Of a DNA stretch of 64,000 bases, positions 1 through 64,000 are shown piece after piece. The position numbers and the translations under genes were made by a program. Positions within the stretch are counted from its first letter, which is position 1, and every line of letters starts with the position of its first letter. Below the pieces are notes generated by a model. The model ran no database searches. It was given only the letters and a program-made list of their open reading frames with translations, and was not told the DNA's origin. This DNA comes from Escherichia phage RB3, in the sequence record KM606994. One strand, 5' to 3'.

Positions 1-2178
1 TTAGGCCGCAAGGGCCTTCATAGTTTTAGCGATTTGGGAAACTTCATCATCACTTAAAGAGTTGCGATAACCGATGAAGTCGGAAACAATACGGAATTTC
101 TTGGTAAACTCAGCAACCATTTTATCACTGTTTTTTGAAGCATTATTTGATAATACATCAAAAAGATTAGTTACTGTCCAGATGTCATGACCGATAGTAT
201 CTTTTCCACCATTAAAATATACACCCTGTAATGAACTAACCATATTAGCGAGTCGTGTATATTCTTCAGAAACTTCATCTACACTGAAGTACTTCATCAT
301 AAAATCTAGCTCAGGATACTTGATAATTTTATCAATATATCGTTTAGCTGAACTTGAATAACCTACATACTTATCATAATCTACATCATCAAAAGCATCT
401 ACATATAAATCACGCAAAGCTTCAAAAATACATTGGCACTGACCGAGTTCTTTTACCTTTTTCTGTAAAAGCGGACGAATAACATAAAATTCATTAATGC
501 CAATAAGATTAGCCATACGAATCAAAATATTCATAGATGGATGACAAAGAGATGTAGTACCATCCATAGAAAAAATATCAGAACGATGCATATACGCTAC
601 ATAACCAGTAATTTCATCTGCTTCTGACGTGAGCGTAAATAATTCCTCTTTTTCCCAGCGCCCGTCTTTAATTTCAAACTTAAATGCTGTAGCAGCTTTA
701 GGACGAGGAGCTTTACTTTTAACTACCTTTGGAATATAGCTTTTAACTAAAGCTTCAATTTCTGACAAATAATGAATGTTAACTTCATCACTTTCAAACA
801 TTGCCATAATATCAGGAAGCAAATCAATCTGCGATTCTACTTCTGGGTTAATAAACAGAAGACGCTCATTGTGATGAATATTCAAAGTGTTATTAAATTC
901 ACTATCATCTAACGCACGTGCTAATCCACGAACAATATTAACACGATTTTTAATATTATCAATAACGATATTAATTTTTGTTGTATTAATACCAAACAGA
1001 CGATAACTTGATGCAACGGCTGAAGTTTCATGGCTTTGCTTAATACGTTTCAGCCGAGGGTCAAGATTTACTTCATACACAACCCCTGCATTACATAACT
1101 TACTATCAGGTTCAAACATGCTCTGCATCTTCTTATATGACAGATTTTTAGTCGTGAATTTGACTGAATTACTAATCATATAATCTCGAGCAGAATACCC
1201 CATCTTCATCAATTCACGATATGTGTGACGAGGAGATGTAGATTCTTTAAATCGTTTTACATCTTCATTAAATGATTTCTCACTGAGTTCTTTAACTCGT
1301 TCAATAATATTTTTACGAGTACGATCATCCAGTGAAAGAGCCTCGCGAGATGGAGCAATATCAAGTGAACCCATTGGAAACTTAATGTAATTCACTTCAT
1401 TGCGAATGCTTAGCCAGTTACGGTCTCTAATAACACCATCAATAGGATAAACAATGCCGCCATAGATAGCATATAATCCACCACGATCAGGCCAGTATCT
1501 TTCTGGATTTACGCCGTAATAATCATCAAAATCCGGAAAATAATCAATTTCGCGGTCAAGACCATTAATGATAGCCAAATCTTTGAACGGCCGCATGATA
1601 TAAGAAACTTCATAAGCAAAGTTTCTAAAGTCTTTTTCTTCAACTGGAACTACGATTTCAATACCAGTTTTATCATCTGGACCCATTTCTTTTACGAATG
1701 TAGGTTTAATCTGTGGGCCATCACCATCCATATAAGCTACATAACCACGAATTTCACCTTTATGATACGAAGTAATACTAAACGTATCAGTATAACTAAA
1801 CGGAGATTTAGAACCTAAACCAAATCCGCCAATGAAATCGTTAGATTCAGCCTTAGATGAACTGAAGTATGAATTATACAGACCAGGAGAATTATCATCA
1901 CCCTGAATATCAAAATCACTCATACCCGGACCAAAATCTCGGCAAACAAATCGTGGATCTAAACGTCCAGGAACTTGAATGATAAATTTTTCAGGATTTC
2001 CATTGAGAGCATGGGCATCAATCATGTTGGTAATCAATTCACGGACTACTGCGCGAATTTTGTTTGTATACAAATCAGATGACAGAATTTTAAATACTTT
2101 AGGAGATGCTGTGATGCTAAATGCTTTTGATTTAGAACCATTACCAAGAATTGTTTCTTTTTCAGTGGTGATAATCAT
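1..2178 (-). CDS. rIIA: rIIA protein (725 aa, N-terminal GHKL-type ATPase-like region)
   Basis: Complete 725-aa ORF; ATG at 2176-2178 preceded by GAGGA; stop at window positions 1-3; length and sequence as T4 rIIA. Confidence 0.9.
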
Positions 2179-2188
2179 AATTTCCTCA

Positions 2189-2392
2189 TTAATTCATATT
2201 ACGCTTAATAACTTCAGCAACTTCTAGTAGTTCATCTTTAGTTGCGGTGTCGGATTGAATTTTATCTCTAATATCTTTAAAGCGGTTTTTAAATTCTTCG
2301 GCTTCTCCCATATCGAAAAAGCGTTGAATGATTCTATATTCTCGATAAACTGCTTTATCAAAAAGTTCTAAATTTACTCTATATGATTTCAT
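2189..2392 (-). CDS. small protein upstream of rIIA (rIIA.1 position)
   Basis: 67-aa ORF with ATG start, immediately upstream of rIIA on the same strand. Confidence 0.55.
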
Positions 2393-2417
2393 TTCAATAT
2401 CCTCATTTGCCCAATTA

Positions 2418-2447
2418 ATTATACCACATCCTTGTGGTAAAGTAAAC
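2418..2447 (-). promoter_or_regulatory. early promoter (GTTTAC -35, 18-nt spacer, TGGTATAAT -10 on minus strand)
   Basis: Plus strand reads attata-N18-gtaaac; an identical 30-mer recurs at 47011-47040. Confidence 0.6.
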
Positions 2448-4264
2448 TACTGGCTCATCCATTCTTTACGAAGGTCAGCATTATCTCCCATGAGCATTTC
2501 AAAAAGCTCTTTCCAGTTCTCAGGAAGTTTAACAACATCATATACTGGATTTTGAATCATCTCACGATATTCAGATTTTTCCAAAGAGCCAAGTCCCTTA
2601 ATATAACGGATACTATGTTTAGGTAGAGCATCTTTAGCACTCTCATATTCAGCGACTGTATAAAACCATTCTTGTTTTTTACCGACCTGAGCGATGATTA
2701 CAGGAGTTTTGACAAAGCGAATTCGTCCTTGCTCAAACAATTCTGGCCAATTACTAAAAAATCCGAGCAGAGAAGGATAAATGCTTCCTAAACCATCATG
2801 GTCAGCATCAGTCATAATAGCAATATTATGATAATTCAAGTTTTCAGCTTTTTCACCTAGAACTAAACCCGTGATTGCGCAAATATCAAACAGTTCTTTG
2901 TTTTTAAGCATATCAGCATATGACATACCCCAACTGTTGAGAACTTTACCACGCAATGGATAACCACCATGAAGTTCTTTATCACGAACATCAATAAGAT
3001 ATCCGATAGCAGAATCACCCTCAGTCAAGAAAAGAGTAGTGTCAGCATCTTTACCACAAAGATTCGCTTTAATATGTTTATGAACCTTAGCTTTAGAAGC
3101 CTTTTTAGCTGCTTTAGTTTCTGCTGCTTTTTCTGCTGCCAATTTACGAGCTAATGCTGCTTCAATAATTGGCATCAAAATTGCTTCATTATTTAGAATA
3201 GCGCGTGAAATCTTTTTAGCATCAAGTTGAATATGACTACGGATTTCACCAAATGGAGAAGTCAAACGCTCTTTAGTTTGAGAATCAAATCGCATGTTTT
3301 TCATATCACGAACAAACATAACGATAGTCAAACATTCTTTGACACGTGCTTTAGTTACATCAATTTTGAACTTACGTTTGATTTGTGGAATAAGGTCTTC
3401 ACAAATATCATCCATAACACAGTCAATGTGATGGCCACCATTCTTAGTGTGAATGTTATTCACATAAGTTAATTGACGAAATCCATCCGGTGAACGACCA
3501 ACCGCAATAGAACAATTTTCTTGTTCTTGAACAATAGCATGTTCATCATACTGTCGTGCATATTTCTTAAAATTGCCCTGAACCTTTTTACCATTAAAGG
3601 TAAATTGAATATCAGGATAAACAACAGCAAGTGTCTGGAGACGATCCAGTGTAATGTCAAGATAAACTTGGGACAGCTCATTAGTTTCAAATGACATAAA
3701 ATCAGGAATGAAAGTAACACGAGTTCCTTTCCATTTTCCAGGAATATCTTCCCATGATTTATTTTCCATGCCATTTGAACAACGAACTACAATATTATTT
3801 TGACCATCACCAGTTTCACCGACAAACATCACAGAAAAAATGTTTGTCAAACTAGAACCAACACCATTCATACCACCGGTGACGCGTTCTTTATCATCAC
3901 CGAAGTTACCACCTGCTTTTGGAATAGTCCACGCAGCAACAGGACCAGGAATTTCTTCACCTGTAGGTGTTTTAACCATCGCCTGTGGAATACCGCGACC
4001 GTTATCTTCAACTGTTACCTGATTATTTTTAATAGTAACATTAATTTTATTTGCGAATTTAAACTTAGTACGAATACCTTCATCTACTGAGTTATCAATA
4101 ATTTCATCAATAAGCTTAACAAGACCAGGTACATACTGAACACTTTCCCATTTACCAAACAGAAAGCGCTCATGCATTTCATTAGCAGAAGAGCCAATAT
4201 ACATGCCGCTACGCTTTTTGATATGTTCAATATCGCTCAGAATTTTAATTTCATTCTTAATCAT
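2447..4264 (-). CDS. 39: DNA topoisomerase II large subunit, uninterrupted (gene 39 fused with the gene 60 part), 605 aa from first ATG
   Basis: GyrB-like ATPase and TOPRIM motifs (EDNGRGIP, GGMNGVG); ORF-track start is GTG, ATG is codon 2; no interruption, no inserted endonuclease gene. Confidence 0.9.
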   Translation of the reverse strand: MIKNEIKILSDIEHIKKRSGMYIGSSANEMHERFLFGKWESVQYVPGLVKLIDEIIDNSVDEGIRTKFKFANKINVTIKNNQVTVEDNGRGIPQAMVKTPTGEEIPGPVAAWTIPKAGGNFGDDKERVTGGMNGVGSSLTNIFSVMFVGETGDGQNNIVVRCSNGMENKSWEDIPGKWKGTRVTFIPDFMSFETNELSQVYLDITLDRLQTLAVVYPDIQFTFNGKKVQGNFKKYARQYDEHAIVQEQENCSIAVGRSPDGFRQLTYVNNIHTKNGGHHIDCVMDDICEDLIPQIKRKFKIDVTKARVKECLTIVMFVRDMKNMRFDSQTKERLTSPFGEIRSHIQLDAKKISRAILNNEAILMPIIEAALARKLAAEKAAETKAAKKASKAKVHKHIKANLCGKDADTTLFLTEGDSAIGYLIDVRDKELHGGYPLRGKVLNSWGMSYADMLKNKELFDICAITGLVLGEKAENLNYHNIAIMTDADHDGLGSIYPSLLGFFSNWPELFEQGRIRFVKTPVIIAQVGKKQEWFYTVAEYESAKDALPKHSIRYIKGLGSLEKSEYREMIQNPVYDVVKLPENWKELFEMLMGDNADLRKEWMSQ

Positions 4265-4316
4265 CACTTATCCTCGTTTGGTTTCGGGAATATTATACTC
4301 CGGTAATCATAAAGCT

Positions 4317-4334
4317 AAAGGCCCGAAGGCCTTT
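4317..4334 (-). terminator. GC-rich hairpin (GGCC-UUCG-GGCC on minus transcript), possible terminator or RNA stability element
   Basis: Inverted repeat aaaggcc cgaa ggccttt between lipoprotein ORF and gene 39. Confidence 0.4.
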
Positions 4335-4594
4335 TATTTAAAACGAATAGTTGAATCCTTAAAGAACAGCCCAGAACATACTGTTCCTTCTACTTTCTGC
4401 CCGGTAGGTCCAATAGCACGAAATCCAGTATGCTGGAAATCATTTTCAGAGCAACCGAACCAATTATATCCAGTGATTTCAATATTAGTAAAACCACTTG
4501 AAGACAAAACTTTGGTTGCATTATCAGCATCAGTACATCCTACTAAAGACACTACTAATACTAATGCTGCGATAGAACGATTAATATATTTCAT
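4334..4594 (-). CDS. putative lipoprotein (signal peptide plus lipobox LVGC)
   Basis: ORF-track 115-aa ORF trimmed to internal Met MKYINRSIAALVLVVSLVGC. Confidence 0.45.
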   Translation of the reverse strand: MKYINRSIAALVLVVSLVGCTDADNATKVLSSSGFTNIEITGYNWFGCSENDFQHTGFRAIGPTGQKVEGTVCSGLFFKDSTIRFK

Positions 4595-4598
4595 AATT

Positions 4599-4970
4599 TC
4601 ACTTAAATTTAATGGCTTGAAGAAGACTAATAACTCCCAAGCGACTTCTTTCATCTTTAACTGTAAAAGAAAGAGGGTCACCAGACTTCATAGTAATAGT
4701 GCATTCAAAATCAAAACCTTCGGGAACTTCTTCGAATAGGTCAAATTCTTCATCATAAATTAGAACACTACTTTGCAGACTGTGAAGAGTTTTTCCAGCA
4801 TTTCCAGATGCTGTACCAATCATTGTAACATTATGACCTTTCATATCTTCAACGATAAATTCACTAGTCAATATTACAGCATTAATAGAACTATTCCTAT
4901 TACTAGCAGAAAGTAGAAATTTCTGTTCTTCACCTTCGCGAATACGATATTTCTTACCCATTTTAAACAT
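4599..4970 (-). CDS. hypothetical protein (123 aa)
   Basis: ORF track; ATG start; tight packing with neighbours. Confidence 0.45.
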   Translation of the reverse strand: MFKMGKKYRIREGEEQKFLLSASNRNSSINAVILTSEFIVEDMKGHNVTMIGTASGNAGKTLHSLQSSVLIYDEEFDLFEEVPEGFDFECTITMKSGDPLSFTVKDERSRLGVISLLQAIKFK

Positions 4971-4972
4971 AA

Positions 4973-5149
4973 TTATCCCTTAAGTAAGTCGTAAAATCCG
5001 CCATTCACATGCTTAGGAGCAGAAGCCCGACGAGTAGACAAACGATGACATTTAGGGCAAACATCATTTTCTCGTTCAGAAATCTTTTTAATTTTTTCAT
5101 ATTCATGCCCGCAATCTTCAGATTGGCATTTATAATCATACATTGGCAT
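4973..5149 (-). CDS. small zinc-ribbon protein (58 aa, two CxxC pairs)
   Basis: Hand-translated MPMYDYKCQSEDCGHEYEKIKKISERENDVCPKCHRLSTRRASAPKHVNGGFYDLLKG; fills the gap between two track ORFs; not in ORF track (under 60 aa). Confidence 0.45.
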   Translation of the reverse strand: MPMYDYKCQSEDCGHEYEKIKKISERENDVCPKCHRLSTRRASAPKHVNGGFYDLLKG

Positions 5150-5151
5150 AA

Positions 5152-5571
5152 TTATTCCTTAAAATGTGCTTTCAACATCTGATACAAGGACCATGCCTGT
5201 TCATTATTTTCAATAGTAACTTTCATTACCGGGAATTCTGTGAAATCTTCTATTTGTTCTTGCTCTTCCTGCTCTTGTTCTTTAGCATCCTGATATGGAT
5301 TTTCAACTTCATCAAAGAACCCAGCTTCGTTAGTAGAAAGCCAGATAAAGTTTTCGTCAAGGATATCACCATGTGTTGCATATCCAACTGTGCCAGTAGA
5401 TGTCACAATTTTAGTAGAACGACCAAGATGGTCAACATCTAAAATTTTAAAAGGATGCATACCTAAACGGCGTGCATAGATTCCGTTATCAGTATGGTCT
5501 TTAATAAAATTTTCTTGAGCCTGTTTATTTTTAAATTGATACCATTTATTAACTTCAAATTTAATAGCCAT
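5152..5571 (-). CDS. hypothetical acidic protein (139 aa)
   Basis: ORF track; EQEQEEQEQ acidic tract. Confidence 0.45.
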
Positions 5572-5786
5572 TAATAAATTTCCTTCCAGTAAGTTGTGCC
5601 ATCTTCAGTAATTTCACGAAATACACCGTAAATTGGTTGTTTATCACCAACCTTTTCATACACATAAACCGAAGTCAAGTGAGTAAACTTGATGGTGTGT
5701 TCCTTTTGAACTACTACCAAATCTGGATCGAATAATACATCTTCAAATTCGTCATTAGTGCAGTTCTGAACAATTTTACGTTTCAT
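5571..5786 (-). CDS. hypothetical protein (71 aa)
   Basis: ORF track; start/stop overlap with neighbours. Confidence 0.4.
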
Positions 5787-5799
5787 TACAATTTCCTCA

Positions 5800-6069
5800 T
5801 TAATTGAACAGTGGAGCGATACGTTTCAGAAGAGTAGCAGCACCTTTGGCAAATTTTACATCATGAAAAACAGTTTCTTCTTCCGTTACAACACGAGCTT
5901 TAATGTTTTCACAATCCCAATTTTTGCGAACAATCTTCAAAAGCTGCAGTAAATCTTTACATTCAGCAATATCGATAACACATCCACGAGAATCTTCCAT
6001 TATCGCACGATAACCGTAAGCCATACCATAATCATTGAAAGATTGCTCGATGATAATTAAATTTTCCAT
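5800..6069 (-). CDS. hypothetical protein (89 aa from first ATG)
   Basis: Track ORF trimmed to ATG preceded by GGAG within the shared leader cassette. Confidence 0.45.
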   Translation of the reverse strand: MENLIIIEQSFNDYGMAYGYRAIMEDSRGCVIDIAECKDLLQLLKIVRKNWDCENIKARVVTEEETVFHDVKFAKGAATLLKRIAPLFN

Positions 6070-6121
6070 TTTATTCTCCAAGTTTTTCTGTATCAGTAGT
6101 TGATATTGATATAGTACCATA
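6070..6121 (-). promoter_or_regulatory. copy of shared promoter-leader cassette (divergent -35)
   Basis: Transcribed-strand sequence ATGGTACTATATCAATATCAACTACTGATACAG...GGAGAATAAA-ATG closely matches copies at 24392-24458 and 52094-52160. Confidence 0.4.
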
Positions 6122-6175
6122 ATCAACTACTGATGTATATAGTTTTATGAAAAAAATTTTAAACTTTATGCAAAT

Positions 6176-6595
6176 TTATGCTAAAGCTGCTTCGCACCAT
6201 TTTTTAATTTGGAATTCAGGAACTACCATGAACTGGCCTGCAAAAACAATATTGTAGAGCTTGACACCATCTTCTACCCAACGGTCCGAAATAAAACCAG
6301 CGACTTGATTCGTTGTCCATGGAGTTCCATCTGTTGCCGCCGCAATTGTGAATTTATGGTCTTTTACAACTAAAACTGAAGAACAAAGTTTCCATTTAAA
6401 TGCGCTTTCTTCTGGCTCAATGAACTGACTTGAGACATAACCAATGTTACCATCAGCGTCACGAACTTTAACCTCGTTACGACCAAAAACTGGATCACTT
6501 ACAGAAAGAACTTCAACCAGCTTTCCTGCAACTTTAGAACGAGAAGCAACGGATACATATACGTAATCACCAGTAGAGAGATTTACAATATTCAT
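6176..6595 (-). CDS. paralog-family protein (139 aa), member 1 of 3
   Basis: C-terminal motif WVEDGVKLYNIVFAGQF shared with 6605-7123 and 7151-7588. Confidence 0.5.
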   Translation of the reverse strand: MNIVNLSTGDYVYVSVASRSKVAGKLVEVLSVSDPVFGRNEVKVRDADGNIGYVSSQFIEPEESAFKWKLCSSVLVVKDHKFTIAAATDGTPWTTNQVAGFISDRWVEDGVKLYNIVFAGQFMVVPEFQIKKWCEAALA

Positions 6596-6604
6596 AATAA
6601 TTCC

Positions 6605-7123
6605 TTAAGCTTTACGAGGAGAAGCATAACGAGTGATTTCAGATTCTTCAACAACCCGGAAGTCACCTAAGAATACGATATTGTAGAGCTTTTCACCATC
6701 TTCAACCCATTGGTCTGTGATGAAGCCACACATCCTATCAGTTTTACTTGGACCAGCGAAATCATCAATATAATCGAATTCTTCATCAGTTACAAATTCA
6801 ACGCCTTTACACAACGCCCATTTAAATTGTGCATTAGACTCAGTGGATTCAACTTCTTCAACAGAAGCAAAATGAGAGCTAACACGAGTTTCCAGAAATT
6901 TAGGACTTACGTAAGCGTACTGAGTTTCAGTTTTTCCAGAACTAGGAATGATTCGAACTTTAACTTCTTTAACACGACCAGTACCATTAGTACGAAGTCC
7001 TACCACTTCAACTAGACGACCTGCAGCTTTAGAACGAGATGCAGACGATACACGCTTAATTTCACCGATAGTAATCATAATTTTTCTCTCTTTGTTGTTA
7101 AGATTTATACTCCGCAGGACCAT
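6605..7123 (-). CDS. paralog-family protein (172 aa), member 2 of 3
   Basis: Shares ASRSKxAGxLVEV N-terminal and WVEDGEKLYNIVFLGDF C-terminal motifs with 6176-6595. Confidence 0.5.
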   Translation of the reverse strand: MVLRSINLNNKERKIMITIGEIKRVSSASRSKAAGRLVEVVGLRTNGTGRVKEVKVRIIPSSGKTETQYAYVSPKFLETRVSSHFASVEEVESTESNAQFKWALCKGVEFVTDEEFDYIDDFAGPSKTDRMCGFITDQWVEDGEKLYNIVFLGDFRVVEESEITRYASPRKA

Positions 7124-7150
7124 TATACTCTGGTCCCAAGAGTTTGTAAA

Positions 7151-7588
7151 TTAGCTTACACGAACATTAATCACTGCGCTGCGAGGAACTACAGAGTACT
7201 CTCCAGCATGAACTACGTTCAGAAGTTCAACACCATCTTCAATCCACTGATCAGTCACCCATCCACCCACAGGATTCGCGAATGGACGACGAATATAAAC
7301 TGCCTTACACAGCAGATCAGTTGGATCTTCAGGTTTTTCAATTTCTGTCAATAGACTAAAATCTTTTTCATAAATAATAAGCGATGATACCATTCCATAA
7401 TAGTTTCTAATTTCAATATACATCATACCGATAAGAATTCCGCTATTAACACTAATAACAGTAAAAGGATATCCGCCAGTTAAACCAAGAAGTTCACAAA
7501 ACTTATTATGAGCTGTATTAGACAGTACCGAAAAATTCTTAATTTCATCAAATTTTTTCAATTGATAAACAGCATTATTTTTAATCAT
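7151..7588 (-). CDS. paralog-family protein (145 aa), member 3 of 3
   Basis: C-terminal WIEDGVELLNVVHAGEY motif related to the two preceding genes. Confidence 0.45.
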   Translation of the reverse strand: MIKNNAVYQLKKFDEIKNFSVLSNTAHNKFCELLGLTGGYPFTVISVNSGILIGMMYIEIRNYYGMVSSLIIYEKDFSLLTEIEKPEDPTDLLCKAVYIRRPFANPVGGWVTDQWIEDGVELLNVVHAGEYSVVPRSAVINVRVS

Positions 7589-7598
7589 GATTTTCTCT

Positions 7599-8102
7599 TT
7601 AATCTAAAGTAATAAAGCCTTTTAATTCGGCATGTGATTTGCGGAACATTACTTGGTGCCCGCCAATGATAACTTGATCATCTGGAACTTCGTATACAGC
7701 GAGATAAAATCCTTTAGAAGATAATTCTTCACGCTCTTCTCGTGTGAACCATCTCATCATATCATATTCGCTAGCGAAAGCAAAATGATAAAGAGCTATA
7801 AACCATCCTGGAATATAGTGATCTACGCCTACATATTCTTCTTTCTCAAAATTAGTATTAATTGCTATATTAGCATTTTTAACTAATAATTTGTCTTCGT
7901 GTGGAAGAGGAATTCTTTTATTATCATTACTATGATGCATAAAATTAGGTCTGTCATAACCTACGTGTAATAACCACTCTTCGCTCCATGAATCTATTAT
8001 ACTCCTGTATGGCGTTATTTGAACACAAAGATTTCGACGTATTGTTATAGCATCTTCATTATTAAGAATACTAAAAGATGATTCAACACGATAAATTTTC
8101 AT
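7599..8102 (-). CDS. hypothetical protein (167 aa)
   Basis: ORF track; ATG start; early promoter just upstream. Confidence 0.45.
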   Translation of the reverse strand: MKIYRVESSFSILNNEDAITIRRNLCVQITPYRSIIDSWSEEWLLHVGYDRPNFMHHSNDNKRIPLPHEDKLLVKNANIAINTNFEKEEYVGVDHYIPGWFIALYHFAFASEYDMMRWFTREEREELSSKGFYLAVYEVPDDQVIIGGHQVMFRKSHAELKGFITLD

Positions 8103-8129
8103 TTTATTATCCTCAGTAGCTATAGTGTT

Positions 8130-8159
8130 ATAATACCATAACTAACCGAGGAAGTAAAC
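8130..8159 (-). promoter_or_regulatory. early promoter (GTTTAC, 18 nt, TATTAT)
   Basis: Plus strand ataata-N18-gtaaac upstream of ORF 7599-8102. Confidence 0.5.
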
Positions 8160-8165
8160 AACTTT

Positions 8166-8849
8166 TTATCGTTTTGTTGGAAGAGACAGAGGATCGCACT
8201 CTTCCTCTGACGGAGCATCTTCAAGACCCATAGCGTATCGCAAAGCATACTTCATCATCAGGATGTCTTTCGCGCAGTCATGAATAGAATCATGTGCAAC
8301 GAATCCATCTAAAGTTCCTTTTGGAAGAGGACACGTGGTCATATCACGAACAAGCAGAAGTGCTTCAATTCTGGTACGAATATCACGCTGATTCCAGAAT
8401 TTACAAGGTTCTAACTTAAATGTATCAAGCTCATTCTCGGAAACGCCGTTAAGACGTTGAATATCGCGAATGAGATCGACTAAAATTGGAAAATCAAACG
8501 ACATTCCACGGCACCAACCTTGAGATTTCCAAGGATCGATGTTATGTGCATTGATGTAATCATTAAATTTTGCAATACCATCGATAGTGCTTACATCTTC
8601 ATCGGATGGTGCAATATTTTTTCGAGCTTCAGGAGGCTGGTTTTTCCACCATTCGATAGTGCTTTTAGTAAAAAGACGATGTCCTTTTTGGCTTTTTAAA
8701 TCAAATTTGATTTTAATGCCACGTGAAACTAATTCATCAAATGTTTCAACAACTTCTGGGTTAGGGTCAAAGGCAATAACAGCCAAATCAATAACAGCTG
8801 CTTTTTCACCACTTCCCATTGTTTCAAAATCTATAATAAAATCAAACAT
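8166..8849 (-). CDS. dexA: exonuclease A (227 aa)
   Basis: Length and sequence as T4 DexA; DEDD-like exonuclease motifs (FIIDFET); position upstream of dda. Confidence 0.85.
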   Translation of the reverse strand: MFDFIIDFETMGSGEKAAVIDLAVIAFDPNPEVVETFDELVSRGIKIKFDLKSQKGHRLFTKSTIEWWKNQPPEARKNIAPSDEDVSTIDGIAKFNDYINAHNIDPWKSQGWCRGMSFDFPILVDLIRDIQRLNGVSENELDTFKLEPCKFWNQRDIRTRIEALLLVRDMTTCPLPKGTLDGFVAHDSIHDCAKDILMMKYALRYAMGLEDAPSEEECDPLSLPTKR

Positions 8850-9106
8850 TAAACTTTCCTCGCTAAATCGCGAATTTGGCCTACAGTATAGTCTTGAATA
8901 TAAACTTTATTAATAGGCTCATCAATAAATTTTGCCATAGATTCAATATCTTTTTGTATCTCTTCAAGACTGTATACTATCTTTGAAGCTTTTTCACGAA
9001 TAGTAATATTTTCAGGACCTGGATTTTCTTCAATGACAGCTTTAACATTTGTCATAAGAGATTTAAACTGGTACCAACTCAACTCAATCATTAATAATCG
9101 CCTCAT
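8849..9106 (-). CDS. small paralog-family protein (85 aa)
   Basis: ORF track; similar to 9084-9344. Confidence 0.4.
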   Translation of the reverse strand: MRRLLMIELSWYQFKSLMTNVKAVIEENPGPENITIREKASKIVYSLEEIQKDIESMAKFIDEPINKVYIQDYTVGQIRDLARKV

Positions 9107-9344
9107 AAAGATAGCTAATTTCGCCTAAAACGTAATCATTGATTGTAACAGTTTTCACTTCACCACAAAAGAATTCTAACGCAATTAAATCTCGTTCAAT
9201 TTCTTCTAATTGAAGCATCAACTTACTAGATTCAATTTTTACAGTTTCACGATTTTTACCATGAGCAATTTCATAAATTTCGCTAACTTTATCCTGAAGA
9301 AGATAAAACTGATCTTTAGTTATTTCCACGAATAGCTTCCTCAA
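9084..9344 (-). CDS. small paralog-family protein (86 aa)
   Basis: ORF track; MRKLF... N-terminus and YVLGEI motif parallel the neighbour. Confidence 0.4.
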   Translation of the reverse strand: MRKLFVEITKDQFYLLQDKVSEIYEIAHGKNRETVKIESSKLMLQLEEIERDLIALEFFCGEVKTVTINDYVLGEISYLYEAIIND

Positions 9345-9576
9345 ATTTAATTAGTAATTTACAGACACTTTCATCTAGTGTAATTACCGTATCTGTATTA
9401 CTGTGATATGATTGTTTTTCAATTCGTTTAATTGCTAATATAGTATCACTTATAAGATAAAGCTTATGAAGGAGCTCAGCTCCTGTTATCATAACATTAA
9501 GATTATCTTGCTTATTAGTATGCTTCCTTATACCATCTATTAGACGATTTAAATATTTTGAATTGATGTTAATCAT
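9316..9576 (-). CDS. small hypothetical protein (86 aa)
   Basis: ORF track; third ~85-aa gene in tandem. Confidence 0.4.
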   Translation of the reverse strand: MININSKYLNRLIDGIRKHTNKQDNLNVMITGAELLHKLYLISDTILAIKRIEKQSYHSNTDTVITLDESVCKLLIKFEEAIRGNN

Positions 9577-9582
9577 ATATCC

Positions 9583-10902
9583 TCACACATAAAATACGTC
9601 ATAACGACCACGGGTAACACCAACATAAAGAAGTTGTTGAGCCAATTCAGCATCTGCATAATGAATACAAGGTGTATAAATGAAAGCACGGTCTACAGAC
9701 ATACCCTGAGCTTTATGGAATGTTGATGCAGGAAGTGCTTTCACTTTACTAAACTGTGATTTAGCATCCCAAAAATCACTCCACGGAGCTTTTCCGCCTT
9801 TGTTCCAATTTTTATAAGTTTCTGCCGTTTTACCTAAAAATAGGTTAAACTTATATAGCTCTTCATCAGATGAAATTATTTTAATCTTTTCACGATAATA
9901 TTCATCATCGCCGTAAGTTTCTACTGTTAAATCCCAATGACGAATTAAGTATTCTCCATGAACACCACGGGCTTTAACAAACGTTGATGTATACTCTGCT
10001 TCTATAATACGAACTAATTGTCCGTTATTAAAAATAATTTCTGACACAGGCTTTCCATCAATTTTATATGTTTTAATTAATGGTTCCTGCATTACAATAA
10101 TTTCACCAACAATAAAATCTTTATCAGTTTCAAAAATCTTTTTACGAATAATGCTATTTAACTTGTCAACGGATTTATTCGTAAATGCCATTACGCGATT
10201 TTCAAACAAATCATCTAGTGATTTGACAATTGAAAAATAATTTACCATAAAATCGCGTAAAGCGGTATCACCAGTAAATCCACGTACTCCATGACCGTCA
10301 ACAACTTTATCATAAATCCACTTACCGTTGCGAACATCAGTAGCTACATCAATAATAGGAGCATTACTGCGTTTAACTTCAGTAAGTTCACACTGATAAA
10401 AATCTTTGTGTGTAAAGAATGGACTGATATAAGCAGTATTTTCTCCTGGATCAACAGGTCTAATTTGCTTATTATCACCTATTCCAATTATAGTACACCA
10501 AGGTGGAATAGTTGAAAGCAGAATTTTAAATAGCTTTCTATCATACATTGACACTTCGTCGCAGATTAATACCCTGCATTTAGCTAAATCTGGTACTTCC
10601 TTCTGTTCAAAAAGAACGTTTTCTTCATACGTAACTGGGTTAATTTTAAGAATACTATGAATAGTACTCGCTTCTTTCCCCGACAGTTTTGAAAGAATCT
10701 TTTTAGCTGCATGTGTAGGAGCTGCTAAAATAATACCAGTTTCACCCGTAGATATTAAAGCTTCAATGATGAATTTAGTAAGAGTAGTCTTACCGGTACC
10801 AGCAGGTCCATTAATAGTTACATGATGTTTCTTTTCTTTAATAGCCCTCATAACGATGTTAAAGGCATTTTTCTGGCCTTCTGTCAAATCATCAAATGTC
10901 AT
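9583..10902 (-). CDS. dda: Dda DNA helicase (SF1B, 439 aa)
   Basis: Walker A GPAGTGKT, Walker B LICDEVSM; length and sequence as T4 Dda. Confidence 0.92.
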   Translation of the reverse strand: MTFDDLTEGQKNAFNIVMRAIKEKKHHVTINGPAGTGKTTLTKFIIEALISTGETGIILAAPTHAAKKILSKLSGKEASTIHSILKINPVTYEENVLFEQKEVPDLAKCRVLICDEVSMYDRKLFKILLSTIPPWCTIIGIGDNKQIRPVDPGENTAYISPFFTHKDFYQCELTEVKRSNAPIIDVATDVRNGKWIYDKVVDGHGVRGFTGDTALRDFMVNYFSIVKSLDDLFENRVMAFTNKSVDKLNSIIRKKIFETDKDFIVGEIIVMQEPLIKTYKIDGKPVSEIIFNNGQLVRIIEAEYTSTFVKARGVHGEYLIRHWDLTVETYGDDEYYREKIKIISSDEELYKFNLFLGKTAETYKNWNKGGKAPWSDFWDAKSQFSKVKALPASTFHKAQGMSVDRAFIYTPCIHYADAELAQQLLYVGVTRGRYDVFYV

Positions 10903-11210
10903 CGGAAAGTCCCTGCAATTGGAATACTAACAATACGCCCAGTATCTAAAATTCGCTGATATAATCTTTGTGTGTCTACGTCAGGCTTAACATGTTTAAC
11001 TTCTATTTTATTAAACCAAAATTTACGTGGAGTCTCAACTAATCTTGGAATTCCCTTACCTAAAGCTAGTTGATACTGCTCTTTAAGAGTGGTAAATACT
11101 TTATCAGCAATCTTCCATTCAAAAAATACAGCAGGACGATGTTCATCGAGCGGAACTGGCGCCGTAAATCCGTCTTTGTCTCGGTAAACTATCGCATATA
11201 CATAAACCAT
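10899..11210 (-). CDS. hypothetical protein (103 aa, dda.1 position)
   Basis: ORF track; overlaps dda start by 4 nt. Confidence 0.45.
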   Translation of the reverse strand: MVYVYAIVYRDKDGFTAPVPLDEHRPAVFFEWKIADKVFTTLKEQYQLALGKGIPRLVETPRKFWFNKIEVKHVKPDVDTQRLYQRILDTGRIVSIPIAGTFR

Positions 11211-11211
11211 A

Positions 11212-11958
11212 TTATCCTCGGATAAGTTTAAAAATTGAACAATTTAGCGGGTATCCTCTTTTTAATTTGAGTTTATCAATAAATGATAAGTTTTGAAACC
11301 GCTCTACACCTTGAATAATTTTATCACACATATCATATTGCATTTCTGCTTCTGACAACTTTTTCACAATTTTCCAATCCGAGCCTTTAAGAAGAACGTT
11401 CAGTTTAACAACTTCAGCGCCTTCTGCTATACGAGAACCATCAATACGAGCTTTAAGTGCTATAATTCTTAGCTTAATGTCAGAGGTCTGTTTTGACTCA
11501 GAAAGCTGAGAAATGTGTTCAATTCGGTTTTCACGTTTTTTCTGTATAGCTTTAATTTGATTATAAGTCTTTTTGATTTTAGCCCATTTCTTTTCATCTA
11601 AATTTAGTTTATGAACTTTTTTCGCAGATGAACGACCAATTCGCAAAGCAAACAAATCACGTTTTTCAATCAACTCCTCTAAAGTATAATCAGAACGAAA
11701 TGTATTATACTTTTTCTTTACTGCAATAACATTCCCTTTAATGTATCCAACGTTATTATCAAAACGTTCTAATGATAATTTCTCTCCTTCAATACGATTA
11801 TCAAAAGGTTCTCCCGAGTAAGCACAAACTTTTTGATCTAAAATGTTCTTAATGTAATTGAAGTCTAAGTTAAAATCTTTAGAACGTCTTTTTGCAGATG
11901 CCTGAGTGTGCTCTAAACGACGTTTAATTTTACGAATTTGATTATTAGACAGTTTCAT
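11212..11958 (-). CDS. srd: Srd-like protein (248 aa)
   Basis: Size and position between dda and modA as T4 srd; basic, helical. Confidence 0.6.
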   Translation of the reverse strand: MKLSNNQIRKIKRRLEHTQASAKRRSKDFNLDFNYIKNILDQKVCAYSGEPFDNRIEGEKLSLERFDNNVGYIKGNVIAVKKKYNTFRSDYTLEELIEKRDLFALRIGRSSAKKVHKLNLDEKKWAKIKKTYNQIKAIQKKRENRIEHISQLSESKQTSDIKLRIIALKARIDGSRIAEGAEVVKLNVLLKGSDWKIVKKLSEAEMQYDMCDKIIQGVERFQNLSFIDKLKLKRGYPLNCSIFKLIRG

Positions 11959-11996
11959 ATTTTTCTCACATCTTACAGACGATTTAATACTTTATT

Positions 11997-12026
11997 ACTA
12001 TAACATTTTTACCTTAACTTGTAAAC
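11997..12026 (-). promoter_or_regulatory. early promoter (GTTTAC, 18 nt, TATAGT) upstream of srd
   Basis: Plus strand actata-N18-gtaaac. Confidence 0.5.
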
Positions 12027-12041
12027 AACTTTATGTAAAAA

Positions 12042-12066
12042 TGCTTTAAAAATTTCATGGTATAAT
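12042..12066 (+). promoter_or_regulatory. plus-strand MotA-box middle promoter (TGCTTTA, 12 nt, TGgTATAAT)
   Basis: Canonical MotA box and extended -10 on the plus strand, pointing into modA antisense. Confidence 0.4.
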
Positions 12067-12083
12067 GAATCTAAGTCCTTCCA

Positions 12084-12686
12084 TTATAGATTAAATCCTT
12101 CAAAATCAAGAGTATAGATAGTGTATGTTGAATACTTTTTATACTCATATCTATCTGCAATTCTAAATACACTTCCAGCTGGTATCATTACTTCTTGTTC
12201 ATCTGAAACTAATTCCATATTACGATAACGATGGCTATCCGGAAACTTAAAGTTTGGATTGTATTCTTTACAGCGTAGAGCTTTTATAGCATACTCCTGG
12301 AAATTGAATACCATAGGAGCTTTGAATTCAAAAATAACTTGTGTGTTATACTCTAAACCGGAAGCAAAATGTAGAGCTATATTTTTATCATATGAAGCTG
12401 ATACTACTTTATCAAATGTAATAATATCAATTCCTTGATTTAACACTTGCTTAGTCTCGACTGGAACACCTCTCCAAAGAGGTTTATCGTTTGGAACCAA
12501 ACGAGATTTGATTATTTCATTTAACCAAGTATGGTCATCTGGCTTATTAGTAATACAATGAATTAAAAGTTCAATTTCAGATAAATTAAACCCTTCAGAA
12601 AGTAATTCTTCACGAATAGAAGCACGCACCGATGCATCCATTGATTTTATTTTAAAATCTTTTAGTTGCATTACTGAGTATTTCAT
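12084..12686 (-). CDS. modA: ADP-ribosyltransferase ModA (200 aa)
   Basis: R-S-E ART motifs (LWRG, SAS, EQEVMIP); length as T4 ModA. Confidence 0.8.
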   Translation of the reverse strand: MKYSVMQLKDFKIKSMDASVRASIREELLSEGFNLSEIELLIHCITNKPDDHTWLNEIIKSRLVPNDKPLWRGVPVETKQVLNQGIDIITFDKVVSASYDKNIALHFASGLEYNTQVIFEFKAPMVFNFQEYAIKALRCKEYNPNFKFPDSHRYRNMELVSDEQEVMIPAGSVFRIADRYEYKKYSTYTIYTLDFEGFNL

Positions 12687-13306
12687 TCAACTACCTCAAT
12701 ATCATAAACTTTAAATGTTCCAAATGAATCGTGTAATTTTTCTTTTGAAATAGAAGTTATTTTATATTTTCCAATTGGAATCATCCATTCTTGTTCACGC
12801 ACAATCATCATTAAGTTATCAGTACGCTCTGAATCTAATCCATCAGTATCTTCATACGTGTACTTAAACTCAGTATTAGGAGAAGAAAGTATAATATCGC
12901 TGATATGGTCAGAATAATTAAAAGCTTTATCAGTTTTTAAGCGAAATATTATTTCAGTGAAATACTCAACATAAGAAAAACCACATGCTGTGTGCAAACT
13001 AGTAGTAAATGAATCTACCCTGTTCGTTGAAAACACTTCTCCAACTTGTAAATCTTTAATGAGTTCTTTTGTCGATTTTGATATACCACGATATAATTGA
13101 TAAGGTGATTTAGTTAAATGCTTTTTAACGATTTTATTCAACTGCCTATGAAGAGCTTCATTCTTTTTGGCTTCCATACATTGCCAAAGAATTGACTGTT
13201 CAAAGTCAGTAAATTTTTCACAGACCTTTTTATACATATCATATTGAAAATCAACGCTTTCAGCTTTTATAGATAACTGTTCAACATCTGCAAGATTAAT
13301 AATCAT
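12683..13306 (-). CDS. modB: ADP-ribosyltransferase ModB (207 aa)
   Basis: ART motifs (LYRG, STN, EQEWMIP); paralog of modA; length as T4 ModB. Confidence 0.8.
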   Translation of the reverse strand: MIINLADVEQLSIKAESVDFQYDMYKKVCEKFTDFEQSILWQCMEAKKNEALHRQLNKIVKKHLTKSPYQLYRGISKSTKELIKDLQVGEVFSTNRVDSFTTSLHTACGFSYVEYFTEIIFRLKTDKAFNYSDHISDIILSSPNTEFKYTYEDTDGLDSERTDNLMMIVREQEWMIPIGKYKITSISKEKLHDSFGTFKVYDIEVVE

Positions 13307-13373
13307 GATAGCCTCCGTATACTTCAGAAGCTATCATATCATCGTTAGAAAGGAAAGTAAACAACTTTTTGAA

Positions 13374-13556
13374 TTATTTTGCCCAGGGAGCCCAGGGCGG
13401 AGGGTCAAGATGGTATGAAGCTAGTTCTTCTAGAAGAGCATCTGGGGCTTCAATTCCATAATTCTGTAATACTATACGGTATTCTTTCTTATAATCACTA
13501 GAATCATTCTGGTTATTCGTAGAATGATTATCTTCTAACATCTCAAATAAATCCAT
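13374..13556 (-). CDS. hypothetical protein (60 aa)
   Basis: ORF track. Confidence 0.35.
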   Translation of the reverse strand: MDLFEMLEDNHSTNNQNDSSDYKKEYRIVLQNYGIEAPDALLEELASYHLDPPPWAPWAK

Positions 13557-13564
13557 ATTAATTC

Positions 13565-14035
13565 CTAGCGATAAAAACCAAAATGACGATTAGCTTCAAT
13601 AATCTTTCTTTCTTCTTCGGACATTCTCCAGCGTAGTCCAACATCAAAATGAGCCCAGACCATCTTAACAAATGCATTTATATCTTTAATATCTTCAATA
13701 ATGAATGTTTTACTTTTAGAAGGCTGACTCGCTAATTTAACTTTATCATCTTCAAACAGGTCAAAAAGACCATATTCATGAGCTCTTTTATAGCCTTTAA
13801 TAGTTAAAGCTTCGGAAGAAGAAAACGGTGAATCTGTATTCTGCAAAATATCTTCAGTATGCTTTATAATTAGAATAACATTTTCTGGATATTTTCTTTC
13901 TTTTATATCTTTAATTAAAAAATCCGGATTTTCTGCTAAAGGAATAATTAATGAGCATTTTTTACCAAGAGTATTTACTGATTTACCTTCTTTAGACATG
14001 AATTCTATTGAATAATGTTTTGCTACTTCAATCAT
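13565..14035 (-). CDS. hypothetical protein (156 aa)
   Basis: ORF track. Confidence 0.45.
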
Positions 14036-14188
14036 GTGATTTCCTTTTGCCTACTAATGGACCGTCGGGAATTTTGTTTTCCTGGATATATTTCTCATTT
14101 TCTTCCATCATTTTACTACCAATTTTAAGAAGCAAATCCATTGCTTCATTTGCTTTAGCTTTAGCCTCTTCTAACGTCATATCTTTGT

Positions 14189-14392
14189 TCATGATTTATC
14201 ACCATAGATGTCTCTCATCAATTTAAGCGCTGAGCGTTCTAATTTCTTTTCTTTCTCAGCACTAATCATTGATTTCATCCATTCTTCCGATTCGTTCTGC
14301 ATTTCTTTATTTGCTTGTTCAACCCAGCCATCATCAATATACATTGAGTTTGGTCTATTGAACCATTCAAACATTTTCTTCAGAACTTTCAT
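14189..14392 (-). CDS. hypothetical protein (67 aa)
   Basis: ORF track; ATGA overlap with next gene. Confidence 0.35.
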
Positions 14393-14864
14393 TTGTTTTA
14401 CCTAAAACAACAGTAGGAGCATCGTCAAATTTATGAATTTTTAGCAAATTTGGATGTAAACTATTCCATACAGAAGAAATAAAGTATGATAACGCATCTT
14501 CACTCGCAATTATAAATTTGTTTCCTTTGTCTATTTTCCAGTTATATACTGAATCGTACGAATAAAAAGATAAGGGTTTATCATTATATTGTTCTGCGCT
14601 AACATTAATGTATTCGGATTTAGTAAATGCTTCAATTGCTCTAAATGGAATATTTGGTACAGTTTCAATAATTCCGATCTTTTTAAGTTTTATTTCAGCA
14701 TCTTCTGGAACTGGCATTGAAACGAAATTTTCTACGAGATACATTGGGTCACAATAACCCTTATCAATCATTACTGCTACGGTAATTGGAACATCTTTAG
14801 CAAACGACATGCTATTACTGCTAATATACATTTCAAACAAAATTGCTTCCATAATTTTCCTCAA
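14367..14864 (-). CDS. hypothetical protein (165 aa)
   Basis: ORF track. Confidence 0.45.
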
Positions 14865-15193
14865 TCACAAGATGTAGATGAACAGCTAGAATCACAAGAA
14901 CTTCCGCATGAATCACCTGCCCATACATGAACAGGGACATTTGTATCATATGAATCAGAACTAGACTGTGTATTAGATGATGTAGTAGGTACTGACCAGC
15001 GCCAAGGATTTTTATAATATTCTTGGGCTTCTTCATAAGTCATAGTAACTGCTTCTACTGTTCCATCTCCCATATAAACATACTCAACTACAGTTAAAGG
15101 AAGGTAGTCATTTGAAATAGGAACTACACCTTCTCCAGGAGTCGTAGAGAAAAAATCTGTAAAGAAACTTTTAAACCAATTAAAGATAAACAT
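14861..15193 (-). CDS. hypothetical protein with Cys/Ser-rich C-terminus (110 aa)
   Basis: ORF track; C-terminal [15 protein letters not shown]. Confidence 0.4.
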
Positions 15194-15399
15194 TACAAAA
15201 AGCCTCTCTTAAATTCGACTTGCTTCTCGCCATAATCATATCGAATCTCTGCATTAAATTCGACAGAACCATCTGCGTACATCATAAATGAATGCACAAC
15301 AACTTCTGTAGACCATGGCTGTAGTTCATATTTCTTCATTACATGTCGTGAAATGATAATATCTAAATCTTCATTTGGTTTAATCCAGCGATTTAACAT
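15193..15399 (-). CDS. hypothetical protein (68 aa)
   Basis: ORF track; early promoter directly upstream. Confidence 0.4.
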   Translation of the reverse strand: MLNRWIKPNEDLDIIISRHVMKKYELQPWSTEVVVHSFMMYADGSVEFNAEIRYDYGEKQVEFKRGFL

Positions 15400-15425
15400 A
15401 GTGCTCTCCTCTATAAGATAATTCT

Positions 15426-15455
15426 ATTATACCATACTCATTTTGGAAAGTAAAC
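15426..15455 (-). promoter_or_regulatory. early promoter (GTTTAC, 18 nt, TGGTATAAT)
   Basis: Plus strand attata-N18-gtaaac. Confidence 0.55.
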
Positions 15456-15460
15456 CATTT

Positions 15461-15480
15461 AAATGAAAAAAGGACTCCCG
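15461..15480 (-). terminator. intrinsic terminator downstream of soc (stem, UUCG loop, U-run)
   Basis: aggactcc-cgaa-ggagtcct preceded by an A-run on the plus strand (U-run on minus transcript). Confidence 0.6.
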
Positions 15481-15495
15481 AAGGAGTCCTTGAAT

Positions 15496-15741
15496 TTATT
15501 CACCAGTTACTTTCCACAAATCTTCATTTGCAGCAATCCATTCAGTACGTTGATTTTCTTCATATACTGTAGAATATGCTGCTTTTTCTGAAGGGAATGT
15601 CTGATAATGAGCACCAGAAATTTTATGAACGTCAGAATAAAGAGGGAAAGCTACGGAAATTTCCTTTCCTTCAATTTTCTTATTTCCATCTAATTTCTGC
15701 TCAAATGTTTTGATATTAACATAACCGCGAGTACTAGCCAT
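15496..15741 (-). CDS. soc: small outer capsid protein Soc (81 aa)
   Basis: Sequence MASTRGYVNIKTFEQKLDGNKK... essentially as T4 Soc. Confidence 0.9.
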   Translation of the reverse strand: MASTRGYVNIKTFEQKLDGNKKIEGKEISVAFPLYSDVHKISGAHYQTFPSEKAAYSTVYEENQRTEWIAANEDLWKVTGE

Positions 15742-15771
15742 GTAATTCTCCTTTTATTTAAATTACATGAT

Positions 15772-15779
15772 TATTTATA
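15772..15779 (-). promoter_or_regulatory. late promoter TATAAATA upstream of soc
   Basis: Plus strand tatttata about 30 nt upstream of soc ATG. Confidence 0.55.
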
Positions 15780-15824
15780 ATAAATTCTCGCGGCTTTTAA
15801 GTCGTCGTTTATTTAAACGAGCTA

Positions 15825-16343
15825 TTAATAGCCTCGGTCTTGACGAGCGAAATTTTCAGCATTTTTCAGATAATAAAGTTTAAATATTTCTTCAGCTGAC
15901 ATTCCAAGAGCAATAAATTTATTCATGAAAAAGTGAAATTGATCAATCAGTTCAAATTTAATTTCAAGCTGATCTTCAGGAGATAAATCTTGAATTTTCT
16001 TGGATTGCATTTCAGAATAACGTTTCTTCCAAGGTTTCCATACAGCAGAAGCTTCTTTTTCACCATTACTCATACCACCAAGAGAAGTATATAGCTCGCG
16101 AGTTTCATCTGCGATATAATCGTCTTGGTTTCGCAACCAAGCAAGAACTTCTCCTGCAGTTTCAAGTGAATCAGGATGACGATTTGTTTCTGGTTTATCA
16201 TTAGCCAAACGAATCTGTAAATGCCGCTGCATGTCAAGCATAACCTGCAGTGGGTCAATATTGTGCATAATATTCTCAGCATATGCACGATTTGCTTTAT
16301 CAACACCTTCGATCAAATGAGCACATTCGTTAAAGTAAGCCAT
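15825..16343 (-). CDS. 56: dCTP/dUTP pyrophosphatase gp56 (MazG-like), 172 aa from first ATG
   Basis: Track ORF trimmed to MAYFNECAHL...; size and position (soc-56-61) as T4 gp56. Confidence 0.8.
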   Translation of the reverse strand: MAYFNECAHLIEGVDKANRAYAENIMHNIDPLQVMLDMQRHLQIRLANDKPETNRHPDSLETAGEVLAWLRNQDDYIADETRELYTSLGGMSNGEKEASAVWKPWKKRYSEMQSKKIQDLSPEDQLEIKFELIDQFHFFMNKFIALGMSAEEIFKLYYLKNAENFARQDRGY

Positions 16344-16414
16344 TATTTTTCCTTTCAATTCATGGGTTAGTAGATTAATTATACAATAAATATATAAAGC
16401 AATAAGGAGGACAT

Positions 16415-16615
16415 ATGGTACAAAAATTAATGGCACTTGTTAATGCCATCAAAGGTAATAAAAAACGTATAGCTTTTACTATTTCTGCTATGGTAGGAAT
16501 TTTACTCTGGAACTTTATTTTATCACCAATTGCTATTGCTCATGGCGTTAGTATTCCAGTAATTACTCTTGATACATTCGTAGATTTAGCATTTGCTTTA
16601 GTTGGGTTAATTTAA
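16415..16615 (+). CDS. plus-strand small hydrophobic protein (66 aa, two predicted TM helices)
   Basis: Strong SD AAGGAGG 4 nt before ATG; opposite strand to all neighbours; lies in the 56-61 intergenic region. Confidence 0.4.
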   Translation: MVQKLMALVNAIKGNKKRIAFTISAMVGILLWNFILSPIAIAHGVSIPVITLDTFVDLAFALVGLI

Positions 16616-16642
16616 ATCTTAGCATATTTAGATAACCGCATT

Positions 16643-17641
16643 TTAGCCATTAACCCCCTGGGCAATATTATTTTTCATATATTCCATAATTTGTTCAGGG
16701 GTTGCACCTTCCTTTCTAATCATATCATTGACATCTTTTGATTTCCAGGGAGATTTATCCCAAAACATAACCCTTTCTCCTGCATCAACTAATTTAGTCA
16801 TTCGTTTAATAGTGTCAGGGTGACGAGGTTCATTATCTAAGACCCACACTCGTCTATCTTTAAATGGAACAATTTCTAGGTCTAATTGACCACCCGTAAT
16901 AGCTATACCATTTTCAATAAAAAGTGAATCTATAGGTCCTTCTAGAACATATACATCACCATCTTTAACTCGTTCGACTCCATAGATTTTTGTTGCCTCA
17001 GGATAAGCTTTAATGGTGATATATTTTTGGGGAGCATCTTTCTTTAATGCACGTCCTTGAAAAGACTCAGCTTTTCCATTAGCATTATAAATTGGAATAA
17101 CAAGACGAGGCTCAGGTATTTCCTTTTTATATGTTCCCGGTGCTATACTATTAACCAATTTAGGCCATTCGGTTGTAAACCAAAGATATTTCCATTTATC
17201 CTTTGGAATACAACGAGCTTTTACATATTTTATAATTGGATGGTCTTCCGCCAGTTTATCTAATCTAACACATGACGGAAGAGATTTAATTATTTTCTTC
17301 TCAGGTTGTTTAGGAAGTTCTTTAGGTTTTTCTATTGGACGACTTTTACCTTTTTCTTTTCTTATTTCAAAGATATACTCACGATATAAATCAGGTTCAA
17401 ACTCCTTTAAATATATTCCGATTGGTGCATGATAGTTACAGTTATAACAATGAATATTTCCTTCATTATTATCACCATAATACCATCCACGAGCTTTATT
17501 CTGGTCGGTTTTTGAATCTCCACAAACAGGACATCTAAACCGTAATTTAAAAGTTGAACTATTATTTACTTGTGTGAATTTAGGTAAATGAGCTAATGCA
17601 CGATACGCAAACTCATTATCAATCCAAGGTATTGATGACAT
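16643..17641 (-). CDS. 61: DNA primase gp61 (332 aa)
   Basis: Zinc ribbon CPVCGD...CYNCNYH plus TOPRIM-like region; adjacent to gene 41. Confidence 0.9.
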   Translation of the reverse strand: MSSIPWIDNEFAYRALAHLPKFTQVNNSSTFKLRFRCPVCGDSKTDQNKARGWYYGDNNEGNIHCYNCNYHAPIGIYLKEFEPDLYREYIFEIRKEKGKSRPIEKPKELPKQPEKKIIKSLPSCVRLDKLAEDHPIIKYVKARCIPKDKWKYLWFTTEWPKLVNSIAPGTYKKEIPEPRLVIPIYNANGKAESFQGRALKKDAPQKYITIKAYPEATKIYGVERVKDGDVYVLEGPIDSLFIENGIAITGGQLDLEIVPFKDRRVWVLDNEPRHPDTIKRMTKLVDAGERVMFWDKSPWKSKDVNDMIRKEGATPEQIMEYMKNNIAQGVNG

Positions 17642-17644
17642 TCT

Positions 17645-17809
17645 TTACTCTTCTTTTTCTTTAGATTCCTCTTTCTTCTTTTTAGGAATCTGTTCAGGAC
17701 CTTTATTTACTACAGCGCCTGACGTTGTTCCAGTAGAGATATTTTCAGGATTACCACCTGAATCTCCAGCGACCATATCTTCTTTGATAAATTCTTTATA
17801 TGTTTTCAT
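17645..17809 (-). CDS. small protein (54 aa) with N-terminus resembling the internal-protein capsid targeting sequence
   Basis: Hand-translated MKTYKEFIKEDMVAGDSGGNPENISTGTTSGAVVNKGPEQIPKKKKEESKEKEE; not in ORF track. Confidence 0.35.
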   Translation of the reverse strand: MKTYKEFIKEDMVAGDSGGNPENISTGTTSGAVVNKGPEQIPKKKKEESKEKEE

Positions 17810-17821
17810 ATTAGCCTCTAA

Positions 17822-18115
17822 TTATTCACCTACCACTTCAGCGATGATATTTTTATTATTGAAGTTTTTATCACAATACAGAACGTAATTATACTGCATT
17901 ACACCACCAGACTTAAGCTGTTTTTGTACTTCAGCTTTCATTTCAGGGCGATCACGCTCAACGATATTCATAATATCTGCTTCAATCTGAGTTTCAACCT
18001 CAGTCTGATCTGCAGTCATAGACCATTCGCACAAATCTTTATCATAACCTGCCATAGCAGGCTGAGCAGCACAAGAAGCTAAAGCAAAAATTGCAGCAAA
18101 AACAAATTTTTTCAT
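17822..18115 (-). CDS. sp: secreted periplasmic protein, spackle-like (97 aa)
   Basis: Signal peptide MKKFVFAAIFALASCAAQPAMA; size and position as T4 sp (61.3). Confidence 0.55.
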   Translation of the reverse strand: MKKFVFAAIFALASCAAQPAMAGYDKDLCEWSMTADQTEVETQIEADIMNIVERDRPEMKAEVQKQLKSGGVMQYNYVLYCDKNFNNKNIIAEVVGE

Positions 18116-18144
18116 GATAATCTCCTCAGTAGTTTATGTTTATA

Positions 18145-18173
18145 TAGTATCTCAATTTCTAACAAAAGTAAAC
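18145..18173 (-). promoter_or_regulatory. early promoter (GTTTAC, 18 nt, TACTAT) upstream of sp
   Basis: Plus strand motif ending gtaaac at 18168-18173; GAGGAG RBS follows. Confidence 0.4.
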
Positions 18174-18427
18174 TATTTTATTTCCTCAAGTTCGTTAATC
18201 AATAAAAGTTCTCTGACGCTAAAAACAAAGAAAAATGTGTTCCCATCAACCAGAGCATGACCGCTAATAGAACACCCTCTGCGGAATTTAGAAACTTCAC
18301 AATCTAGAACTGTAAAGGGTTTTAATCCTATGACTTTAGCTGTGCGTCTATTCAGTTCACAACCACTTGCGAATTTTTCCAAATCTTCTTCTGATTTAAA
18401 CTGATATTCTCTATTAACTAGCATCAT
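18173..18427 (-). CDS. hypothetical protein (84 aa)
   Basis: ORF track. Confidence 0.4.
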   Translation of the reverse strand: MMLVNREYQFKSEEDLEKFASGCELNRRTAKVIGLKPFTVLDCEVSKFRRGCSISGHALVDGNTFFFVFSVRELLLINELEEIK

Positions 18428-18458
18428 TTTCTTTTCTCCGCGATTAGCTGATAGAATT

Positions 18459-18488
18459 ACTATAACACAACTCTATCAGCTTGTAAAC
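18459..18488 (-). promoter_or_regulatory. early promoter (GTTTAC, 18 nt, TATAGT)
   Basis: Plus strand actata-N18-gtaaac. Confidence 0.5.
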
Positions 18489-18490
18489 TA

Positions 18491-18733
18491 CTATTTTACT
18501 AGCATCAATAACTGTTTCTCTAACTTGACTATTTTACGAAAGTATCTTTTGCATTGGCGAATCTGTCGCTTCGTAGGGCGAACAGCAAACTTAATAAATT
18601 CCACTCGACCAAATGGAGGACTTTCTTCTGCTGGAATATCTAACACCAATTCCCACGTATCTGCAATAAGTGCTTTGAATTGAGTATTTTTCCTGACGTT
18701 ATACGGAGTAGGTTTAAATAAAACCGTATGCAT
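18491..18733 (-). CDS. hypothetical basic protein (80 aa from internal ATG)
   Basis: Track ORF trimmed to avoid overlap with dmd. Confidence 0.4.
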   Translation of the reverse strand: MHTVLFKPTPYNVRKNTQFKALIADTWELVLDIPAEESPPFGRVEFIKFAVRPTKRQIRQCKRYFRKIVKLEKQLLMLVK

Positions 18734-18734
18734 A

Positions 18735-18926
18735 TTACCCTCGCCAATCAGATTCAAAAACTTTTTTATCATTAACAAATGCTTTAACTAAAGCTTTATT
18801 AACTTCAGCAAGTTGTGAAGTGACCCATAGAATTTGATCTTTATCAGACACATCCATAGTGATTTCTTTGGTAAACATATTACCATTTTCAAACCAGCCA
18901 ATAAAAACAATCTTTGCTAATTCCAT
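18735..18926 (-). CDS. dmd: Dmd-like antitoxin (63 aa)
   Basis: Size and position immediately downstream of gene 41 as T4 dmd (61.5). Confidence 0.55.
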   Translation of the reverse strand: MELAKIVFIGWFENGNMFTKEITMDVSDKDQILWVTSQLAEVNKALVKAFVNDKKVFESDWRG

Positions 18927-18956
18927 AATAATTTCCCCAATTTAACCAACAAGACT

Positions 18957-18986
18957 ACTATACCATAGTCTTGTCAGCTTGTAAAC
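18957..18986 (-). promoter_or_regulatory. early promoter (GTTTAC, 18 nt, TATAGT) upstream of dmd
   Basis: Plus strand actata-N18-gtaaac. Confidence 0.5.
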
Positions 18987-20413
18987 TAAAATTTTAATTC
19001 ATTCGCCAAAGCATCTAACTGAGCTCGAGTGGATTCGTTTCTTTGATAGCGATTCTGTTCAGCCTGAATCTGTTGTGAACCTGCTACTTCGTTCACTTCA
19101 GTTGGAGTAGAATCTTGTTCAATTTCTACCCATTTCTGATTTCCCTTTTGAACACCCATCAAAAACTTATTCCACTTATTCTTATCGCCATATCGTGATT
19201 TGATTTGCTTAATGAGTTGTTGTTCAGCAGCTGCCAACTCCTCGGTTTCAATGACCGCAAGCATAAAATCAGCTGTTGCTGGAAGACCAGCAGATTCTGC
19301 GATATCACTCATGTTAACATCGGAAGAGTCCCAAGCTTGTTTACCAACCTGTGCTGCAGTCCAAAGAACAGTTTCGGTTTCAACAGCCAGAGCACGCAAT
19401 TCCTCTGCAATAGCTTTAACAGTTGTGTAACTATTTTCCGAATAAACTCGGATGCGACAAGATTTACAAATACCTAGATAGTCGACAATAATGATTGTTG
19501 GAACAAAATTCTTCTTGAGCTTCAATTCGTTTAAAAGTGATCGAAATGTATTAGCGTCTGCTCCACCAGTAGGATACTGTTTAACGATTAAACGACCAAG
19601 AGTAGATTTCTCACGCCATTTTTCCATTTTTCCTTTATACTCAGCGTAAGAAATATGCCCATCATCAATGTCATCAAGAGAAACATCAAGCATATTAGCA
19701 TCAATGCGCTTAGCACAGACTTCTTCTGCCATTTCCATGGAAATGTAAAGAACATTATGCCCGAGCTGCAAATAATCTGCTGCCAATGAACACAGACCTA
19801 ACGACTTACCAACGTTAACGCCAGCCATTAAAACGTTCAGTGTTCCAGTCTCAGCTCCGCCTTTAGTAATTTTGTTTAGAATTCTGAGTTTAAATGGAAC
19901 CTTACGAGCTTTATTCATATAAGATAGCCAACGTGCTTCGTAGTCATCCATCCAATCATGACCAACGTAGCTATCAAATGAAATTGATAATGCTTGGCGC
20001 ATGATGTCAGGAATAGCACCAACATCCGGCATTTTCTTATTTCGTTTTTCCGGAGGAAGCTCAGCATTAGTTTGAATTTCGATTATTTTAGACGTAGCAT
20101 TAAACATCGCCCTTTGCTGAACATATTTTTCTGTTTCTTTTACTAACCAGCTGTGGTCTTCCGGAGAATCGGCTAGTTTTGAAATAAGTGTTTTTACACC
20201 AGAATATTCTGTTTCAGTAAATGAACTATTTTCTAATGCAACATTTAACGCATTAATAGATGGAACGCTATGATACTCATTAACATGAGATTTAATTAAT
20301 TTGAATGTATTTTTAGCTGGACCACTTTCAAAATATTCTGAATCCATATATGGCCAAACTTTTGAAAAATAAGCTTGATCAAATATGAGATGAGAAAGAA
20401 TAATTTCTACCAC
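18986..20413 (-). CDS. 41: replicative DNA helicase gp41 (DnaB-like, 475 aa)
   Basis: GTG start preceded by AAGGAG; Walker A GVNVGKS; sequence MVEIILSHLIFDQAYF as T4 gp41. Confidence 0.92.
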   Translation of the reverse strand: MVEIILSHLIFDQAYFSKVWPYMDSEYFESGPAKNTFKLIKSHVNEYHSVPSINALNVALENSSFTETEYSGVKTLISKLADSPEDHSWLVKETEKYVQQRAMFNATSKIIEIQTNAELPPEKRNKKMPDVGAIPDIMRQALSISFDSYVGHDWMDDYEARWLSYMNKARKVPFKLRILNKITKGGAETGTLNVLMAGVNVGKSLGLCSLAADYLQLGHNVLYISMEMAEEVCAKRIDANMLDVSLDDIDDGHISYAEYKGKMEKWREKSTLGRLIVKQYPTGGADANTFRSLLNELKLKKNFVPTIIIVDYLGICKSCRIRVYSENSYTTVKAIAEELRALAVETETVLWTAAQVGKQAWDSSDVNMSDIAESAGLPATADFMLAVIETEELAAAEQQLIKQIKSRYGDKNKWNKFLMGVQKGNQKWVEIEQDSTPTEVNEVAGSQQIQAEQNRYQRNESTRAQLDALANELKF

Positions 20414-20422
20414 ACTTACTCC

Positions 20423-20785
20423 TTAAAAGAATTTAAATTTTTTCTTTGACCTTTTATTAAATGCATCTTGCAGTTGCATTGTAATACATTTTTCTACATG
20501 AGGAGCTAACTCAGCTTTTCTTTCTTGGTCAAGAACAGCAAAGTCCATTACAACCTTTCCATCAACCCAATCTAATTTTGTCACATACACAATGTGTGTA
20601 GAACCATCTTCTAGTTTAATGACAATCTCCTGGATAACATTTTCCATGGCAGATTTAATTATCTTAAGAGACTCGTTAAAAAGATGTTCTTTTCTTTCTT
20701 CTTCCCCCTCCGAAGAGGGGGATTCATCGATAATTTCTAGATCTAAGTCTAAATCATCTTTATTCATTAAATTCTTCCATATCAC
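20423..20785 (-). CDS. 40: gp40-like head assembly protein (120 aa)
   Basis: Position between uvsX and 41 as T4 gene 40; acidic N-terminus. Confidence 0.5.
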   Translation of the reverse strand: MIWKNLMNKDDLDLDLEIIDESPSSEGEEERKEHLFNESLKIIKSAMENVIQEIVIKLEDGSTHIVYVTKLDWVDGKVVMDFAVLDQERKAELAPHVEKCITMQLQDAFNKRSKKKFKFF

Positions 20786-21941
20786 TTAACTGTTCGAGGT
20801 CAGTTTCTAAATCAGCAGCTGATTTACTTTTACTTTCTGGGGATTTAAATTTTTCAACCTTTGAGTTAATCAATTCATCAACTTCAGCTTCAACAATTTC
20901 ATTACTATCAATAGCACCTAACTGATAAGCACGTTTAATAGCATCTCGGAATGGTTGATGCTTAAATAAAGGACCCCAGAATGTAGTGCAGTTAGTATCT
21001 TTTGCACGCCAAGATTTTTCTTCGCGAATCATCTCGCCGGTTTCTTCGTCAAGAAATTCACGAGCATACCAACCATTCTTAGGTTTTACTACAAATCCTA
21101 ATTCTAGAGCCATATCTAACAATCCAGAATAAGGATCGATACCACCGTCAAATTTAACATCAATAAAGAATTTACTTTTTTCTTTAACGGTACGAGATTT
21201 TTCTACATTTAGAACAAATTGATACCCCTGAAGATCAGAACCATCTTTAATCTGGCGTTTACCGATAATGAATACGGTATCAGCCGAATACATTACGCCT
21301 GTACCACCTGTCATCACGGTTTTACTAAACATTTCAATTGTTTCAATTGTATGGTTAACCGCAACACATGGAATATTTTTAATGCTAAAATAAGGAGTAA
21401 CAATACGGAATAATGACTTCAGTGATTTAGCACGAGTCATATCTGCCACAGATTTTTCATTCAAGGCATCTTCCGTTTCTTTCTTAGAAGCCATATTACC
21501 GATTGAGTCGATGAATACAATAACCTTTTCACCACGCTCAATAGCTTCAAGCTGGTTCACCATATCAATTTTCAGTTGTTCAACTGACTGAATTGGCGTA
21601 TGAATTACACGTTCCGGGTCAACTCCCATGGATCGCAAATAAGCTGGAGTAATACCAAATTCGCTATCATAGAATAGACAAACCGCGTCAGGATATTTGT
21701 TCAAATATGCCGCAACCATAGTCAAAGACATATTTGATTTAAAGTGTTTAGAAGGCCCTGCGAAAATAGTTAAACCAGACTGCATGCCGCCATCAATCGC
21801 ACCAGAAATAGCAATATTAAGCATTGGGATTTTTGTACGGATTACATCCTTTTCATTAAAGAATTTAGATGTAGTCAGTTCAGCAGTCATTTTAGAAGTG
21901 GAAGCTTTAATCAAACGGGATTTTAAATCTGCAATAGACAT
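20760..21941 (-). CDS. uvsX: UvsX recombinase (RecA-like, 393 aa)
   Basis: RecA-fold Walker A GPSKHFKS; near-identical to remembered T4 UvsX. Confidence 0.92.
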   Translation of the reverse strand: MSIADLKSRLIKASTSKMTAELTTSKFFNEKDVIRTKIPMLNIAISGAIDGGMQSGLTIFAGPSKHFKSNMSLTMVAAYLNKYPDAVCLFYDSEFGITPAYLRSMGVDPERVIHTPIQSVEQLKIDMVNQLEAIERGEKVIVFIDSIGNMASKKETEDALNEKSVADMTRAKSLKSLFRIVTPYFSIKNIPCVAVNHTIETIEMFSKTVMTGGTGVMYSADTVFIIGKRQIKDGSDLQGYQFVLNVEKSRTVKEKSKFFIDVKFDGGIDPYSGLLDMALELGFVVKPKNGWYAREFLDEETGEMIREEKSWRAKDTNCTTFWGPLFKHQPFRDAIKRAYQLGAIDSNEIVEAEVDELINSKVEKFKSPESKSKSAADLETDLEQLSDMEEFNE

Positions 21942-22018
21942 TCATTTTTTCCATAGGCATCATTATATTTTCCTCACTGGTTAAAGATAGAGTAATTATA
22001 ACACAATAAATTTAGGCA

Positions 22019-22861
22019 TTAATCAACTGCTATTGGATGAATAGCATTAAACTTATGAAATGCTTCTGATTTTTCTTTACGTGAAACACACATGCGAAGA
22101 ACCTTTAACGGCTCGTCTTCTTCACCCAACGATTTTCGTTTTTCAATATTCGATGTTTTCCAACGAGCTTGCTCTGGAAACTCTCTATTGATTTGCTCAA
22201 GCGCTCTATTATGTTTAGAATTACTACGAATTGAACTGCACCCGCCAGGAGCTTGTGCTTTTCCAGATACAACCAGATATTTGAACAAGGCCAAATGCGG
22301 ATAACCTTGATTAATTAAATTGAGAAATGCATACATATCTTCACATAAATCAATTTTTCCATACCCAATTTGTTCTGTTGTAAGTTTTCCGAGGTCATAC
22401 CATGTATTCGTGAATCCATATGAATTTTCACGATAATTACCCCAAGATGAAGTAATTTTAAAAATTGGTAGACGAGCATGACCATGATAATACCCGCAAT
22501 CCATGGCATCCTCAACATATTGAATCAATTCATAGAACTGTTCACGAGTTAATTGATTAATTTTATCTACACAACGACGATCATCTCTTTTTCGCATTGA
22601 ACTCATACGAATAGTAGTATCATCGTCAATCATCCAGATTCGTTGACCTGCATACATATCAGTAATTGCTTTACGAGTTCCAGCAATTCCGTTTACATCA
22701 TCAGGAATAGTTATAATTTTAGCTCTAGACCCATAGGCATCATAATAAGCTTTTTCTTCGTGTTCACGTACTACAATATGGGGTTCATAATCAGTCGGAA
22801 ACATATCAAGGGCAGAAACTGCCCCGACACGCTGATAACTTGGAATTACGAATTGAATCAT
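22019..22861 (-). CDS. GT-A-type glycosyltransferase at the beta-gt locus (280 aa from first ATG)
   Basis: DxD motif IWMIDDDTTI; sits between uvsX and 42 where T4 has beta-gt but is shorter and of a different fold. Confidence 0.5.
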   Translation of the reverse strand: MIQFVIPSYQRVGAVSALDMFPTDYEPHIVVREHEEKAYYDAYGSRAKIITIPDDVNGIAGTRKAITDMYAGQRIWMIDDDTTIRMSSMRKRDDRRCVDKINQLTREQFYELIQYVEDAMDCGYYHGHARLPIFKITSSWGNYRENSYGFTNTWYDLGKLTTEQIGYGKIDLCEDMYAFLNLINQGYPHLALFKYLVVSGKAQAPGGCSSIRSNSKHNRALEQINREFPEQARWKTSNIEKRKSLGEEDEPLKVLRMCVSRKEKSEAFHKFNAIHPIAVD

Positions 22862-23598
22862 TTCCACTCACCGTTATAATCTTTTTTCACAATATGAGTT
22901 TCGCCAGTATTCCACCAATGATCAACCAAGTAAAAATGACGAGAATATACATGAAGACTTCCAACATTCCATATAATAGAACCTGCTTTATACTGACGAG
23001 TTGAATCGCCTGCATTCAAATCAGATACTAATTTATCTAATACGTATTTTTGCCATGCATAATCATTACGGAATCCGAAGACCACGTCATTTGAGCGCAT
23101 GCTTACTACTGCATTGACTTTCTTATCACGAATCAGGTACTGTACTGTATTAGTACACATGAAATCTGACATGCCATCTTTATTGTAGTCAAATTGCATG
23201 GATGGACGAGTATAAATCATGATACCACGTCGAGAATCAGGATTTTGACCAAGTTCAGCTAAACACATATCATACTGGGCATAGTTATCTTCTGACCAAA
23301 TAGCCCAGCCATAATTCGAGTTAATTTCGCCTTTAGAAGATGCTACCTGCTGCCAAATCTTTGGTGTTTCACCTGGAATATCTTTAACAAACAGACTTTG
23401 AGACTTGTACCATTCAAGTTCACGCTGAATGTATTCATCATTAAGAGCGCCAAAAATAAAGGGTTCATCTGCTACAAATGATGCGCCAATAATTTCAATA
23501 GTTTTAACGCCAGTTTTATCAACTACGAAATCTTTTTCCTTTAATGCAGTTCCCAAATAAAAACGGATTTCTTCAACTGTCATAGAGTCATTAATCAT
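22858..23598 (-). CDS. 42: dCMP hydroxymethylase gp42 (246 aa)
   Basis: Thymidylate-synthase-like fold; length and sequence as T4 gp42. Confidence 0.9.
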   Translation of the reverse strand: MINDSMTVEEIRFYLGTALKEKDFVVDKTGVKTIEIIGASFVADEPFIFGALNDEYIQRELEWYKSQSLFVKDIPGETPKIWQQVASSKGEINSNYGWAIWSEDNYAQYDMCLAELGQNPDSRRGIMIYTRPSMQFDYNKDGMSDFMCTNTVQYLIRDKKVNAVVSMRSNDVVFGFRNDYAWQKYVLDKLVSDLNAGDSTRQYKAGSIIWNVGSLHVYSRHFYLVDHWWNTGETHIVKKDYNGEWK

Positions 23599-23751
23599 TT
23601 AAACCTCAATTGATGCATTCATATTTAAATTGTAACAGTAATAAACCCCACCCTATGATAAGAGTTGGAATCATAGCAGGAACTGTTACGCTATAGTATA
23701 TACTTATTATAACCATCAAGATTAAAAGCAACACTGCTATAATTTTGCTTT

Positions 23752-24003
23752 TCATTCTTTCTCTCTGATGATAATTACCTGATTTGGCTGTACAGACTTT
23801 TTAGTTTCACCTGCAATTGACCAAATAAATGTAATAAACCAACCAATAATTGACCAGTTAAACAGTAAAGACGTGAAAAAGATTCCTACTGTCGATTTTG
23901 ACCCACGCATCAAGGCGATAAACCATGGAAGCATGTATATAATAATAGCCAACACGCCTGAAACTAAAACCATAAAAATTGAACCTGCTACTAAAGTTTC
24001 CAT
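23752..24003 (-). CDS. imm: immunity protein Imm (83 aa)
   Basis: Two TM segments; length and sequence as T4 Imm. Confidence 0.75.
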   Translation of the reverse strand: METLVAGSIFMVLVSGVLAIIIYMLPWFIALMRGSKSTVGIFFTSLLFNWSIIGWFITFIWSIAGETKKSVQPNQVIIIREKE

Positions 24004-24010
24004 GTTTTCC

Positions 24011-24391
24011 TCACTTAGTCAAATTTTTTACACATGAATTATAAGAATTCACTACATACTCCATCGGAGCATTTTTACCTGTGCGCCATTGGTAATTATT
24101 AGCCCAATTTGCCCAAAGCACAGCGCAGTAGTTTTCAATTTTTTCTTCGCGTGTAATTACATCAGAATTACGATATGCTTGAGCAGATTCATCTGGACGA
24201 ATAGCTTCGTCAAAATTCGCCTGCATTTGTTCTACTGTTTGCTTTGGAGCTTCTTTATAACACTTGACATTAGGATTATAAAATTTGCTTGAACAGTTTA
24301 CAATTTTTCCTACATCAGACTGATTTACTACCGGTCCTTGAGCTACACAACCAGTAAGACCTAATGCAATAACCAAAATAGCGATTTTCAT
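24011..24391 (-). CDS. putative lipoprotein (126 aa from first ATG)
   Basis: Signal peptide MKIAILVIALGLTGC with lipobox; shared leader cassette upstream. Confidence 0.5.
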   Translation of the reverse strand: MKIAILVIALGLTGCVAQGPVVNQSDVGKIVNCSSKFYNPNVKCYKEAPKQTVEQMQANFDEAIRPDESAQAYRNSDVITREEKIENYCAVLWANWANNYQWRTGKNAPMEYVVNSYNSCVKNLTK

Positions 24392-24413
24392 TTCATTCTC
24401 CAAATCCGTATTA

Positions 24414-24458
24414 GTAGTTGATAGTTGTATAGTACCATGGAAGAACAGTCTTGTAAAC
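24414..24458 (-). promoter_or_regulatory. early promoter plus shared leader cassette
   Basis: gtagttgatagttgtatagtaccat then gtaaac at 24453-24458, followed by an A/T-rich UP-like tract. Confidence 0.5.
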
Positions 24459-24545
24459 AGTTTTGTGAAAATTTTTTAGGGAATTCTAAAGGTCCAGAAT
24501 CATCTGTTTTTCATAAGTATAGATTTATATTACTTGTATGAAAAA

Positions 24546-24561
24546 GGGACCCGGAGGTCCC
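24546..24561 (-). terminator. intrinsic terminator downstream of gene 43
   Basis: gggacc-cgga-ggtccc with A5 on plus strand (U5 on minus transcript). Confidence 0.6.
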
Positions 24562-24574
24562 TAGATTTATTCTA

Positions 24575-27271
24575 TCAGCCAAACAGGAAGTCTAACGAAG
24601 CTTTTTCTTCATAGTCCATACCAGCCGATTCACACATACCCGCAAGCGGTTTAACAAACGATTTTTGGAACAAAGTTGAGTAGTCAATCCAAGACAGTAC
24701 GTCAGAACGAATTTCCTTTGGAAGTTCTGTGCCCGACGGCCAAGCAATGCACTTGTCACCAAATGGATTTCCTTCGCGTAATGGAAGAACCATTACTTTA
24801 TTTCCATCCAAAATTGGAGCTACACCTAGACCACTAACAGCTCGACGATAAGTTAGCACACCACGAATATGGAACGGGCATTTAAATCCTGGCCAACCTT
24901 TATCATCATATTTCGCTATATCGTTCGCAGTTTTTACTTCAGCAATAACTTTATAGTCGAGTTGACGATATTCTTTCTCGAAGTTCTTGTAATATTCTTG
25001 GACAGACTCTTCACCTTCCTGAAGAATACGACGAATACTTTCTTCGAGAGCTTCTTGCACTGCCTTTGGTGTTGAACTCTGCTGAGTTTCCATACCCATG
25101 ATTTTTAGATGCGGTTCAGCAAATCGCTTATCTTCCATATCATAAACGTTCAGAGCATAACGCTTTTTCGCTTTCCAAAATCCGCCAACGCCCTTTGAAC
25201 CAAGTGGAGGGCAAGAAATAGCTTCACGGTCCATATGCATCAGATGCTCGCGGTTATTCATATAATCACATAACTCACGATATGCAACATCAATCATAGG
25301 TTCCATCTTTTTCTTACCAAACTGATTCATGAATTCAACTAAATCATTTTGTTCTTTAAAGCGGTCAAGACCTACTTTTTCAATTACTTTATCTACACAA
25401 ACATATACCGAATCAGTATCACCTGCTGCAATGAAATCTTCGCCATTAGTTCCGCATACTTTATTCAGATATTCATTAATTTTACGAGCAATCCACTGAA
25501 TACCAACTTGGCCGAAAATTGTGATAGCAGTAGCATTTCGCAAATCATAGTAACGAAAATGAATATTACCAAGAGCACCGTAAAGACTGTTAATAAGAAT
25601 TTTACGGTTCAGCTGATTTGTGTTAGCAAGTGTAGCTGCTTTTTCACATTCTTCAATCAAACTATTGAGAACAGATTCGGTGTAATTCGATAGTTCATTT
25701 AAGAAATCATCACTGAACTTAACATATCGTTCAACTTCAGGTTTAGTTGAACAAGACCCTGCGCCTTTCATAATAATCTTTTTAATAGCTTCGGCATTCA
25801 TTTCTTCAGCGAACATTTTCTTTTTCCAATCTTTACGCTGGAAAAATACTTTAGCGATTTCCTTTGGAATGATACCTTCTTGATGCTTATCATACATCCA
25901 TCCATTCGGAGAACAAGAATATTCATCACTCGGTTTAGGAGCTGTTCCTGCGATATATTCATGAATTGGATGAACTTTAAATTGTCCACGAATAGTCTCA
26001 GGACTAATGTTAACCTGGCGAATAATACTCGGATACAGAGACGTCAAGTCAAAACTCATAATGTATCGACGAGCAATTGGCTTAGGTTCAAATACAAATG
26101 CACCCGGAAAACTCTGTTTAACATGCGAACCTTGTTGAGGAATAACCTTATGTTCACCTTTCAATGAGTTAAAAATAATAGCATCCCAAGTTTTAATAGG
26201 ACTCATTACACCAGAAAAAGGCATTTTAGCGTAATAAGACATACTTAAAACTAGATCGATAAACCCGCGAATTTTATCAATTGCTTGAACTGATTCTACG
26301 TCAATGATGTTATAACTAATGTATCGTTGATGATTAGTCTCACGAAGTTTATTAATAGGACCATCATACGGTAATTTACCTTTTTTGGTTTCATGTTGAG
26401 CAACTGATTCCAAAGAGAATGACGGCAAATTAGTAAAAGCGAATTTCTTGTACAAATCTAAATAATCAAGAATAGATACGCCATCAATAGAATAAATTTC
26501 TTTGCTACCGTACATGTTTTGAATTAGTTTAGATTTTACTCGACCGATTGGAGAAAAGCGTTTCATACTGCGTTCACCGAGAACCATTTTAACGCGATTC
26601 ATGATATACGGAACGTCAAATCCCTCAATATTCCAACCGGTAAAAATAGCAGGTCGTTTCTGTTCCCAGAGATTGATATATTCCATGAGCATATCACGCT
26701 CATTATCAAATGGCATATAAATTACTCGGTCAAGAATTTCTTGAGGAACTTCATCGCCACCTTCACAGTCAAGCTTAGCAGCTAACTTTGCATCCCATTT
26801 TGATACTGAACCGTACATTGAATTCAAAAGGTCGAAAACATAAAAACGATCATCAATTGAATCGTAATGAGTGATAGCATCAATTTCATATTCAGCTTTC
26901 ATTGGGTCAGGAAATTTATCACCAGTAACCTCAATGTCACAGTTAGCTACACGAACAAATTTTCGGTCATAAACAATTTCTGAACCATATGTATCACTGA
27001 TATAAGCGAGTTTAAAATCGTTCATACCGAGAGCTTCGAGACCGATGTCTTCCATTCGCTTCATCCAATCTCGTGCATCTTTCATTGATGGAAATTTTTG
27101 AGGAGCGCAGTTTTTACCATAAATGTCTTTGTATTTTGACTCTTCCTTACAATGCCTAAACATAGTTGGAAGATATTCTACTTCACGAGTACGTTCCTTT
27201 CCGTTTTCATCAATATAACGTTCAACAATGTTATTTCCGACTGTTTCAATAGAGATATAAAATTCTTTCAT
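24575..27271 (-). CDS. 43: DNA polymerase gp43 (family B, 898 aa)
   Basis: Exonuclease and polymerase motifs (YGDTDS); length as T4 gp43. Confidence 0.95.
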   Translation of the reverse strand: MKEFYISIETVGNNIVERYIDENGKERTREVEYLPTMFRHCKEESKYKDIYGKNCAPQKFPSMKDARDWMKRMEDIGLEALGMNDFKLAYISDTYGSEIVYDRKFVRVANCDIEVTGDKFPDPMKAEYEIDAITHYDSIDDRFYVFDLLNSMYGSVSKWDAKLAAKLDCEGGDEVPQEILDRVIYMPFDNERDMLMEYINLWEQKRPAIFTGWNIEGFDVPYIMNRVKMVLGERSMKRFSPIGRVKSKLIQNMYGSKEIYSIDGVSILDYLDLYKKFAFTNLPSFSLESVAQHETKKGKLPYDGPINKLRETNHQRYISYNIIDVESVQAIDKIRGFIDLVLSMSYYAKMPFSGVMSPIKTWDAIIFNSLKGEHKVIPQQGSHVKQSFPGAFVFEPKPIARRYIMSFDLTSLYPSIIRQVNISPETIRGQFKVHPIHEYIAGTAPKPSDEYSCSPNGWMYDKHQEGIIPKEIAKVFFQRKDWKKKMFAEEMNAEAIKKIIMKGAGSCSTKPEVERYVKFSDDFLNELSNYTESVLNSLIEECEKAATLANTNQLNRKILINSLYGALGNIHFRYYDLRNATAITIFGQVGIQWIARKINEYLNKVCGTNGEDFIAAGDTDSVYVCVDKVIEKVGLDRFKEQNDLVEFMNQFGKKKMEPMIDVAYRELCDYMNNREHLMHMDREAISCPPLGSKGVGGFWKAKKRYALNVYDMEDKRFAEPHLKIMGMETQQSSTPKAVQEALEESIRRILQEGEESVQEYYKNFEKEYRQLDYKVIAEVKTANDIAKYDDKGWPGFKCPFHIRGVLTYRRAVSGLGVAPILDGNKVMVLPLREGNPFGDKCIAWPSGTELPKEIRSDVLSWIDYSTLFQKSFVKPLAGMCESAGMDYEEKASLDFLFG

Positions 27272-27330
27272 AGATATTCCTTAGTTTATAGCCCGAGTTA
27301 TTAGGCTCTTGATATATTATACTCCAATTA

Positions 27331-27346
27331 AGGGGCCGAAGCCCCT
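27331..27346 (-). other. GC hairpin with UUCG loop between regA and gene 43
   Basis: aggggc-cgaa-gcccct in the intergenic region. Confidence 0.45.
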
Positions 27347-27349
27347 TGC

Positions 27350-27718
27350 TTAATTACCAATCGTATATTTAGGAACGAGTTTCCATTCATGTTTTTGTTT
27401 AAAAGAAATAACTCGGAAATTATTAGTTAAATCTTTCATAAAAGTTCTTTGACCAGGAATGATTTCAATCAGTCCCCAATCTTCTAACAACCATGCAATC
27501 GAATCACGACGAACTTCATCTTCTTCTGTCATTTCAACCTGGCGACCATCCATACGAAGCATTTCTTTAAAATGAACGATATAGTATAGTCCTTTTTTCT
27601 GAAGAATATGGCAGGACTGATACAGAACTTTATCTTTATTATTAGCAATTCCCATACGAGTCAAAGTTTCTTTTACTTTCAGAAAATCTTCAGGTTTTTT
27701 AAGAGTAATTTCAATCAT
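27350..27718 (-). CDS. regA: translational repressor RegA (122 aa)
   Basis: Length and sequence as T4 RegA. Confidence 0.85.
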   Translation of the reverse strand: MIEITLKKPEDFLKVKETLTRMGIANNKDKVLYQSCHILQKKGLYYIVHFKEMLRMDGRQVEMTEEDEVRRDSIAWLLEDWGLIEIIPGQRTFMKDLTNNFRVISFKQKHEWKLVPKYTIGN

Positions 27719-27719
27719 T

Positions 27720-28283
27720 TTACCATTCCAATGCTAGTTTTTTGAGTTGTTTCTGTTCTTTTACGTTCTTAGTCACTTCTTTCAAAAAATCATCCGTGAC
27801 TAAACCTTTTAGTTCTTTTAATACTAAAGGAAGTTTTCCATTTTTAGTAAGAATTGATTTATAGTTAATTGCATCATTTGTATTAACTTGATACCGCTTA
27901 GCAAGTAACTTAATAATCAATACTTCGGTGGAATCTTCAACCAGTTTTGCCCATTTACCATATCTTTTACCACGAGGAACTGCAGCCATTAGATAATTAA
28001 AATGAGCTTCATCACTTAAACCTGATCCAATTAAATTCATAGCATATACAGCTGGCATGCACTCTGGAAATTGTGATAATGCATTTTCAACCATGAATTT
28101 TGAATAATCTTTTTGAGCAATAGAGCATTTAGTTTTATTATTAATAGCTCCAATTATTTCAAAAAACTCATTTTCAGCTTTTTCTTTAAAAGAATCAGCA
28201 GCGGATTGGACAGCTGTCCAATCTTTTGAATACCAAGCAACTTGATGCTCGTTTAATTGAATATCATCTTCAAATAAGCTCAT
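27720..28283 (-). CDS. 62: clamp loader small subunit gp62 (187 aa from first ATG)
   Basis: Track ORF trimmed to MSLFEDD...; position between regA and 44. Confidence 0.8.
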
Positions 28284-28284
28284 A

Positions 28285-29244
28285 TCACTTCCACTGCATT
28301 TCACATGCTAATTGAATGAAAAGATAAGCTAAATGCAATTCAGTATTAGCTGCAATACCATGATACTGATTATTTTCGCCGACAATTTCGTACATACGAA
28401 TAATACTCTGTGGAGTTACACGTGAATAGATTTCTTCGGCAAGTTTACCCACGAACCACGAATAATCGGCTGCATATTTTGGTGCTAAAGCTCTGAGTTG
28501 TTTAACATCTTTATTTTTGAGAGACTCAAGAACATCATCAATAGCACCACGATCGTTAGTAACCAGTGATAAAATACCAGCATCCAAAACACCTTTAGAT
28601 GAATAACTATCGAGCTCGCCAATAGTTTTACGAAAATCAGGAAAATTCTTTTTAACCAAAGCTGCTACAACTTTCATATCAGCTATAGCAATTCCTTCAT
28701 GCTTGCAGATTTCAGTCAATCGACGAATCATCTGCTTCATCATTTCAATTTTATCTTCATCAGTTGGTTGACCGAATGTAATAACTCGGCAACGTGACTG
28801 AAGTGGTTTAATAATACCATCAATATTGTTAGCAGTAATAATAATACTACAGTTTGAACTATAAGCTTCCATAAAGGAACGAAGATGTCGCTGAGACTCT
28901 GCTAACCCTGAACGGTCAAATTCATCAATAACGATTACTTTTTGACGACCGTCAAATGAAGCTGCGCTGGCAAAATTAGTCAAAGGACCACGAACGAAAT
29001 CAATTTTACAATCTGATCCATTCACAAACATCATATCAGCATTTACATCATGACACAATGCTTTTGCTACAGTTGTTTTACCTGTTCCTGGAGAAGGAGA
29101 ATGAAGAATAATATGTGGAATCTTACCTTTACTTGTAATAGATTTAAAGGTTTCTTTATCAAAGGCGGGAAGAATACATTCATCGATAGTAGATGGACGA
29201 TATTTCTGTTCAAGAATGTGTTCTTTTTCATTTACGGTAATCAT
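28285..29244 (-). CDS. 44: clamp loader large subunit gp44 (AAA+, 319 aa from first ATG)
   Basis: Walker A GTGKTT, DEFD, SRC motif; track start is TTG, ATG at codon 6 with GAGGA RBS. Confidence 0.9.
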
Positions 29245-29276
29245 AATTTCCTCATTCAAGTTTTAGTGTAAATTAT

Positions 29277-29294
29277 AAAGGGCCGAAGCCCTTT
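29277..29294 (-). other. GC hairpin with UUCG loop between 45 and 44
   Basis: aaagggc-cgaa-gcccttt. Confidence 0.45.
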
Positions 29295-29295
29295 A

Positions 29296-29982
29296 TTAAA
29301 AATCGTGGGTAGAATCAGCTTCAAGAGCTACTACATAATTCGCATGTTCACCTTCAAATTTAGCAGCGCCTTGTTTACCTTTTGCCCAGAGCAGAAGTTT
29401 ATAATTTCCTGGTTGCATTTTCATATTTGCCATATTGATAATGAAATTAAATGTATTTTCACCATCATAATCACCAAGAGTCAAAGAATATTTAACACGG
29501 GTCAGAGCAGAATCTTCTACTTTATTAAAACCGTTAATTACGATTTTACCTTCTTTTACTGTGATAGCAATTGTATCAATTTGCAGACCACGAGATACAC
29601 GCAACAGTTGTTGAAGGTCTTCAGCTTTAATTTCAGTAACAACAGATGCTACCGGGAATGGAATTGGTTTATTAGGAGCAACTACTGTACTCGGATCGGC
29701 TGCTGGCCAAAAAATTGTTGAACGAGCATCAGCAATTTTAATATTTCCATCTTCTGACTGGGAAATTTCTGCATCATCATTAACTAGAGACAGAATACCG
29801 AGAAAACCGTTCAAATCGTAAATTGCTACATCAAAATCAATAACGTCAGAAATATTTGCTTCCGCGTAAGTTGTACCATTAACTGCGCGAGTCATAATAA
29901 ATTGACCGGATTTAAGCATAATGCCAGAGTTAATAGTAGCGAAATTTTTAAGCAGAGCAGTAGTATCTTTAGACAGTTTCAT
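29296..29982 (-). CDS. 45: sliding clamp gp45 (228 aa)
   Basis: Length and sequence as T4 gp45. Confidence 0.92.
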   Translation of the reverse strand: MKLSKDTTALLKNFATINSGIMLKSGQFIMTRAVNGTTYAEANISDVIDFDVAIYDLNGFLGILSLVNDDAEISQSEDGNIKIADARSTIFWPAADPSTVVAPNKPIPFPVASVVTEIKAEDLQQLLRVSRGLQIDTIAITVKEGKIVINGFNKVEDSALTRVKYSLTLGDYDGENTFNFIINMANMKMQPGNYKLLLWAKGKQGAAKFEGEHANYVVALEADSTHDF

Positions 29983-30011
29983 GTAATTTCCTTCAATTCA
30001 AATGAGATTTA

Positions 30012-30036
30012 ATTTTATAACTAATTTAATAAAGCA
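30012..30036 (-). promoter_or_regulatory. MotA-box middle promoter upstream of gene 45
   Basis: Minus strand TGCTTTA then 10-12 nt then TAAAAT/TATAAA. Confidence 0.4.
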
Positions 30037-30037
30037 A

Positions 30038-30427
30038 TTAACGATTAAAATCAGCCGCAATTGTTTCCGCAACAATTTGAGCAGCAACAATTAGACGTTC
30101 ATCTGCATTACCGCAATAATCATCTTCAAGACGTTCACCACATGAAGTCATAATAAATTTAGCACCGGCGTTTAGGGATTCTGTAGTATGTTTGCGCATT
30201 AGTTCAATCCATTTATTACTTACTTCACGATCGATAGCTTCATAATACGCATGACGAGCAGGTGCAGATTTAATTTTATTCTGAATAACTTCCATTGCGT
30301 TATCAGAAAGAGACAAAACCCATGCTCGACGAATTTTATTTTGGTTTTGTGGATTTGATTCAGAACGCACGTGTTTTGGCTGAATATCTTTTACATCAAC
30401 AGTATAATTCACAGTAATTTTAGTCAT
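30038..30427 (-). CDS. rpbA: RNA polymerase binding protein RpbA (129 aa)
   Basis: Size and position upstream of 45 as T4 rpbA. Confidence 0.7.
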
Positions 30428-30436
30428 AATACACCT

Positions 30437-30625
30437 TTAGTCATAATAATCAGTAACAGTCCAAGCTTCATTTCTATTGGACATTATTTTTGTATATTCT
30501 GCTTTAAATGCATTCCTAAGCATAGATTCAGTAACTATATGCTCTTCATTAGAAAAATTATTTCTCAGAATATATCGTTTTATTTCAGGAATAGTTAATA
30601 GATGCTGTCCAGTTGAATATTCCAT
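30437..30625 (-). CDS. hypothetical protein (62 aa)
   Basis: ORF track. Confidence 0.4.
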   Translation of the reverse strand: MEYSTGQHLLTIPEIKRYILRNNFSNEEHIVTESMLRNAFKAEYTKIMSNRNEAWTVTDYYD

Positions 30626-30680
30626 GTTTTTCCTCCATAGAGATTATACTCTAATAAATTAAAGCATAATCTCTTATAAA

Positions 30681-32363
30681 TTAAACCATTACAGTAAATC
30701 GACCAACTTTCTTCATTTGAAGATGCTGACCATATTCTTGCGGGTCATGGTCTTTATGCGAAATTATAAAGACATTAGTGTTTTTCATTGAATTTATAAT
30801 ATTAGCTACACCTTTAATACCTTCGGCATCAAATGACCCATCAAACACTTCATCAAGAATTAATGTACTAATACTAACACCAGATACGATAGAAGCAATA
30901 TCACGCCAAGTAAATAAAAGAGCAATATCAATTCGTGCCTTTTCACCTTCACTAAATGAAGCATAACTAAAATCTTCACGACCACGGGATTTAATTGTCT
31001 CATTAAATTCTTCATCTAATGTAAACACATAATCCGCTTCCATTATTTTAAGATAATGGTTAATCTGCTTATTAAATAATGGAATGTACTTTTTAATAAT
31101 AGCACCTTTAATACCAGAATCTTTGAGCATATCAGTCAAAATTCCTCGGTGGTATTTTTCCATTACTAAATTAGTTTTTGTCTTAACAATTTTATCAAGT
31201 TCTTCTTGAAGCAGTGCTATTTCATCAGCATGGTCAATAAACTCAGAAGATGCTTTTTCTATAGCCGCTTTAACCTTTTTAGCTTTATCTACTGCTGCGA
31301 TCAGAGATTGCTTTTTATTGCGAATATCATTTGCCAACGACTGTTGGGTTTTAATATTATCTCGGTATTCATCAACAAGAACTTTTAAATTATCACGATG
31401 CGTTGAAAGCTGTTCAAATGAATGTGTGCATTCAGAAACTTTATCTTTAATTTTAGAAACAACTTTATCACCGGAACTTAATTGTGACAAACAGGTTGGG
31501 CATAATCCACCTTCGTGATACATATTAATGACTTTATTATACGAGTCAATTTTTGATTTAATTAAAACTGCTTCTTGACCGATTTTATTAAATGCATCAG
31601 TCGGGTCTTCATCCAAAACAATATTAACTAATCTTTCATTAGCTTCTTCTATTTCCGATTTTAGCGTTCTAGCTTCTTTTGCCAAATCATCATACATATT
31701 TTGCAGACGAGTAAGGTTGTCACCAGTTAATTTTTTCTGGCGTTCAACGTTATCATTATATATTTTAATTTGTTGGATAATACTATCTTTTTTAACATCA
31801 AGCACTTGGTTCTGCGAATTTAATTCACGTATTAGTGCTTTATTAAGCTTATCCATTTCAGCTAATGTTCCTACCTCAAGCAGGTCTTCCACAAGCTTTC
31901 TTCGCGCAGGGGTCGACAAACCCATGAAAGGGGTATACCCTGCTGTACCAAGGACAACAATCTGCTTGAAACTGGCATATGACATTCCGATAAGCTGTTC
32001 AAATTCTGCTTGGAAATCTTTACTGCTGGCAGATTCATTAAGACGTGTACCGTTAACGGTGATTTCGAAAACGTTCGGTTTTTGTCCTCTTTTGATATAG
32101 TACTTTTTCTCATCATATTCCATCCACAGTTCAACTAAAAGTTCTTTCTTATTTGTGCTGTTTATTAATTGACCTTTCTTTACATCACGAAATGGCTTGC
32201 CAAAAAGCCCAAATGTGATGGCTTCTAACATAGTAGACTTACCACCGCCATTTCGTCCAGTAATAAGAGTTTTTTGAACCTTATCTAATTGAATGTCAAT
32301 AGGATTTCCACCTACTGACATTATATTTTGATACCTAACTCGGTTTAGTTTAAAATTCTTCAC
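30681..32363 (-). CDS. 46: recombination nuclease subunit gp46 (Rad50/SbcC-like, 560 aa)
   Basis: Walker A GRNGGGKST, coiled coil with CPTC zinc hook, C-terminal signature. Confidence 0.9.
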   Translation of the reverse strand: MKNFKLNRVRYQNIMSVGGNPIDIQLDKVQKTLITGRNGGGKSTMLEAITFGLFGKPFRDVKKGQLINSTNKKELLVELWMEYDEKKYYIKRGQKPNVFEITVNGTRLNESASSKDFQAEFEQLIGMSYASFKQIVVLGTAGYTPFMGLSTPARRKLVEDLLEVGTLAEMDKLNKALIRELNSQNQVLDVKKDSIIQQIKIYNDNVERQKKLTGDNLTRLQNMYDDLAKEARTLKSEIEEANERLVNIVLDEDPTDAFNKIGQEAVLIKSKIDSYNKVINMYHEGGLCPTCLSQLSSGDKVVSKIKDKVSECTHSFEQLSTHRDNLKVLVDEYRDNIKTQQSLANDIRNKKQSLIAAVDKAKKVKAAIEKASSEFIDHADEIALLQEELDKIVKTKTNLVMEKYHRGILTDMLKDSGIKGAIIKKYIPLFNKQINHYLKIMEADYVFTLDEEFNETIKSRGREDFSYASFSEGEKARIDIALLFTWRDIASIVSGVSISTLILDEVFDGSFDAEGIKGVANIINSMKNTNVFIISHKDHDPQEYGQHLQMKKVGRFTVMV

Positions 32364-32623
32364 AAAAGATTCCTTTTAATGTATCTTTTAGACCATTCTA
32401 TCATATCATCATAATCTAAAAAGTATTCATCAAATTCAGCCATGCAAACAACGCCTTGTGCTGCTTTTGATGTGATATAAATTATTCCAACATATCTAGA
32501 ATCTTCTTCGGTGTAATCAATATTTGCTATGAATTCATCATTAATGTCAAATGTCGAAAACTTCACAGTATGCATCCTTAATACAAGATACAGCCATATC
32601 TTGTAATGATTTAGGTGTGTCAT
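32360..32623 (-). CDS. hypothetical protein (87 aa)
   Basis: ORF track; between 46 and 47. Confidence 0.4.
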   Translation of the reverse strand: MTHLNHYKIWLYLVLRMHTVKFSTFDINDEFIANIDYTEEDSRYVGIIYITSKAAQGVVCMAEFDEYFLDYDDMIEWSKRYIKRNLL

Positions 32624-32810
32624 TATCTAAAATGTTGAAGTTAAAAGATACAGCCCAGTCAGTGTAGACCGTGACCTTTTTAATACAATTATCTTCAACC
32701 TCTAGCGGTTCAAACCAATATTCAATAATTTCTTTATGCCCAATATCATCTTTTACTTCGCATTCAAAATGCTGACCCATCATAACATTTTTAAATTCAT
32801 CAAAAGTCAT
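32547..32810 (-). CDS. hypothetical protein (87 aa)
   Basis: ORF track; overlaps neighbour in another frame, start uncertain. Confidence 0.4.
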   Translation of the reverse strand: MTFDEFKNVMMGQHFECEVKDDIGHKEIIEYWFEPLEVEDNCIKKVTVYTDWAVSFNFNILDNDTPKSLQDMAVSCIKDAYCEVFDI

Positions 32811-33826
32811 TGTGTTGCCTCTACATATAACTGATTTGCATATTGAATAAGTGCTTCACGGTCAGAATCAGTGATGTCTGGAATTGCATTAATATACTCT
32901 TCCATTAATGTCTGAAGCGATTGGACTTCAACTTCTTCACTGTCATCTGACTCGACAGAGTTATCAATCTTTGACACAACTCGTAATGAATGCACAACTT
33001 TTTCTAGTTCAGATTCGAACTTCGTCAGATTTTTGTCTACTTCAGTTACTATAACACGTACTGATAGATTTGTAAAATCTTTATAGTCAATTTTTCCTTT
33101 AAATGGATAATGAATTCTACGATGCCAGGTAGTATTGTTTGGAATAAATTCCATTCGTTCTGTTTCTGTATCAAACATCCAGAACCCACGAGGGTCATTC
33201 TCGTCACCTGCAGTTAGTGTCCATGGTGTCCCAATATATCTGACGTTTGCAGCCTCAGAGATAGTATGGAAGTGACCAGACCACACTTCTTTATAAGTCT
33301 TAAGGAAATCAGGTTCAAGACCGTGAGATTTCATTCCTTTATAAAAATAAAATCCATTCAGTTCCCAGTGACCAACACAAAAAGAAGCAGATGAAGTTTT
33401 GATATGCTCAAGAATTTCACCAGTATTTTCTTCGCACATCCAAGGAATTAAATCAATCAAACATCCGTCAAAATCTACTGTAGTAGGCTTATCATATACT
33501 TTAACATTAGGATATTTAGCCAAAAGCTCAGTAGAAGCATTTGGATGCATTACATTTTTGTAGTGGAGATCGTGATTTCCTACAATAGTATGTAATGTGA
33601 TTCCAGCACCATCAAGCATTTGAACTATTTCACGGGCAAACTCCATAGTTTTATGCGTGATTGCTTTTCGCACATCAAAAATATCACCGTATTGAATCCA
33701 GGTAGTAATTCCATTTTTCTTAGAATATTCTATTGCTTGTTTAATTCCATCAATTTGAATACCGCGAATCCACTCATCATCAGCTTTAACGCCTAAATGC
33801 CAATCACCTAAATTTAAAATTTTCAT
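32807..33826 (-). CDS. 47: recombination nuclease subunit gp47 (Mre11/SbcD-like, 339 aa)
   Basis: Phosphoesterase motifs (GDWH, GDIFD, GNHD, GHWE, GHFH); length as T4 gp47. Confidence 0.9.
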   Translation of the reverse strand: MKILNLGDWHLGVKADDEWIRGIQIDGIKQAIEYSKKNGITTWIQYGDIFDVRKAITHKTMEFAREIVQMLDGAGITLHTIVGNHDLHYKNVMHPNASTELLAKYPNVKVYDKPTTVDFDGCLIDLIPWMCEENTGEILEHIKTSSASFCVGHWELNGFYFYKGMKSHGLEPDFLKTYKEVWSGHFHTISEAANVRYIGTPWTLTAGDENDPRGFWMFDTETERMEFIPNNTTWHRRIHYPFKGKIDYKDFTNLSVRVIVTEVDKNLTKFESELEKVVHSLRVVSKIDNSVESDDSEEVEVQSLQTLMEEYINAIPDITDSDREALIQYANQLYVEATQ

Positions 33827-33963
33827 ATATCAAGAACCGTCATTGAAATGCAAAATAAAATTATTGAAATAAACCCATCTGGTGTGCTAAAGAACCCAAT
33901 CCAACACGCTCTAGTGAATAGATAAAATGCAAGAAAAAGTATCACATATCCAAGAAATATCAT
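33823..33963 (-). CDS. possible small membrane protein (46 aa)
   Basis: Hand-translated hydrophobic ORF MIFLGYVILFLAFYLF...; overlaps gp47 start; not in ORF track. Confidence 0.25.
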   Translation of the reverse strand: MIFLGYVILFLAFYLFTRACWIGFFSTPDGFISIILFCISMTVLDI

Positions 33964-33986
33964 TATATCAAACTCCGTATAAAGCT

Positions 33987-34004
33987 AAAGGGCCGAAGCC
34001 CTTT
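33987..34004 (-). other. GC hairpin with UUCG loop overlapping alpha-gt stop
   Basis: aaagggc-cgaa-gcccttt. Confidence 0.45.
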
Positions 34005-35205
34005 ATTTTGTAATAATGTCAAACTGTTCTTTAAAGCAGAAGCTTGAATCTTGATGCTGATACAAAAATTCATATGCTTTTTCTCGCTCACGGTCATAAA
34101 GAGCTCGGTCAGATGACAGTTCTTTAATACGCTCGAATGTTGATTCCATGTCATTTTCATCAAACCAAATGATACCGCTATCATGCGAGGTCAAAGGAGT
34201 ATTATCAACACGGAATTTTAAATTATCACCCGTTGATTTCCAGAAAACAGGAATTGTACCGCAAGCACCTAATTCAAGATGAGTATATTCGAGTGAGCGT
34301 TGTAGATATTTTTTATCCAACTTACTCAACTGATAACCAAAACCGGATTTACTCATACGTTCAAGCATTTCGCTATTTACATAACGGTCAAGAATTTGCG
34401 TTGGCAAATTAGGAGCAATTTTAATTTGGTCTACTTGATGAAGACGATAATACTCGTATGGAATTCCTTTTTCTTTAATGGGAATGAACGCTGGAGAACG
34501 TTCCAGACCTTCCATAATAGTACTTAGTCCTGCAGGTTTAAGATGTTTTTCATGAAAATCAAACATCTGATAAAAACCTTTCCACGTAGTCGTACGACCA
34601 ATCCAACGGTTAATATTCATGTTAATTTCAGAAACATCTTTCCAGTAGGTTGACCGAACCTTCGCAATATCCATAGGAGGCTGAAAGTTATATACGGTCG
34701 GTGCTTCTTCAATATCATCAAACAGAGAAACTGTTTCAGGATACCATTCTTTCATCAGAACTTTATTAAAATCGCCATTATCAGAATGACTAAAAATAAC
34801 ATCAGCTCGACGAACAGTTTCTTCTAATCCCAAATTTCGACGCAAAGAAAGAGAAGAATGGTCATGTTGATAAACTACAACACGAACCGAAGGTTTAATG
34901 TTATCAATAATTTTTTTATAGTTATTAATTGTGTCTTCTTCGACTGAAGTAGCAGGAACTGAATTGATAATTAGAATATCACAATCATTTACCAGCTTAA
35001 GTGTTTTATCGTATTCTTTTGCCAATAAAACCGGAATTGAAAATGATTTATAATCATGCGCGCAGTTACGAGTAAATGATTTATCTTTAGCATAAACCAA
35101 AGTTACTTCATGACCATTTTTAATAAACCAATCACGCTGCTCAAGAGAAAATTTAGTTACACCGCAACCTTCAAGACCTCGAGCCATAAAAATACATACT
35201 TTCAT
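34003..35205 (-). CDS. a-gt: DNA alpha-glucosyltransferase (400 aa)
   Basis: Length and sequence as T4 alpha-gt (GT-B fold). Confidence 0.88.
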   Translation of the reverse strand: MKVCIFMARGLEGCGVTKFSLEQRDWFIKNGHEVTLVYAKDKSFTRNCAHDYKSFSIPVLLAKEYDKTLKLVNDCDILIINSVPATSVEEDTINNYKKIIDNIKPSVRVVVYQHDHSSLSLRRNLGLEETVRRADVIFSHSDNGDFNKVLMKEWYPETVSLFDDIEEAPTVYNFQPPMDIAKVRSTYWKDVSEINMNINRWIGRTTTWKGFYQMFDFHEKHLKPAGLSTIMEGLERSPAFIPIKEKGIPYEYYRLHQVDQIKIAPNLPTQILDRYVNSEMLERMSKSGFGYQLSKLDKKYLQRSLEYTHLELGACGTIPVFWKSTGDNLKFRVDNTPLTSHDSGIIWFDENDMESTFERIKELSSDRALYDREREKAYEFLYQHQDSSFCFKEQFDIITK

Positions 35206-35229
35206 TTAATATCCTCATTGTTTTGGTTT

Positions 35230-35253
35230 ATTTTACCAAAAATTTATAAAGCA
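35230..35253 (-). promoter_or_regulatory. MotA-box middle promoter upstream of alpha-gt
   Basis: Minus strand TGCTTTA, 11 nt, TAAAAT. Confidence 0.35.
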
Positions 35254-35256
35254 ATA

Positions 35257-35274
35257 TAGGAGCCGAAGCTCCTA
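35257..35274 (-). other. GC hairpin with UUCG loop
   Basis: taggagc-cgaa-gctccta. Confidence 0.4.
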
Positions 35275-35448
35275 TCCGCATAATACGCCATACAAAGGCT
35301 CGTTAGAGCTTCTAAATTTTATACGCTTATATGTTATAGTTCCTTCTGCTTTAGCTTTATCATGAGACTCTTTAAAGCGTCTCATCATTTCTACTTTAGA
35401 GGAACGAATTTTATTATAATCTATTTCAGAAGTCTGGGTGTTCATCTT

Positions 35449-35655
35449 TCACAGTTGCCACCATTTTTTGACTTGGTAAGAATCAACCCACACTTTCATA
35501 TTAGGGTCTGCTCTTACAATGGGAGGATTAACTTCTTTAATTGAACTATCGTGGTATTCTTTTTCAGAAATTTTCACACAAAGATGACCATTCAAAGATT
35601 CAGTAAATCCTGCATTAATTTTAAGACGCTTGAATTTTACGTGTGTAAGCATCAA
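35449..35655 (-). CDS. hypothetical protein (68 aa)
   Basis: ORF track. Confidence 0.4.
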   Translation of the reverse strand: MMLTHVKFKRLKINAGFTESLNGHLCVKISEKEYHDSSIKEVNPPIVRADPNMKVWVDSYQVKKWWQL

Positions 35656-35938
35656 TCATATCCTCAATCTGCGATCTAGTAGTCTTCCAAAGAATACTGA
35701 TGAGTTCATCGTTATATGGCTGTTTTAGAATATCCCGACTTTTCTTGATAGCATATTCGTATTGAGCAAAATTATTATTTTCAGCTGCAATCTGAGCGTG
35801 CTTATAAAGACGATTCAGTTCGCGTTTGTTTTTAGACAATAACTTATTTGCTTTTCTTTCTGCTTCAAGACGGTTCTTTTCTTCAATAGAAGAAATAAGC
35901 TTTTCCACTTCATCATTAATTTCGGGTTTATCAGTCAT
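35621..35938 (-). CDS. hypothetical coiled-coil protein (105 aa)
   Basis: ORF track. Confidence 0.4.
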   Translation of the reverse strand: MTDKPEINDEVEKLISSIEEKNRLEAERKANKLLSKNKRELNRLYKHAQIAAENNNFAQYEYAIKKSRDILKQPYNDELISILWKTTRSQIEDMIDAYTRKIQAS

Positions 35939-35939
35939 A

Positions 35940-36158
35940 TTATTTCTCTAATATAAAATAAAAATCATCATCTGTTAAATGATACCGATAGTTTAATTCT
36001 ACACCATTAGATTTAAAAGCGGTATCATACGGATTTTCTGGGTCAATATCAATGTCAAGAGCTAAAACTTCCCTGAGATACATTTTAAGTAAATAGGGAA
36101 TAGCTTCAACTTCAGGTATTTCTTCCAAGAATCCGGAGAGGTTAATCGTTAGCCTCAT
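35940..36158 (-). CDS. hypothetical protein (72 aa)
   Basis: ORF track. Confidence 0.4.
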
Positions 36159-36699
36159 ATAAAAAATCCAAACTAGGAGAATCGTCTACAACACTTTTCT
36201 TTTCAGCCCCCGGTGTTCTATAGGTTGATTCTTCGTAATGCGTCATTTTATCGTAGATGTCTTGAATAAAAGTTTCATCTACTAACGCAACCATATCGTC
36301 GTCACGGCTGTCATAGACATTGTGAACGAAGTAACTATATTTCTTTGCAACTTCCTTACGTTCTTTTTTAATACGTTGGACGAATGCATTAAAACAAGCT
36401 TGAGTTATATACGCATGTGGGTTTTTATATTTCGTTTCATCAAAATTATGAAGCCCCTTAATAGAAGCTTCTATACCATCTGCAATCATTTCTTGTTTCC
36501 AAGACTGGGTGTATCCTGAAAAGTTGAAACGTTTAGATAAGCCTTCTGCAATAAGCATAATGGCTAATCCGATAGTATCATTCTGACGAACTACTTTATT
36601 TGGGTCTTTATTATTTGCTAATTCTGTTTTCCAATCAATAATAGCTTGTAAAAGCTCTTTATTGTTTACGTAATTATATTTAGGCTTAGTTTCTGACAT
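36142..36699 (-). CDS. 55: late sigma factor gp55 (185 aa from first ATG)
   Basis: Sequence [24 protein letters not shown] as T4 gp55; track start is GTG two codons upstream. Confidence 0.9.
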
Positions 36700-36779
36700 T
36701 TTCACCTCTTAGCTCAATTCATAGATCTATTATATCATAATATTTGAAGATCTATCTTAAAGCATAGAGGATGAATCAG

Positions 36780-37049
36780 TTATCTAAGTAAACAGTATGC
36801 TTGGAACACTTTCTCCATCATCTTTTTAAATTCATGAATATCTATATAATGACTAGTTAAATCAGCATGATATAAAAAGTCTAAAAACTTTTCATGTGTG
36901 CTAACATATTCACTTTCATTTAATTCAGAAACATGACTTTCCCAATATCCAACACCAGTCTTATTTGGGAAAAATGAAATTTTCATGTATTGGTCAACAT
37001 AGAAAATGCCATAATTTTCAATAGTAATAGAAATATTAATAAATTTCAT
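36780..37049 (-). CDS. hypothetical protein (89 aa)
   Basis: ORF track. Confidence 0.4.
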   Translation of the reverse strand: MKFINISITIENYGIFYVDQYMKISFFPNKTGVGYWESHVSELNESEYVSTHEKFLDFLYHADLTSHYIDIHEFKKMMEKVFQAYCLLR

Positions 37050-37261
37050 ACATTCATCAACTTAGCCGCTTCAAGAGCTGCATCTAGTGAATCAAATTGA
37101 TCGACATATTCAATCAGTTCGCCGTAATTAGCATATAACCACCATTGGCTAAATTCATACTCAAGGATGAATCCGTTTCCTTCAATTTGAGTTAAACCAA
37201 TGCCATTTGTATTTACTTCATACCCAGCAAGACGTAAATCGTTAATAAGAGCTTCGTTCAT
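37046..37261 (-). CDS. hypothetical protein (71 aa)
   Basis: ORF track. Confidence 0.4.
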   Translation of the reverse strand: MNEALINDLRLAGYEVNTNGIGLTQIEGNGFILEYEFSQWWLYANYGELIEYVDQFDSLDAALEAAKLMNV

Positions 37262-37263
37262 AA

Positions 37264-37590
37264 TTATACCTTAGTAATTTTCAGGTCTGCAAATTTTTTC
37301 TTGCGTTGATTTTTCATACGACGAATAGTTTTATCGGAAATTTCATGCTTTTGATAAGCTTTAGATTCTACACCAAAAGCTTTAACATCAAATTCTGACA
37401 AGATATATTGAACCAACAATTCACGGACAGTATTGCGTCCAATCTTCTGATCATTCTGTTTCATCGTCTGATGAAGCTCTTTTTCCCATTTATCCAAAAT
37501 TTGAGGAGTTACAATATCGCCTTTTTCTAGCAAAGAAACTACTTTATCATATGCGTAAGAATTAATGACGTTTTTAATTTGAATAGTCAT
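37264..37590 (-). CDS. hypothetical protein (108 aa)
   Basis: ORF track. Confidence 0.45.
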   Translation of the reverse strand: MTIQIKNVINSYAYDKVVSLLEKGDIVTPQILDKWEKELHQTMKQNDQKIGRNTVRELLVQYILSEFDVKAFGVESKAYQKHEISDKTIRRMKNQRKKKFADLKITKV

Positions 37591-37628
37591 ACATTATCCT
37601 CAATTACGTTAAAATTTTATTATCCAAA

Positions 37629-37644
37629 AAGGGCCGAAGCCCTT
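37629..37644 (-). terminator. intrinsic terminator (UUCG-loop hairpin plus U-run)
   Basis: aagggc-cgaa-gccctt with A5 on plus strand; overlaps stop of ORF 37643-37843. Confidence 0.55.
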
Positions 37645-37843
37645 AGCTAAACTTTTTGGCACCCTTCCAGCCTTCATACATCATTGCGGCTGATATTAAT
37701 ATTGCTCCTGAGCAACTTGAATATTTGTGATTCCAAAACCAGTTTAGAAAAACTTCATCATCAATACCTTGGGCTATCATATTTTCAAAGAACTGACGAC
37801 GAGCTTCGGCAATTCGCTGCGATAATTTAGATTCAGGATTCAT
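37643..37843 (-). CDS. hypothetical protein (66 aa)
   Basis: ORF track. Confidence 0.4.
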   Translation of the reverse strand: MNPESKLSQRIAEARRQFFENMIAQGIDDEVFLNWFWNHKYSSCSGAILISAAMMYEGWKGAKKFS

Positions 37844-38059
37844 TTAAATTTCCCAATTGCCATTTTCATCAATAAATTTAATCCAGTCATTTACTGACCA
37901 CTTGGTCGTATCACCTTTTGGAGTAACATTTAAAGTGTATAGCCCTTGCTTAAAAAGCATTCGTTTGATATTCATATTTTCCTCAGCTGTAACGATAACA
38001 CTCGTTTGATTTACGTTTAGCAACTCGTTGAGAAGTATTATAATCAAAATCATCGTCAA
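37844..38059 (-). CDS. hypothetical protein (71 aa)
   Basis: ORF track. Confidence 0.4.
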   Translation of the reverse strand: MTMILIIILLNELLNVNQTSVIVTAEENMNIKRMLFKQGLYTLNVTPKGDTTKWSVNDWIKFIDENGNWEI

Positions 38060-38276
38060 TGTAAACTGATTTTTTCAACTTTCTTACTTCACCGCGTAAT
38101 TGACGATTTAGCTCATCTTTAACTTCTGAATCAATACCTTTCATTCTACGCCATTTATCTGAGCGAAAAATGTTTTCAACCATATCTTTATGACTTACAC
38201 CATCAGGAGCTTTACGCTTTCCGAAATAGTCATAATCACGCACTTTTAAATCTTTACGACGATACGTTTTACCCAT
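37983..38276 (-). CDS. hypothetical basic protein (about 98 aa from internal ATG)
   Basis: Track ORF 37983-38321; start uncertain. Confidence 0.35.
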   Translation of the reverse strand: MGKTYRRKDLKVRDYDYFGKRKAPDGVSHKDMVENIFRSDKWRRMKGIDSEVKDELNRQLRGEVRKLKKSVYIDDDFDYNTSQRVAKRKSNECYRYS

Positions 38277-38451
38277 GGAGTTTAATTTCCTTAGCAACTG
38301 AACTAAATACAGCACGGTCACAAATCATCTGTTTATGTAACTTGAGTATAAGATAATAAACTTCAAAACCGTTTACATAAGTAACACGAACAACATTACC
38401 ATTAATAAAATAATACTGTCCCTTTTTAATTTCTTTATCAATCATAACCAT
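38269..38451 (-). CDS. hypothetical protein (60 aa)
   Basis: ORF track; early promoter upstream. Confidence 0.4.
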   Translation of the reverse strand: MVMIDKEIKKGQYYFINGNVVRVTYVNGFEVYYLILKLHKQMICDRAVFSSVAKEIKLHG

Positions 38452-38481
38452 ATCAATTCCTCAAAGGCAATTCATATGTTA

Positions 38482-38511
38482 ATAATACCACGGTTTGAAC
38501 TTGTTGTAAAC
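38482..38511 (-). promoter_or_regulatory. early promoter (GTTTAC, 18 nt, TATTAT)
   Basis: Plus strand ataata-N18-gtaaac followed by an A/T-rich tract. Confidence 0.5.
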
Positions 38512-38592
38512 AACTTTGTGAAAAATATTTTAGGGAATGATAAGAAAGGAACGATAGCTTAGAATGGTAATATACAGAATGTGAGAAAGAAA

Positions 38593-38605
38593 GGCCCAGA
38601 GGGCC
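38593..38605 (-). terminator. intrinsic terminator downstream of nrdH
   Basis: ggccc-aga-gggcc followed by a T-rich run on the minus transcript. Confidence 0.5.
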
Positions 38606-38609
38606 CGTC

Positions 38610-38918
38610 TTAGTCTTCTATGATATCTCTATCATATCCAAGTGAAATGAGAGTTTCTTTGAAGTGTTTAATGTTCTTTTGTCTAGAATCATTAATGAAA
38701 ATGACTGGATAACGAATGTTAAGAGATGTGAATCCAGCGCGTTTAGCAAGAGATACAATCAGTGGACGATCATACTCAATCTTACCATTATTTGTAAGAA
38801 CTTTATAGAAAGTAAAAGGAGCATTGAGCTCCTTTAGAAGTTTTGTAACTGATTGACATCCAGGACAACGACCTACTTCATCTGGAATTCCATAGACTTC
38901 AATCTTATTTTGTTTCAC
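38610..38918 (-). CDS. nrdH: glutaredoxin-like protein NrdH (102 aa)
   Basis: CPGC redox motif; thioredoxin-fold size; adjacent to nrdG. Confidence 0.75.
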   Translation of the reverse strand: MKQNKIEVYGIPDEVGRCPGCQSVTKLLKELNAPFTFYKVLTNNGKIEYDRPLIVSLAKRAGFTSLNIRYPVIFINDSRQKNIKHFKETLISLGYDRDIIED

Positions 38919-38920
38919 AA

Positions 38921-39133
38921 CTATTCCTTACTAAGAGCAGCATTCAGCTTGTTAGTAATTTTATCCAAACGTTCATTGAACTCGCTAGAAGATAGTCCTT
39001 TTTCTGGAGAAATCAAACTAATCACGAAAAATATAGCAATAAAAGGAATAAGGAAAATAGCTCCAACTGCCATAAACAAAAAGAATGTTACAGTTGTAAG
39101 AAAATCAGCTAAACCTTTACGAAATTTATACAT
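38921..39133 (-). CDS. small membrane protein (70 aa)
   Basis: ORF track; two hydrophobic segments. Confidence 0.45.
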   Translation of the reverse strand: MYKFRKGLADFLTTVTFFLFMAVGAIFLIPFIAIFFVISLISPEKGLSSSEFNERLDKITNKLNAALSKE

Positions 39134-39248
39134 ATTTTACCCTTAATTAATTAACCAAGCATTTATAAGCACTAAACTATATTGGGAATAAAATTCTGGA
39201 CCAAAATGAAAAATCATATCATTTATAGTATCCATAATGTAATTCAAT

Positions 39249-39719
39249 TTAATCATGTTTCCACACCCCATCGGTATTTGACCAAAGTCGCTGATTATCT
39301 GATCCTCGCCACAGCTTTTTAGTCGGAAGATTTTTCTCATACTTCCCATCAATAATAACATCAACATATTTAAGCATTTCTAGTTGTTTAATATCTTCAA
39401 ACTTATATCCTGTCCACAACCAAATGCTTTTATTGGGATAAAGATTTTTTACTGTTTGAACAATGCAATGAATAACATCTCGATTGTCAGGATAGAGAGG
39501 GTCTCCTCCGGTTATAGTCAATCCTTCTATATAATCATTATTCAAACATTCAATTAATTGTTCTAGTGTTTCACCAGTGAATGGAATACCATTTCTAGCA
39601 TTCCATGTTGATTTATTATAACACCCTTCGCATTTATGCAAACAACCTGTAACGAAAAGAACGACCCTGCATCCAGGGCCATTCACGAAGCAGCACGGGT
39701 ATATTCTGTCATAATTCAT
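39249..39719 (-). CDS. nrdG: anaerobic ribonucleotide reductase activase NrdG (radical SAM, 156 aa from first ATG)
   Basis: CxxxCxxC cluster (CLHKCEGC); track start is TTG, first ATG gives the T4 NrdG length. Confidence 0.85.
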   Translation of the reverse strand: MNYDRIYPCCFVNGPGCRVVLFVTGCLHKCEGCYNKSTWNARNGIPFTGETLEQLIECLNNDYIEGLTITGGDPLYPDNRDVIHCIVQTVKNLYPNKSIWLWTGYKFEDIKQLEMLKYVDVIIDGKYEKNLPTKKLWRGSDNQRLWSNTDGVWKHD

Positions 39720-40546
39720 AATAATATCCAATTTTTCCAAGCTTCATCAGTAGAATTACAGCGTTTTAGTATAAGATGTCTAGAAACTTTTATGGCATTT
39801 GAGCACTTTTTAATTGAATCATATTTAATACCGTCAACTGAAACGGTTTTGCTAGTTGGAGAAATTTTTCCATACATTGGATTTTTTGAACCAACTTGAA
39901 GTCCTTTTAAAGCTTTTGAAAGCTTTTGTCTAGATTCCAATGACATGGGAGAATTCTTTTTACCTTCAATAATTCGCTTGCGATGAAGTTCGCGTTCTTC
40001 TTCACTCAAAGAATTGTAATATTTTTTAACACCGTTTGATATAGATAATTTATCTTTCTCAGACCGCTCTCCAGCTAATTTACTTCTAACATCTTTTCGC
40101 TTCATAGCTATGCTTACGGCTTTATTTAAATTTGCTTGATGCTCTGGCGTACGTTTATATTTCTTTAAAGCACGTGAAATAGCTATTTTAGTTTCTTCTG
40201 TTCTCTTTTTACCTTTATTTGCTAAACTATTTTTGCGGCGATGTTCAAGTGTCTGTTCATAGGCAGTTCCACCTTTTCCACCAGGTTTAATATTATATGT
40301 ATTTTCTTTTAGACAATACTCTTCGGTTACGAGTTCAGCTTCTTTATCATACATTTGTTTTTCATTATCAAAAACATGTAAAATTTCTTTATTAAAATTT
40401 TTTCTACCATATTTTAATAAAGCGGCACGAATCAATGTTCCTGACCCCATATAACCGTCATTTATGTTATCGGTGCTATGCGCACCGATATATTCCTTTG
40501 AATTAATTATATTTGTTATTTTATAAATTATATAATACCTATGCAT
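39716..40546 (-). CDS. free-standing GIY-YIG homing endonuclease (276 aa)
   Basis: N-terminal GIY-YIG motif (YYIIYKITN...EYIGAHST), basic DNA-binding C-terminal region; lies between nrdG and nrdD. Confidence 0.8.
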   Translation of the reverse strand: MHRYYIIYKITNIINSKEYIGAHSTDNINDGYMGSGTLIRAALLKYGRKNFNKEILHVFDNEKQMYDKEAELVTEEYCLKENTYNIKPGGKGGTAYEQTLEHRRKNSLANKGKKRTEETKIAISRALKKYKRTPEHQANLNKAVSIAMKRKDVRSKLAGERSEKDKLSISNGVKKYYNSLSEEERELHRKRIIEGKKNSPMSLESRQKLSKALKGLQVGSKNPMYGKISPTSKTVSVDGIKYDSIKKCSNAIKVSRHLILKRCNSTDEAWKNWILL

Positions 40547-42356
40547 GTTTTACTCGTTTTACCATTTCTTTCATTTTACCTAAATTCCATGGGACAACGC
40601 TAGGAGTTCCAAGATATCCGCATGTTCTTCTTATTGTGTTCATCTTTTTGGGATCAGTTTCTCCACAAATAGAACAAACAAATCCGTTTTCAGTAGGAGT
40701 CATTTCATGGGTACTTCCGCATGTAAAACATTTATCTACTGGCATATTAACACCAAAATAATCTAAATGTTGTGCAGCATAATCCCATACGGCCTCAAGA
40801 CCCTTTAAGTTATTTTTCATATCAGGAAGTTCAACATAAGAAATGTGACCACCTGTCGCAATGAAATGATATGGCGCTTCACGAGAAATCTTTTCAAACG
40901 GAGTAATATTTTCTTCTACTGAAACATGGAAACTGTTAGTGTACCAACCTTTATCGGTAACATCTTTTACGCTTCCATATTTTTCTGTATCGAGTTTACA
41001 GAAGCGATAACAAAGGTTTTCAGCAGGAGTCGAATATAAACTAAAAGCAAATCCAGTTCTTTCAGTCCACTGTTTAAGATGAGCATTCATTTTAGTTAAA
41101 ATTTCCTGTCCAATATCACGACCGACAAGAATATTCAATTCATGAATACCAATGTATCCTAGGGACACTGAACTTCTACCGTTTTTAAATAACTCAATTA
41201 TGTCGTCATCAGGTTTAAGACGAACCCCGAATGCACCTTCTTGGTAAAGAATAGGAGCAACAGTAGCTTTAACTCCTTTTAAGGAACTAATTCTACACAT
41301 CAAGGCTTCAAAACACAGGTCCATTCGCTCATCAAACAATTCAGTAAATTTCTGTTCATTGAACTGTGTTCCAATATAAGAATCTAACGCGATGCGAGGA
41401 AGATTCAGTGTTACAACACCAAGATTATTACGTCCATCAAGAATTTCATTACCAGTCGAATCTTTCCATACGCTCAAGAAACTACGGCAACCCATTGGAG
41501 AAACAGGAACAGATGAACCAGTGATAGCTTTATTGTTCTTAGCTGAAATAATATCAGGATACATCCTTTTGCTTGCACACTCTAGAGCAAGCTGCTTAAT
41601 ATCATAGTTCGGATCGTCTTTGTAAAGATTAACGCCTTCTTCGACGAACATAACAAGCTTAGGAAAAATAGGAGTTATCCCATCACGACCGAGACCTTTA
41701 ATACGATTTTTCAGAATTGCTTTCTGAATCATTCGTTCAGTCCAGTCAGTTCCCGTACCAAATGTAATTGTTACAAAAGGAGTTTGTCCGTTTGAACTAA
41801 AGAGAGTATTTACTTCATATTCATAAGCTTGGAATGCATCGTATACGTCTTTTTCTGTTTTAGATTGAGCATAATTCAACGCATCGGCGATTTGCCATTT
41901 TTCTGCATCCTCAATATGTTTTGCATAGGTGCGTTTAACATAAGGAGAAAGTACTTTATCTACATTAGCAAAAGTCGTTCCGCCATATTGGTGAGAAGCA
42001 ACCTGTGCAGTAATTTGTGCCATAATTGCAGTAGCAACACCGATTGATTTAGGAGTTTCAATCTGCGCATTACCAAGCTTAAATCCGTTCTCAAGCATTC
42101 CTTTTAAATCTACTAAACAGCAATTAGTAAATGGAAGAGCAGGGGAATAATCAATATCATGGAAATGGATAATTCCGCTTTCATGCGCTTTCATAATAAA
42201 AGACGGGACCATATTTTTGGCAATGTGTTTAGACACAATACCAGCCATAAGGTCCCGTTGAGTTGGAAAAACACGAGAATCTTTATTAGCATTCTCGTTT
42301 AAAAGGTCTTTATTAGTTTTATGAATCAATCCTTCAATTTCTTTTTCAATTGTCAT
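40539..42356 (-). CDS. nrdD: anaerobic ribonucleoside-triphosphate reductase NrdD (605 aa), uninterrupted
   Basis: C-terminal glycyl radical motif RRTCGYLG and Cys zinc site; single ORF, no intron. Confidence 0.92.
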   Translation of the reverse strand: MTIEKEIEGLIHKTNKDLLNENANKDSRVFPTQRDLMAGIVSKHIAKNMVPSFIMKAHESGIIHFHDIDYSPALPFTNCCLVDLKGMLENGFKLGNAQIETPKSIGVATAIMAQITAQVASHQYGGTTFANVDKVLSPYVKRTYAKHIEDAEKWQIADALNYAQSKTEKDVYDAFQAYEYEVNTLFSSNGQTPFVTITFGTGTDWTERMIQKAILKNRIKGLGRDGITPIFPKLVMFVEEGVNLYKDDPNYDIKQLALECASKRMYPDIISAKNNKAITGSSVPVSPMGCRSFLSVWKDSTGNEILDGRNNLGVVTLNLPRIALDSYIGTQFNEQKFTELFDERMDLCFEALMCRISSLKGVKATVAPILYQEGAFGVRLKPDDDIIELFKNGRSSVSLGYIGIHELNILVGRDIGQEILTKMNAHLKQWTERTGFAFSLYSTPAENLCYRFCKLDTEKYGSVKDVTDKGWYTNSFHVSVEENITPFEKISREAPYHFIATGGHISYVELPDMKNNLKGLEAVWDYAAQHLDYFGVNMPVDKCFTCGSTHEMTPTENGFVCSICGETDPKKMNTIRRTCGYLGTPSVVPWNLGKMKEMVKRVKHA

Positions 42357-42826
42357 TTTAAACTCTTTCTAAGCTGCTTCTTAAATGAAGCTATTAACTG
42401 TGTTTTGGTGTCAGATTCATTATATTCAAATCCTCTTTGAAGCATCTCGGCCATCATTTCCTCTTTTCCTAAACGAGAAAATTCCTTTGATTTATCTCCA
42501 ACAAAGTTAGGGTGAATATTATTTTGGGTGTAATCGGATTTTAAATAAGTAAGTAAATTTTCTAACCATTCAAGATAATCAACACCTTGTCCCTTTAAGC
42601 CAGAACGATTAAATTTATGCTTCATTTGACCTTCTGCGGCATTGCAGAGATTACAAAGCAATCCACGCACCTTTCCTGCTTTTGGTCCATTTAATTCATG
42701 GTCATGGTCGAGGTGATTAGCTTGAACATCAGGATTTAGTTCTCGTTGGCAAATTAAGCATTTACCGTTTTGTGCATTATAAAATTTTTGTTTTTCTTCT
42801 TTGTATAATTTGCCAGTCAATAACAT
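42353..42826 (-). CDS. 49: endonuclease VII (Holliday junction resolvase, 157 aa)
   Basis: Zn-binding CLICQ...CNLCN and HDH motifs; length as T4 gp49. Confidence 0.88.
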   Translation of the reverse strand: MLLTGKLYKEEKQKFYNAQNGKCLICQRELNPDVQANHLDHDHELNGPKAGKVRGLLCNLCNAAEGQMKHKFNRSGLKGQGVDYLEWLENLLTYLKSDYTQNNIHPNFVGDKSKEFSRLGKEEMMAEMLQRGFEYNESDTKTQLIASFKKQLRKSLK

Positions 42827-42867
42827 AATAAACCCTTACCTTAAATAGATAAGGGTATTTATTATTT

Positions 42868-43371
42868 TCAAGTATTGTAAAACATTTGATTCAATCGCTT
42901 ATATTGCCGAATCTTTTGGTCAGAAAAAGAAATTTGGGTTTCAAGCCATTCAATATATTCTGCCGCAGCTTGCATCAAATTTCCTTCATAGCCATCGTTA
43001 TTTTCTTGTGCAGCTAATTTAGCTAATGCGTATGAAATACGTTCACCTTGAAAATCAGCTTTAGGCTTCTGAACAACTTGATTAGTTCTCTCTACAACTT
43101 CTTCAATTTCGCCATTTTCTACTGATTCAGTATTCCACAAGCACCAATACGTAATTGGCTTATCGTAGATGTTAATAATCTTTCCATCAGAAAGTTCAAT
43201 TTCAATAATTCCAGTGTCAGGCTCTATATCATCTTCACATTCTTTTGCGAGTTCACGAACTTTAAAGACAGTACCTGCACTAAGTTCCGGCCAGTAATTA
43301 CACAGCCCTGTATCAGCACGATTAATTCTAAACCACTTATCTACTGTAATCATGTCCCATCTCCATATCAA
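42868..43371 (-). CDS. hypothetical protein (167 aa; 161 aa from second Met)
   Basis: ORF track; size and position compatible with T4 pin region, sequence not recognised. Confidence 0.4.
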   Translation of the reverse strand: MIWRWDMITVDKWFRINRADTGLCNYWPELSAGTVFKVRELAKECEDDIEPDTGIIEIELSDGKIINIYDKPITYWCLWNTESVENGEIEEVVERTNQVVQKPKADFQGERISYALAKLAAQENNDGYEGNLMQAAAEYIEWLETQISFSDQKIRQYKRLNQMFYNT

Positions 43372-43476
43372 TTAAGTCATTTATCGTTGGTTCATTATAT
43401 ACTGTTTCTTCATCAGTGTAAACCGGTTCTTCCGGCTCTGGCTCTACAGTTTCCCATCTAGCCGCCCACCAAGGTT

Positions 43477-43797
43477 TTATAGCGTAATCCATTCTCGTAC
43501 TGTCTGAGTTACTACACGTTCATGGGGCTCGACTAGTTCAACAGTCGGAACTGCATAATACCAGTCAGAATGATAAGAACCTGACCGAGATTCATTTACA
43601 GCCACATGTACATTATGTTTTGGACTAAAGTAAACACACTGACGATATTGACATTTACCATCTTGCACCCAGTCTTCTATTTCGACAGGTTTAAGATAAT
43701 CGGAAAAATCGAAATCATAGTTTTCCGAAAATGCATCATGGTCTTCAATGATTTCGCTCAGAACTGCATCAACATCTAATTTATTTTCAATAGTCAT
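43477..43797 (-). CDS. hypothetical protein (106 aa)
   Basis: ORF track. Confidence 0.4.
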   Translation of the reverse strand: MTIENKLDVDAVLSEIIEDHDAFSENYDFDFSDYLKPVEIEDWVQDGKCQYRQCVYFSPKHNVHVAVNESRSGSYHSDWYYAVPTVELVEPHERVVTQTVREWITL

Positions 43798-43981
43798 TTT
43801 TTCACCAATTAATTTCGCAATTTATTAAGTTCTTCATCATCAATCCAGGATTCTAGTCCTGATGGCAGGGCACATTCAATTTCCCAAAGAAGTTCTTCAA
43901 TTTTCTGAAGACGATCTAGTTCTTCGGCTGGAATAGTAACCATTGACGGAGCTCGTGATACATTAATATCGTAAATCATAT

Positions 43982-44197
43982 TTACCCCAATTTAACCATA
44001 CAATCGCCGTATTTCCACTTAGAAATAGACTTTTCACCATTAGAATAATAAACTTCGAGTTTAGCACGATTATTTTTAATTTGAATAACCTTGGCTGTCA
44101 TCAAAGTTCCATACCCATAATAAACTGCAACTTCATCACCTACATATACCGCGCTTCCGCGGTAATCATGAATATAGTCAGTTCCTTCGAGCATCAT
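43982..44197 (-). CDS. hypothetical protein (71 aa)
   Basis: ORF track. Confidence 0.4.
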   Translation of the reverse strand: MMLEGTDYIHDYRGSAVYVGDEVAVYYGYGTLMTAKVIQIKNNRAKLEVYYSNGEKSISKWKYGDCMVKLG

Positions 44198-44457
44198 TTA
44201 AAATATTCTCGCAGTTGGTCAAATCCACCAATATGACTTCCATCAGGAGCAAATACCTGGGGCATTGTCAAGCCGATTTGAGTATCACGACCTAGTTTAG
44301 TCAGAAGCTCAGCGATTTTCTCATCATCAAAAACACCTTTTTCCGGCATAATGTTGATAAATTCAAACGGCTGTTTCTTCACGGTCAAAAGACGTTTTGC
44401 ATTATCGCAATACACACATTTATGAATGTTGCTATCATAACCATATACTTTAAACAT
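44194..44457 (-). CDS. nrdC: thioredoxin/glutaredoxin NrdC (87 aa)
   Basis: CVYC active site; length and sequence as T4 NrdC. Confidence 0.85.
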   Translation of the reverse strand: MFKVYGYDSNIHKCVYCDNAKRLLTVKKQPFEFINIMPEKGVFDDEKIAELLTKLGRDTQIGLTMPQVFAPDGSHIGGFDQLREYFK

Positions 44458-44458
44458 A

Positions 44459-44842
44459 TTATTCCTTAATTCCTAGTACTTGTTTAAAAGTCTCGTCGTA
44501 ATCAAGACTTTGGCCCGTTTGTTCTTTATGTTTGTATATAATATCACTTACTTCTGATAGCATATTTTTATATGAACGAGTTAAAGCAGATTTAAGCACG
44601 CTGTATCTATCAGGAAATTTACCATGTTCATTATAATAAGCTATTGCTAATTCACGGACTGCCTTTTCAGCAGTCTCCATATATTCTTTACGCTTTGTCA
44701 TTTTCTTCTCGGTCAAATCGGTGTTTACAATGGCGACATTTATAACGAAGATTATTAGTCTGCCAATGGACCAATTGCACCTGTTCAGTTCCACATTCAG
44801 GGCAATTAGGAACGTTTTTAGAAGCACGTTCGCGGCGTTCAA
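44459..44842 (-). CDS. hypothetical protein (start uncertain, likely internal)
   Basis: ORF track; overlaps next ORF in another frame. Confidence 0.35.
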
Positions 44843-45002
44843 CCATGACCATTACAGAATCCCAATTAATAGGGCTGCTGTAATCATCACAACCATGAAT
44901 CTTTCCACGCATTTCTAGATCGTCTTCTTCACCAGCCATAATAATTTTAATTAGACTAGAATTACTTGAAGCTGCAATGTCTTCTAATAGACGCTTTTTC
45001 AT
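44688..45002 (-). CDS. small zinc-finger protein (104 aa)
   Basis: CPECG...CRHCKH motif. Confidence 0.4.
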
Positions 45003-45928
45003 TTCAATACCTCAATAGCATTACGTAAACCATTTGCTTTTGCATTAAGAGCTTTTAACAATTTGGTGTGTTCTGCAATTTGGGCTTCAACTTCAGTCAA
45101 ACGGGCATTGAGATATTCACGTTCTTCACTCAGATTATCAACCTTTTCTACTTTAGGCTCTTTTACAACTGTCTTATATGTATTAGGGTTCTTCAGTTTA
45201 ATTAGAATGCGTGAACTGTATAACATTGAACCATTATCTTCGGTTTCGTCATACATTTCCACTACGTCCATAATTTTTAACATCATGCGGAGTTTATAAG
45301 ACAACGAACGAATAGTTTTGTTGTGCTTATTAATTTCTTTAGCTGTCATGGTGCCAAGATTACGTGAGTAATAATAAGGAACCTGGATATTAATTAATAC
45401 TGATGAACCACCTGGCTTGTGTGTTACTTCATCAGCAATAACCCAGTCCTTAACATGAACTGTATTTGTACGGTCATCGCCTGCAGTAAACAGCTTGCGA
45501 GCATGCTTAAAAAGCATATTCACTTGGTCATTGAATTGACAAGCAAATTTATCAGCAAATTTAGTTTCAGGAATGGTAGATAACCAATCAGCCAAATGGG
45601 TCTTTTTAACATCGTTAACAATAGTAAATTGAACCAAATCGGTTATAGATGTCGCAGATTTAATGAAGCTCGGCTTCATAAAGTTTTTAATGTTATCACG
45701 AGCTACAGTAGAAGATAACATACGAGAACGTTTAAACCATTCAAGCAAATTGCCTAACGAATGAGAATAAGCGTTTTGAGTATCTTTACAGATATGATTT
45801 TCCTGACCAACATATTGAAGGAAATCACGAAGAATATTATTGATTACTGCTCTGTGCCCGATCTGATAATTACGGTGTTTAGTAATAAGACTATCAAAAT
45901 AATCAATATAATGTTTACGAGTTTTCAT
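44999..45928 (-). CDS. uncharacterized protein with C-terminal coiled coil (309 aa), array member 1
   Basis: ORF track; ATG start; heptad-like C-terminus. Confidence 0.5.
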   Translation of the reverse strand: MKTRKHYIDYFDSLITKHRNYQIGHRAVINNILRDFLQYVGQENHICKDTQNAYSHSLGNLLEWFKRSRMLSSTVARDNIKNFMKPSFIKSATSITDLVQFTIVNDVKKTHLADWLSTIPETKFADKFACQFNDQVNMLFKHARKLFTAGDDRTNTVHVKDWVIADEVTHKPGGSSVLINIQVPYYYSRNLGTMTAKEINKHNKTIRSLSYKLRMMLKIMDVVEMYDETEDNGSMLYSSRILIKLKNPNTYKTVVKEPKVEKVDNLSEEREYLNARLTEVEAQIAEHTKLLKALNAKANGLRNAIEVLK

Positions 45929-45980
45929 GTTCTTCTCACTTGGTTAATGATTTATGCTCCGAGCCATCCTTGGCTTTAAA

Positions 45981-46982
45981 TTACTTAATTAACTGTAAAG
46001 CTTGTTCCAAACGATCAAGACGATTAACAGATTCTTCCCAAATCTTTTTAGCCTGCTCATATTCTTTCTGCGCTTTATTAGAAATTTCTAGAACTTCCTT
46101 ATAAGCTTTTTCTAGTGCAATAACTTCTGGACGAATTTCTATCGGTTCAGGTGAATCGTCAAGACATTCCATTAGTTCCTCAAGGGTAGTTTCTTCTTTA
46201 GGAGTATTCACAATTTCATCACATTTTTGTTGGTAAATTTCTTTATCAGTAGGTGAATAAGCACATTTCACTTCACGAAGGCTAATTACGAGTTTATATC
46301 CTTCCCAACCACCCATATTTTTGAAAGGATATGTATGAATACTTTTTACAGTTTCCATACAATCCAAAGCCGTCTCTAATTGACGAGTTATAGTGCTAGC
46401 AATTGAGAAAAATTTATTAATATTCTTTTGGTTAGCTTCTGGTGTAAAAAATTCGTAATTCACAAAAATAGCTACTTTATTTTTATCAAGCTCATATTCT
46501 TTTACGATAATCATATCAGAAGCCAAAGGATGAATTTGACGATAATCGCCATAACATAATTTAGAAGCTGATTTTAGAATTTGTCCTTTAAAAAGTCTGA
46601 AATTACTAATCCAACGACGAGTAAAAATATTCTTAGGGTCTTCTTTGATATTAAGATGATAAGAATTAACATCACCGAACCAATTGTATCCTATTACACC
46701 TTTAGTTCGTTTAATTTCTTTCCCAAAATTACCAAGAATATCCCGATTAACCAAATATGAAAGAAGACGAGACCCTTTAAAGATTATCTTAATATCATCT
46801 TTATCTACACGGCTAGAAATTTCACGAACTTCATGAATAAATTTACTGGAAGAAACAATACTTGCATCAATACTGCTGAGCCATTGATTGATAATAGAAA
46901 GAACAGCGTTCTGACTAGACATGGGTTTAACTTTATCATCAATAACGCTATTGAATGATTTGATATATTCGTTACGAGTCAT
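45981..46982 (-). CDS. uncharacterized protein with C-terminal coiled coil (333 aa from first ATG), array member 2
   Basis: Track ORF trimmed to ATG with GAGGAG RBS, downstream of promoter at 47011-47040. Confidence 0.5.
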   Translation of the reverse strand: MTRNEYIKSFNSVIDDKVKPMSSQNAVLSIINQWLSSIDASIVSSSKFIHEVREISSRVDKDDIKIIFKGSRLLSYLVNRDILGNFGKEIKRTKGVIGYNWFGDVNSYHLNIKEDPKNIFTRRWISNFRLFKGQILKSASKLCYGDYRQIHPLASDMIIVKEYELDKNKVAIFVNYEFFTPEANQKNINKFFSIASTITRQLETALDCMETVKSIHTYPFKNMGGWEGYKLVISLREVKCAYSPTDKEIYQQKCDEIVNTPKEETTLEELMECLDDSPEPIEIRPEVIALEKAYKEVLEISNKAQKEYEQAKKIWEESVNRLDRLEQALQLIK

Positions 46983-47010
46983 AATAATCTCCTCAGTAGA
47001 AAGTAAGAAC

Positions 47011-47040
47011 ATTATACCACATCCTTGTGGTAAAGTAAAC
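47011..47040 (-). promoter_or_regulatory. early promoter, exact duplicate of the 2418-2447 promoter
   Basis: Identical 30-mer attataccacatccttgtggtaaagtaaac. Confidence 0.6.
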
Positions 47041-48062
47041 TAGTTCAGTGCATTTAGTGCATTGCTCAGTTTAGAACGTTGCTTCGTGAGATTTTTGACT
47101 TTTTCTTGTGCTTTTTCTAGCATCTTTTCAGCTTCTAACACTTCATTAGTTGCTTTAACGAGTTCATCATCTACTGCCTTGATAGACTTCTCAATCGCAT
47201 CCGCGTGCCATTTTTCAACAGGTTTAAGACTCGGATTTTCAACAGGAAGAAAATTCACTTTATTGAATTTCCATGCATCTTTATTACCTGAGCTATACAT
47301 CCAAAATTTAGGATCGTTTGATAAGTAATTGGATAAATTTAAGTTATCTTGCACTTCCTGCTTTTTCTCTTGCGGGACTTCGTCCTTTCTCAAAAAATCG
47401 TATTTAAATGAAACGATCATATCAAGTTCATATGTTGTTGTATGTTCCCAATTTCGCTCAAAACGAGGTAAAATCTTAGATTGAACAGCAGCAACAACAT
47501 CCATATACTTAAATGCTTCTGTCAACTGCGATTTAAGGCATTCACAAATTGAAAGAGAATTTTTTGTATTAGGTTTAAAGCTAATTCGCGCAGTTCTATT
47601 ATTTTCTTTTAATGGTCTTACTTCCATCTGAAGAGTATAACCATCAAATTTCAGGTTCTTTAAGTTAATATCAGAGCCTTTTAATCGACTAGCAGTAGAC
47701 AAAATTTGCTTTAATTGTTTACGGAATAGAGCAATAAATCTCCATTCAATACGATAATGATTTGGATTGAAAAATCCAGATGATAAATCGACCTTACTTT
47801 GACCAACGCCTTGAACAATCAAAGGATTTTTATAATCAATAGTTTTACAGAAATCGGTGAGCTGTTCACGAGCAGTCATTTGTGTAATATACCCTGCTTT
47901 ACTAAAATTACGCACCCATTCACTGCTATTCGTATACTTAAAGTGATGAATAACACGATTAACTTTATCAGGGTCTAAATTATTTTCACACAAAAATGTC
48001 ATAACATCACGAGTATAGCTGGCATTACGAACCATATCTTCAATTTGAGAACGAGTTTTCAT
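47040..48062 (-). CDS. uncharacterized protein with C-terminal coiled coil (340 aa), array member 3
   Basis: ORF track; ATG start with AAGGAA RBS. Confidence 0.5.
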   Translation of the reverse strand: MKTRSQIEDMVRNASYTRDVMTFLCENNLDPDKVNRVIHHFKYTNSSEWVRNFSKAGYITQMTAREQLTDFCKTIDYKNPLIVQGVGQSKVDLSSGFFNPNHYRIEWRFIALFRKQLKQILSTASRLKGSDINLKNLKFDGYTLQMEVRPLKENNRTARISFKPNTKNSLSICECLKSQLTEAFKYMDVVAAVQSKILPRFERNWEHTTTYELDMIVSFKYDFLRKDEVPQEKKQEVQDNLNLSNYLSNDPKFWMYSSGNKDAWKFNKVNFLPVENPSLKPVEKWHADAIEKSIKAVDDELVKATNEVLEAEKMLEKAQEKVKNLTKQRSKLSNALNALN

Positions 48063-48070
48063 GGTGTTCC

Positions 48071-48958
48071 TTAAGATTTAAGTAAATCAACAATTTTAAT
48101 TAACTTTTCACGCTCAGATTTAGCTTTACTACTCAGTCCAGATAGTCTGAAAATTTCATCATCATATTGCTGAATAGAAATATTCAGCTCTTCAATCTGC
48201 TTATTAAAATAATCAATTTGTTCAGAATGTTTTTCGTTACTACGAACTGGTACAGGTTTTGTAGGTAATTTAGATGAACTGGATTCATCCGGGCGATAAA
48301 TTAAAATACAACTTGAACCAATTGGACATTTTGCACCAGATGAATATTCTAATGTTCCGGCTTCTTTTAAAACTTCAAAAGCTAAACAGAGATGATGCCC
48401 CATATTAACATAATCAGTAGAGCGAGCTCTGACGTAATAATCATCTCCACGAGTACTAAATTTAAAGCATTTAAGGTCTTCTGTATTATTGGTCTTAAAA
48501 ATCATTTGTTTATCTAGACCTTTAGCTAATCGAGCGCCTAATGCTAATAATCGTCGTTGATTTTCCCACAAATCCGCAATCATTTGATCGAATGATAATT
48601 TCGGCATTAGTCGACCATAAAGGTCATATCCTTTATTATAATTGCGAAGGATTTCACTCGCATTAATACGAGACAACGCTCCAATTTTATTAAGGGCTTT
48701 CATGATGCGATTAGATAAACCCATTCCAGACCCGTTTGTTCGTTGTAAATGTTTATCTAATCCAAACCCAATATCAACTTTAAATTTATCTAAAATTTCA
48801 GCATGAACATCTCTGTCAATAACATTCAAATCCAAAGTTGGGTTAAATCTATGAAAAAATTTATCTGGCTCTCCACGACGAAGTACAGTCCATTCATTCA
48901 ATTTTTTATTAACTAAAGATTTAATTACTGCATTGACATTATTAATTACTACTGACAT
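48071..48958 (-). CDS. uncharacterized protein with C-terminal coiled coil (295 aa from first ATG), array member 4
   Basis: Track start is TTG; first ATG has GAGGA RBS. Confidence 0.5.
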   Translation of the reverse strand: MSVVINNVNAVIKSLVNKKLNEWTVLRRGEPDKFFHRFNPTLDLNVIDRDVHAEILDKFKVDIGFGLDKHLQRTNGSGMGLSNRIMKALNKIGALSRINASEILRNYNKGYDLYGRLMPKLSFDQMIADLWENQRRLLALGARLAKGLDKQMIFKTNNTEDLKCFKFSTRGDDYYVRARSTDYVNMGHHLCLAFEVLKEAGTLEYSSGAKCPIGSSCILIYRPDESSSSKLPTKPVPVRSNEKHSEQIDYFNKQIEELNISIQQYDDEIFRLSGLSSKAKSEREKLIKIVDLLKS

Positions 48959-48965
48959 ATTTTCC

Positions 48966-49373
48966 TCACTCAATTTCAATTTTACTAAATACGCAGAATA
49001 TGATGGAAAAGACTATATAAGCACCGCATACAGATTGAACTAATACCATTCCAAAGAACCAAACAATATTATCAAACAATGTCTGTTTTACGTCGAAAGG
49101 ACGTAAACTTACAATAATATTATCACCTTTTTCTATTGAAGAATACATCTCTGGTGAAATATATTCGCTAAATCTATAACCGTCATTTAGTTCATATACG
49201 GCAATAAACGATAAACTAGACCCCTTTCCTTGAGTTCCTGTAAGGGTATTAACTACAGTAACATCATAATCTTTATAATGCATATAATCATTAATAGCAT
49301 AATAACCATATGCAACTACTACACATAAACAGCATATCAATAAATTCAATCTTTTAATTATCAACTGTTTCAT
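48966..49373 (-). CDS. membrane protein (135 aa, N- and C-terminal TM helices)
   Basis: ORF track; hydrophobic segments at both ends. Confidence 0.45.
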   Translation of the reverse strand: MKQLIIKRLNLLICCLCVVVAYGYYAINDYMHYKDYDVTVVNTLTGTQGKGSSLSFIAVYELNDGYRFSEYISPEMYSSIEKGDNIIVSLRPFDVKQTLFDNIVWFFGMVLVQSVCGAYIVFSIIFCVFSKIEIE

Positions 49374-49428
49374 AATAATCTCAATTAAAAGGGCTTAGAA
49401 CCATTATACCATCCTTGGTATAAAGCGG

Positions 49429-49956
49429 TTATGCGAGTACCGTCTTTAACCGTTCTTCAAACTTCCGAAGAGTATTCTGGCGTTCAGCTCTTTGCTTTTT
49501 ATAAGTTTCAATACGCTCTGAAATGAGAGTGCATCGTTCATTTACTGATTCTTTCATAAAATCAGGAATTTCACGAGAAGCTTTAATCTCATCAAATTTA
49601 TCAATAACAGCTTGCTCTTCAGCAATTAAGTTATCATACATCAAAATATCTTTCTTGATGAACTCAATATCTTCTTGAGTTACACGAGATAACTTAGATG
49701 CTTTATCCTTTTTGTACTGTTCGTTAGTATCACGAGACCAATGTAATGTACGATTTTTATTCGTATTCTTGTAAATTTCTACGATACCAATCTCATCAAT
49801 AATAACGATCCAATTCCAACGGGATTTGTAAATTTGTCCTCCATCAACCGTGATTTCACCACCGATTGAGACATCATTAAAGAACTTGCTTTGAGCTTCA
49901 GATTTAAATTTACCATCGTTGTAATTTACCAGGTTGAAAATATCTTTAGCGTTCAT
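49429..49956 (-). CDS. hypothetical protein with C-terminal coiled coil (175 aa)
   Basis: ORF track; GGAGGA RBS; shared leader cassette upstream. Confidence 0.45.
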   Translation of the reverse strand: MNAKDIFNLVNYNDGKFKSEAQSKFFNDVSIGGEITVDGGQIYKSRWNWIVIIDEIGIVEIYKNTNKNRTLHWSRDTNEQYKKDKASKLSRVTQEDIEFIKKDILMYDNLIAEEQAVIDKFDEIKASREIPDFMKESVNERCTLISERIETYKKQRAERQNTLRKFEERLKTVLA

Positions 49957-49969
49957 TTTGTGTTCCTCC

Positions 49970-50014
49970 GTAGTTGATAGTTGTATAGTACCACAGAGGA
50001 ACAGTCTTGTAAAC
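49970..50014 (-). promoter_or_regulatory. early promoter plus shared leader cassette
   Basis: gtagttgatagttgtatagtacca then gtaaac at 50009-50014. Confidence 0.5.
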
Positions 50015-50016
50015 CA

Positions 50017-50331
50017 CTAAAAGAAACTTCTTTCACAATTTTTTCCACTGAACCATGCGCTCACTGCTTTCTTAGTCTCAGGAGCAGTGTTATCCATAAA
50101 CCATTCAAAGGCAGCCTTTTTATGATTCTGGAGGGCTTCTCGGGCTTTAATCTGCTCACGGTCTATTAACACTAACATATGAGCCTTTCTTGTCACCAGG
50201 GGCTTCTTATGATTTTTTGAATATTCCCAATCATTTGTCCATCGCATCGTTGTTGCGAACTGGAATACAGCTTCTTTAATCTTAGTTTCGTAAATTTCAC
50301 GAGCCTTTGAGTATAACATCATTACCTCCAT
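50017..50331 (-). CDS. hypothetical protein (104 aa)
   Basis: ORF track. Confidence 0.4.
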   Translation of the reverse strand: MEVMMLYSKAREIYETKIKEAVFQFATTMRWTNDWEYSKNHKKPLVTRKAHMLVLIDREQIKAREALQNHKKAAFEWFMDNTAPETKKAVSAWFSGKNCERSFF

Positions 50332-50401
50332 TTACCAGTTTAATTCTAGTCATCTTTTTGATGACAGTCCATATAATCTATTTCTGAACTGCCTTTTTGT
50401 C

Positions 50402-51128
50402 TTAGGATTCTTCTAAATGTCTTTTCTGAAAAGTTGATACCATACTACGATACGGTTCATTTGGATACCCGTGTTTTATAGCTTCCTTTGTAAATTTTCT
50501 CCATCCATATTTAGTTTTTTTCCAAAGCTCGAATAATTCATCTTCATATTGCCATATAGTTAAATGAGAACGCTTTGCAGCTTTAATTCCATTAATATGC
50601 TTTTCTTTTACTACAGGATTGCTTAGTTTCTTTTTAATAATATTACTAACTTTTCTAACAAAAACTGGGTCCTTATATCGTTGCGAAGTTTTTATTGAAG
50701 TGTTTAATTTAGCTTCCGGCGTGGATGTAACCTCTTTCATCTTTTTCTTCATATGCTGTATATGATTAGGATTTTTCCATAAATTTATAGAATGCTTTTT
50801 GCATTTTATCCTAGTTTCATCTGCAACCTTTCCTCCTTCACCCCCCCCCCCCGTATGACAGGTTAACACAGTTTTTTCCATATTTCAATTTACCTGCCAT
50901 GATATATAATATTTCAGCTTGTACCATTTTATCATAATTATCAAAAACTTCTAAAACCGTTTTTGATAATATGTGGTCATTTGACACTTTTACACGTTCT
51001 ATATAATTTCCACTACCAACATACGAATCATTGATGTTATTAGTTATATGTCGACCATAATAGTATTTCTTAATACCTGTCTTTAAATTTAATATTTCAG
51101 TTTTATAGATAGTAAAATATTTTTTCAT
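50402..51128 (-). pseudogene. GIY-YIG homing endonuclease gene split in two frames at a homopolymer tract
   Basis: ORF 50838-51128 carries the GIY-YIG motif and ends ...SYGGGG; ORF 50402-50881 starts ...TGGGGEGG in another frame; one base fewer in the tract would fuse them into about 240 aa. Confidence 0.6.
50841..50852. repeat. C12 homopolymer (G12 on coding strand)
   Basis: Twelve consecutive C at the frame junction of the split endonuclease gene. Confidence 0.9.
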
Positions 51129-52093
51129 TTTAATAATACCGTTTCAGCAATTTCTTCCCAATGGTTTTTGTCGGTCATAATAAAGTCAGCAAGATAAAGT
51201 GCAGTACGCAGTGAAACATTGCGTAAACGATTAACATTGACTTTCATCCATGATAATGCTTTATAAGTTTCTTCATCAGAAAGACCGCGCTTTTGCATCA
51301 TGTCAGTTGAAAGAATAACATCTTCAACCCTGACCATAATTTCTTCATTAGTGTGAACACCCAAATCCAAATAAACTGAGCGGGACACTAATGCTTGTAA
51401 GTGTGGGGCAAGTTTAGTACCACGGTCTAATTCGCGGTCAATGTCAACGTTTGTGATAAAAACAATCGTTCCTTTAAATTCAAACTCACGCTCAATGCCT
51501 TTTTCTTCTAAGTAAGAAGATGCAGTGCTCCAGCAGACTTTACGGGTCTCTCCAGTGTCCAGAGCAGCTTTTAGAAGATTAAGAATGTCCATATCAGAGA
51601 AAACATCCACATCATCAATCAAAAGGACAGAATTCTCTTCACGATTATTCCAAAGTTGTTCATAAAGACCGATACCGGAGATTTTACCGTTAATGCTTTT
51701 ATATTCAATGTATCCAATATCATTTGCTTTATTTAAAGCTTTATCTAAAGAATACGTTTTACCAATGCCTGCTGCTCCTGAGATAATTAATGAACGAATG
51801 TTTCCGTTAATAATACCATTCGTCATCATTCCCATAACATTAAATCTTTTATTAATGCGGGTTTTCATATCTTCATATGATTCTTTAACTTCTTCAACTT
51901 TTACGCCATCATATGAAATGTCTGATTTGTAAACCCAAACACCGCGACGCTTACCGTCAATTTCAACAAAAACTTTACCATCTCCTTGTGCATCTACCGG
52001 AGCATTATCTGGGAACCATTCGCCTAAGAGCTCAAAAGTTCCAGAGATTTCTTTACCAAAGTAGATACCCTTATTGATAGTTACAGTTTTCAT
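51125..52093 (-). CDS. AAA+/P-loop ATPase (322 aa from first ATG)
   Basis: Walker A GAAGIGKT and Walker B LLIDDVD; track start is TTG, first ATG has GGAG RBS. Confidence 0.6.
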   Translation of the reverse strand: MKTVTINKGIYFGKEISGTFELLGEWFPDNAPVDAQGDGKVFVEIDGKRRGVWVYKSDISYDGVKVEEVKESYEDMKTRINKRFNVMGMMTNGIINGNIRSLIISGAAGIGKTYSLDKALNKANDIGYIEYKSINGKISGIGLYEQLWNNREENSVLLIDDVDVFSDMDILNLLKAALDTGETRKVCWSTASSYLEEKGIEREFEFKGTIVFITNVDIDRELDRGTKLAPHLQALVSRSVYLDLGVHTNEEIMVRVEDVILSTDMMQKRGLSDEETYKALSWMKVNVNRLRNVSLRTALYLADFIMTDKNHWEEIAETVLLK

Positions 52094-52115
52094 TTTATTC
52101 TCCAAATCTGTATCA

Positions 52116-52160
52116 GTAGTTGATAGTTGTATAGTACCATAAAGCTTTATGCTTGTAAAC
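52116..52160 (-). promoter_or_regulatory. early promoter plus shared leader cassette
   Basis: gtagttgatagttgtatagtaccat then gtaaac at 52155-52160 and an A/T-rich upstream tract. Confidence 0.5.
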
Positions 52161-52190
52161 CATTTTGTGAAAAATTTTTGAAATAAAAAA

Positions 52191-52208
52191 GGGAGCCCGA
52201 AGGCTCCC
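52191..52208 (-). terminator. intrinsic terminator downstream of the nucleotidyltransferase-fold gene
   Basis: gggagcc-cgaa-ggctccc with A-run on plus strand (U-run on minus transcript). Confidence 0.6.
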
Positions 52209-52210
52209 TA

Positions 52211-53221
52211 TCATTTATAATAACTTCGATGGTTTTCGAGATACACCTTCTCAAGGAAGTCATCCCAGAAACCCATGTCCACTTTTTGCTGCATACCGTT
52301 CTTAGAAGCTTCAGTAGATGCTGCTTCTACTTGATCGACCACATCTTCCAAAAACTCTTGAACTGTTTTAAATGGATGCTTACCCAACTTCACGTCGAGA
52401 ATAAATGGAGCATCTTGGAGTGGATAAACCAAGTCACCAGTTTTGTAAATTTCCAATAGTTGGAGTCCACCACGACAAGCATGACTCAGAGCTTTCCAGT
52501 CAATGCCTTCATTGGCTTCGGCCTTACGAGCGCGTTCACCATATTCAGCATCTAATTTGTTCAGTGACTGCTTAAGCTCAATAAGAGAAAGAGTTGTCTG
52601 ATATTTACGACCCAACACAGTGTAGAACGTTTGTGGGCCTGTTTTCTCATGATTATGGAACACCCATTCACAGAATTCGTTTTCTGGAAGACGATGCTTA
52701 ATATCTTCAACTTTAGTGCGACGCTGCTTAATGGAACCGTCTTCTTGGTAATCAACCCATTGCTCAGGGATTTGATTAACTACTTTCAATACATCGCGTA
52801 ATGCAGCCAAACGAGAACCCTTGACACCGTATTTAGAAGCTTGCTTGCGAACATATCCTAAATAGGATTTCATGTTAGTCGTATAAAAACGAGAACGGTT
52901 GTCTTGAATAAACTTCCACACATCAGGCAAATCAGATTTAACTACTAGTTCAGGTGGAGTATGAAGCATATCTAATGCTACAGTTTCACCATCTGCTGCT
53001 AATTTAAAGAAATACTTAAGACTATACAATTCGTGGTCAATATCATCTTTAGTGTTTTTAGATGATGTATTGTTAGTGTTTTTACTCATATGCTCTTTAA
53101 CATTTCCGATAAGAATATCGCGAGCAGGAGGAACAAAGATTTCTTTAAAATCTACATCAGATTCTGGAGTAGAAGTTCCATAAAGATGACTACCAAAATA
53201 AGACTTAACTACAGTTTTCAT
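52211..53221 (-). CDS. nucleotidyltransferase-fold protein (Pol-beta superfamily minimal NTase), about 336 aa
   Basis: hG[GS]-x10-DxD motif (YFGSHLYGTSTPESDVD) near N-terminus, helical C-terminal domain; start chosen at third in-frame ATG, uncertain. Confidence 0.5.
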   Translation of the reverse strand: MKTVVKSYFGSHLYGTSTPESDVDFKEIFVPPARDILIGNVKEHMSKNTNNTSSKNTKDDIDHELYSLKYFFKLAADGETVALDMLHTPPELVVKSDLPDVWKFIQDNRSRFYTTNMKSYLGYVRKQASKYGVKGSRLAALRDVLKVVNQIPEQWVDYQEDGSIKQRRTKVEDIKHRLPENEFCEWVFHNHEKTGPQTFYTVLGRKYQTTLSLIELKQSLNKLDAEYGERARKAEANEGIDWKALSHACRGGLQLLEIYKTGDLVYPLQDAPFILDVKLGKHPFKTVQEFLEDVVDQVEAASTEASKNGMQQKVDMGFWDDFLEKVYLENHRSYYK

Positions 53222-53984
53222 TATTAGACCTTTCATAATCTTCATTAAATTGTACAATCAATCGATGATAATTAGATTTTGGATATCCTAATTTACTTAT
53301 ATAAGTTCCGAATGACCCACGTTTAGGTCTATTTAATTTAATCCATAACTTATAAAGTAAGTCATAGTCTTGCCAATGTTTACCAGTTCTTTGTCTAATT
53401 TTAGATGAATTTGATTGTTTCTTTTTAGTTTCAAAATTATTCAAAGATTTTTTGACTGCAGCAGAGTGTTTTTCTTTAACTCCCGGTCGTTTAAAAGCAG
53501 CTTTCACCCCTTTAGATATTTTTTCTTTAACTTCCGGTTTGTTTTGTGCTTCTAACTGGGATTCTGAAATTTTAGCCCTTATTTCAGGAAGACTTAATGT
53601 TATCGAACGTTTTTCTCTGTATTCATTAGACTTCCACATTTCTTTCATTGTATTAGAATGTATTTTTGAAAATTTTTCTCTAACTAACTGATATCCTCTT
53701 GAAGTTAATTTGAGATTTCTTCCTAAAGAATCTTCTCCAAAATTATAAAATGACCACCATGCATAAATTAATCCAGGCGAATTATAATGAATTTTAGCTA
53801 AAAGCCAATGGGCTATAAAATGCTCTCTAGCTGTTAATAAAACTAGATTATCAGAATCATCATTACCACCAATACAAGATGGAATAATATGATGCTTTTC
53901 CGTATAAAAATTTAATTTAGATTTATCTAATTTTCTGAGTTTTCCTTTCTTAATTAAATTATTATATACTTTAGTATAATTCAT
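53205..53984 (-). CDS. HNH homing endonuclease (259 aa, mobD-like position)
   Basis: HNH motif EKHHIIPSCIGGNDDSDNLVLLTAREHFIAH; basic C-terminus. Confidence 0.75.
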   Translation of the reverse strand: MNYTKVYNNLIKKGKLRKLDKSKLNFYTEKHHIIPSCIGGNDDSDNLVLLTAREHFIAHWLLAKIHYNSPGLIYAWWSFYNFGEDSLGRNLKLTSRGYQLVREKFSKIHSNTMKEMWKSNEYREKRSITLSLPEIRAKISESQLEAQNKPEVKEKISKGVKAAFKRPGVKEKHSAAVKKSLNNFETKKKQSNSSKIRQRTGKHWQDYDLLYKLWIKLNRPKRGSFGTYISKLGYPKSNYHRLIVQFNEDYERSNNENCS

Positions 53985-54058
53985 TGGTTCTTCGTCTCAT
54001 TTAATTTTGCTTTGCATTTATAACACATGTCTGTTCCACTTGAAATAAACATATTTCC

Positions 54059-54613
54059 TCACTTTGAAATCATAGTTGGAATAACAGAATCAAGATAAGT
54101 CTTTAACGCAATAGCTTCGTCTTTGTTTAATGTAATGATATGTGATCGAAAATCGTCAATTTGACGAATAGATACTACATCTCCCTCTTCATAGCATTTT
54201 GACACATTTAAAATAGTTTCATCATTCTGATTACAGGGGTTAGTAATAATAGCATTGCAATTTTTGAGCCATTTTAAACTATGTTTTCTTTCATTAGAAT
54301 AATAAAAATATTTAATCTTAGCTATAAAACTATCCCAATGGATAACTGATAAACACATTGACTCACTTTTAATATTAAATCCTGGGCATGAAGAATAAAA
54401 ATGAATTTTGTGCTCATCATTGATGCTTACTATTTTATCAGTATAAGGATATTCAATTTGGGTTAAATGAATAATTTCACTAGGTGTAAAATACAGCATA
54501 TCGTCTTCTTGCGTCAAACGATACATATTATTTACTTTTTCTATAGCCAATTCACCAAAAAGTGGACTAACTTCTAATACTAATCGTTTCATATTAATCC
54601 TTTTTAATGGCAT
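54059..54613 (-). CDS. hypothetical protein (184 aa)
   Basis: ORF track. Confidence 0.45.
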   Translation of the reverse strand: MPLKRINMKRLVLEVSPLFGELAIEKVNNMYRLTQEDDMLYFTPSEIIHLTQIEYPYTDKIVSINDEHKIHFYSSCPGFNIKSESMCLSVIHWDSFIAKIKYFYYSNERKHSLKWLKNCNAIITNPCNQNDETILNVSKCYEEGDVVSIRQIDDFRSHIITLNKDEAIALKTYLDSVIPTMISK

Positions 54614-54872
54614 GAATTTGTTCTAAAATTTTAGAGTATTCCTTTATATCAGATTTACGTACAATCGATACACTATAAGGCATACTATCGGTGTCTTTTA
54701 TAAAGCGTTCCAAATGACACTCTAACAAAATTTCTGGATTATAAATCGTGTACATCAAATTACCTGTTGCTCCACGATATTGACAGATTTCTACTGATTG
54801 AGCATCATTCCACAATTTTGTTAAGACTAAATCACCTACTTCTAATTTAGGAAAGCCCATGTTATTCACCAA
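54594..54872 (-). CDS. hypothetical protein (92 aa)
   Basis: ORF track. Confidence 0.4.
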   Translation of the reverse strand: MVNNMGFPKLEVGDLVLTKLWNDAQSVEICQYRGATGNLMYTIYNPEILLECHLERFIKDTDSMPYSVSIVRKSDIKEYSKILEQIHAIKKD

Positions 54873-55047
54873 TTAAAGTTTCAATATAAGAATCAAGATT
54901 TACTTTAGCTTCTTCCATAAGAGTTTTGTATTTAATCTTGTTAGCATGTCCGGAGAAAGCTGATTCATCAATAACTGTTGCTGTATGAACAGCTTTGCTA
55001 TATGTTTCAATTAATTCTCTTAATTTAAAAGCCTGCTCACTTGTCAT
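54862..55047 (-). CDS. hypothetical protein (61 aa)
   Basis: ORF track; early promoter upstream. Confidence 0.4.
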   Translation of the reverse strand: MTSEQAFKLRELIETYSKAVHTATVIDESAFSGHANKIKYKTLMEEAKVNLDSYIETLIGE

Positions 55048-55169
55048 TACATACTCCTCTGAATCATATCAATAATGTTATTCACCAAATTATAAGTAAA
55101 CATTGGGTAATTATATTGAATCATCACATACACAACAAACAAAACTTTCATTCTCTTCTCCTTGGCAGT

Positions 55170-55209
55170 TGACAAGATTACTATACCATAACCTTGCCAA
55201 CTTGTAAAC
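55170..55209 (-). promoter_or_regulatory. early promoter (GTTTAC, 18 nt, TATAGT)
   Basis: Plus strand actata-N18-gtaaac. Confidence 0.5.
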
Positions 55210-55374
55210 CATTAAATGACGTTTTCGATAAAATTCTGAAGCTTTGTATGAGCATCAACCATGATTTTCATTTCTTCTTTGGCGAAAGCTATACCTCTTT
55301 CCCGAGAAGAACATTCATAGTCAGAAACTGCATTAGCGTATTCTTCAATTAGCTTCATTAAAAACATCTGCTTT

Positions 55375-55569
55375 TCAGTTTTCATTATTCCACCTAATCA
55401 TTTCAAGATATTGAACTAACTTAGCTTTAGATTTATCCAAATCCTTTTTAGCTGCTTCTATACCGTCGTATGAATATCCTTCACAATGCTCAACTGCTAA
55501 TTGATATGAATCTATTTCAATATCATGCGCTAATTTAATGATTTTTTCAAACTGTTCGCGTGTTAGCAT
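55375..55569 (-). CDS. hypothetical protein (64 aa)
   Basis: ORF track. Confidence 0.4.
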   Translation of the reverse strand: MLTREQFEKIIKLAHDIEIDSYQLAVEHCEGYSYDGIEAAKKDLDKSKAKLVQYLEMIRWNNEN

Positions 55570-55571
55570 AC

Positions 55572-55799
55572 TTACACTCTCGTATTATGATCGATAATTT
55601 CATCAAGAAACATATCTAACGCTTCTACAGCATTATTAAATTTAGCTTCAAATTCTTCAATACCTGATAAACCTGATAAGGCAAAGTTAATGCGTTCCTC
55701 ATCTGCTTTACGAATTAAAGCTACCAATTCCTTAATTTTGTCCGCTTGTTCGATACTAATCATTATTCCACCACATATGAAAGAGAGAATATTGCACAC
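55572..55799 (-). CDS. hypothetical protein (75 aa)
   Basis: ORF track. Confidence 0.4.
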
Positions 55800-55951
55800 G
55801 CCATGTGAGTTGCAACTTCATCACACATATTATAACGTTTCTTAAGAAGTTCTACAAGTTCTTCACTAGTAACTTCATCCATGTCGACGAAAAAATCACC
55901 ATTAATGATGACGTAGATATTTCCTTCTTGATTGAGTGCTTCAATTTTCAT
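55763..55951 (-). CDS. hypothetical protein (62 aa from first ATG)
   Basis: Track ORF trimmed to ATG with GAGGAG RBS inside the shared leader cassette. Confidence 0.4.
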
Positions 55952-55971
55952 GATGTTCTCCTCTTTATCCG

Positions 55972-56009
55972 ATAGTTGTATAGTACCACAGCTCAAACGG
56001 AAAGTAAAC
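55972..56009 (-). promoter_or_regulatory. early promoter plus shared leader cassette
   Basis: gatagttgtatagtaccac then gtaaac at 56004-56009. Confidence 0.5.
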
Positions 56010-56024
56010 CGGTAAAATGAAAAA

Positions 56025-56042
56025 AGTCTCCCGAAGGAGACT
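56025..56042 (-). terminator. intrinsic terminator downstream of ORF 56047-56433
   Basis: agtctcc-cgaa-ggagact with A5 on plus strand. Confidence 0.6.
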
Positions 56043-56046
56043 AATG

Positions 56047-56433
56047 CTATTCGAGGGAAAGAAGATATTTACTTTGGTAAAACATTCCAGTAATATCATC
56101 TATCGTGCTTTGGATGGCTGGAGGCATTTCTTTATAAATGCTGTTAGATTGGTCTAGTATGCGATCAATCATTTTAATTGTGTCGGTAGGAAGTTTACTG
56201 GCATCTGGAATTGAAGGCGTGTATTTTCTACCAGAATACCCCAAATATTGCTCACCAAATTTATCAATCAAATCTGGCAACTCGGAGAAAATAAAATCGT
56301 ATGCTTTGTGTCTAGCATAACTTTTAGTTTCAAAATGTGCAGAATGAAAATAAGCTTGTGCAGCCATTAATAAACCTAAGTATTCATCTGCCTTTGAAGG
56401 TTTTCCACTTTGTGAAAAGTCGCTGAATTTCAT
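56047..56433 (-). CDS. hypothetical protein (128 aa; rI.-1 position)
   Basis: ORF track; immediately downstream of rI. Confidence 0.45.
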
Positions 56434-56723
56434 TCAGTCTCCAATTTAATGTTCATAATTCTAGCGTATGATTGTGCCATCTCCGCGCCTCGTTCTATAC
56501 ATTCAAAATCAGAAGAGCACGGGTCATTTTTATAGGTCGTTCTCATAAAACTATAGAATTGTTCAGACGATTCTACGCTTTTATTTTCAAAAAGCATATA
56601 AACGTGCCTAATACCAGATTCCATAAATTTATCAAAATGAGGATCGACATTCGCTTCAATTGGTGGAGATAAAGCAAATGACAATCCTAGCATGGCAAAT
56701 AGTGCCGTTGCTTTTAAGGCCAT
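56430..56723 (-). CDS. rI: lysis inhibition regulator RI (97 aa, signal-anchor)
   Basis: Sequence MALKATALFAMLGLSFALSPPIEANVDPHFDKF... closely matches remembered T4 RI. Confidence 0.8.
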   Translation of the reverse strand: MALKATALFAMLGLSFALSPPIEANVDPHFDKFMESGIRHVYMLFENKSVESSEQFYSFMRTTYKNDPCSSDFECIERGAEMAQSYARIMNIKLETE

Positions 56724-56735
56724 AAAGGCCTCCTA

Positions 56736-56948
56736 TCATTTTTGTCCTGTATTTACTTTATGCCGATGCACGGCCTTAACTTTATCAAGGTATTTTTCAA
56801 AATTTCGCAATCTAGTATAGTCTGCCGGAGATTGGTTGAGTGATACTTCTCGACGCAAAGCTGAAATGATATTTCCAACTTCCCTACGAATTTCATCTAA
56901 TTGAAGCACAGTAAGATTGCGAAGTTGCTTTTCAGTTAATTGTAGCAT
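56736..56948 (-). CDS. hypothetical protein (70 aa; rI.1 position)
   Basis: ORF track; late promoter upstream. Confidence 0.45.
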
Positions 56949-56973
56949 ATATACCCCTTTAGTTAGATAAACC

Positions 56974-56981
56974 TATTTATA
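56974..56981 (-). promoter_or_regulatory. late promoter TATAAATA upstream of the rI.1/rI genes
   Basis: Plus strand tatttata about 25 nt upstream of ORF start. Confidence 0.45.
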
Positions 56982-56990
56982 ACTTTTGCA

Positions 56991-57572
56991 CTAACCGAGC
57001 TTTTTAGTTAATTCATTCCAATGTTTTCTACACAAAGAAACATAAATTTCATCACCAATACAGATTTGATTACCTTCTTTAACTGGTGTTCCATCTTCCA
57101 TTAATCGAGCTGTCATAATCGCTTTTTTACCGCAATGACAAACTGCCTTTAGTTCAATAAGTTTATCTGCAATCGCTAAAAGTTCTTTAGAACCTTCAAA
57201 TAATTTTCCAGCGAAATCAGTCCTTAATCCATAAGCCATAACAGGAACATTATATGTATCAACAATTCGACTTAATTGATGCACCTGTTCAGTTTTTAAA
57301 AATTGGGCTTCATCTACAAATACGCAATGAATATCTTTTTGTGCTTCAGCCCATTTATAGAACTCGAAAATATCCATATCATCTGTAATAATATTCGCTT
57401 CCTGTTTAATTCCAATGCGAGAAACAACTTCACAGACAGAATCGCGAGTATCAATAGCGGGTTTAAGAACTAATACACTCATTCCACGTTCTTTATAATT
57501 ATGTGCGGCAGTCAAAAGAGAAGCAGATTTTCCAGCATTCATTGCTGCATAAGTAAAAATTAAACTCGCCAT
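56991..57572 (-). CDS. tk: thymidine kinase (193 aa)
   Basis: P-loop AAMNAGKS, zinc motif CHCGKK; length as T4 Tk. Confidence 0.92.
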   Translation of the reverse strand: MASLIFTYAAMNAGKSASLLTAAHNYKERGMSVLVLKPAIDTRDSVCEVVSRIGIKQEANIITDDMDIFEFYKWAEAQKDIHCVFVDEAQFLKTEQVHQLSRIVDTYNVPVMAYGLRTDFAGKLFEGSKELLAIADKLIELKAVCHCGKKAIMTARLMEDGTPVKEGNQICIGDEIYVSLCRKHWNELTKKLG

Positions 57573-57581
57573 ATCACCTTC

Positions 57582-57767
57582 TTAAAGCGTATTCACATAA
57601 GCTATTAATTCATTTTCTTTCTTATCAAACCGATCAGCAAATTCTTCCTGCTGTTCGGGAGATAACGGGCCGTATTCATCATAAAAGGTGTTTGCTTCTG
57701 TATGCTCATCTAGAAGTTCATGGATAAGCTCAAATAATTTATCTTTTTGTTCTTTACTCAGACTCAT
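57582..57767 (-). CDS. hypothetical acidic protein (61 aa)
   Basis: ORF track. Confidence 0.4.
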   Translation of the reverse strand: MSLSKEQKDKLFELIHELLDEHTEANTFYDEYGPLSPEQQEEFADRFDKKENELIAYVNTL

Positions 57768-57933
57768 ATATTAATTTCCAGGAGTTTTAAAATAATTCGC
57801 TTTTGCTTAAATATTTCCATAGTTAAATGACCAGTATCTTTTTGACCGATTCCAATGGCAAAACCTTTATTAACAGCGAGTTCAATTAAATTATCAAGCT
57901 CACGTAACACTTCGTATTGTAACTCAAAACTAT

Positions 57934-58146
57934 TCATTTTGGTTTACCTTCTTTAACGAAATCTGGATAAGGATAAAATCCCGAATAAAATCCTTCACCT
58001 TTATGATTGATACATCCTTTATTAGAACAATAGCACCAATAATCGAAATCACAAGCCATTTCATCGTTGCATAAAGCAAAAACAACCGGCCACTTACACT
58101 TTTCACAATGGGCATTTTTAAGAATACTAGTTTGGCTCATAACCAT
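57934..58146 (-). CDS. Cys-rich small protein (70 aa)
   Basis: Eight Cys in CxxC-like arrangement. Confidence 0.4.
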   Translation of the reverse strand: MVMSQTSILKNAHCEKCKWPVVFALCNDEMACDFDYWCYCSNKGCINHKGEGFYSGFYPYPDFVKEGKPK

Positions 58147-58349
58147 GTCACCTTTAAGCAGTATTCTTCTACATGCTGTTTACGACCTTTCTTATCAATA
58201 AAGGTATATTCAACGAATGTTCCAATGTAGTCTTTATCTACATCATGTAGGCTATTAATTGGGCATTTAGTACGGCAAATGCGTTCCCATTGACGAATAA
58301 TTTCTGCTTTGTTTTTAGGATCAAACGGATGCGGGTAATGCACTTTCAT
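58137..58349 (-). CDS. hypothetical protein (70 aa)
   Basis: ORF track. Confidence 0.4.
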   Translation of the reverse strand: MKVHYPHPFDPKNKAEIIRQWERICRTKCPINSLHDVDKDYIGTFVEYTFIDKKGRKQHVEEYCLKVTWL

Positions 58350-58800
58350 AATCCACCACTATTAAATCAATATCAGGAGTAAACATGTCGATTAATTTAG
58401 AAACCTTATCCCAATCACCGCCAGCAATACCACAACCTATGCGTGGAATGTAAATTACTGGTTTAAACAAAAGGGTTTCTGCCTGTAGATTTAATTCTAT
58501 CATGCAGTTTACTAAAGCACCATAATCAAGATTAGGACCTGGTTCGTATTGCGTATACAAGTTATAACATATGCCAAAACCATTAGGTTTATGTTTAAAA
58601 ACAATAGACATATCACCGAGTTTTTCACGCGAACCATATTCAGTAGTAGTTTTATCTATTTCTAAAATTTTAGGATAGGCCCTTGCTAATTGACCCGCTA
58701 CACCTGAACCCATAGTATGAAAACAGTTACACCCGTGCGCAATAATATTACCTTCAAGAAAGAGGGCGACAATATCGCCCTTGATATATTTTACAATCAT
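58321..58800 (-). CDS. macro-domain-like protein (159 aa), putative ADP-ribose binding/hydrolase
   Basis: Motif IIAHGCNCFHTMGSGVAGQLA resembles the macro-domain N-x-x-GGGV signature; assignment from motif only. Confidence 0.45.
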   Translation of the reverse strand: MIVKYIKGDIVALFLEGNIIAHGCNCFHTMGSGVAGQLARAYPKILEIDKTTTEYGSREKLGDMSIVFKHKPNGFGICYNLYTQYEPGPNLDYGALVNCMIELNLQAETLLFKPVIYIPRIGCGIAGGDWDKVSKLIDMFTPDIDLIVVDYESALPASV

Positions 58801-59144
58801 CTAGTACTCAATCCTCGATTATAAGAATCTACCAAACGGTCAACCATTGAATGACAAGCGGCTTTATCTTTCTCCTCCGCAACTGAACATTCTAAGGTAT
58901 TCCACTTTTTAGCATATCGTTTTAATAATGTATCGTTTTTGTATCTGCTTGATTTATCTCTTTCTCCGTCTTTATATGCATATATTAATTTCTGCGCAAA
59001 TTCAGCTTGGCATGCTTTATTTTTCCCACAATAATCTGCCGCAGTGCGATTTACATATTCTCTAATTTCAGTATATGATGTATCTGCTGACGCAGAAGCA
59101 GAAAATGAAATTAATCCTATACATAAAACCAAAATTTTAGTCAT
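58797..59144 (-). CDS. secreted protein with signal peptide (115 aa)
   Basis: N-terminal MTKILVLCIGLISFSASASA; four Cys in mature part. Confidence 0.45.
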   Translation of the reverse strand: MTKILVLCIGLISFSASASADTSYTEIREYVNRTAADYCGKNKACQAEFAQKLIYAYKDGERDKSSRYKNDTLLKRYAKKWNTLECSVAEEKDKAACHSMVDRLVDSYNRGLSTR

Positions 59145-59682
59145 TTACTATTTCCAAAAGTTTATTATTTTTAAGATAATTAGCCTTTTCTAGGACTTCA
59201 GAAGCATATTTAGAACCAGCTTTAACATTCCATCCCGAATTATAAGAGGATATTGCTTTTCTTATATCTCCCTTGTGTATATTTAACCAATAAGAAAGTT
59301 CAATGTACGCCCAGGAAGCTGAATTGGATCGTTTATTCAACATTCTTTTTATTTCAGCATCGGTCATATTATAACCAAGTTCCTTAACTCTCGCTCGCAT
59401 AGTAGGCAAATAATTTTGGAACATTCCGTAGGCGTGATGCTTTGGTTTAGATTTTAAATTAACTCCGCCAGAGCTTTCTTGCCATAAAATAGCAGCCATT
59501 ATATGACCTAATCCGCTCTTGTGGATATTTTTGTGTGTTTTATATTTTCCATCCTTAGAAAATTGTTCCCCGAATTGATACGCGTAACGCATGTTATCGA
59601 GTTGGACATTACTGAAAGTATGCTCGGAGCTATGTGCCATCATTGAAATGGCCAATAGACCAGCGAGTAGTGCTTTTCTCAT
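59137..59682 (-). CDS. secreted lytic transglycosylase-like protein (181 aa)
   Basis: Signal peptide MRKALLAGLLAISMMAHS; SLT-like motifs ILWQESSGG, AYGMFQ, YNSG. Confidence 0.5.
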   Translation of the reverse strand: MRKALLAGLLAISMMAHSSEHTFSNVQLDNMRYAYQFGEQFSKDGKYKTHKNIHKSGLGHIMAAILWQESSGGVNLKSKPKHHAYGMFQNYLPTMRARVKELGYNMTDAEIKRMLNKRSNSASWAYIELSYWLNIHKGDIRKAISSYNSGWNVKAGSKYASEVLEKANYLKNNKLLEIVND

Positions 59683-59689
59683 GCTTACC

Positions 59690-60151
59690 TCATTGAGTTT
59701 TAATTACTGCTTTAGAAGCCTTTCCTGGTAAACGACGACTGTTAATAATTGCCATCCTGCATTGAAGCGACGGGTCTTTGAACTTCGCATTAGGTTTACA
59801 AACTGTAAATCCAAGCCAAAGATTTCCATCTGTGATTTCTAAACGTCCAGGACGATATTCAACCCCATCAATAAAATCCTCGTCAATGTCAGGACGCGGA
59901 GGCATACTCAGGGATTCATTAACTTCTAAAACATGGTCTTTTATTTTATGGAATAATTCAAAAACATATGTCTCATCAATCTCCCGTTGAATTGCGCGAT
60001 CAAGAAGATGTTGAGAATATTTTAGATGAAACGATGAGACTCCTGCTGCTTTTGATGCCTCACGAATCTCATTGTTAATTTGACGAAACTCCGACTCAAA
60101 GTGACGACGAAGCTTATTTCGACGGATAAAAACTTCTGTATTGATAGTCAT
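59690..60151 (-). CDS. regB: endoribonuclease RegB (153 aa)
   Basis: Length as T4 RegB; GAGGAG RBS; early promoter upstream. Confidence 0.75.
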   Translation of the reverse strand: MTINTEVFIRRNKLRRHFESEFRQINNEIREASKAAGVSSFHLKYSQHLLDRAIQREIDETYVFELFHKIKDHVLEVNESLSMPPRPDIDEDFIDGVEYRPGRLEITDGNLWLGFTVCKPNAKFKDPSLQCRMAIINSRRLPGKASKAVIKTQ

Positions 60152-60178
60152 GTTATTCTCCTCTTAACTGATAGAAAA

Positions 60179-60208
60179 ATTATACCACAGTCAAGAGGAA
60201 AAGTAAAC
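60179..60208 (-). promoter_or_regulatory. early promoter (GTTTAC, 18 nt, TGGTATAAT) upstream of regB
   Basis: Plus strand attata-N18-gtaaac. Confidence 0.6.
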
Positions 60209-60210
60209 AG

Positions 60211-60531
60211 TTATTCTTTAAATCTGATCAATTTATTCATAGACTTTGAAACTTCTGCACGAACCTCATGTAGATTTTTGAGCTGTTCAAGACGCTGCGC
60301 ATAGTAAGCAATTTCATCTTCTTCGAGACAGTCCTGTGAATCTTCTTTAAGATAACGCGCATAGTCCTGGAAAGCATTACGAATTACTTCTTGGAAGTCA
60401 TCAAGACTTTGAATTTTCTTAGGAGCAGCAGATACACGACGAGGGGCAGTATAATACTCATAACCAAACCCTGCGCTTAATTGAGCCATTAGTATTTTTC
60501 CTCTGGTTGGAACACAGCACGGCAAGCCCAC
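60211..60531 (-). CDS. hypothetical protein (106 aa)
   Basis: ORF track. Confidence 0.4.
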
Positions 60532-60791
60532 ATACTGGCTTCTTTGAGTTTCGTTTTAGCAATAGTTAACTGATCGAGGCTTTCAGCATAATTCTTCGCG
60601 AGTTCATCATCTTCACAGCTATCGAATGCTTCCCAGAATTCATCGTATAAAGCATCAAAGATAAGTCCTAAACGAACTTCAGCGTCTTTGATAGCATTCA
60701 CTTTACCGATTTTCTCTTCAGTATGCGGCTTATAACCTTTAATGTCTTCAATCATATTTGACTTCCTCACCAGTACATAAATCATATTCAA
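60489..60791 (-). CDS. hypothetical protein (100 aa)
   Basis: ORF track; start may be internal. Confidence 0.4.
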
Positions 60792-60969
60792 CTAAACGAA
60801 TAGGTTCATGAATGCCATATCCTTGAACAGAAATTTCTGTTGTAGGATAAATTCCATCAATATCACCCATATTCCAGGCTTCATTAAATTGCTGTTCGCC
60901 TGAATTACTAAACCACTCGGCGAAAGCATTTAGCACATCTTTAGAACCTTCAATAATTATCTTTGCCAT
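60748..60969 (-). CDS. hypothetical protein (73 aa)
   Basis: ORF track. Confidence 0.4.
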   Translation of the reverse strand: MAKIIIEGSKDVLNAFAEWFSNSGEQQFNEAWNMGDIDGIYPTTEISVQGYGIHEPIRLVEYDLCTGEEVKYD

Positions 60970-61331
60970 TACAGACTCTCAGTAAAGGTACGAGCGATAA
61001 CGTCGCGCTGCTGTTCCGGAGTCAGAGAGTTAAAGCGAACTGCATAACCTGATACACGGATGGTCAGCTGCGGATATTTTTCCGGATGCTTAACTGCATC
61101 TTCCAGAGTTTCGCGACGCAGAACGTTAACGTTCAGGTGTTGACCACCTTCAATTTTAACTGTAGGTTGTGTTTCAATTTCAATTTCACGGGCATGCAAA
61201 CCGTAGAAAATTTCTGGGTCTACAAAAGAGTCCTCTTTAAAAGTTTTAGAGACAATAATTCGTGCTTGAATACCATCTTCAAAATAAATAGTACCTTTGT
61301 GTGTGCCTTCAAGAATTTGATATGCTTTCAT
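60969..61331 (-). CDS. grcA: autonomous glycyl radical cofactor GrcA/YfiD-like protein (120 aa)
   Basis: C-terminal ~58 aa ([59 protein letters not shown]) carry the RVSGY glycyl-radical motif and match remembered E. coli GrcA almost exactly. Confidence 0.75.
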
Positions 61332-61338
61332 ATAAACC

Positions 61339-61719
61339 TCAATTAGAAAATAAATTTATCCAAGATTGTTCTTTAATTAAAAACGGCTCAGAATCATATG
61401 CCATTAAACTCTGTGTGATTAGTCCTTTAAAAGGACCATCAATAAATTCCATGGTAAAATATGGAATTTTATTCATTAGCCGTGCATTAGGAGCAGTACA
61501 CAAAACTCTGCATCCTTTGAATACGCCTTTTTGTAATTTGTATTGCTTGGGATAAAATTCGCTCAAAATGTTATTATTTGCTAAAATTTCAAAATGATTC
61601 ACCAATTTATTTTTAATAGTTTTTGGCGAAAAATAAAGATATTCGAAAAGCTGAGTGTCTGTCATCATTGCATTCCGATTACGAAAAACTGTGGACGAGT
61701 AATACCACCAATACAACAT
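61339..61719 (-). CDS. hypothetical protein (126 aa)
   Basis: ORF track; overlaps upstream ORF by 55 nt in another frame. Confidence 0.35.
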
Positions 61720-62207
61720 TTAATATTACAGCAGCAGTGTACAGTGTCAATATGGACACTATAAATCTTATCCATATCAGGAGATTTGACAGGCTCATCA
61801 ATTATATACAAAATTCGCGAAAGCGATAAACCTCTGAACTTGCTTCCTTTATTACCTATAAAACTGCGCACAGAATCAGTAAATAAACGAAAACGTATAT
61901 CATCATTAGAATAACGCGAAAATTCCTTTTTAATGTTATTTGCAGAAATTTTAGCGTAAGCTGAAGTATTAGAAAGAACAATAACTGTTCCGCCATCATA
62001 CAGCCAATTAGCGGCAAAGTTAGTCACAGCAATTGATTTACCGGATTGACGTCCACCATCTATACGAAGTGTGCAGTACTCTTTAAATAAATGTAATGAA
62101 TAAGGTACATGAAATCCACTATTACAAATTTCTTCTACTCTAGCATCAGAATGGTGTGTAAAAGCATTCATCAGGGATAGATAAGGACCAGTTAAAAATG
62201 TTCTCAT
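61665..62207 (-). CDS. P-loop NTPase-like protein (180 aa)
   Basis: Walker A GGRQSGKS and Walker B ILYIIDEP; odd Cys-rich C-terminus in the overlap region. Confidence 0.4.
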   Translation of the reverse strand: MRTFLTGPYLSLMNAFTHHSDARVEEICNSGFHVPYSLHLFKEYCTLRIDGGRQSGKSIAVTNFAANWLYDGGTVIVLSNTSAYAKISANNIKKEFSRYSNDDIRFRLFTDSVRSFIGNKGSKFRGLSLSRILYIIDEPVKSPDMDKIYSVHIDTVHCCCNIKCCIGGITRPQFFVIGMQ

Positions 62208-62349
62208 TTTATTCTCTCTAGGTTTGGGCCATTCCGGTGGCGCATGAATTGTCCATTTCTGTATTTACCCATTACCGCACTTGGGCTCGACCTTATTACA
62301 GGTTGGCGGGAATCCCTCATAGAATCATGAGGTCCAGGTTGTTCCCATA

Positions 62350-62823
62350 TTATTTGAACGATTTAACGTACTGAATAGAACCTTTACTATTCACGAAAGC
62401 GATTTTACCATTTTTATTATACATGGTAGCAGTACGCTGATAGCCATAAGTTTGCTTACCAGATTGATAACCAACTAATGCAAAATTATCTTCACCCATT
62501 TTATTCTGTTTAGCGCGAATGCGTTCATGACCATGCGCCATAAGAACCTTAGCATCACCAGTTGCAATGGATCGACGAGTTTTTTCATCTTCAACTGTAT
62601 TAACAAAGTCGTCAAATGAATCAAATTTAGCATGAGATTTATTATACAGTTTTCCATCTACTGCATAATTATATCCCTGTACATCCATCTCAACTTCTGT
62701 ACCATCATCCAGTACAGCAGTGATTTTCTGTCCTTTTTTAAATTTCAAAAGATCAGTAAAAGATTCAGCAATAATTTGAGAATTAATAGCTGCTTCAGTA
62801 ATAAATTCTTGATATGTTTTCAT
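62350..62823 (-). CDS. internal protein (capsid-targeted, IPII/IPIII-type, 157 aa)
   Basis: N-terminal MKTYQEFITEA matches the T4 capsid targeting sequence; located upstream of e. Confidence 0.65.
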   Translation of the reverse strand: MKTYQEFITEAAINSQIIAESFTDLLKFKKGQKITAVLDDGTEVEMDVQGYNYAVDGKLYNKSHAKFDSFDDFVNTVEDEKTRRSIATGDAKVLMAHGHERIRAKQNKMGEDNFALVGYQSGKQTYGYQRTATMYNKNGKIAFVNSKGSIQYVKSFK

Positions 62824-62917
62824 GTGTATCCTTTAAATGTAAATATTTTAATTAATAATTTATCTCTTCAAGTAACTGTGAATATACTATCACAATTCTA
62901 GGAGAAAGTAAATAACT

Positions 62918-63905
<988 letters not shown>

Positions 63906-64000
63906 TCAGTGATAAAGTTATTTAAATTTTGAGTATATTTCTTTTCATCAAAAATCTTTTGTTGTCTGCGTAGCCGCCATGGCATTTCAATGAACGTGTA

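Follow-up and report, generated by a model that had tools for sequence, protein, structure and literature searches.

Three small adjacent genes of Escherichia phage RB3 raise the question of whether a nucleic-acid-binding gene has multiplied in place or whether the genes have separate histories. The stretch of DNA analyzed, referred to here as the window, comprises 64 kb (64,000 nucleotides of record KM606994). It corresponds to the first 64 kb of RB5, RB6, RB7, RB9, and RB10, to which it is 100% identical, with matching annotation; in the comparisons below, the genes of the window are represented by RB5. A preliminary description had located the three genes between positions 6176 and 7588, where T4 has motB, and had proposed a tandem triplication. 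All three open reading frames (ORFs) are present on the minus strand at the coordinates given there. The location also agrees, as the gene order in the window (dexA, motB.2, motB.1, motB, motBL, an 89-amino-acid [aa] hypothetical gene, and cef) matches the T4 locus (dexA, motB.2, motB.1, motB, and cef) apart from motBL and the hypothetical gene. The GenBank labels already read MotB-like; "motBL" is the label used here for the second motB-like gene (Table 1).

Table 1. Features of the motB region of the window
Feature	Position	Strand	Description
motB.1	7151..7588	-	145 aa; annotated motB.1 (dexA.-2) in RB5 and RB27
motB	6605..7078	-	157 aa, RB69-type allele; Pfam motB, 141.6 bits
motBL	6176..6595	-	139 aa, RB69ORF010c ortholog; second, compact MotB paralog
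C-terminal domain (CTD)-coding part of motB.1	7154..7330	-	Residues 87-145, EDPTDLLC...GWVTDQWIEDGVELLNVVHAG...; alignments and CTD profile, E 1.1e-27
CTD-coding part of motB	6608..6826	-	FKWALC to C-terminal Ala; CTD profile, E 1.9e-31
CTD-coding part of motBL	6179..6400	-	FKWKLC to C-terminal Ala; CTD profile, E 7.4e-33
Sigma-70-type early promoter (predicted)	7122..7150	-	TTTACA, 17 nt, TATAAT; immediately 3' of the motB.1 stop codon
RNA hairpin	6092..6134	-	13 + 5 base pairs, intergenic, 3' of motBL, without a U tract

For the middle gene, the ORF described at 6605-7123 exists, but its true start lies further downstream. The start was placed at 7078 rather than 7123 because 7078 is the annotated start, is preceded by a GAGAG ribosome-binding site, and agrees with the starts of T4 MotB and RB69 MotB, and because the ATG at 7123 falls within the -10 box of the predicted promoter. 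This promoter fits the consensus at 11 of 12 positions, is the top match within 5000-9000, and belongs to a sequence block common to RB5 and T4; we infer that it drives motB and motBL. The motBL start lies 9 nt past the motB stop codon and has its own ribosome-binding site. To judge from this spacing behind a strong early promoter, the two genes are probably coexpressed. The 115-nt stretch containing the hairpin has a minimum free energy of -24.5 kcal/mol (z-score of -4.65 versus shuffled sequences), and the sequence around it is homologous to that following motB in T4. The hairpin may be a 3'-end stabilizer or processing site of the motB-motBL transcript. An Rfam scan of 5000-9000 gave no match.

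The common C-terminal block reads GFISDRWVEDGVKLYNIVFAG in MotBL, GFITDQWVEDGEKLYNIVFLG in MotB, and GWVTDQWIEDGVELLNVVHAG in MotB.1. The motif WVEDG-x-KLYN-VF-G, which had been attributed to all three proteins, is literal in MotBL and MotB but takes a variant form in MotB.1. The N-terminal segment ASRSK-AG-LVEV, attributed to two of them, was indeed found in the products of 6176-6595 and 6605-7078 only. Whole-protein scores against the Pfam HMM PF17613 (motB, "Modifier of transcription"; curated gathering cutoff, 25 bits) were 72.1 bits for MotBL, 141.6 bits for MotB (6605-7123 ORF), and 32.7 bits for MotB.1. Of the 162 profile positions, 2-158 were matched by MotB, whereas MotB.1 matched only with its CTD (positions 118-153). 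Both MotB (E 2e-68) and MotBL (E 9.8e-51) matched phrog_1671. By this full-length similarity they are MotB proper, defined by an SRSK-AG-LVEV N-terminal domain and a long-form CTD (FKW...ITDQWVEDG...) ending in Ala. MotB.1 is phrog_2333 (E 6.7e-68) and matched phrog_1671 over its C-terminal part alone.

Pairwise BLASTP comparisons, together with the PF17613 scores, bore out the description of the three proteins as paralogs. MotBL and MotB align over their full length (E 1e-29, 40% identity), and MotB.1 matched MotB with an E value of 4e-11. MotB.1 and MotBL (E 2e-11, 53% identity) align at the C terminus only, over 32 residues, so that the expected alignment beyond the short motif holds for the first pair but not for this one. 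When all six-frame ORFs of the window were scanned with a profile of the CTD, these three genes alone were found (E 7e-33 to 1e-27), and the next best ORF had an E value of 0.097. Against 1.84 billion representative proteins, the profile gave 32 matches at an E value of ≤0.001, about 28 of them genuine; these are all small proteins, and the source-named ones all come from T4-like phages. Four long repeat proteins (P0239, P0243, P0245, and P0246) were rejected as CTD homologs because their resemblance to the motif is partial and confined to short repeats such as GYATEQWVEDKGY; these are nonhomologous repeats. The MotB family (PF17613) is confined to T4-like phages. Its CTD has the core G-[FWY]-[IV]-[ST]-D-[QR]-W-[VI]-E-D-G-x-[KE]-L-[YL]-N-[IV]-V and is joined to at least three types of N-terminal domain.

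MotB consists of a KOW/SH3-like N-terminal domain (SRSKAAG-LVEV), an acidic linker, and the long-form CTD. MotBL has a shortened version of the same N-terminal domain and the long-form CTD, without the linker and without a 6-residue hairpin segment present in MotB. MotB.1 combines an LSm/SH3-like N-terminal domain with a short-form CTD of about 55 residues, which is all that it shares with the other two. A weak resemblance in a MAFFT alignment (EIKxxSxxS...E..GL) had suggested that the MotB and MotB.1 N-terminal domains might be homologous. This was rejected, since hhalign detected no homology between them (probability of 0.1%) and the structural models place a helix in MotB.1 at the site of a strand in MotBL. 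By contrast, hhalign did relate the two kinds of N-terminal domain seen among MotB.1 proteins (probability of 91.5%). An origin of the MotB N-terminal domain and CTD as internal duplicates was likewise discarded for lack of signal (hhalign probability of 1.1%). Because MotB.1 shares the CTD alone and its N-terminal domain is unrelated, its link to the other two is domain-level paralogy or shuffling.

Sequence comparison with related phages indicates where the motB-motBL pair came from. Between RB5 and T4, amino acid identity is 100% for dexA, 97% for cef, and 91% for motB.2 but only 47% for motB. Between RB5 and RB69, it is 89% for motB and 87% for motBL versus 68% for dexA and 42% for motB.2, and motBL is 92% identical to the JS09 copy. 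[quoted passage not shown] On this evidence, motB and motBL form a linked RB69/Mosigvirus-type two-gene cassette within a T4-like backbone, with breakpoints located by blastn. Orthologs of motBL with at least 80% identity over the whole 139-aa query were found in 206 of 772 phage records, from two genera, and RB5-type motB was found in 200. Among the records listed, every RB5-type one has two matching places and every T4-type one has a single place; the RB5/RB69-type allele thus comes as a two-gene unit in every record listed.

These comparisons contradict the proposal that a single small nucleic-acid-binding gene was triplicated in tandem, recently and in this lineage only, and then diversified in place; we consider this highly improbable. 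It would account for genes that are adjacent, on the same strand, similar in size, and equipped with a common C-terminal block. However, the paralogs are only 30 to 47% identical, and MotB and MotB.1 have nonhomologous N-terminal domains. In addition, the Mosigvirus phages RB69 and JS09 carry the trio in identical order, with motB and motBL orthologs at 84 to 92% identity, and the motBL orthologs stand apart as a discrete group, since no phage record has its best match between 60% and 80% identity. Since MotB and MotBL are 40 to 47% identical to each other and motBL orthologs in RB69 and JS09 are 87 to 92% identical, the duplication is old rather than local.

T4 and about 73% of related genomes have no motBL, and the gene lacks the linker and hairpin segment, which could also suggest a redundant copy that has no function of its own and is decaying into a pseudogene. 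This is hardly credible, as motBL has a dN/dS of 0.07 to 0.17 at a dS of 0.48 to 0.70, is kept at full length in the 206 records, has its own ribosome-binding site, and gives a confident structural model (mean pLDDT of 82.6). Purifying selection acts on all three genes (dN/dS of 0.07 to 0.23). A derivation of T4 motB as a motB-motBL fusion was also considered, as the 3' end of T4 motB and its downstream spacer align with those of RB5 motBL. It was rejected as a general explanation because T4 MotB, RB5 MotB, and RB5 MotBL are about equidistant in both domains (44 to 53%). Hybrid motB-family genes do exist on metagenome contigs from at least three sequencing runs. The T4 reference motB.1 is cut by a 1-nt insertion within the W-I-E-D-G motif. 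This frameshift is not present in 11 other T4 genome records. Window MotB.1 and intact T4 MotB.1 are 80% identical.

The N-terminal domain of MotB has been predicted previously as a KOW motif of the NusG-Spt5-type SH3-like class, and a published HHpred prediction assigned the CTD to the OB-fold of the cold-shock DNA-binding type (eIF5A C-terminal domain/CspA). Here, AlphaFold2 models of MotBL and MotB.1 (mean pLDDT of 82.6 and 83.8) each consist of two all-beta domains; in MotB.1, a helix is followed by strands 42-49, 55-61, 67-73, and 80-83. The top Foldseek matches of both models were the 53BP1 tandem Tudor, Spt5 KOW6-7, tandem Agenet, and ribosomal protein S4e, with E values of 2e-4 to 1e-2 and a probability of ~1.0 for the tandem-barrel matches. 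The similarity is moderate (TM of 0.3 to 0.44, 12 to 18% identity, and root mean square deviation [rmsd] of 7 to 13 Å), these values referring to whole, flexibly linked two-domain models. The Tudor matches (E 2e-4, TM of 0.35 to 0.44, 14 to 18% identity) and the Spt5 KOW6-7 match (E 6e-3) hold at the fold level only. The 50 best PDB matches that Foldseek gave for each whole-protein model included no OB-fold, cold-shock-domain, or eIF5A entry. The predicted fold looks most like tandem Tudor/KOW barrels, and the published OB-fold was not recovered.

At the sequence level, Pfam KOW (PF00467) gave no match at an E value of ≤1 in any of the three proteins, and the PDB yielded nothing even at an E value of ≤10, whether the query was the MotB sequence or a family profile of MotB or MotB.1. 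MotBL has a weak SH3_3 match (E 0.079), and three distant family members (P0240, P0244, and P0247) have an N terminus, GKxVKVIxGKHxGxxGxxIG, that is KOW-like by eye only. The proteins were not filed as Tudor proteins, the resemblance being one of predicted fold class only. Against BFVD, MotB.1 matched GoF of phage VR7 (E 6e-3, TM of 0.40/0.47, rmsd of 3.9) in an alignment of 89 columns, roughly as long as its N-terminal domain. The GoF/MotB.1/Frd.2 family has an LSm-like N-terminal domain with a bent five-stranded antiparallel sheet (PMC12152347), and of the three proteins only MotB.1 belongs to it, as the T4 MotB.1 ortholog (80% identity) and with modest structural support.

T4 MotB is an early, abundant, tight nonspecific DNA binder that is toxic on overexpression, copurifies with H-NS/StpA, and alters H-NS-DNA complexes (PMC6070864, PMC7827196). 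It is basic (pI 9.2, net charge of +5.8), whereas MotB, MotBL, and MotB.1 of the window are all acidic (pI ~5.4). Thus, the earlier label of nucleic-acid-binding proteins applies to T4 MotB, a nonspecific DNA binder (PMC6070864), but is an extrapolation for the acidic trio. DNA binding and H-NS remodeling having been demonstrated for the basic T4 protein only, their extension to the window is by analogy. For MotB this transfer is weak because it shares 47% identity with T4 MotB and is net acidic, and a similar role for MotBL or MotB.1 might be proposed by the same analogy. Deletion of T4 motB.1 had no burst-size phenotype (PMC12152347).

The charge pattern bears on another reading, which is possible but on balance unlikely. 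The CTD might be an SH3/Tudor-like protein-binding or oligomerization module rather than a DNA-binding OB-fold, with the N-terminal domains giving specificity (a basic KOW-like domain for DNA and an LSm-like domain for RNA) and with the acidic RB69-type MotB and MotBL jointly forming a split version of the basic T4 MotB. The Foldseek results, with tandem Tudor, KOW, and Agenet matches for both models and neither OB-fold nor eIF5A in the top 50, argue for it, as do the acidic and aromatic invariant CTD core (D-x-W-x-E-D/E-G) and the pairing of a single kind of CTD with three or more kinds of N-terminal domain. The strict linkage of motB and motBL, 9 nt apart, and the complementary charges are also consistent with it: the N-terminal domain is at +3.6 in RB5 MotB and -3.5 in MotBL, and the CTD is at -7.2 in RB5 MotB, -3.1 in MotB.1, and +0.8 in MotBL. 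However, contact between T4 MotB and H-NS in the absence of DNA was undetectable (PMC7827196), the T4 MotB CTD is mildly basic (+1.8), and the TM-scores of the fold matches are low. A fuller version, to which we give somewhat less credence still, has the CTD as a Tudor/SH3-like module for protein recognition or hetero-oligomerization instead of an OB-fold DNA binder, the acidic MotB and MotBL of RB69-type phages as a heteromeric, subfunctionalized counterpart of the basic T4 MotB, and MotB.1 as a protein whose CTD recruits its LSm-like domain, taken to bind RNA, to the host target of the pair. If true, MotB.1 and MotB plus MotBL would share a host target such as the H-NS/StpA nucleoprotein complex.

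The explanation that we prefer, and regard as very likely, is a MotB-family trio with an RB69-type motB-motBL cassette and a T4 MotB-like role. The trio is motB.1, motB, and motBL of an RB5-group Tequatrovirus phage, all of the MotB family (PF17613), each encoding a 15- to 18-kDa protein predicted to be all-beta with two domains. The shared element is a predicted C-terminal beta-barrel of about 55 to 75 residues. MotB and MotBL also have the KOW/SH3-like N-terminal domain (SRSK-AG-LVEV) in common, which in MotB.1 is replaced by an unrelated LSm/SH3-like domain of the GoF/Frd.2 type. The cassette takes the place of a single T4-type motB in about one-quarter of sequenced T-even genomes and moves by homologous recombination, and recombination within the family also yields the hybrid genes. 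The analysis shows that the genes belong to this family, how their domains are arranged, that their ancestry is mosaic, and that they evolve under purifying selection. Expression and biochemical function would follow those of T4 MotB by homology, the most likely role being that of abundant early nucleoid-associated proteins that alter H-NS/StpA-DNA complexes and modestly raise burst size.

In general, the finding is an ordinary one, a rediscovery of the MotB/MotB.1 family of T-even phages from raw sequence. The shared CTD and the presence of more than one motB copy in RB69 (two in all) were published in 2021 (PMC7827196); the family is genuine but known, and the present analysis adds only some evolutionary detail. 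The characterized T4 MotB stands for only one of two motB alleles that differ strongly, with 47% identity and opposite net charge. Also of use for work on early host takeover by T4 is that the models resemble tandem SH3/Tudor/KOW barrels more than a KOW domain followed by an OB-fold.

Compared with known systems, the models resemble, as two tandem five-stranded beta-barrels, the 53BP1 tandem Tudor, Spt5/DSIF KOW6-KOW7, tandem Agenet, and UHRF1 TTD, with no sequence-level relationship in the Pfam KOW and PDB profile searches. The T4 reference MotB.1 (119 aa, 13.8 kDa), as found in databases and recent work, is probably a frameshift artifact; the true T4 protein would have 143 aa with the conserved domain intact, and window MotB.1 has 145 aa with a full CTD. 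T4 MotB (NP_049626; PF17613) resembles window MotB in its locus between motB.1 and cef, two-domain layout, upstream early promoter, SRSKAAG-LVEV N-terminal motif, CTD core ITDQWVEDGxKLYN-VF-G, and terminal Ala. Window MotB differs in being only 47% identical, in having another acidic linker, and in being accompanied by a second copy, motBL. The closest parallel in arrangement is RB69 MotB with RB69ORF010c ("similar to motB"), and JS09, in which the order, the 9-nt spacing, and the upstream motB.1 are the same; in RB69, however, motB.2 lies downstream of the pair, whereas in the window it lies upstream of motB.1.

The three neighboring genes motB.1, motB, and motBL (a second motB-like gene, ortholog of RB69ORF010c) are a real but already known trio of motB-family genes, since a shared C-terminal domain (CTD) and multiple copies have been reported (PMC7827196) and the GenBank labels of the window genes agree with that published description. 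According to the same report, MotB and MotB.1 have a common CTD and different N-terminal domains, duplication of one of the two genes probably gave rise to the other, and two motB copies accompany motB.1 in some phages, such as RB69 (Patterson-West et al. 2021, PMC7827196). The C-terminal block in all three genes and the N-terminal ASRSK-AG-LVEV segment were found as the preliminary description had stated. In BLASTP comparisons, MotBL matched MotB over its full length (1e-29, 40% identity), and MotB.1 matched MotB (4e-11) and, within 32 C-terminal residues only, MotBL (2e-11); by these alignments, the similarity is well above chance. All three proteins passed the Pfam motB (PF17613) gathering score, and they were the only matches to a CTD profile among the 1,191 six-frame open reading frames (ORFs) of the window.

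The region from 5100 to 8900 was 100% identical to RB5, RB6, RB7, RB9, and RB10 and 99.9% identical to RB27; all six phages belong to Tequatrovirus (T4 group) and share the coordinates of the window. Every gene from dexA to goF lies on the minus strand. In T4, the order is dexA, motB.2, motB.1, motB, and cef, without motBL or the 89-amino-acid (aa) gene. The latter had no counterpart at the equivalent place in T4 or RB69 and no Pfam match, and it is a separate indel relative to T4. The start of motB was corrected to 7078, as the ATG at 7123 falls inside the TATAAT box of a predicted promoter that is also kept in T4. In the spacer 3' of motBL, which is homologous to the spacer 3' of T4 motB, a very stable hairpin was predicted (minimum free energy of -24.5 kcal/mol over a 115-nt stretch; z-score of -4.65). 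It had no Rfam match and was not followed by a U tract, and it may be an mRNA 3'-end stabilizer or processing site.

Features of the motB region and related loci, with amino-acid identities of RB5 proteins to T4 and to RB69 (JS09 where named)
Feature	Position	Strand	Remarks	RB5 vs T4	RB5 vs RB69
dexA	8166-8849	-	First in transcription order	100%	68%
motB.2	7599-8102	-	After dexA	91%	42%
motB.1	7151-7588	-	145 aa	80%	JS09, 55%
Predicted promoter	7150-7122	-	TTTACA / 17 nt / TATAAT; 11/12 consensus positions
motB	6605-7078	-	157 aa	47%	89%
motBL	6176-6595	-	139 aa; labeled "MotB-like transcriptional regulator"	Absent	87%; JS09, 92%
Hairpin	6092-6134	-	13+5 bp; spacer 3' of motBL
Hypothetical gene	5800-6069	-	89 aa; phrog_3720; between motBL and cef
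cef	5571-5786	-	After the 89-aa gene	97%	69%
goF	5152-5571	-	Last gene listed	87%	79%
Hybrid single motB	L007 3001-3492		Metagenomic contig
Hybrid single motB	L008 2199-2690		Metagenomic contig
Hybrid single motB	L009 37-528		Metagenomic contig
Hybrid single motB	L010 1373-1894		Metagenomic contig
T4 motB.1 insertion	L003 (NC_000866) 4292-4651		Site near 4305; window equivalent ~7240
motB.1, RB69 vs JS09	L005 (AY303349) 1482-1978; L006 1479-1973		RB69; JS09

Elsewhere in the window, the topoisomerase II large subunit is encoded by a single unsplit 606-aa ORF (2447-4267, minus strand; annotated gene 39 start at 4264). It is of the "60plus39" type found in RB69; the T4 counterpart is divided between genes 39 and 60. 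Between 39.1 and 39.2 lies a 123-aa gene (4599-4970, minus strand) that T4 lacks.

The paralogs are real, as the preliminary description held, but its reading of them as a tandem triplication was only partly borne out: motB and motBL are an old cassette rather than the product of local triplication, and MotB.1 shares the CTD alone. RB69 and JS09 have the same motB.1-motB-motBL order as RB5, also with a 9-nt gap between motB and motBL. The DNA match of RB5 to T4 runs leftwards from 6891 into and past the 5' part of motB and resumes at 6060-6280, an interval that holds the motBL 3' end and the downstream spacer; RB5 6171-7327 is 83% identical to RB69 DNA. In 772 GenBank phage records, a motBL ortholog with at least 80% identity was present in 206, and no record had its best match between 60% and 80%. 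RB5-type motB (at least 60% identity) was found in 200 records; among the records listed, those with RB5-type motB had two MotB-like places each and those with T4-type motB had one. Together, the identities, gene order, and one-versus-two-places pattern argue that the RB69-type motB+motBL pair is a linked two-gene allele, alternative to a single T4-type motB. The dN/dS ratios (motBL, 0.07 to 0.17; motB, 0.22; motB.1, 0.23) show purifying selection on all three genes.

At least three sequencing runs yielded metagenomic contigs with hybrid motB genes. In these genes, a T4-type or RB69-type N-terminal part is joined to a motBL-type CTD at an FKWKLC junction, and the hybrid is the sole motB gene at its locus, flanked by motB.1 and by the 89-aa gene or cef. 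One hybrid protein (P0028; five contigs, at least three sequencing runs) combines a T4-type N-terminal domain and linker with a motBL-type CTD whose final few residues are T4-like; another (P0029) combines an RB69-type N-terminal domain with a motBL-type CTD. Such hybrids suggest that recombination or gene conversion between MotB-family members at this junction is continuing.

MotB and MotBL can be aligned end to end, invariably with Ala as the last residue, but a segment of 6 residues in the N-terminal domain and the entire interdomain linker of MotB are missing from MotBL. What MotB.1 has in common with MotB is the CTD alone, in a short form without a hairpin of approximately 15 residues. 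Profile-profile comparison detected no similarity between the MotB.1 and MotB N-terminal domains (probability of 0.1%), and related the former to those of 165- to 250-aa MotB.1 variants, including the common 180-aa type (probability of 91.5%). When 1.84 billion representative proteins were searched with the CTD profile, 32 matches were obtained, approximately 28 of them genuine. The genuine matches were small proteins throughout, and every one of them with a named source came from a T4-like phage. Some paired an N-terminal domain of the MotB type with a CTD of the MotB.1 type, and the N terminus of others resembled KOW, judged by eye alone. By these matches, the CTD is a module of narrow distribution fused to several distinct N-terminal domains. 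Two long repeat proteins resembling phage fiber proteins (P0243, 862 aa; P0245, 601 aa) contain several copies of "SLSGYATEQWVE[DG]KGYLTEHQSL", similar to the MotB CTD core (GYITDQWVEDGVKLY); they were rejected as CTD homologs, the short motif being judged a coincidence.

AlphaFold2 models of MotBL and MotB.1, built from family alignments, were confident (mean pLDDT of 82.6 and 83.8) and had two all-beta domains each. In Foldseek searches of the PDB, the two models shared their top matches, namely the 53BP1 tandem Tudor (E values of 2e-4 and 1.5e-3), Spt5 KOW6-7, tandem Agenet, and ribosomal protein S4e, and UHRF1 TTD was among those of MotBL. The TM-scores of the whole two-domain models were just 0.3 to 0.44, low values being expected because the domains are flexibly linked. 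The CTD had been assigned to the OB-fold by HHpred (PMC7827196), a fold not recovered among the top PDB matches of either whole model; an SH3-like barrel is the probable, though not settled, fold class. Against viral models, MotB.1 matched family members, a KOW-domain protein, and GoF, in agreement with the published similarity of the N-terminal domain of MotB.1 to that of GoF (PMC12152347).

[quoted passage not shown] It alters the H-NS footprint, derepresses some of the H-NS regulon, and doubles the burst size (PMC6070864; PMC7827196). Deletion of T4 motB.1 had no burst-size phenotype (PMC12152347). A similar general role is most likely for RB5 MotB, MotBL, and MotB.1, but we infer it from T4 MotB. 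T4 MotB is basic (pI 9.2, +5.8), and the RB5 proteins are acidic: MotB (pI 5.4; N-terminal domain, +3.6; CTD, -7.2), MotBL (pI 5.4; N-terminal domain, -3.5; CTD, +0.8), and MotB.1 (pI 5.35). In their domain charges, MotB and MotBL complement each other. The CTD may be a protein-binding or oligomerization module, a reading compatible with four observations: the charges given here, the invariant core of acidic and aromatic residues (D-x-W-x-E-D-G), the Tudor/KOW resemblance of the models, and the strict linkage of motB to motBL.

In the T4 reference (AF158101/NC_000866), motB.1 contains a single additional G (ATTGGAAGAT versus ATTGAAGAT in other genomes), which cuts MotB.1 to 119 aa ("13.8 kDa") within the W-I-E-D-G motif; the conserved domain is still encoded in the +1 frame 3' of the insertion. 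The extra base is private to this record, being absent from 11 other T4 genome records, RB55, and RB59, which encode a 143-aa MotB.1 with an intact CTD (annotated as such in one). On contigs, the intact 143-aa form outnumbered the truncated form by 256 to 2. The insertion is probably a sequencing error or a private mutation of a single stock, and it goes unmentioned in the two papers discussing MotB.1. In RB69, the 132-aa motB.1 and the 29-aa ORF012c (the "Category 3" peptide of Patterson-West 2021) correspond to a single intact 164-aa motB.1 gene in JS09; two insertions of 1 nt each within the CTD-coding part separate the RB69 pieces. The RB69 defect is similar in kind to that of the T4 reference motB.1 and affects the same domain.

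Follow-up and report, generated by a model that had tools for sequence, protein, structure and literature searches.

The locus examined here lies in a window of 64,000 nucleotides of DNA from Escherichia phage RB3 (sequence record KM606994), in which the neighbouring genes dda, dda.1, srd, modA and modB are all encoded on the minus strand. Over bases 11200-12700, the window is 100% identical to the genome of phage RB5 (KM606995), where the coordinates are the same, and some 500 further Tequatroviruses, among them T2 and T6, show 94-98% identity. The RB5 record also encodes asiA (160136-160408) and motA (162228-162863). T4 itself has the same gene order and the same sequence at the site, with the MotA box at 11866 and the -10 element ending at 11890. 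The genes srd and modA are separated by a gap of 125 bp, which holds the early promoter of srd on the minus strand and, on the plus strand, a putative middle promoter directed into modA. The coordinates of these features, together with the corresponding element in other genera, are collected in Table 1.

Table 1. Features of the srd-modA-modB locus in the window, and the antisense element found behind mod in other genera of T4-like phages
Feature	Position	Strand	Sequence and remarks
MotA box	12039-12048	+	aaaTGCTTTA, read directly; core TGCTTTA at 12042-12048; centre at about -30 relative to the predicted start
Spacer	12049-12060	+	aaaatttcatgg, 12 nt; its three final bases are the TGn of the extended -10
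Extended -10	12058-12066	+	TGgTATAAT, read directly; TATAAT at 12061-12066
Discriminator and predicted start region	12067-12075	+	gaatctAAG; predicted +1 at A12073/A12074, taking the usual 7 nt after the -10
srd early promoter	11997-12025	-	sigma-70-type: TTTACA, 17 nt, TG-TATAGT; divergent; its UP-element zone overlaps the MotA box
srd	11212-11958	-	ORF; RB5 and T4 annotation; other flank of the spacer
modA, RNA polymerase alpha ADP-ribosyltransferase	12084-12686	-	ORF; annotation of the RB5 record and of T4
modB	12683-13306	-	ORF; T4 annotation; reached by the predicted antisense RNA only without termination in modA
Two weak tandem hairpins	12468-12504	+	sole candidate intrinsic 3' end, doubtful; the RNA would be about 400-430 nt long
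Element in Mosigvirus JS09, ST0 and RB69	past last mod gene	antisense	aaaTGCTTTA, 13 nt, TATAAT
Element in Dhakavirus	past last mod gene	antisense	tttTGCTTTA, 12 nt, TATAAT
Element in Karamvirus	past last mod gene	antisense	ataTGCTTTT, 13 nt, TATAAT
Element in Gelderlandvirus	past last mod gene	antisense	attTGCTTTT, 13 nt, TATAAT
Element in Jiaodavirus	past last mod gene	antisense	aaaTGCTTTC, 13 nt, TATAAT

The earlier note on this DNA described the plus-strand element as standing back to back with the early promoter of srd, and this arrangement is borne out, with the minus-strand hexamer TTTACA at 12025-12020 and the extended -10 ending at 11997. Both hexamers of the srd promoter are kept in an alignment of 21 Tequatrovirus sequences, in which the spacer between them is variable. 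The record of phage Lutter annotates this early promoter, which is the only promoter it places here. Since the MotA box occupies about -52 to -58 relative to the srd promoter, the two promoters would compete for the same DNA.

Other elements of the neighbourhood deserve mention in their own right. The 5' leader of srd carries the motif CGTC(C/T)GTAAGA (11967-11977, minus strand), which precedes the ribosome-binding site of this gene by about 10 nt. The motif is kept in Tequatro-, Mosig-, Dhaka- and Jiaodavirus (also in the surveyed loci L022, L023, L028 and L029) amid a diverging leader, and in Jiaodavirus it falls within the antisense promoter's spacer. It may serve srd as a leader RNA signal, acting in processing or in translational control. 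In T2, AV122 and ECO4, an insertion of 9 bp, CATATTATG, close to the 5' end of srd (alignment columns 21-29; near window positions 11949-11950) adds three codons to the annotated gene (756 versus 747 nt) and creates a second in-frame ATG. At the other end of the locus, a hairpin with a 14-bp stem (13304-13338) covers the Shine-Dalgarno sequence (GGAGG) and the start codon of modB, immediately after an early-type promoter (TTTACT, 17 nt, TG-TATGAT; 13361-13333), and could limit translation initiation of this toxic gene. Finally, the strong palindromic hairpin AAGGACTCCCGAAGGAGTCCTT at 15470-15491 reads as a minus-strand terminator and is present in identical form in Jiaodavirus PKO111 (L028, 413-434), just after a gene annotated as 'virion structural protein', which is striking for a non-coding element across genera.

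Middle transcripts of T4 start about 7 nt after the -10 element, from about 1 min after infection, and depend on MotA and AsiA. The consensus of this promoter class is (a/t)(a/t)(a/t)TGCTTtA, followed after 12 ± 1 nt by TAtaaT and optionally extended by TGn, which is present in about half of the T4 middle promoters (PMC2988021). The plus-strand box at the modA site is an exact fit to this consensus, its A/T triplet included, and is separated from TATAAT by 12 nt with TGg immediately before the hexamer, so that both the class spacing and the optional extension are found. The presence of a MotA box and an extended -10 at this place, as claimed in the earlier note, was thus confirmed by direct reading. 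The layout it gave was right in its elements and wrong in placing 12 nt before TGgTATAAT, as the real order is box, 9 nt, TGg and TATAAT. The bases located 17 nt upstream of the plus-strand -10 read aaaatg and do not resemble a -35 hexamer; a sigma-70 scan likewise found no plus-strand -35/-10 pair at the site, while the same scan detects the minus-strand srd promoter. The predicted start lies outside modA, 10-11 nt from its stop codon (12084-12086).

The well-characterized middle promoters of T4, such as PuvsX and PrIIB2, have the same architecture: the same box at -30, a spacing of 12 ± 1 nt, TAtaaT with optional TGn and no -35 element. MotA and AsiA are encoded by the host phage in both cases, and the start regions are alike within the same genome. 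In that sense, the bases after the -10 at modA resemble those of two sense-strand matches of the window, 49427(-), with ggttctaag, and 42444(-), with gaatctgac, and the motif g(g/a)(t/a)TCT(a/g)A follows the -10 of both of these and of the sense-strand match at 16401(-). Unlike those promoters, the one at modA lies on the strand opposite to the genes, has no gene to express and is predicted from sequence.

The element is also rare. The window holds three matches to the strict pattern TGCTTTA-N11-13-TATAAT, where 100 dinucleotide shuffles of it predict 0.01, and the modA site is the sole match on the plus strand. The relaxed form, TGCTTNA-N11-13-TANNNT, is matched 18 times where 4.9 matches are expected; these lie mainly on the minus strand (12 of 18), which is the strand of the genes around the modA site, and the five plus-strand matches other than the modA site have poor -10 hexamers. 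A chance match is ruled out by these shuffle statistics together with the conservation described below.

The transcription programme of T4 is among the best mapped, and its middle promoters are named for genes or for sites inside genes (P34i, P46i). The 58 identified promoters (Hinton 2010, PMC2988021) include none between Pdda.1 (11138) and P56/69 (16813), and none is listed near T4 11.9 kb. The GenBank and RefSeq records of T4 carry no promoter features at the srd-modA site, and literature searches found an antisense middle promoter at modA nowhere mentioned. For RB69, a predicted promoter, 'Pm:12081' (12081-12122, plus strand; '1 bp ins', score 7.9), is listed in Additional file 4 of Nolan et al. 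2006 (PMC1524935). It corresponds to the orthologous site, which in RB69 also lies between srd and modA, and its '1 bp ins' to the 13-nt spacing found there. This entry is one line in the supplement, its HMM score is low, and its orientation, its conservation and its link to mod are not discussed in that paper. The same list gives four plus-strand predicted middle promoters in RB69 (12081, 54516, 79256 and 88491) and one in 44RR (117597). More recently, a T4 dRNA-seq preprint (bioRxiv 10.1101/2024.04.04.588121) has reported 150 transcription start sites, 22 of them antisense; its modA-modB primers assayed the sense transcript. In T4, the reverse primer lies some 75-100 nt ahead of the modA stop codon, a position that hints at a sense 3' end near the srd-modA spacer and proves nothing. 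The element has therefore been listed at most, and never analysed; it is very likely a real, uncatalogued antisense promoter.

Its absence from the catalogue of mapped T4 middle promoters, and the fact that some consensus-like middle promoters are inactive in vivo (PMC2988021), favour the reading that the site is not a working promoter at all, being instead either a sense-strand signal (in the 3'-UTR or the processing of mod mRNA, or as an UP element of srd) or a look-alike that is silent in the modified DNA of T4. The silent look-alikes carry a GATT box, rather than the GCTT found here (PMC2988021). Conservation within Tequatrovirus does not settle the matter. The srd-modA spacer is 80-95% identical within this genus and more diverged than the flanking genes. 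In the alignment of 21 sequences, it varies mostly in the srd leader and between the hexamers of the early promoter, whereas aaaATGCTTTAAAA and TGGTATAATGAATCTAAGTCC are invariant, as are the box and the -10; the two common polymorphisms within the plus-strand promoter (A/C and A/G) both fall in its 12-nt spacer. Nevertheless, the element and the modA coding sequence beside it are conserved to about the same degree, and therefore this conservation alone is weak evidence.

Outside Tequatrovirus, ModA homologs share only 25-36% identity, and in other genera mod and srd are 80 to 152 bp apart. Even so, Mosig-, Dhaka-, Karam-, Gelderland- and Jiaodavirus all have the element past their last mod gene, in antisense orientation (Table 1), where it is the only antisense-strand match per locus (3.5-5.6 kb each). 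The survey was extended to IMG/VR, where a scan by ModA alone gave just six near-identical loci, and a Srd alignment retrieved 51 diverse loci totalling 286.5 kb. The pattern [TC]GCTT[TC]N-N11-13-TATAAT has 41 matches on their antisense strand, one in each of 41 of the 51 srd loci, and every one of them lies in the gap after mod, with none elsewhere in the 286.5 kb; the sense strand of the same loci has eight. Leaving aside three RB49-like loci, the element was found wherever a locus has a clear Mod homolog that a spacer separates from the next gene. MotA homologs occur in the positive groups, and are found in T4-like phages of Klebsiella, Enterobacter, Salmonella, Serratia and Pectobacterium.

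The geometry is the same in all 41 positive loci: the predicted start lies outside the mod stop codon and points into mod, and the -10 is located 3-46 nt beyond this codon (median 36). The sequences between box and -10 fall into at least 14 unrelated spacer families that cannot be aligned between genera, and their length is always 12-13 nt despite indels. TATAAT is perfect in the 41 positive IMG/VR loci, even when searched for as TAnnnT, as well as in the positive GenBank loci examined. Further positions are conserved that the search did not require, namely a G at -14 (retained in most of 17 representative sequences), a G directly after the -10, a T at -3 and a purine-rich start, which give the start region the pattern g(g/a)(t/a)T(c/t)(t/a)(a/g)(a/g)G across lineages. 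The conserved unit is therefore a bipartite DNA motif of fixed spacing and fixed orientation with a free spacer sequence, which is the footprint of a promoter and not that of an RNA element or of an UP element. This signature, along with the composition of the box, makes it distinctly improbable that the site is a sense-strand signal or a silent look-alike.

The natural variants of the locus indicate which of its neighbours the element accompanies. In three metagenomic T4-like phages (L056, L057 and L072), an extra ORF of 62-63 aa is inserted between mod and srd, and the promoter remains beside mod, in a gap of 68 bp; the inserted ORF (2251-2442) has its start codon 14 nt from the antisense MotA box. 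The srd loci of the 51-locus IMG/VR survey that have no mod upstream have no antisense element either. In one contig of 175,774 bp (L083; position 2462), the mod stop and the srd start overlap, leaving no spacer, and there is no antisense promoter; this locus is a natural case of loss of the element. PS2-like loci, with a very weak Mod match, have only a degenerate candidate, AGCTTCA-12-TAACA(A/T). The RB49-like Krischviruses keep both modB and srd, and their 61-bp spacer holds a sense-strand sigma-70 promoter and lacks the antisense element. Neither a motA ortholog nor a middle-promoter consensus was found in RB49 (PMC1524935), and the absence of the element from these phages, in spite of their modB and srd, again argues against the reading that the site is not a working promoter. 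The claim of the earlier note that a canonical middle promoter is aimed antisense into modA is upheld on these grounds: the match to the consensus is exact, place and orientation are conserved among diverged Tevenvirinae, and the element is missing from a relative for which no motA ortholog was found.

The same variants bear on the proposal that the bound complex matters and not the RNA. A parked complex of MotA/AsiA and polymerase would block early read-through from mod into srd-dda.1-dda and, where the arrangement is T4-like, would occlude the srd promoter's UP-element zone as well, switching srd off at middle times. This proposal draws on the DNA shared by the MotA box and the region at -52 to -58 of the srd promoter, and on Karam-, Gelderland- and Jiaodavirus, where the element fills the entire spacer of 80-87 bp and its box is 14-17 nt from the start codon of srd, the next gene. 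Those three genera have no evident srd early promoter in this spacer, and since several lineages bear the element but not the divergent early promoter, promoter occlusion is not its common function. For the same reason, an UP element of the srd promoter was rejected as the sole cause of conservation. Moreover, a pure roadblock needs neither a perfect -10 nor a conserved start region in one fixed orientation, and where an ORF is inserted, the element goes with mod and not with srd. A parked complex is therefore unlikely to be what is conserved, although it overlaps with convergent transcription, which would also lower read-through.

Regarding the product of the promoter, terminator scans found no convincing plus-strand intrinsic terminator in 12073-13306. 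The tandem hairpins listed in Table 1 have poor T-runs and a fold z-score of only -1.56, and no convincing or conserved structure emerged when the predicted RNA was folded over its first 448 nt. The predicted RNA is slightly richer in C than in G, a bias typical of Rho loading sites, so that Rho may end the antisense transcript. There is no late promoter (TATAAATA) nearby on the plus strand, and no conserved ORF or ribosome-binding site downstream on it, for which reason the predicted RNA is considered non-coding. The alternative, a small unannotated plus-strand protein gene driven by this promoter, could point to two short ORFs downstream (12121-12228, starting with GTG, 35 aa; and 12259-12438, starting with TTG, 59 aa). 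However, RB5 and AnYang have no ATG-initiated ORF of at least 25 aa within 500 nt of the start, the downstream ORFs of other genera are unrelated and have no ribosome-binding sites, and the low identity of ModA between genera leaves little room for a conserved overlapping frame. Such a gene is extremely improbable.

A non-coding transcript from a middle promoter is not without precedent. P34i, in ori(34), which is oriG, and PuvsY, in oriF, produce MotA-dependent transcripts that are used as R-loop primer RNA and not as mRNA. Like the promoter at modA, P34i is not located upstream of a gene; it lies inside gene 34 and is antisense to it. By analogy, the RNA starting at modA could form an R-loop that primes clockwise leading-strand replication and contributes to oriA. 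The minimal oriF and oriG consist of a promoter of the middle mode together with an A+T-rich unwinding element (PMC3016281), and the P34i transcript of oriG serves replication (PMC2988021). Besides, oriA has been mapped by array near soc, a few kb clockwise of the site, and its priming mechanism is unsettled (PMC3016281); the predicted transcript is non-coding, and the first 100 nt downstream of the start have 73% A+T in RB5. In other genera the A+T content downstream is 62-67%, which is not unusual for these genomes. The review describes the oriA promoter only as 'a nearby MotA-dependent promoter' (PMC3016281), for which P56/69 (T4 16,813), as the closest listed promoter, is a guessed candidate; the antisense site is about 3 kb from soc. 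Furthermore, in contrast to oriG and oriF, the element has no defined unwinding element and no known origin activity, and it is tied to the 3' end of mod in many lineages, a tight linkage for which an origin gives no obvious reason. A function in replication priming is thus quite unlikely; if true, it would help to resolve the long-unclear oriA.

The closest likeness is to the cis-antisense and convergent-promoter interference known from phages and bacteria, in which a promoter at the 3' end of a gene points into it and yields a fully complementary RNA as well as head-on polymerases. At modA, the promoter likewise stands opposite the gene and its predicted transcript overlaps it, a likeness known from DNA geometry; in contrast to those systems, it would be activated by a phage-encoded activator at a set time. 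Both sense and antisense transcription have been described for gene 32 of T4, according to the citation of Belin et al. 1987 in PMC2988021.

Taken together, the element behind modA is most probably a working MotA-type promoter, and the maintenance of its place and orientation across at least 14 T4-like lineages makes it very likely that a real promoter has been conserved. That it depends on MotA/AsiA in vivo and gives rise to a non-coding antisense RNA of modA, perhaps also of modB, which curtails mod expression, is a proposal whose chances are about even. The current model is as follows. The promoter would fire clockwise from about 12073, opposite to all neighbouring genes. As MotA and AsiA are themselves early proteins and would accumulate only after early expression, antisense transcription would begin only with the early programme already under way. 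From then on, it would shorten the expression of the toxic and only briefly needed ADP-ribosyltransferase gene or genes, as well as read-through into srd, through head-on collision with polymerases that set out from the early promoters, through pairing with mod mRNA, or through both. The outcome would be a built-in timer at the early-to-middle switch. Antisense control of mod at this switch, as suggested in the earlier note, is plausible and consistent with the promoter tracking mod and not srd.

ModA and ModB are early proteins, and ModA, as well as overexpressed ModB, is toxic or lethal to the host (PMC9697503; PMC2988021; PMC3014915). No terminator is visible for the early modB-modA mRNA. 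More tentatively, then, the element may be a conserved timer in which a MotA-driven antisense promoter silences ModA and the RNAylating ModB once the early phase ends, and which could also create the 3' end of the modB-modA mRNA.

If this proposal is true, an antisense layer would be added to the early-to-middle switch of T4, held at the 3' end of mod through the deep divergence of the Tevenvirinae. It would also offer a concrete handle on the temporal restriction of ModA and of ModB, the latter being of wide interest as it attaches RNA chains to host proteins. As the element is intergenic, it can be mutated without touching any protein.

What the first reader, a model, noticed from the sequence alone, without database searches (positions are those of the whole stretch)
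16415..16615. Lone plus-strand gene for a small hydrophobic protein between genes 56 and 61
This is the only convincing plus-strand ORF in the window. It has a strong Shine-Dalgarno (AAGGAGG) 4 nt before the ATG and encodes 66 aa with two predicted membrane helices. It sits in the 56-61 intergenic region, so its mRNA would be antisense to read-through transcripts from the minus strand. Candidate roles are a small membrane toxin, a holin or antiholin-like modulator, or an exclusion factor.
Basis: partly seen in the sequence, partly recalled or inferred. Interest (0 to 1): 0.5.

Follow-up and report, generated by a model that had tools for sequence, protein, structure and literature searches.

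The report
Small late membrane-protein gene dam.1
This is a real, conserved 66-codon gene of T4-type phages (noted as "dam.1" in one record, left out of the T4 reference annotation) that is probably switched on late in infection and makes a tiny single-pass inner-membrane protein whose job is still unknown.

Summary
The ORF at 16415-16615 (+) is there exactly as described: ATG, AAGGAGG 4 nt upstream, 66 codons, between gene 56 and gene 61. The window is an RB3/RB5-type Tequatrovirus.

The ORF is a genuine gene. It is intact in about 690 phage records and syntenic in six Tevenvirinae genera, always convergent on gene 61. It is under purifying selection: substitutions at codon positions 1/2/3 are 18/7/49, and within-genus dN/dS is 0.07-0.19.

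It is already annotated as a hypothetical protein (RB32ORF030w, RB69ORF029w, note "dam.1", PHROG 2024). It is intact but unannotated in the T4 reference.

New here:
- A T4 late-promoter box (AATAAATA, 16385-16392) lies 22 nt before the ATG. It is kept in all 13 lineages checked.
- The 7-mer ATAAATA is otherwise strongly avoided in the window. Its minus-strand copies mark soc, gene 49, rI.-1/rI and e.
- The protein has one transmembrane helix, not two, with predicted N-in/C-out topology.
- Its conserved core (W32 N33, P38, G44, P48, D/E53) faces the periplasmic side.

Function is untested. The best guess is a late-acting modulator of a larger membrane protein, possibly in lysis or envelope control. 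It fails the tests for a canonical holin or a type I toxin. Interest is modest.

The parts
16385..16392 (+). Predicted T4-type late promoter box AATAAATA, the A(-13) variant of TATAAATA. The predicted transcription start is about 16398.
   Evidence: ATAAATA occurs only 9 times in 64 kb against 41.5 +/- 6.9 expected. All five minus-strand copies precede soc, gene 49, rI.-1/rI and e (two copies) by 14-30 nt. This + strand copy ends 22 nt before the ORF's ATG. 12 of 13 lineages have (N)ATAAATA and one has ATTAAATA, in each case ending 12-22 nt before the ATG. The A(-13) variant accounts for 9 of the 50 listed T4 late promoters (PMC2988020). The start position is inferred from the box spanning -13 to -6 (PMC1524935).
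16404..16410 (+). Shine-Dalgarno AAGGAGG, 4 nt before the ATG.
   Evidence: Read directly. A GGAG(G) core 4-6 nt before the ATG is present in all 13 lineages.
16415..16615 (+). Coding sequence, 66 aa (dam.1 / RB32ORF030w / RB69ORF029w family; PHROG 2024).
   Evidence: Purifying selection is shown.
16415..16468 (+). Residues 1-18: basic N-terminal tail (net charge +5), predicted cytoplasmic. AlphaFold models a helix at residues 2-12.
   Evidence: The cytoplasmic placement is inferred from the positive-inside rule.
16469..16540 (+). Residues 19-42: the single transmembrane helix. It carries the family-conserved W32-N33-F34 and P38 in its outer half.
   Evidence: The summed Hessa score is 0.4 kcal/mol here and -0.9 to +3.5 in homologues. 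AlphaFold models a helix at 16-42. Conservation is shown.
16541..16612 (+). Residues 43-66: predicted periplasmic tail. It has the conserved G44, P48 and acidic residue 53, then a short helix at 52-63. It is not a second TM.
16427..16452 (-). Minus-strand hairpin followed by a U-run, antisense to codons 5-13 of the ORF. It could be a terminator or RNA barrier between genes 61 and 56.
   Evidence: Flagged. Free energy is -12.4 kcal/mol with z = -3.6. The equivalent 5' regions of the four other genera, folded on the plus strand only, showed no comparable hairpin.
16378..16402 (-). Putative MotA-type middle promoter for gene 56: TTGCTTTA, 11 nt, TATAAT on the minus strand. It lies back-to-back with, and overlaps, the late box.
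   Evidence: Read from the sequence. The consensus is from my own knowledge of T4 middle promoters and was not tested.

Best explanation
The ORF is a bona fide T-even phage gene, noted as dam.1 in the RB5 record. It behaves as a small self-contained unit (late promoter, Shine-Dalgarno, ORF) sitting between the primase gene 61 and the dCTPase gene 56, on the opposite strand. Late in infection, gp55-directed RNA polymerase would start at about 16398 from the AATAAATA box. The 17-nt leader carries AAGGAGG. The 66-aa product would insert into the inner membrane as a single-pass protein, with its basic N-terminus in the cytoplasm and its 24-residue acidic C-terminal tail in the periplasm. The conserved residues cluster in the outer half of the TM helix and the juxtamembrane stretch: W32, N33, P38, G44, P48 and D/E53. 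From this I infer that it works like other very small membrane proteins, by binding and modulating a larger membrane protein at the periplasmic face. The most likely arena is late envelope events (lysis timing or lysis inhibition). Shown here: it is a gene, it is conserved, it is under purifying selection, it carries the promoter-box signature, and it has one TM segment. Inferred: late timing, topology, and action through a partner. Guess only: a role in lysis or envelope control, at roughly 0.25-0.3 on its own.
For: Gene reality:
- The ORF is intact in 691 records.
- It is syntenic and convergent on gene 61 in Tequatro-, Mosig-, Gapriver-, Jiaoda-, Kanagawa- and Gelderlandvirus.
- Substitutions at codon positions 1/2/3 are 18/7/49 (p = 4e-9).
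- dN/dS is 0.07-0.19 within genera.
- It matches PHROG 2024 over its full length at E = 8e-31.

Late expression:
- The late box is conserved in 13 of 13 lineages, although the surrounding upstream sequence differs visibly between genera.
- The motif is about 4.6-fold depleted in the window.
- 6 of its 9 copies lie 14-30 nt before a start codon (my estimate P about 2e-8). Four of those genes I recognise as late-expressed (soc, 49, rI.-1/rI, e).
- No sigma-70-like site lies upstream on the + strand.
- Distant family members in unrelated uncultured phages lie co-directional with tail-fibre and tail-tip genes.

Membrane protein:
- One segment is compatible with membrane insertion, and the C-terminal tail is not.
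- AlphaFold gives mean pLDDT 77 with helices at 2-12, 16-42 and 52-63.
- The charge split is +5 on the N-tail and -2 on the C-tail.
- The RB69 orthologue was published with a single TM and no signal peptide.

Conserved core.
Against: There is no transcript, ribosome or protein evidence. None was found in the searchable literature. A published HMM scan did not call a late promoter before the RB69 orthologue. The T4 box (GATAAATA) and the Gelderlandvirus box (ATTAAATA) deviate from consensus, and the in vivo strength of variant boxes is unknown (PMC2988020). From my own knowledge, classical T4 rapid-lysis genetics mapped no r gene to the dam-61 interval, and T4 already has a holin, antiholins and spanins. 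The family is absent from several T4-like genera (Krisch-, Slopek-, Pseudoteven-, Muldoon-, Biquartavirus), so it is not essential to the T4-type life cycle. No library gave any functional hint.
Confidence: 0.6

Rival explanations
1. It is an accessory 'moron'-type gene for inter-phage competition or counter-defence. On this view, the small membrane protein is made late to block superinfecting phages or to neutralise a membrane-based host abortive-infection system, rather than to control the phage's own lysis.
For: The unit is inserted between genes 61 and 56, which abut directly in other T4-like genera. It has its own promoter, and in Jiaodavirus a GC-rich hairpin follows it immediately. Distant members sit at typical accessory-gene positions. 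These include the space after tail-fibre genes beside homing endonucleases, a prophage end next to host genes, and a position in front of a RelA_SpoT gene. Spackle, an exclusion protein, lies about 1.2 kb away.
Against: There was no PADLOC, Pfam or NCBIfam match. From my own knowledge, the known T4 exclusion proteins Imm and Sp act early, whereas this gene looks late. Conservation at one fixed position in all six Tevenvirinae genera sampled is unusual for a shuffled accessory gene.
Confidence: 0.22
2. It is a holin, antiholin or pinholin-like lysis protein in the strict sense.
For: The protein is small and membrane-inserted, and is predicted to be late. One UniRef entry for a homologue is labelled 'Holin'. 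In one uncultured prophage a family member lies 1.5 kb from a lysozyme gene.
Against: The charged tail is N-terminal and the C-terminus is hydrophobic and acidic, the reverse of the usual holin layout. In this window the endolysin gene e is about 47 kb away. The T4-type holin t is a different protein, and from my own knowledge t mutants do not lyse. The 'Holin' label is a single automatic name among more than 150 'hypothetical' ones.
Confidence: 0.08
3. The selected function is at the RNA level. A late transcript reads antisense into gene 61 to shut off primase synthesis, and the ORF is secondary.
For: The stop codons of the ORF and gene 61 overlap by 4 nt in T4, RB5, RB14, Mosig-, Kanagawa- and Gelderlandvirus. 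No + strand terminator-like site follows the ORF for at least 1.6 kb.
Against: The protein sequence itself is under purifying selection. Jiaodavirus has a GC-rich hairpin between the two genes, and VR7 has a 200-nt spacer. Homologues exist in phages with no adjacent primase gene.
Confidence: 0.05
4. It is a type I toxin-like membrane peptide held in check by antisense read-through RNA.
For: The product is a small hydrophobic peptide. Minus-strand transcription from gene 61 toward gene 56 must cross the ORF. A stable minus-strand hairpin lies inside the ORF.
Against: No Rfam antisense RNA family matches. The hairpin is not seen in the other genera folded (plus strand only). The gene carries a conserved late promoter like ordinary late genes. 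A strictly lytic phage has no obvious use for a post-segregational toxin.
Confidence: 0.03
5. It is a chance ORF or an annotation artefact.
For: The ORF is short, and the T4 reference genome does not annotate it.
Against: Codon-position bias, dN/dS, conserved start, Shine-Dalgarno, frame and length hold across genera whose synonymous sites are saturated. The HMM family is recovered from 1.84 billion representative proteins.
Confidence: 0.02

Closest known systems
RB32ORF030w / RB69ORF029w / VR7ORF033w / 'dam.1' hypothetical proteins (PHROG 2024)
   Same: It is the same gene. The window protein is 100% identical to RB3_032 and RB5_032. It matches PHROG 2024 over its full length. It has the same position and orientation.
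   Different: Nothing differs in sequence terms. None of these entries carries a function, a promoter assignment or a topology beyond a single-TM prediction for RB69.
T4 late genes embedded in the early region with their own TATAAATA-type promoter (soc, gene 49, rI.-1/rI, e)
   Same: It has the same type of box at the same distance from the start codon, followed by a strong Shine-Dalgarno.
   Different: Those genes lie on the minus strand, and I know them as late-expressed genes. This is the only one in the window on the plus strand, and its late transcription is only inferred.
Small single-pass bacterial membrane regulators such as AcrZ, MgrB, MgtS (own knowledge)
   Same: The size is similar (about 50-70 aa) and there is one TM helix. 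Conservation is concentrated in and next to the membrane, which implies action by binding a larger membrane protein.
   Different: There is no sequence relationship, and no partner is known here. This is an analogy, not a membership claim.
Phage holins and antiholins (T4 T/RI; lambda S; S21 pinholin)
   Same: The protein is small, membrane-inserted and made late.
   Different: The charge layout is reversed. The gene is not next to an endolysin gene in T-even phages. There is no similarity to any holin family in Pfam or PHROGs.
Morons (promoter-ORF-terminator units inserted between conserved phage genes)
   Same: The unit is inserted at the 61/56 junction, which is uninterrupted in other T4-like genera. 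It has its own promoter.
   Different: A GC-rich hairpin (candidate terminator) after the ORF is seen only in Jiaodavirus. The gene is fixed across a whole subfamily rather than sporadic.
Type I toxins (Hok, TisB, Ldr)
   Same: The product is a short hydrophobic peptide, and the opposite strand is transcribed.
   Different: There is no dedicated antisense RNA, no Rfam match, and the genome is that of a lytic phage.

Membership tests
PHROG 2024 (dam.1 / RB32ORF030w family) | Full-length match to the family profile | tested here: met
   E = 7.8e-31, residues 2-66 against profile positions 1-65 of 65.
PHROG 2024 (dam.1 / RB32ORF030w family) | Conserved position: convergent on the 3' end of primase gene 61 | tested here: met
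   In this window the 4-nt stop overlap is lost through a 1-nt insertion in gene 61.
T4 late gene | TATAAATA-type box about 6 nt upstream of the transcription start, with no -35 element needed | tested here: met
   AATAAATA at 16385-16392. The A(-13) variant is the commonest deviation in T4. The box is conserved in 13 lineages and the motif is depleted elsewhere in the window.
T4 late gene | Transcript appears after DNA replication starts and depends on gp55, gp33 and gp45 | not testable with these tools
   This needs time-resolved strand-specific RNA data in wild-type and 55/33/45 amber infections. No such data were found in the literature.
T4 late gene | Polarity compatible with late transcription (early and middle transcripts are all counterclockwise) | tested here: met
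   The ORF lies on the strand opposite to the surrounding early and middle genes. The rule is stated in PMC2988020.
Holin | At least one TM domain in a small protein | tested here: met
   One TM, about residues 19-42.
Holin | Highly charged, hydrophilic C-terminal tail | tested here: not met
   The C-terminal 24 residues are hydrophobic with two Asp. The basic tail is N-terminal.
Holin | Encoded next to the endolysin or lysis cassette | tested here: not met
   Gene e starts near 63.4 kb, about 47 kb away. The neighbours are primase and dCTPase.
Holin | Causes membrane lesions or lysis when expressed with an endolysin | not testable with these tools
   This needs an expression experiment.
Type I toxin-antitoxin | Dedicated antisense small RNA with its own promoter and terminator | tested here: inconclusive
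   No Rfam match. A minus-strand hairpin with a U-run exists, but it reads better as a gene 61 terminator. The other genera, folded on the plus strand only, showed no comparable hairpin.
Type I toxin-antitoxin | Peptide toxic to the cell on expression | not testable with these tools
   This needs inducible expression.
T4 superinfection-exclusion proteins (Imm, Sp) | Sequence or profile similarity to Imm or Spackle | tested here: not met
   Pfam returned nothing. The PHROGs scan returned only families of unknown function.
Moron | Inserted between two genes that are adjacent in related genomes | tested here: met
   Genes 61 and 56 are 7-36 nt apart in Krisch-, Slopek-, Pseudoteven- and Muldoonvirus.
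Moron | Own promoter and own terminator | tested here: inconclusive
   A promoter box is present in all lineages. A GC-rich hairpin that could act as a terminator is seen only in Jiaodavirus. None follows the ORF in this window.

The most novel reading that the evidence does not exclude
T4 itself, the most intensively studied phage, carries an unannotated late gene (T4 17738-17938, + strand). On the most novel reading not excluded here, its single-pass membrane product is a previously unrecognised player in late envelope events. It could act as an extra regulator of holin T, lysis inhibition or spanin function. Alternatively it could be a late-acting shield against membrane-based host defence, working through its conserved periplasm-facing W-N ... 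P ... G ... P ... D/E surface.
Probability: 0.2. Interest if true: 0.6.

Novelty: already known. Interest (0 to 1): 0.33.

Why it matters
The gene is not new to the databases. Hundreds of T4-like genomes list it as a hypothetical protein, and it forms PHROG 2024. However, it is missing from the T4 reference annotation that most transcriptomic, proteomic and knockout screens use, so those screens would not have scored it. This analysis shows that it is under selection, that it is very probably a late gene, and that it is a single-pass membrane protein with a conserved periplasm-facing surface. That turns a nameless ORF into a specific and cheap experimental target in a model phage. If it proved to affect lysis timing, exclusion or defence evasion, it would add a component to systems thought to be fully catalogued. 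If it does nothing measurable, it is one more conserved small phage ORF.

Tried and rejected
Library searches that gave no functional hint:
- Pfam, NCBIfam and PADLOC scans gave no match.
- A PDB sequence-profile search gave only insignificant TM-segment matches.
- A Foldseek search against BFVD returned only family members.
- An Rfam scan of 15700-17300 returned nothing relevant.

Literature searches that found nothing about this gene:
- The ORF names, "dam.1", T4 ribosome profiling, T4 transcription start mapping and T4 proteogenomics.
- The Miller et al. 2003 T4 genome review is not held.

Other dead ends:
- tblastn of the distant members P0105 and P0109 against cultured phages gave no match, so those phage types remain unidentified.
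- PHROG scans of their neighbours gave only tail, endonuclease VII and unknown-function hits, with no holin or endolysin beside the gene.

Ideas considered and rejected:
- A second transmembrane helix.
- A conserved 5' mRNA structure (no consistent fold).
- A cleavable signal peptide. Residues 40-42 read A-I-A in this phage. Family members carry M, F or N at the -1 position. The hydrophobic segment is 24 residues long. SignalP was negative for the RB69 orthologue. I rate cleavage as unlikely, but I could not run a predictor.

Full report
**What is there**

The window is a T4-type phage (Tequatrovirus). The 1.9 kb around the finding is 99.9% identical to RB5, RB6, RB7, RB9 and RB10. The predicted protein is identical to RB3_032 and RB5_032.

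The ORF runs 16415-16615 on the plus strand. It starts with ATG, ends with TAA and has 66 codons. AAGGAGG lies at 16404-16410, 4 nt before the ATG.

On the minus strand it is flanked by gene 56 (dCTPase, 15825-16343) and gene 61 (primase, 16643-17641). I scanned all plus-strand ORFs of at least 35 codons that are not mostly covered by a longer minus-strand ORF. This is the only one with both an ATG and a Shine-Dalgarno.

**Is it a gene?**

Yes, on three lines of evidence.

- **Spread.** tblastn finds the ORF intact in 691 phage records. About 500 are at 80-100% identity and 190 at about 50%.
- **Synteny.** The weaker matches are real. In Mosigvirus ST0, Gaprivervirus VR7, Jiaodavirus JIPh_Kp122, Kanagawavirus CIP9 and KLB31, and a Gelderlandvirus, an annotated 61-69-codon ORF sits in the same place. 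It lies on the strand opposite to its neighbours and converges on the 3' end of gene 61. Its stop codon usually overlaps the gene 61 stop by 4 nt. Two metagenomic T4-like contigs show the same arrangement.
- **Selection.** In four phylogenetically independent within-genus pairs, substitutions fall 18/7/49 on codon positions 1/2/3 (chi-square p = 4e-9). Nei-Gojobori dN/dS is 0.07-0.19 within genera. Between genera, synonymous sites are saturated while the proteins remain about 50% identical.

A profile search of 1.84 billion representative proteins recovers only 18 clusters, so the family is small and specific.

**Is it known?**

As an ORF, yes. It is annotated as RB32ORF030w in RB14, said to be "similar to RB69ORF029w". 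It is VR7ORF033w in VR7. It matches PHROG 2024, function unknown, at E = 8e-31.

Every named member read in its 90% cluster is "hypothetical" or "uncharacterized". One homologue in a separate cluster carries the UniRef label "Holin".

The T4 reference records NC_000866 and AF158101 do not annotate it. The ORF is nevertheless intact at 17738-17938, in the 309-nt gap between dam and gene 61. I found no paper that discusses it.

**When is it expressed?**

Two arguments point to late expression.

[quoted passage not shown] Only late transcripts can have either polarity (PMC2988020). No sigma-70-like site lies upstream on the plus strand.

*A conserved late box.* An AATAAATA box lies at 16385-16392, ending 22 nt before the ATG.
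- The late-promoter consensus is TATAAATA at -13 to -6 (PMC1524935). A at -13 is the commonest variant, found in 9 of the 50 listed T4 sites.
- The 7-mer ATAAATA is strongly avoided in this window: 9 copies against 41.5 +/- 6.9 expected.
- Its five minus-strand copies all lie 14-30 nt before the start codons of genes I recognise as late-expressed. These are soc, gene 49, rI.-1/rI, and e with two copies.
- With the copy before this ORF, 6 of 9 copies lie just upstream of a start codon. About 2.5% would be expected by position alone, giving my estimate of P about 2e-8.
- Across 13 lineages the sequence upstream of the ORF differs visibly between genera. Even so, 12 have (N)ATAAATA and one has ATTAAATA, each ending 12-22 nt before the ATG. 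CIP9 has the perfect TATAAATA.

The box is not explained by the divergent gene 56 promoter. The putative MotA box lies on different sides of it in the window and in VR7, judging from the sequences.

A 2006 HMM scan did not list a late promoter before RB69ORF029w, so this assignment is new and remains an inference. The predicted start is about 16398, which gives a 17-nt leader.

**What is the protein?**

- **N-terminus.** Residues 1-18 are basic (net +5). AlphaFold models a helix at 2-12.
- **Transmembrane segment.** Residues 19-42 form the only membrane-competent segment. My position-independent sum of the Hessa scale over 19 residues is 0.4 kcal/mol here, and -0.9 to +3.5 in six homologues.
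- **C-terminal stretch.** It scores +5.3 to +12.4 in every lineage. It carries Glu, Lys, His or Arg in the distant members.
- **Model.** AlphaFold2 with a 26-sequence alignment gives mean pLDDT 77, with helices at 2-12, 16-42 and 52-63 and a loop at 43-51.
- **Published prediction.** The RB69 orthologue was predicted to have one TM at 21-41 and no signal peptide.

So there is one TM helix, not two. The charge distribution predicts N-in/C-out topology.

Across 19 diverse members, P38 is invariant. W32 is nearly invariant, with one Tyr. N33 is replaced by Asp in two members. G44, P48 and an acidic residue at position 53 are kept in almost all. The N-terminal tail is conserved only in being basic. 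The conserved surface is therefore the outer half of the helix plus the periplasmic juxtamembrane stretch. I take this as a sign of a specific partner on that side of the membrane.

**Distribution and context**

The gene is present in six Tevenvirinae genera. It is absent where genes 61 and 56 abut directly, 7-36 nt apart: Krisch-, Slopek-, Pseudoteven- and Muldoonvirus. It is also absent from the annotated gene 61 region of Biquartavirus, where gene 61 is followed by an endonuclease gene. It therefore looks like an insertion at that junction that became fixed in one subfamily.

T4 has dam between gene 56 and the ORF, and this window does not. The ORF stays with gene 61 in both.

Three distant members match PHROG 2024 at E = 6e-11 to 2e-9. 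They lie in uncultured, unrelated phage or prophage contigs, co-directional with tail-fibre and tail-tip genes. Two follow a 94-aa TM-plus-coiled-coil protein and an endonuclease VII gene. One lies at a prophage end, 1.5 kb from a lysozyme gene. Another precedes a RelA_SpoT gene on a short contig. These contexts agree with late expression and accessory status but do not reveal a function.

**Mechanism and rivals**

The best-supported account is a late-transcribed, Shine-Dalgarno-led gene for a single-pass inner-membrane protein that acts by binding a larger membrane protein at the periplasmic face. Which process it touches is a guess.

- **Late envelope events (lysis timing or lysis inhibition): about 0.25-0.3.** This is what small late phage membrane proteins usually do.
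- **Competition or counter-defence accessory gene: about 0.2.**
- **Canonical holin: unlikely.** The charge layout is reversed, the gene is far from e, and T4 has its own holin.
- **Purely RNA-level antisense role against gene 61: unlikely.** It conflicts with selection on the protein. Jiaodavirus has a GC-rich hairpin between the genes and VR7 has a 200-nt spacer. Antisense read-through into gene 61 is still likely to occur here, because no plus-strand terminator follows the ORF.
- **Type I toxin: unlikely.** There is no sign of a dedicated antisense RNA.
- **Chance ORF: excluded.**

**Verdict**

The feature is real and conserved. It is already catalogued as a hypothetical gene and is functionally uncharacterised. 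Interest is modest. The useful outputs are the late-promoter assignment, the corrected topology, the conserved periplasm-facing motif, and the note that the T4 reference annotation lacks this gene.

Noticed in passing
window 16654-16658 (gene 61, minus strand, last ~10 codons): The window has a run of five C where RB5, T4 and RB14 have four. This shifts the frame, so gene 61 ends at 16643 (332 aa, '...AQGVNG') instead of 16612 (342 aa, '...AQGLMAKMRLSKYAKI'). The 4-nt stop/stop overlap with the small ORF is lost. It may be a homopolymer sequencing error or a real variant.
   Followed up: partly
window 16427-16452 (minus strand), U-run to ~16417: A stable hairpin (-12.4 kcal/mol, z = -3.6) followed by UUAAUUUUUG lies on the minus strand, antisense to codons 5-13 of the ORF. 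It could terminate or stabilise gene 61 transcripts before gene 56. No comparable hairpin appeared when the other four genera were folded, on the plus strand only.
   Followed up: partly
window 16378-16402 (minus strand): The minus strand reads TTGCTTTA, then 11 nt, then TATAAT, just upstream of gene 56. This looks like a MotA-dependent middle promoter. It overlaps the plus-strand late box, giving back-to-back promoters of different temporal classes in a 71-nt spacer. Similar arrangements are visible in VR7 and ST0, with the box on the other side of the MotA box in VR7.
   Followed up: partly
window 7370, 61284, 63835 (+ strand): The other three plus-strand ATAAATA copies (CATAAATA, AATAAATA, CATAAATA) are not followed by an ORF with a Shine-Dalgarno. 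Given how strongly the motif is avoided (9 copies against about 41 expected), they might be antisense late promoters inside early genes.
   Followed up: no
L001 3739-3939 = T4 NC_000866 17738-17938 (+): The T4 reference genome has this ORF intact (66 aa, 4 differences from the window protein), with GATAAATA and AAGGAGG upstream, but no CDS is annotated there. The exact T4 protein is held only from Logan read assemblies, with no named database entry.
   Followed up: yes
window 16344-16414 versus L001 2787-3738: T4 carries dam (780 nt) between gene 56 and the small ORF. This RB3/RB5-type window has no dam there, only a 71-nt spacer.
   Followed up: no
L030 4260-5210; L037 5263-6153; L038 2486-3376: In uncultured non-T4 phage contigs the family member follows a conserved trio. 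The order is tail-fibre or tail-tip gene, a 94-aa protein with an N-terminal TM and a coiled coil, an endonuclease VII gene, then the small membrane protein. In L037 and L038 a GIY-YIG homing endonuclease gene lies next door.
   Followed up: partly
L033 129-1383: One distant family member (P0104) lies directly upstream of a 352-aa RelA_SpoT-domain gene on a 2.2-kb contig. This may be a defence or toxin-type accessory locus.
   Followed up: no
window 15470-15491: A perfect bidirectional GC-rich hairpin (AAGGACTCC-CGAA-GGAGTCCTT) with T-runs on both sides lies just downstream of soc.
   Followed up: no
window 42856-42862 (minus strand): The late-type box before gene 49 (endonuclease VII) is AATAAATA, the same variant as before the small ORF. 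A hairpin-forming sequence follows it immediately, just before the start codon.
   Followed up: no

Follow-up and report, generated by a model that had tools for sequence, protein, structure and literature searches.

The prohead protease of phage T4, gp21, acts at sites which follow an (L/I)-x-E rule, and the T4 internal peptides II and VII are cut by it, after Glu, from the core proteins gp22 and gp67, some of these peptides staying in the head. Within the capsid targeting sequence (CTS) of T4, positions 4 and 7 serve targeting and positions 8 and 10 serve processing (PMC9026906). In gp23, residues 66-91 make up the N-fist (PMC7136217). Residues 66-105 are disordered and lie inside the unexpanded head, where they presumably contact the core (PMC9546572); after expansion, the N-fist segment is found on the outside of the shell, touching four subunits and contributing to the Soc site (PMC9546572, PMC9958956). 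Among the gp21-type substrates of other phages, a long propeptide that is later removed is nothing unusual, an example being the 100-130-residue head-protein propeptides which a gp21-like protease removes in the giant phages SPN3US and phiKZ (PMC5694885). The selection of proteins for the T4 prohead core is still termed "mysterious" by current reviews, and the CTS is widely used for loading cargo into T4 nanoparticles.

The product of gene 61.1 is, as far as its sequence can tell, a small, conserved protein which reproduces the gp23 maturation junction as a stand-alone unit. Three parts may be distinguished in it: a CTS-like leader corresponding to the end of the gp23 propeptide, a predicted gp21 site (I-K-E/D, the slash marking the cut), and a 28-residue Gly/Ser/Thr-rich N-fist module followed by a Lys-rich tail. 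We tentatively predict that gp61.1 is a prohead-targeted, gp21-processed peptide; this is the reading we prefer, while stopping short of calling it probable.

Gene 61.1 and its annotation

The window, by which we mean the whole 64,000-nucleotide stretch of DNA analysed, is a segment of a Tequatrovirus genome and is 99.9% identical to phages RB5, RB6, RB7, RB9 and RB10. The locus comprises the following features:

16643..17641, minus strand: DNA primase gene 61, the downstream neighbour of 61.1, with its ATG 3 nt past the 61.1 stop
17645..17809, minus strand: gene 61.1 ORF, 54 codons, with an ATG start and a TAA stop at 17645-17647
17815-17818, minus strand: GAGG Shine-Dalgarno sequence of 61.1, read from sequence, with a 5-nt spacer to the ATG
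17822..18115, minus strand: sp (spackle, 61.3), the upstream neighbour of 61.1

The initial annotation of this DNA had proposed a 54-aa ORF between spackle and gp61, and the ATG-initiated frame with its Shine-Dalgarno sequence bears this out; its translation, MKTYKEFIKEDMVAGDSGGNPENISTGTTSGAVVNKGPEQIPKKKKEESKEKEE, is 54 aa long. The accompanying description of the ORF as unannotated was mistaken, as it is T4 gene 61.1. The same ORF appears in the RB5 record as RB5_034 ("hypothetical protein, 61.1") and in T4 as T4p034 (UniProt P39228), where it is labelled hypothetical. The gene is, in short, already catalogued and uncharacterised, being listed in RB5, T4 and hundreds of relatives, and no paper on its function was found in the literature searched. 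The gene order in the window runs 41 ... sp, 61.1, 61, and adfA/61.2, which lies between sp and 61.1 in T4, is missing.

Conservation among relatives, where absence or a frameshift would have spoken against the ORF, is high: 500 phage records have residues 1-42 at 95% identity or more, approximately 500 Tequatrovirus records carry the gene intact, and the family as a whole occurs in approximately 1480. PHROG family phrog_1823 matches the ORF over residues 1-54 of 54 (E=7e-34), and phrog_2086, which represents the long forms discussed below, matches its C-terminal module (E=2.6e-16). Searches of the 54-aa protein against Pfam, NCBIfam and PADLOC returned zero matches. Some genome records name the ORF "major capsid (domain-containing) protein". 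Such labels, present in many phage genomes, are mis-annotations and a by-product of similarity: the name is wrong for 61.1 because the protein has no match to the Pfam Gp23 family and, at 54 aa, no room for an HK97 fold. The relationship between 61.1 and gp23 had surfaced before only as this automatic mis-annotation.

Homology to the gp23 maturation junction

The codons of 61.1 fall into three segments:

17780..17809, minus strand: codons 1-10, MKTYKEFIKE, CTS-like leader, with the predicted gp21 site I8-K9-E10/D11 at its end
17696..17779, minus strand: codons 11-38, DMVAGDSGGNPENISTGTTSGAVVNKGP, module homologous to the N-fist of gp23*, gp23 residues 66-93
17648..17695, minus strand: codons 39-54, EQIPKKKKEESKEKEE, Lys-rich, low-complexity tail

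An ungapped BLASTP alignment pairs residues 2-38 of 61.1 with gp23 57-93 at 16/37 identities (E=1e-8). Profile comparison of the short forms with hhalign extends the correspondence to residues 1-43 and gp23 55-98 (97.3% probability, E=1.8e-11), and the long forms match gp23 with 98.2% probability (E=6e-14), their cleavage sites being in register. When the whole PDB was searched, T4 gp23 was the sole significant match, both for the single sequence (E=0.0085) and for the family profile (E=2.3e-5). In the alignment, I8-K9-E10/D11 superposes on the gp23 maturation site L63-T64-E65/A66, and the next 26-28 residues coincide with the N-fist. As judged from these comparisons, residues 1-43 of 61.1 are homologous to gp23 55-98, a segment which runs from the end of the propeptide through the gp21 cut site and across the N-fist. 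This homology to the cleavage junction and N-fist of the capsid protein is the main feature of the gene, and the initial annotation had overlooked it.

The N-fist-like module (codons 11-38) is the best-conserved part of the 61.1 family. Over the ungapped homology, the identity of 61.1 to gp23 is 43% for the pair in the window and 43-60% in five genera, represented by the 61.1 and gp23 proteins of RB5, Proteus PM2, Xman, Phi1/JSE and nt-1/VH7D. Across these five genera we found no excess co-variation of the module with the cognate gp23 N-fist, as 24/120 permutations reached the observed value; every combination of five 61.1 with five gp23 sequences gave 13-18 identities out of 30. The two families appear, on this sample, to keep the same pattern without detectable co-evolution. 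The tail is strongly basic (KKKKKK, KKRKK) in most relatives, and T6-type variants carry a frameshifted version, KKKKRNLKKKKSKNVINTLD.

With respect to distribution, gp23 sequences covering the N-fist region were found in 1549 records. Cyanophage gp23 aligns only from residues 73-93 onward, and cyanophages are absent among the approximately 1480 records matching 61.1. A word-indexed search with the gp23 N-terminus yielded 11 fragments only.

The junctions themselves carry a protease-site signature. Glu stands 3-4 residues before AGD in 122/127 distinct junctions of the 61.1 family, and P3 is L, I, V, M or F in 118 of these 122 (L or I in 88), against a background of 25%. P2 varies freely, and P1' is often Asp or Glu. 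The hydrophobic-x-Glu pattern is, by its sequence, a prohead-protease motif and a predicted gp21 site.

A protein of this design could also operate outside the head. In such a case gp61.1 would be a soluble mimic of the gp23 junction and N-fist, that is, an assembly regulator or decoy which competes for gp21, the scaffold protein gp22, the docking surfaces of Soc or the N-fist, or a chaperone, and which tunes protease activation, capsid nucleation or expansion while forming no component of the virion. The gp23 homology and the in-register protease site fit this explanation equally well, and the disorder predicted for the module by AlphaFold2 is reminiscent of a linear motif. An inhibitor of gp21, Inh, already exists in T4 and is annotated in RB5, and the capsid-length mutations A66D, A94V and G97S fall in the mimicked segment of gp23; non-detection in particles and dispensability in the laboratory likewise suit a modulator. 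A cytoplasmic competitor, however, needs neither a CTS-like leader nor a long removable N-terminal domain, no co-variation with the cognate gp23 was seen in the five genera, and no head-shape or burst phenotype of 61.1 has been reported. We consider this explanation unlikely.

The CTS-like leader and the long forms

The leader was compared with that of a second gene of the window:

62350..62823, minus strand: internal head protein gene, with the canonical CTS MKTYQEFITE, downstream of late promoters at 63426-63446

The resemblance pointed out in the initial annotation holds: MKTYKEFIKE and MKTYQEFITE are identical at 8/10 positions. This match is beyond chance. Among 1937 candidate starts in the window (ORFs of at least 25 aa), only 61.1 and the internal protein score at least 7/10 against either leader, and the next-best start, at 6/10, lies in a non-gene. 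All four mapped CTS determinants are retained (Y4, F7, I8 and E10), and these align to F59, F62, L63 and E65 of gp23. The first 30 nt of the two genes are identical at 25/30 positions, in sequence which is AT-rich and codon-biased, and the regions upstream are unrelated. The leader may have originated by recombination with an internal protein (IP) gene or by internal deletion.

A CTS-like start of the form M-K-[TS]-[FY]-x-[ED]-F-[VIL] is present in 24/32 short forms of 61.1. The Marfa-type leader reads MTLLEKYKQSLSE, and that of Dhakavirus is MKSFKEVMNE, while six IPs of the same Dhakavirus genome begin MKTY[QN]EF[IL][TA]E, a leader which is almost invariant in Mosigvirus and Dhakavirus. The 61.1 leader drifts where the IP leader stays fixed, and is therefore less constrained than a true CTS. 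The suggestion that it tracks the CTS of IPs in the same genome is ruled out by Dhakavirus, and is inapplicable to Mosigvirus KAW3E185, which has canonical IPs and a long form of 61.1 without a CTS. On the distribution of sequences, the decapeptide arose secondarily in T-even-like lineages, as a lineage-specific acquisition. The earlier interpretation of these residues as a CTS can thus be retained in part: a CTS-like leader with all four determinants is present, and I-K-E/D fits the (L/I)-x-E rule, but the leader is confined to certain lineages and drifts in Dhakavirus.

When 1.84 billion representative proteins were searched with an HMM, 50 clusters of the 61.1 family were recovered, and a second search recovered 122 long-form proteins. 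Most family members are 120-165 aa in length and possess, in place of the decapeptide, a helical N-terminal domain of ~105 residues with the consensus ..Y..R...LL..PF..W.A.K.GIID..G.., followed by a variable linker. The linker leads into [LIVMF]-x-E and then the module (M-V-A-G-D-S-G-G ... N-I-A-S-G-x-T-S-G ... G-P), and the protein ends in a poly-Lys tail. Long forms were seen in Vibrio (KVP40-like), Aeromonas, Acinetobacter, RB16/RB43-like, CC31 and S16-like phages, and even in Mosigvirus. For one long form, AlphaFold2 predicts the N-terminal domain as helical with confidence (pLDDT ~90) and the module as disordered (pLDDT <50). The fold of this domain had no match with E<4 in the PDB; in the BFVD it retrieved only family members and oversized entries. 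No counterpart was found in the window when its HMM was searched against ORFs in six frames.

The prevalence of long forms, together with an N-terminal domain which has no counterpart in the window, leads us to regard the short T-even form as derived. DNA similarity between 61.1 and the Mosigvirus long-form gene begins exactly at codons E10-D11, and the predicted cut site is, for this reason, also the boundary between modules.

Synteny raises the question of a role in replication, with gp61.1 acting as an accessory at the primosome or on DNA and the gp23 resemblance being an evolutionary leftover. The neighbourhood by genes 41 and 61 is shared by VH7D, Aeromonas phage 65, RB16, KAW3E185, JS98-like phages and Sinorhizobium phage phiN3, the last of which carries a degenerate 61.1 copy two genes before the primase, and so extends from T4 to KVP40-like phages and phiN3. 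The 61.1 stop lies 3 nt from the start of gene 61 in the window, and the tail is basic. This tight coupling is not general, however, with gaps of 40-143 nt elsewhere, and the long-form domain has no known DNA-binding or replication fold. The sole apparent gp41-61.1 fusion, in Aeromonas Assk, is an ORF which crosses a stretch of Ns, the genome being unverified, and we dismissed it as an assembly artefact. Approximately 50% identity to the N-fist is kept across very deep divergences and, together with the conserved protease-type motif, this argues that the gp23 resemblance is no decaying relic. The late promoters found before 61.1 in relatives also speak against a replication role, and we regard it as very improbable.

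Expression, predicted packaging and known systems

The late-promoter octamer TATAAATA occurs four times in the window, always on the minus strand, and three of these copies precede the late genes soc and e. None lies upstream of 61.1 in the window or in T4-type sequence, where only the degenerate octamers GAATAATT and TATGAATA were seen. A perfect TATAAATA is nevertheless located 21-29 nt upstream of the 61.1 ATG in 11/21 related viral contigs, of the JS98/Dhakavirus-like, Kosakonia- or Enterobacter-like and Klebsiella Marfa-like types, and the late promoter of gene e in the window has the same spacing. The octamers stand in four different flanking contexts, with only 1-2 octamers per 8 kb. 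Other related contigs have one-mismatch octamers, AATAAATA and GATAAATA, before the gene, and none was found before the long-form genes of Vibrio, Aeromonas and RB16 phages. Since perfect octamers recur at this spacing in 11/21 contigs, in varied contexts and against few octamers overall, it is very probable that several genera express 61.1 as a late gene, as read from these promoter sequences. In one dataset the T4 61.1 RNA is classed as "early"; this class is non-discriminating because ipI-III, e, wac and hoc are assigned to it as well, and we rejected it as an argument against a role in the head.

A further explanation is that gp61.1 is an anti-defence decoy which saturates or blocks a host sensor of the N-terminal part of newly made gp23, either early or, if packaged, on injection. 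The dmd-tifA-sp-adfA region, in which 61.1 lies, was suggested to form an anti-toxin island, its remaining genes being called "attractive candidates" (PMC9391042). Proteins with a CTS are typically anti-restriction factors delivered by injection (HIDEN-SEQ preprint), and immune responses are commonly triggered by major capsid proteins, one case being the Gol peptide of gp23, which triggers Lit (PMC9712102, PMC3014915). The absence of a fitness effect upon knock-down in a laboratory host, described below, is also in keeping with such a role. Set against these points, 61.1 is conserved at one locus in nearly all non-cyanophage T4-like phages (including those of Vibrio, Aeromonas and Acinetobacter), unlike anti-defence genes of fast turnover, and the late promoters of relatives speak against a pre-emptive role early in infection. 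There is no known sensor of the N-fist, and overlap of Gol with the mimicked segment is unlikely, as judged only by the description of Gol as the most conserved stretch of gp23. No similarity to AdfA was detected (the Pfam AdfA model matches only 61.2), nor was any PADLOC match. The probability of an anti-defence function appears low to us.

Published T4 datasets were consulted for the protein itself. A time-resolved whole-cell proteome with 85% coverage of phage proteins did not identify gp61.1, which has a good 27-residue tryptic peptide and yet was missed, and a mass-spectrometry study of T4 heads does not mention it. Knock-down of 61.1 in T4 by CRISPRi-ART had no fitness effect (score -0.84, "Not Fit").

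Returning to the preferred reading of a prohead-targeted, gp21-processed peptide, gp61.1 would be carried into the prohead core via its removable N-terminal part. In the unexpanded prohead, the counterpart segment of gp23 lies inside the shell, where it presumably touches the scaffolding core and is cut by gp21, and we would therefore expect gp61.1 to bind the same partner. Cleavage by gp21 after Glu10 would yield a 44-residue peptide, DMVAGD...KEKEE, with Asp11 as its N-terminus (expected semi-tryptic fragment DMVAGDSGGNPENISTGTTSGAVVNK). In most other T4-like genera the ~105-residue helical domain would constitute the removable N-terminal part, for which T-even-like phages would have swapped in the CTS-like leader. 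The mature peptide might stay as a minor internal peptide, leave through capsomer pores, or dock in the manner of an N-fist.

Several observations count against packaging. These include the non-detection in the two T4 datasets, the lack of a perfect octamer before 61.1 in the window, the drift of the leader, the frequent Asp or Glu at P1', the lack of co-variation and the lack of a fitness effect, as well as the position of 61.1 beside helicase and primase genes, even in phiN3, and within the proposed anti-toxin island (PMC9391042). The suggestion in the initial annotation that this is a packaged and injected protein accordingly receives mixed support: a site in register with gp23, the motif at 118/122 junctions and late promoters in relatives favour it, while the slightly acidic nature of the mature T4-type peptide, its non-detection in the T4 datasets and the lack of an octamer before 61.1 in the window do not. 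A more specific proposal, that gp61.1 is a late-made free N-fist which enters the prohead on the receptor of the gp23 junction, is cut by gp21, and docks where an N-fist is missing or disordered (e.g. by the portal) or tethers DNA via its Lys tail, strikes us as improbable. There is also some limited chance that the answer lies outside the main reading and its three rivals.

Nothing in the literature searched describes a CTS-like leader combined with a gp21 site in register, a homologue of the N-fist, a long, propeptide-like domain of ancestral origin and, in relatives, late promoters. Gene 61.1 ties the CTS to the gp23 maturation junction, as one short, disordered, conserved peptide joins an IP-type leader to gp23 sequence from beyond the cut. 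A testable idea follows, namely that the CTS imitates gp23 residues 56-65 and binds the same core or protease site. Were the free N-fist proposal true, the T4 CTS would itself be copied from the last part of the gp23 propeptide, and the long-sought CTS receptor would be the site which binds the gp23 maturation junction. The gene also adds a candidate to the list of gp21 substrates. If it is not packaged, its product would be a rare phage-encoded mimic of the phage's own capsid protein, and as such of interest to work on how assembly is controlled or immunity evaded.

Among known systems, the long forms resemble the propeptides of SPN3US and phiKZ in having a ~105-residue N-terminal domain followed by hydrophobic-x-Glu, a candidate site, though no relationship of sequence or fold to those propeptides was found. 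Internal peptides II and VII are pieces cut from scaffold proteins that are abundant, whereas gp61.1 would be a dedicated gene product, and its sequence is unrelated. IPI, IPII, IPIII and the hypervariable IPs share with 61.1 the MKTY.EFI.E decapeptide, with its aromatic residue at position 4, Phe7, Ile8, Glu10 and gp21-type site. Like 61.1, they are small and non-essential, their genes lie on the same strand, and late promoters are present before 61.1 in several relatives. Unlike the IPs, 61.1 lies outside the IP loci, is conserved rather than hypervariable, and has a leader which is less conserved than theirs in other genera. Its predicted mature part is a disordered, slightly acidic peptide of 44 residues (T4 type) where IPs are folded and basic, its body is homologous to gp23, and its packaging is predicted from sequence. 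In comparison with gp23 (Pfam PF07068), only a 40-residue segment is common, and 61.1 has a poly-Lys tail in place of the HK97-fold body, Gol and the N-arm. Within gp23 residues 55-98, the two proteins share an ungapped homology with cut sites in register and the pattern GD.G...NIA.G.(T/S)SG.(V/I)...GP.

Gene content around 61.1 and late promoter octamers in the window

In T4-, T6- and P8-type phages, adfA (61.2, the 208-aa anti-DarT product) lies between sp and 61.1. This gene is missing from the window, where the spacer between sp and 61.1 is reduced to 12 nt (17810-17821; compared with the phage P8 record, L002:2711-3337). Consistent with this absence, adfA-bearing relatives align to the window in two pieces, split at the ~600-bp adfA insertion. 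The proposed anti-toxin island contains a further ORF, to which no annotated gene in the sp-goF interval of phage P8 (L002) corresponds:

18173-18427, minus strand: RB5_036 (hypothetical), 84 aa, between sp and 61.4

Near the 3' end of the minus-strand primase gene 61 (~16647-16651), the window reads GGGGG where RB5, a 99.9%-identical phage, has GGGG. The additional G puts the last 11 codons out of frame, such that the primase terminates in ...NIAQGVNG* (332 aa) as opposed to ...NIAQGLMAKMRLSKYAKI* (342 aa) in RB5. Either a sequencing error in the homopolymer or a genuine truncation of the primase C-terminus could account for this.

The late promoter octamer TATAAATA is rarer than chance in the window (4 observed vs 10.9 expected from shuffles), and three of the four occurrences directly precede soc and e, both late genes.

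Occurrences of TATAAATA found by octamer search of the window
15772-15779, minus strand
56974-56981, minus strand
63426-63433, minus strand
63439-63446, minus strand

Mis-annotation of 61.1 homologues

Homologues of 61.1 spanning 50-165 aa are labelled 'major capsid protein' or 'major capsid domain-containing protein' in many phage records (examples of mislabelled homologues occur in NC_054944.1, PQ657821.1, KM236237.1, MN038175.1 and OP870144.1), while one has been named 'methyltransferase' and another 'exonuclease'. These labels are propagated mis-annotations. A 679-aa product of Aeromonas phage Assk (MH791404.1; L032:896-2935), annotated 'DNA primase-helicase subunit', was considered as a fusion of gp41 and a 61.1 homologue and rejected as false, since the two parts meet across a stretch of Ns and the genome is unverified. 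The 672-913-aa matches in BFVD are probably also due to oversized entries of this type.

Tails, leaders and a recurring aromatic motif

The T6-type 61.1 proteins (P0002, P0004; compared with window 17645-17690) reach 62 aa through a frameshift within the A-rich tail, which turns KKKKEESKEKEE into KKKKRNLKKKKSKNVINTLD and extends the ORF into the start of gene 61. As residues 1-45 stay the same as in the window form, the constraint on the tail is a loose one, to Lys-richness.

Near-invariant MKTY[QNKS]EF[IL] starts were found in six ORFs of Dhakavirus IME341 (L037, NC_055742.1, 96-122 kb) and five of Mosigvirus KAW3E185 (L030, 52-80 kb). Several are annotated only as 'hypothetical', among them L037:6986 (69 aa), L037:10385 (154 aa), L030:20454 and L030:11945; these probably represent internal or injected proteins that have so far escaped recognition.

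Several long or extended 61.1-family members carry an aromatic motif C-terminal to the poly-Lys tail (KKFRHFE, KRFNHYE, KSFLEF, KTFDEFV, KTYKEW or NFKQFVE; members examined: VH7D, L004:2183-2662, and proteins P0059, P0061, P0044, P0041, P0040, P0053 and P0058), followed in P0040, P0053 and P0058 by another ~100-aa domain. This motif is similar to the CTS-like one at the N-terminus of the short forms and also to clamp-binding tails such as KKASLFDMFDF. Possibly it is a short linear motif of a portable kind.
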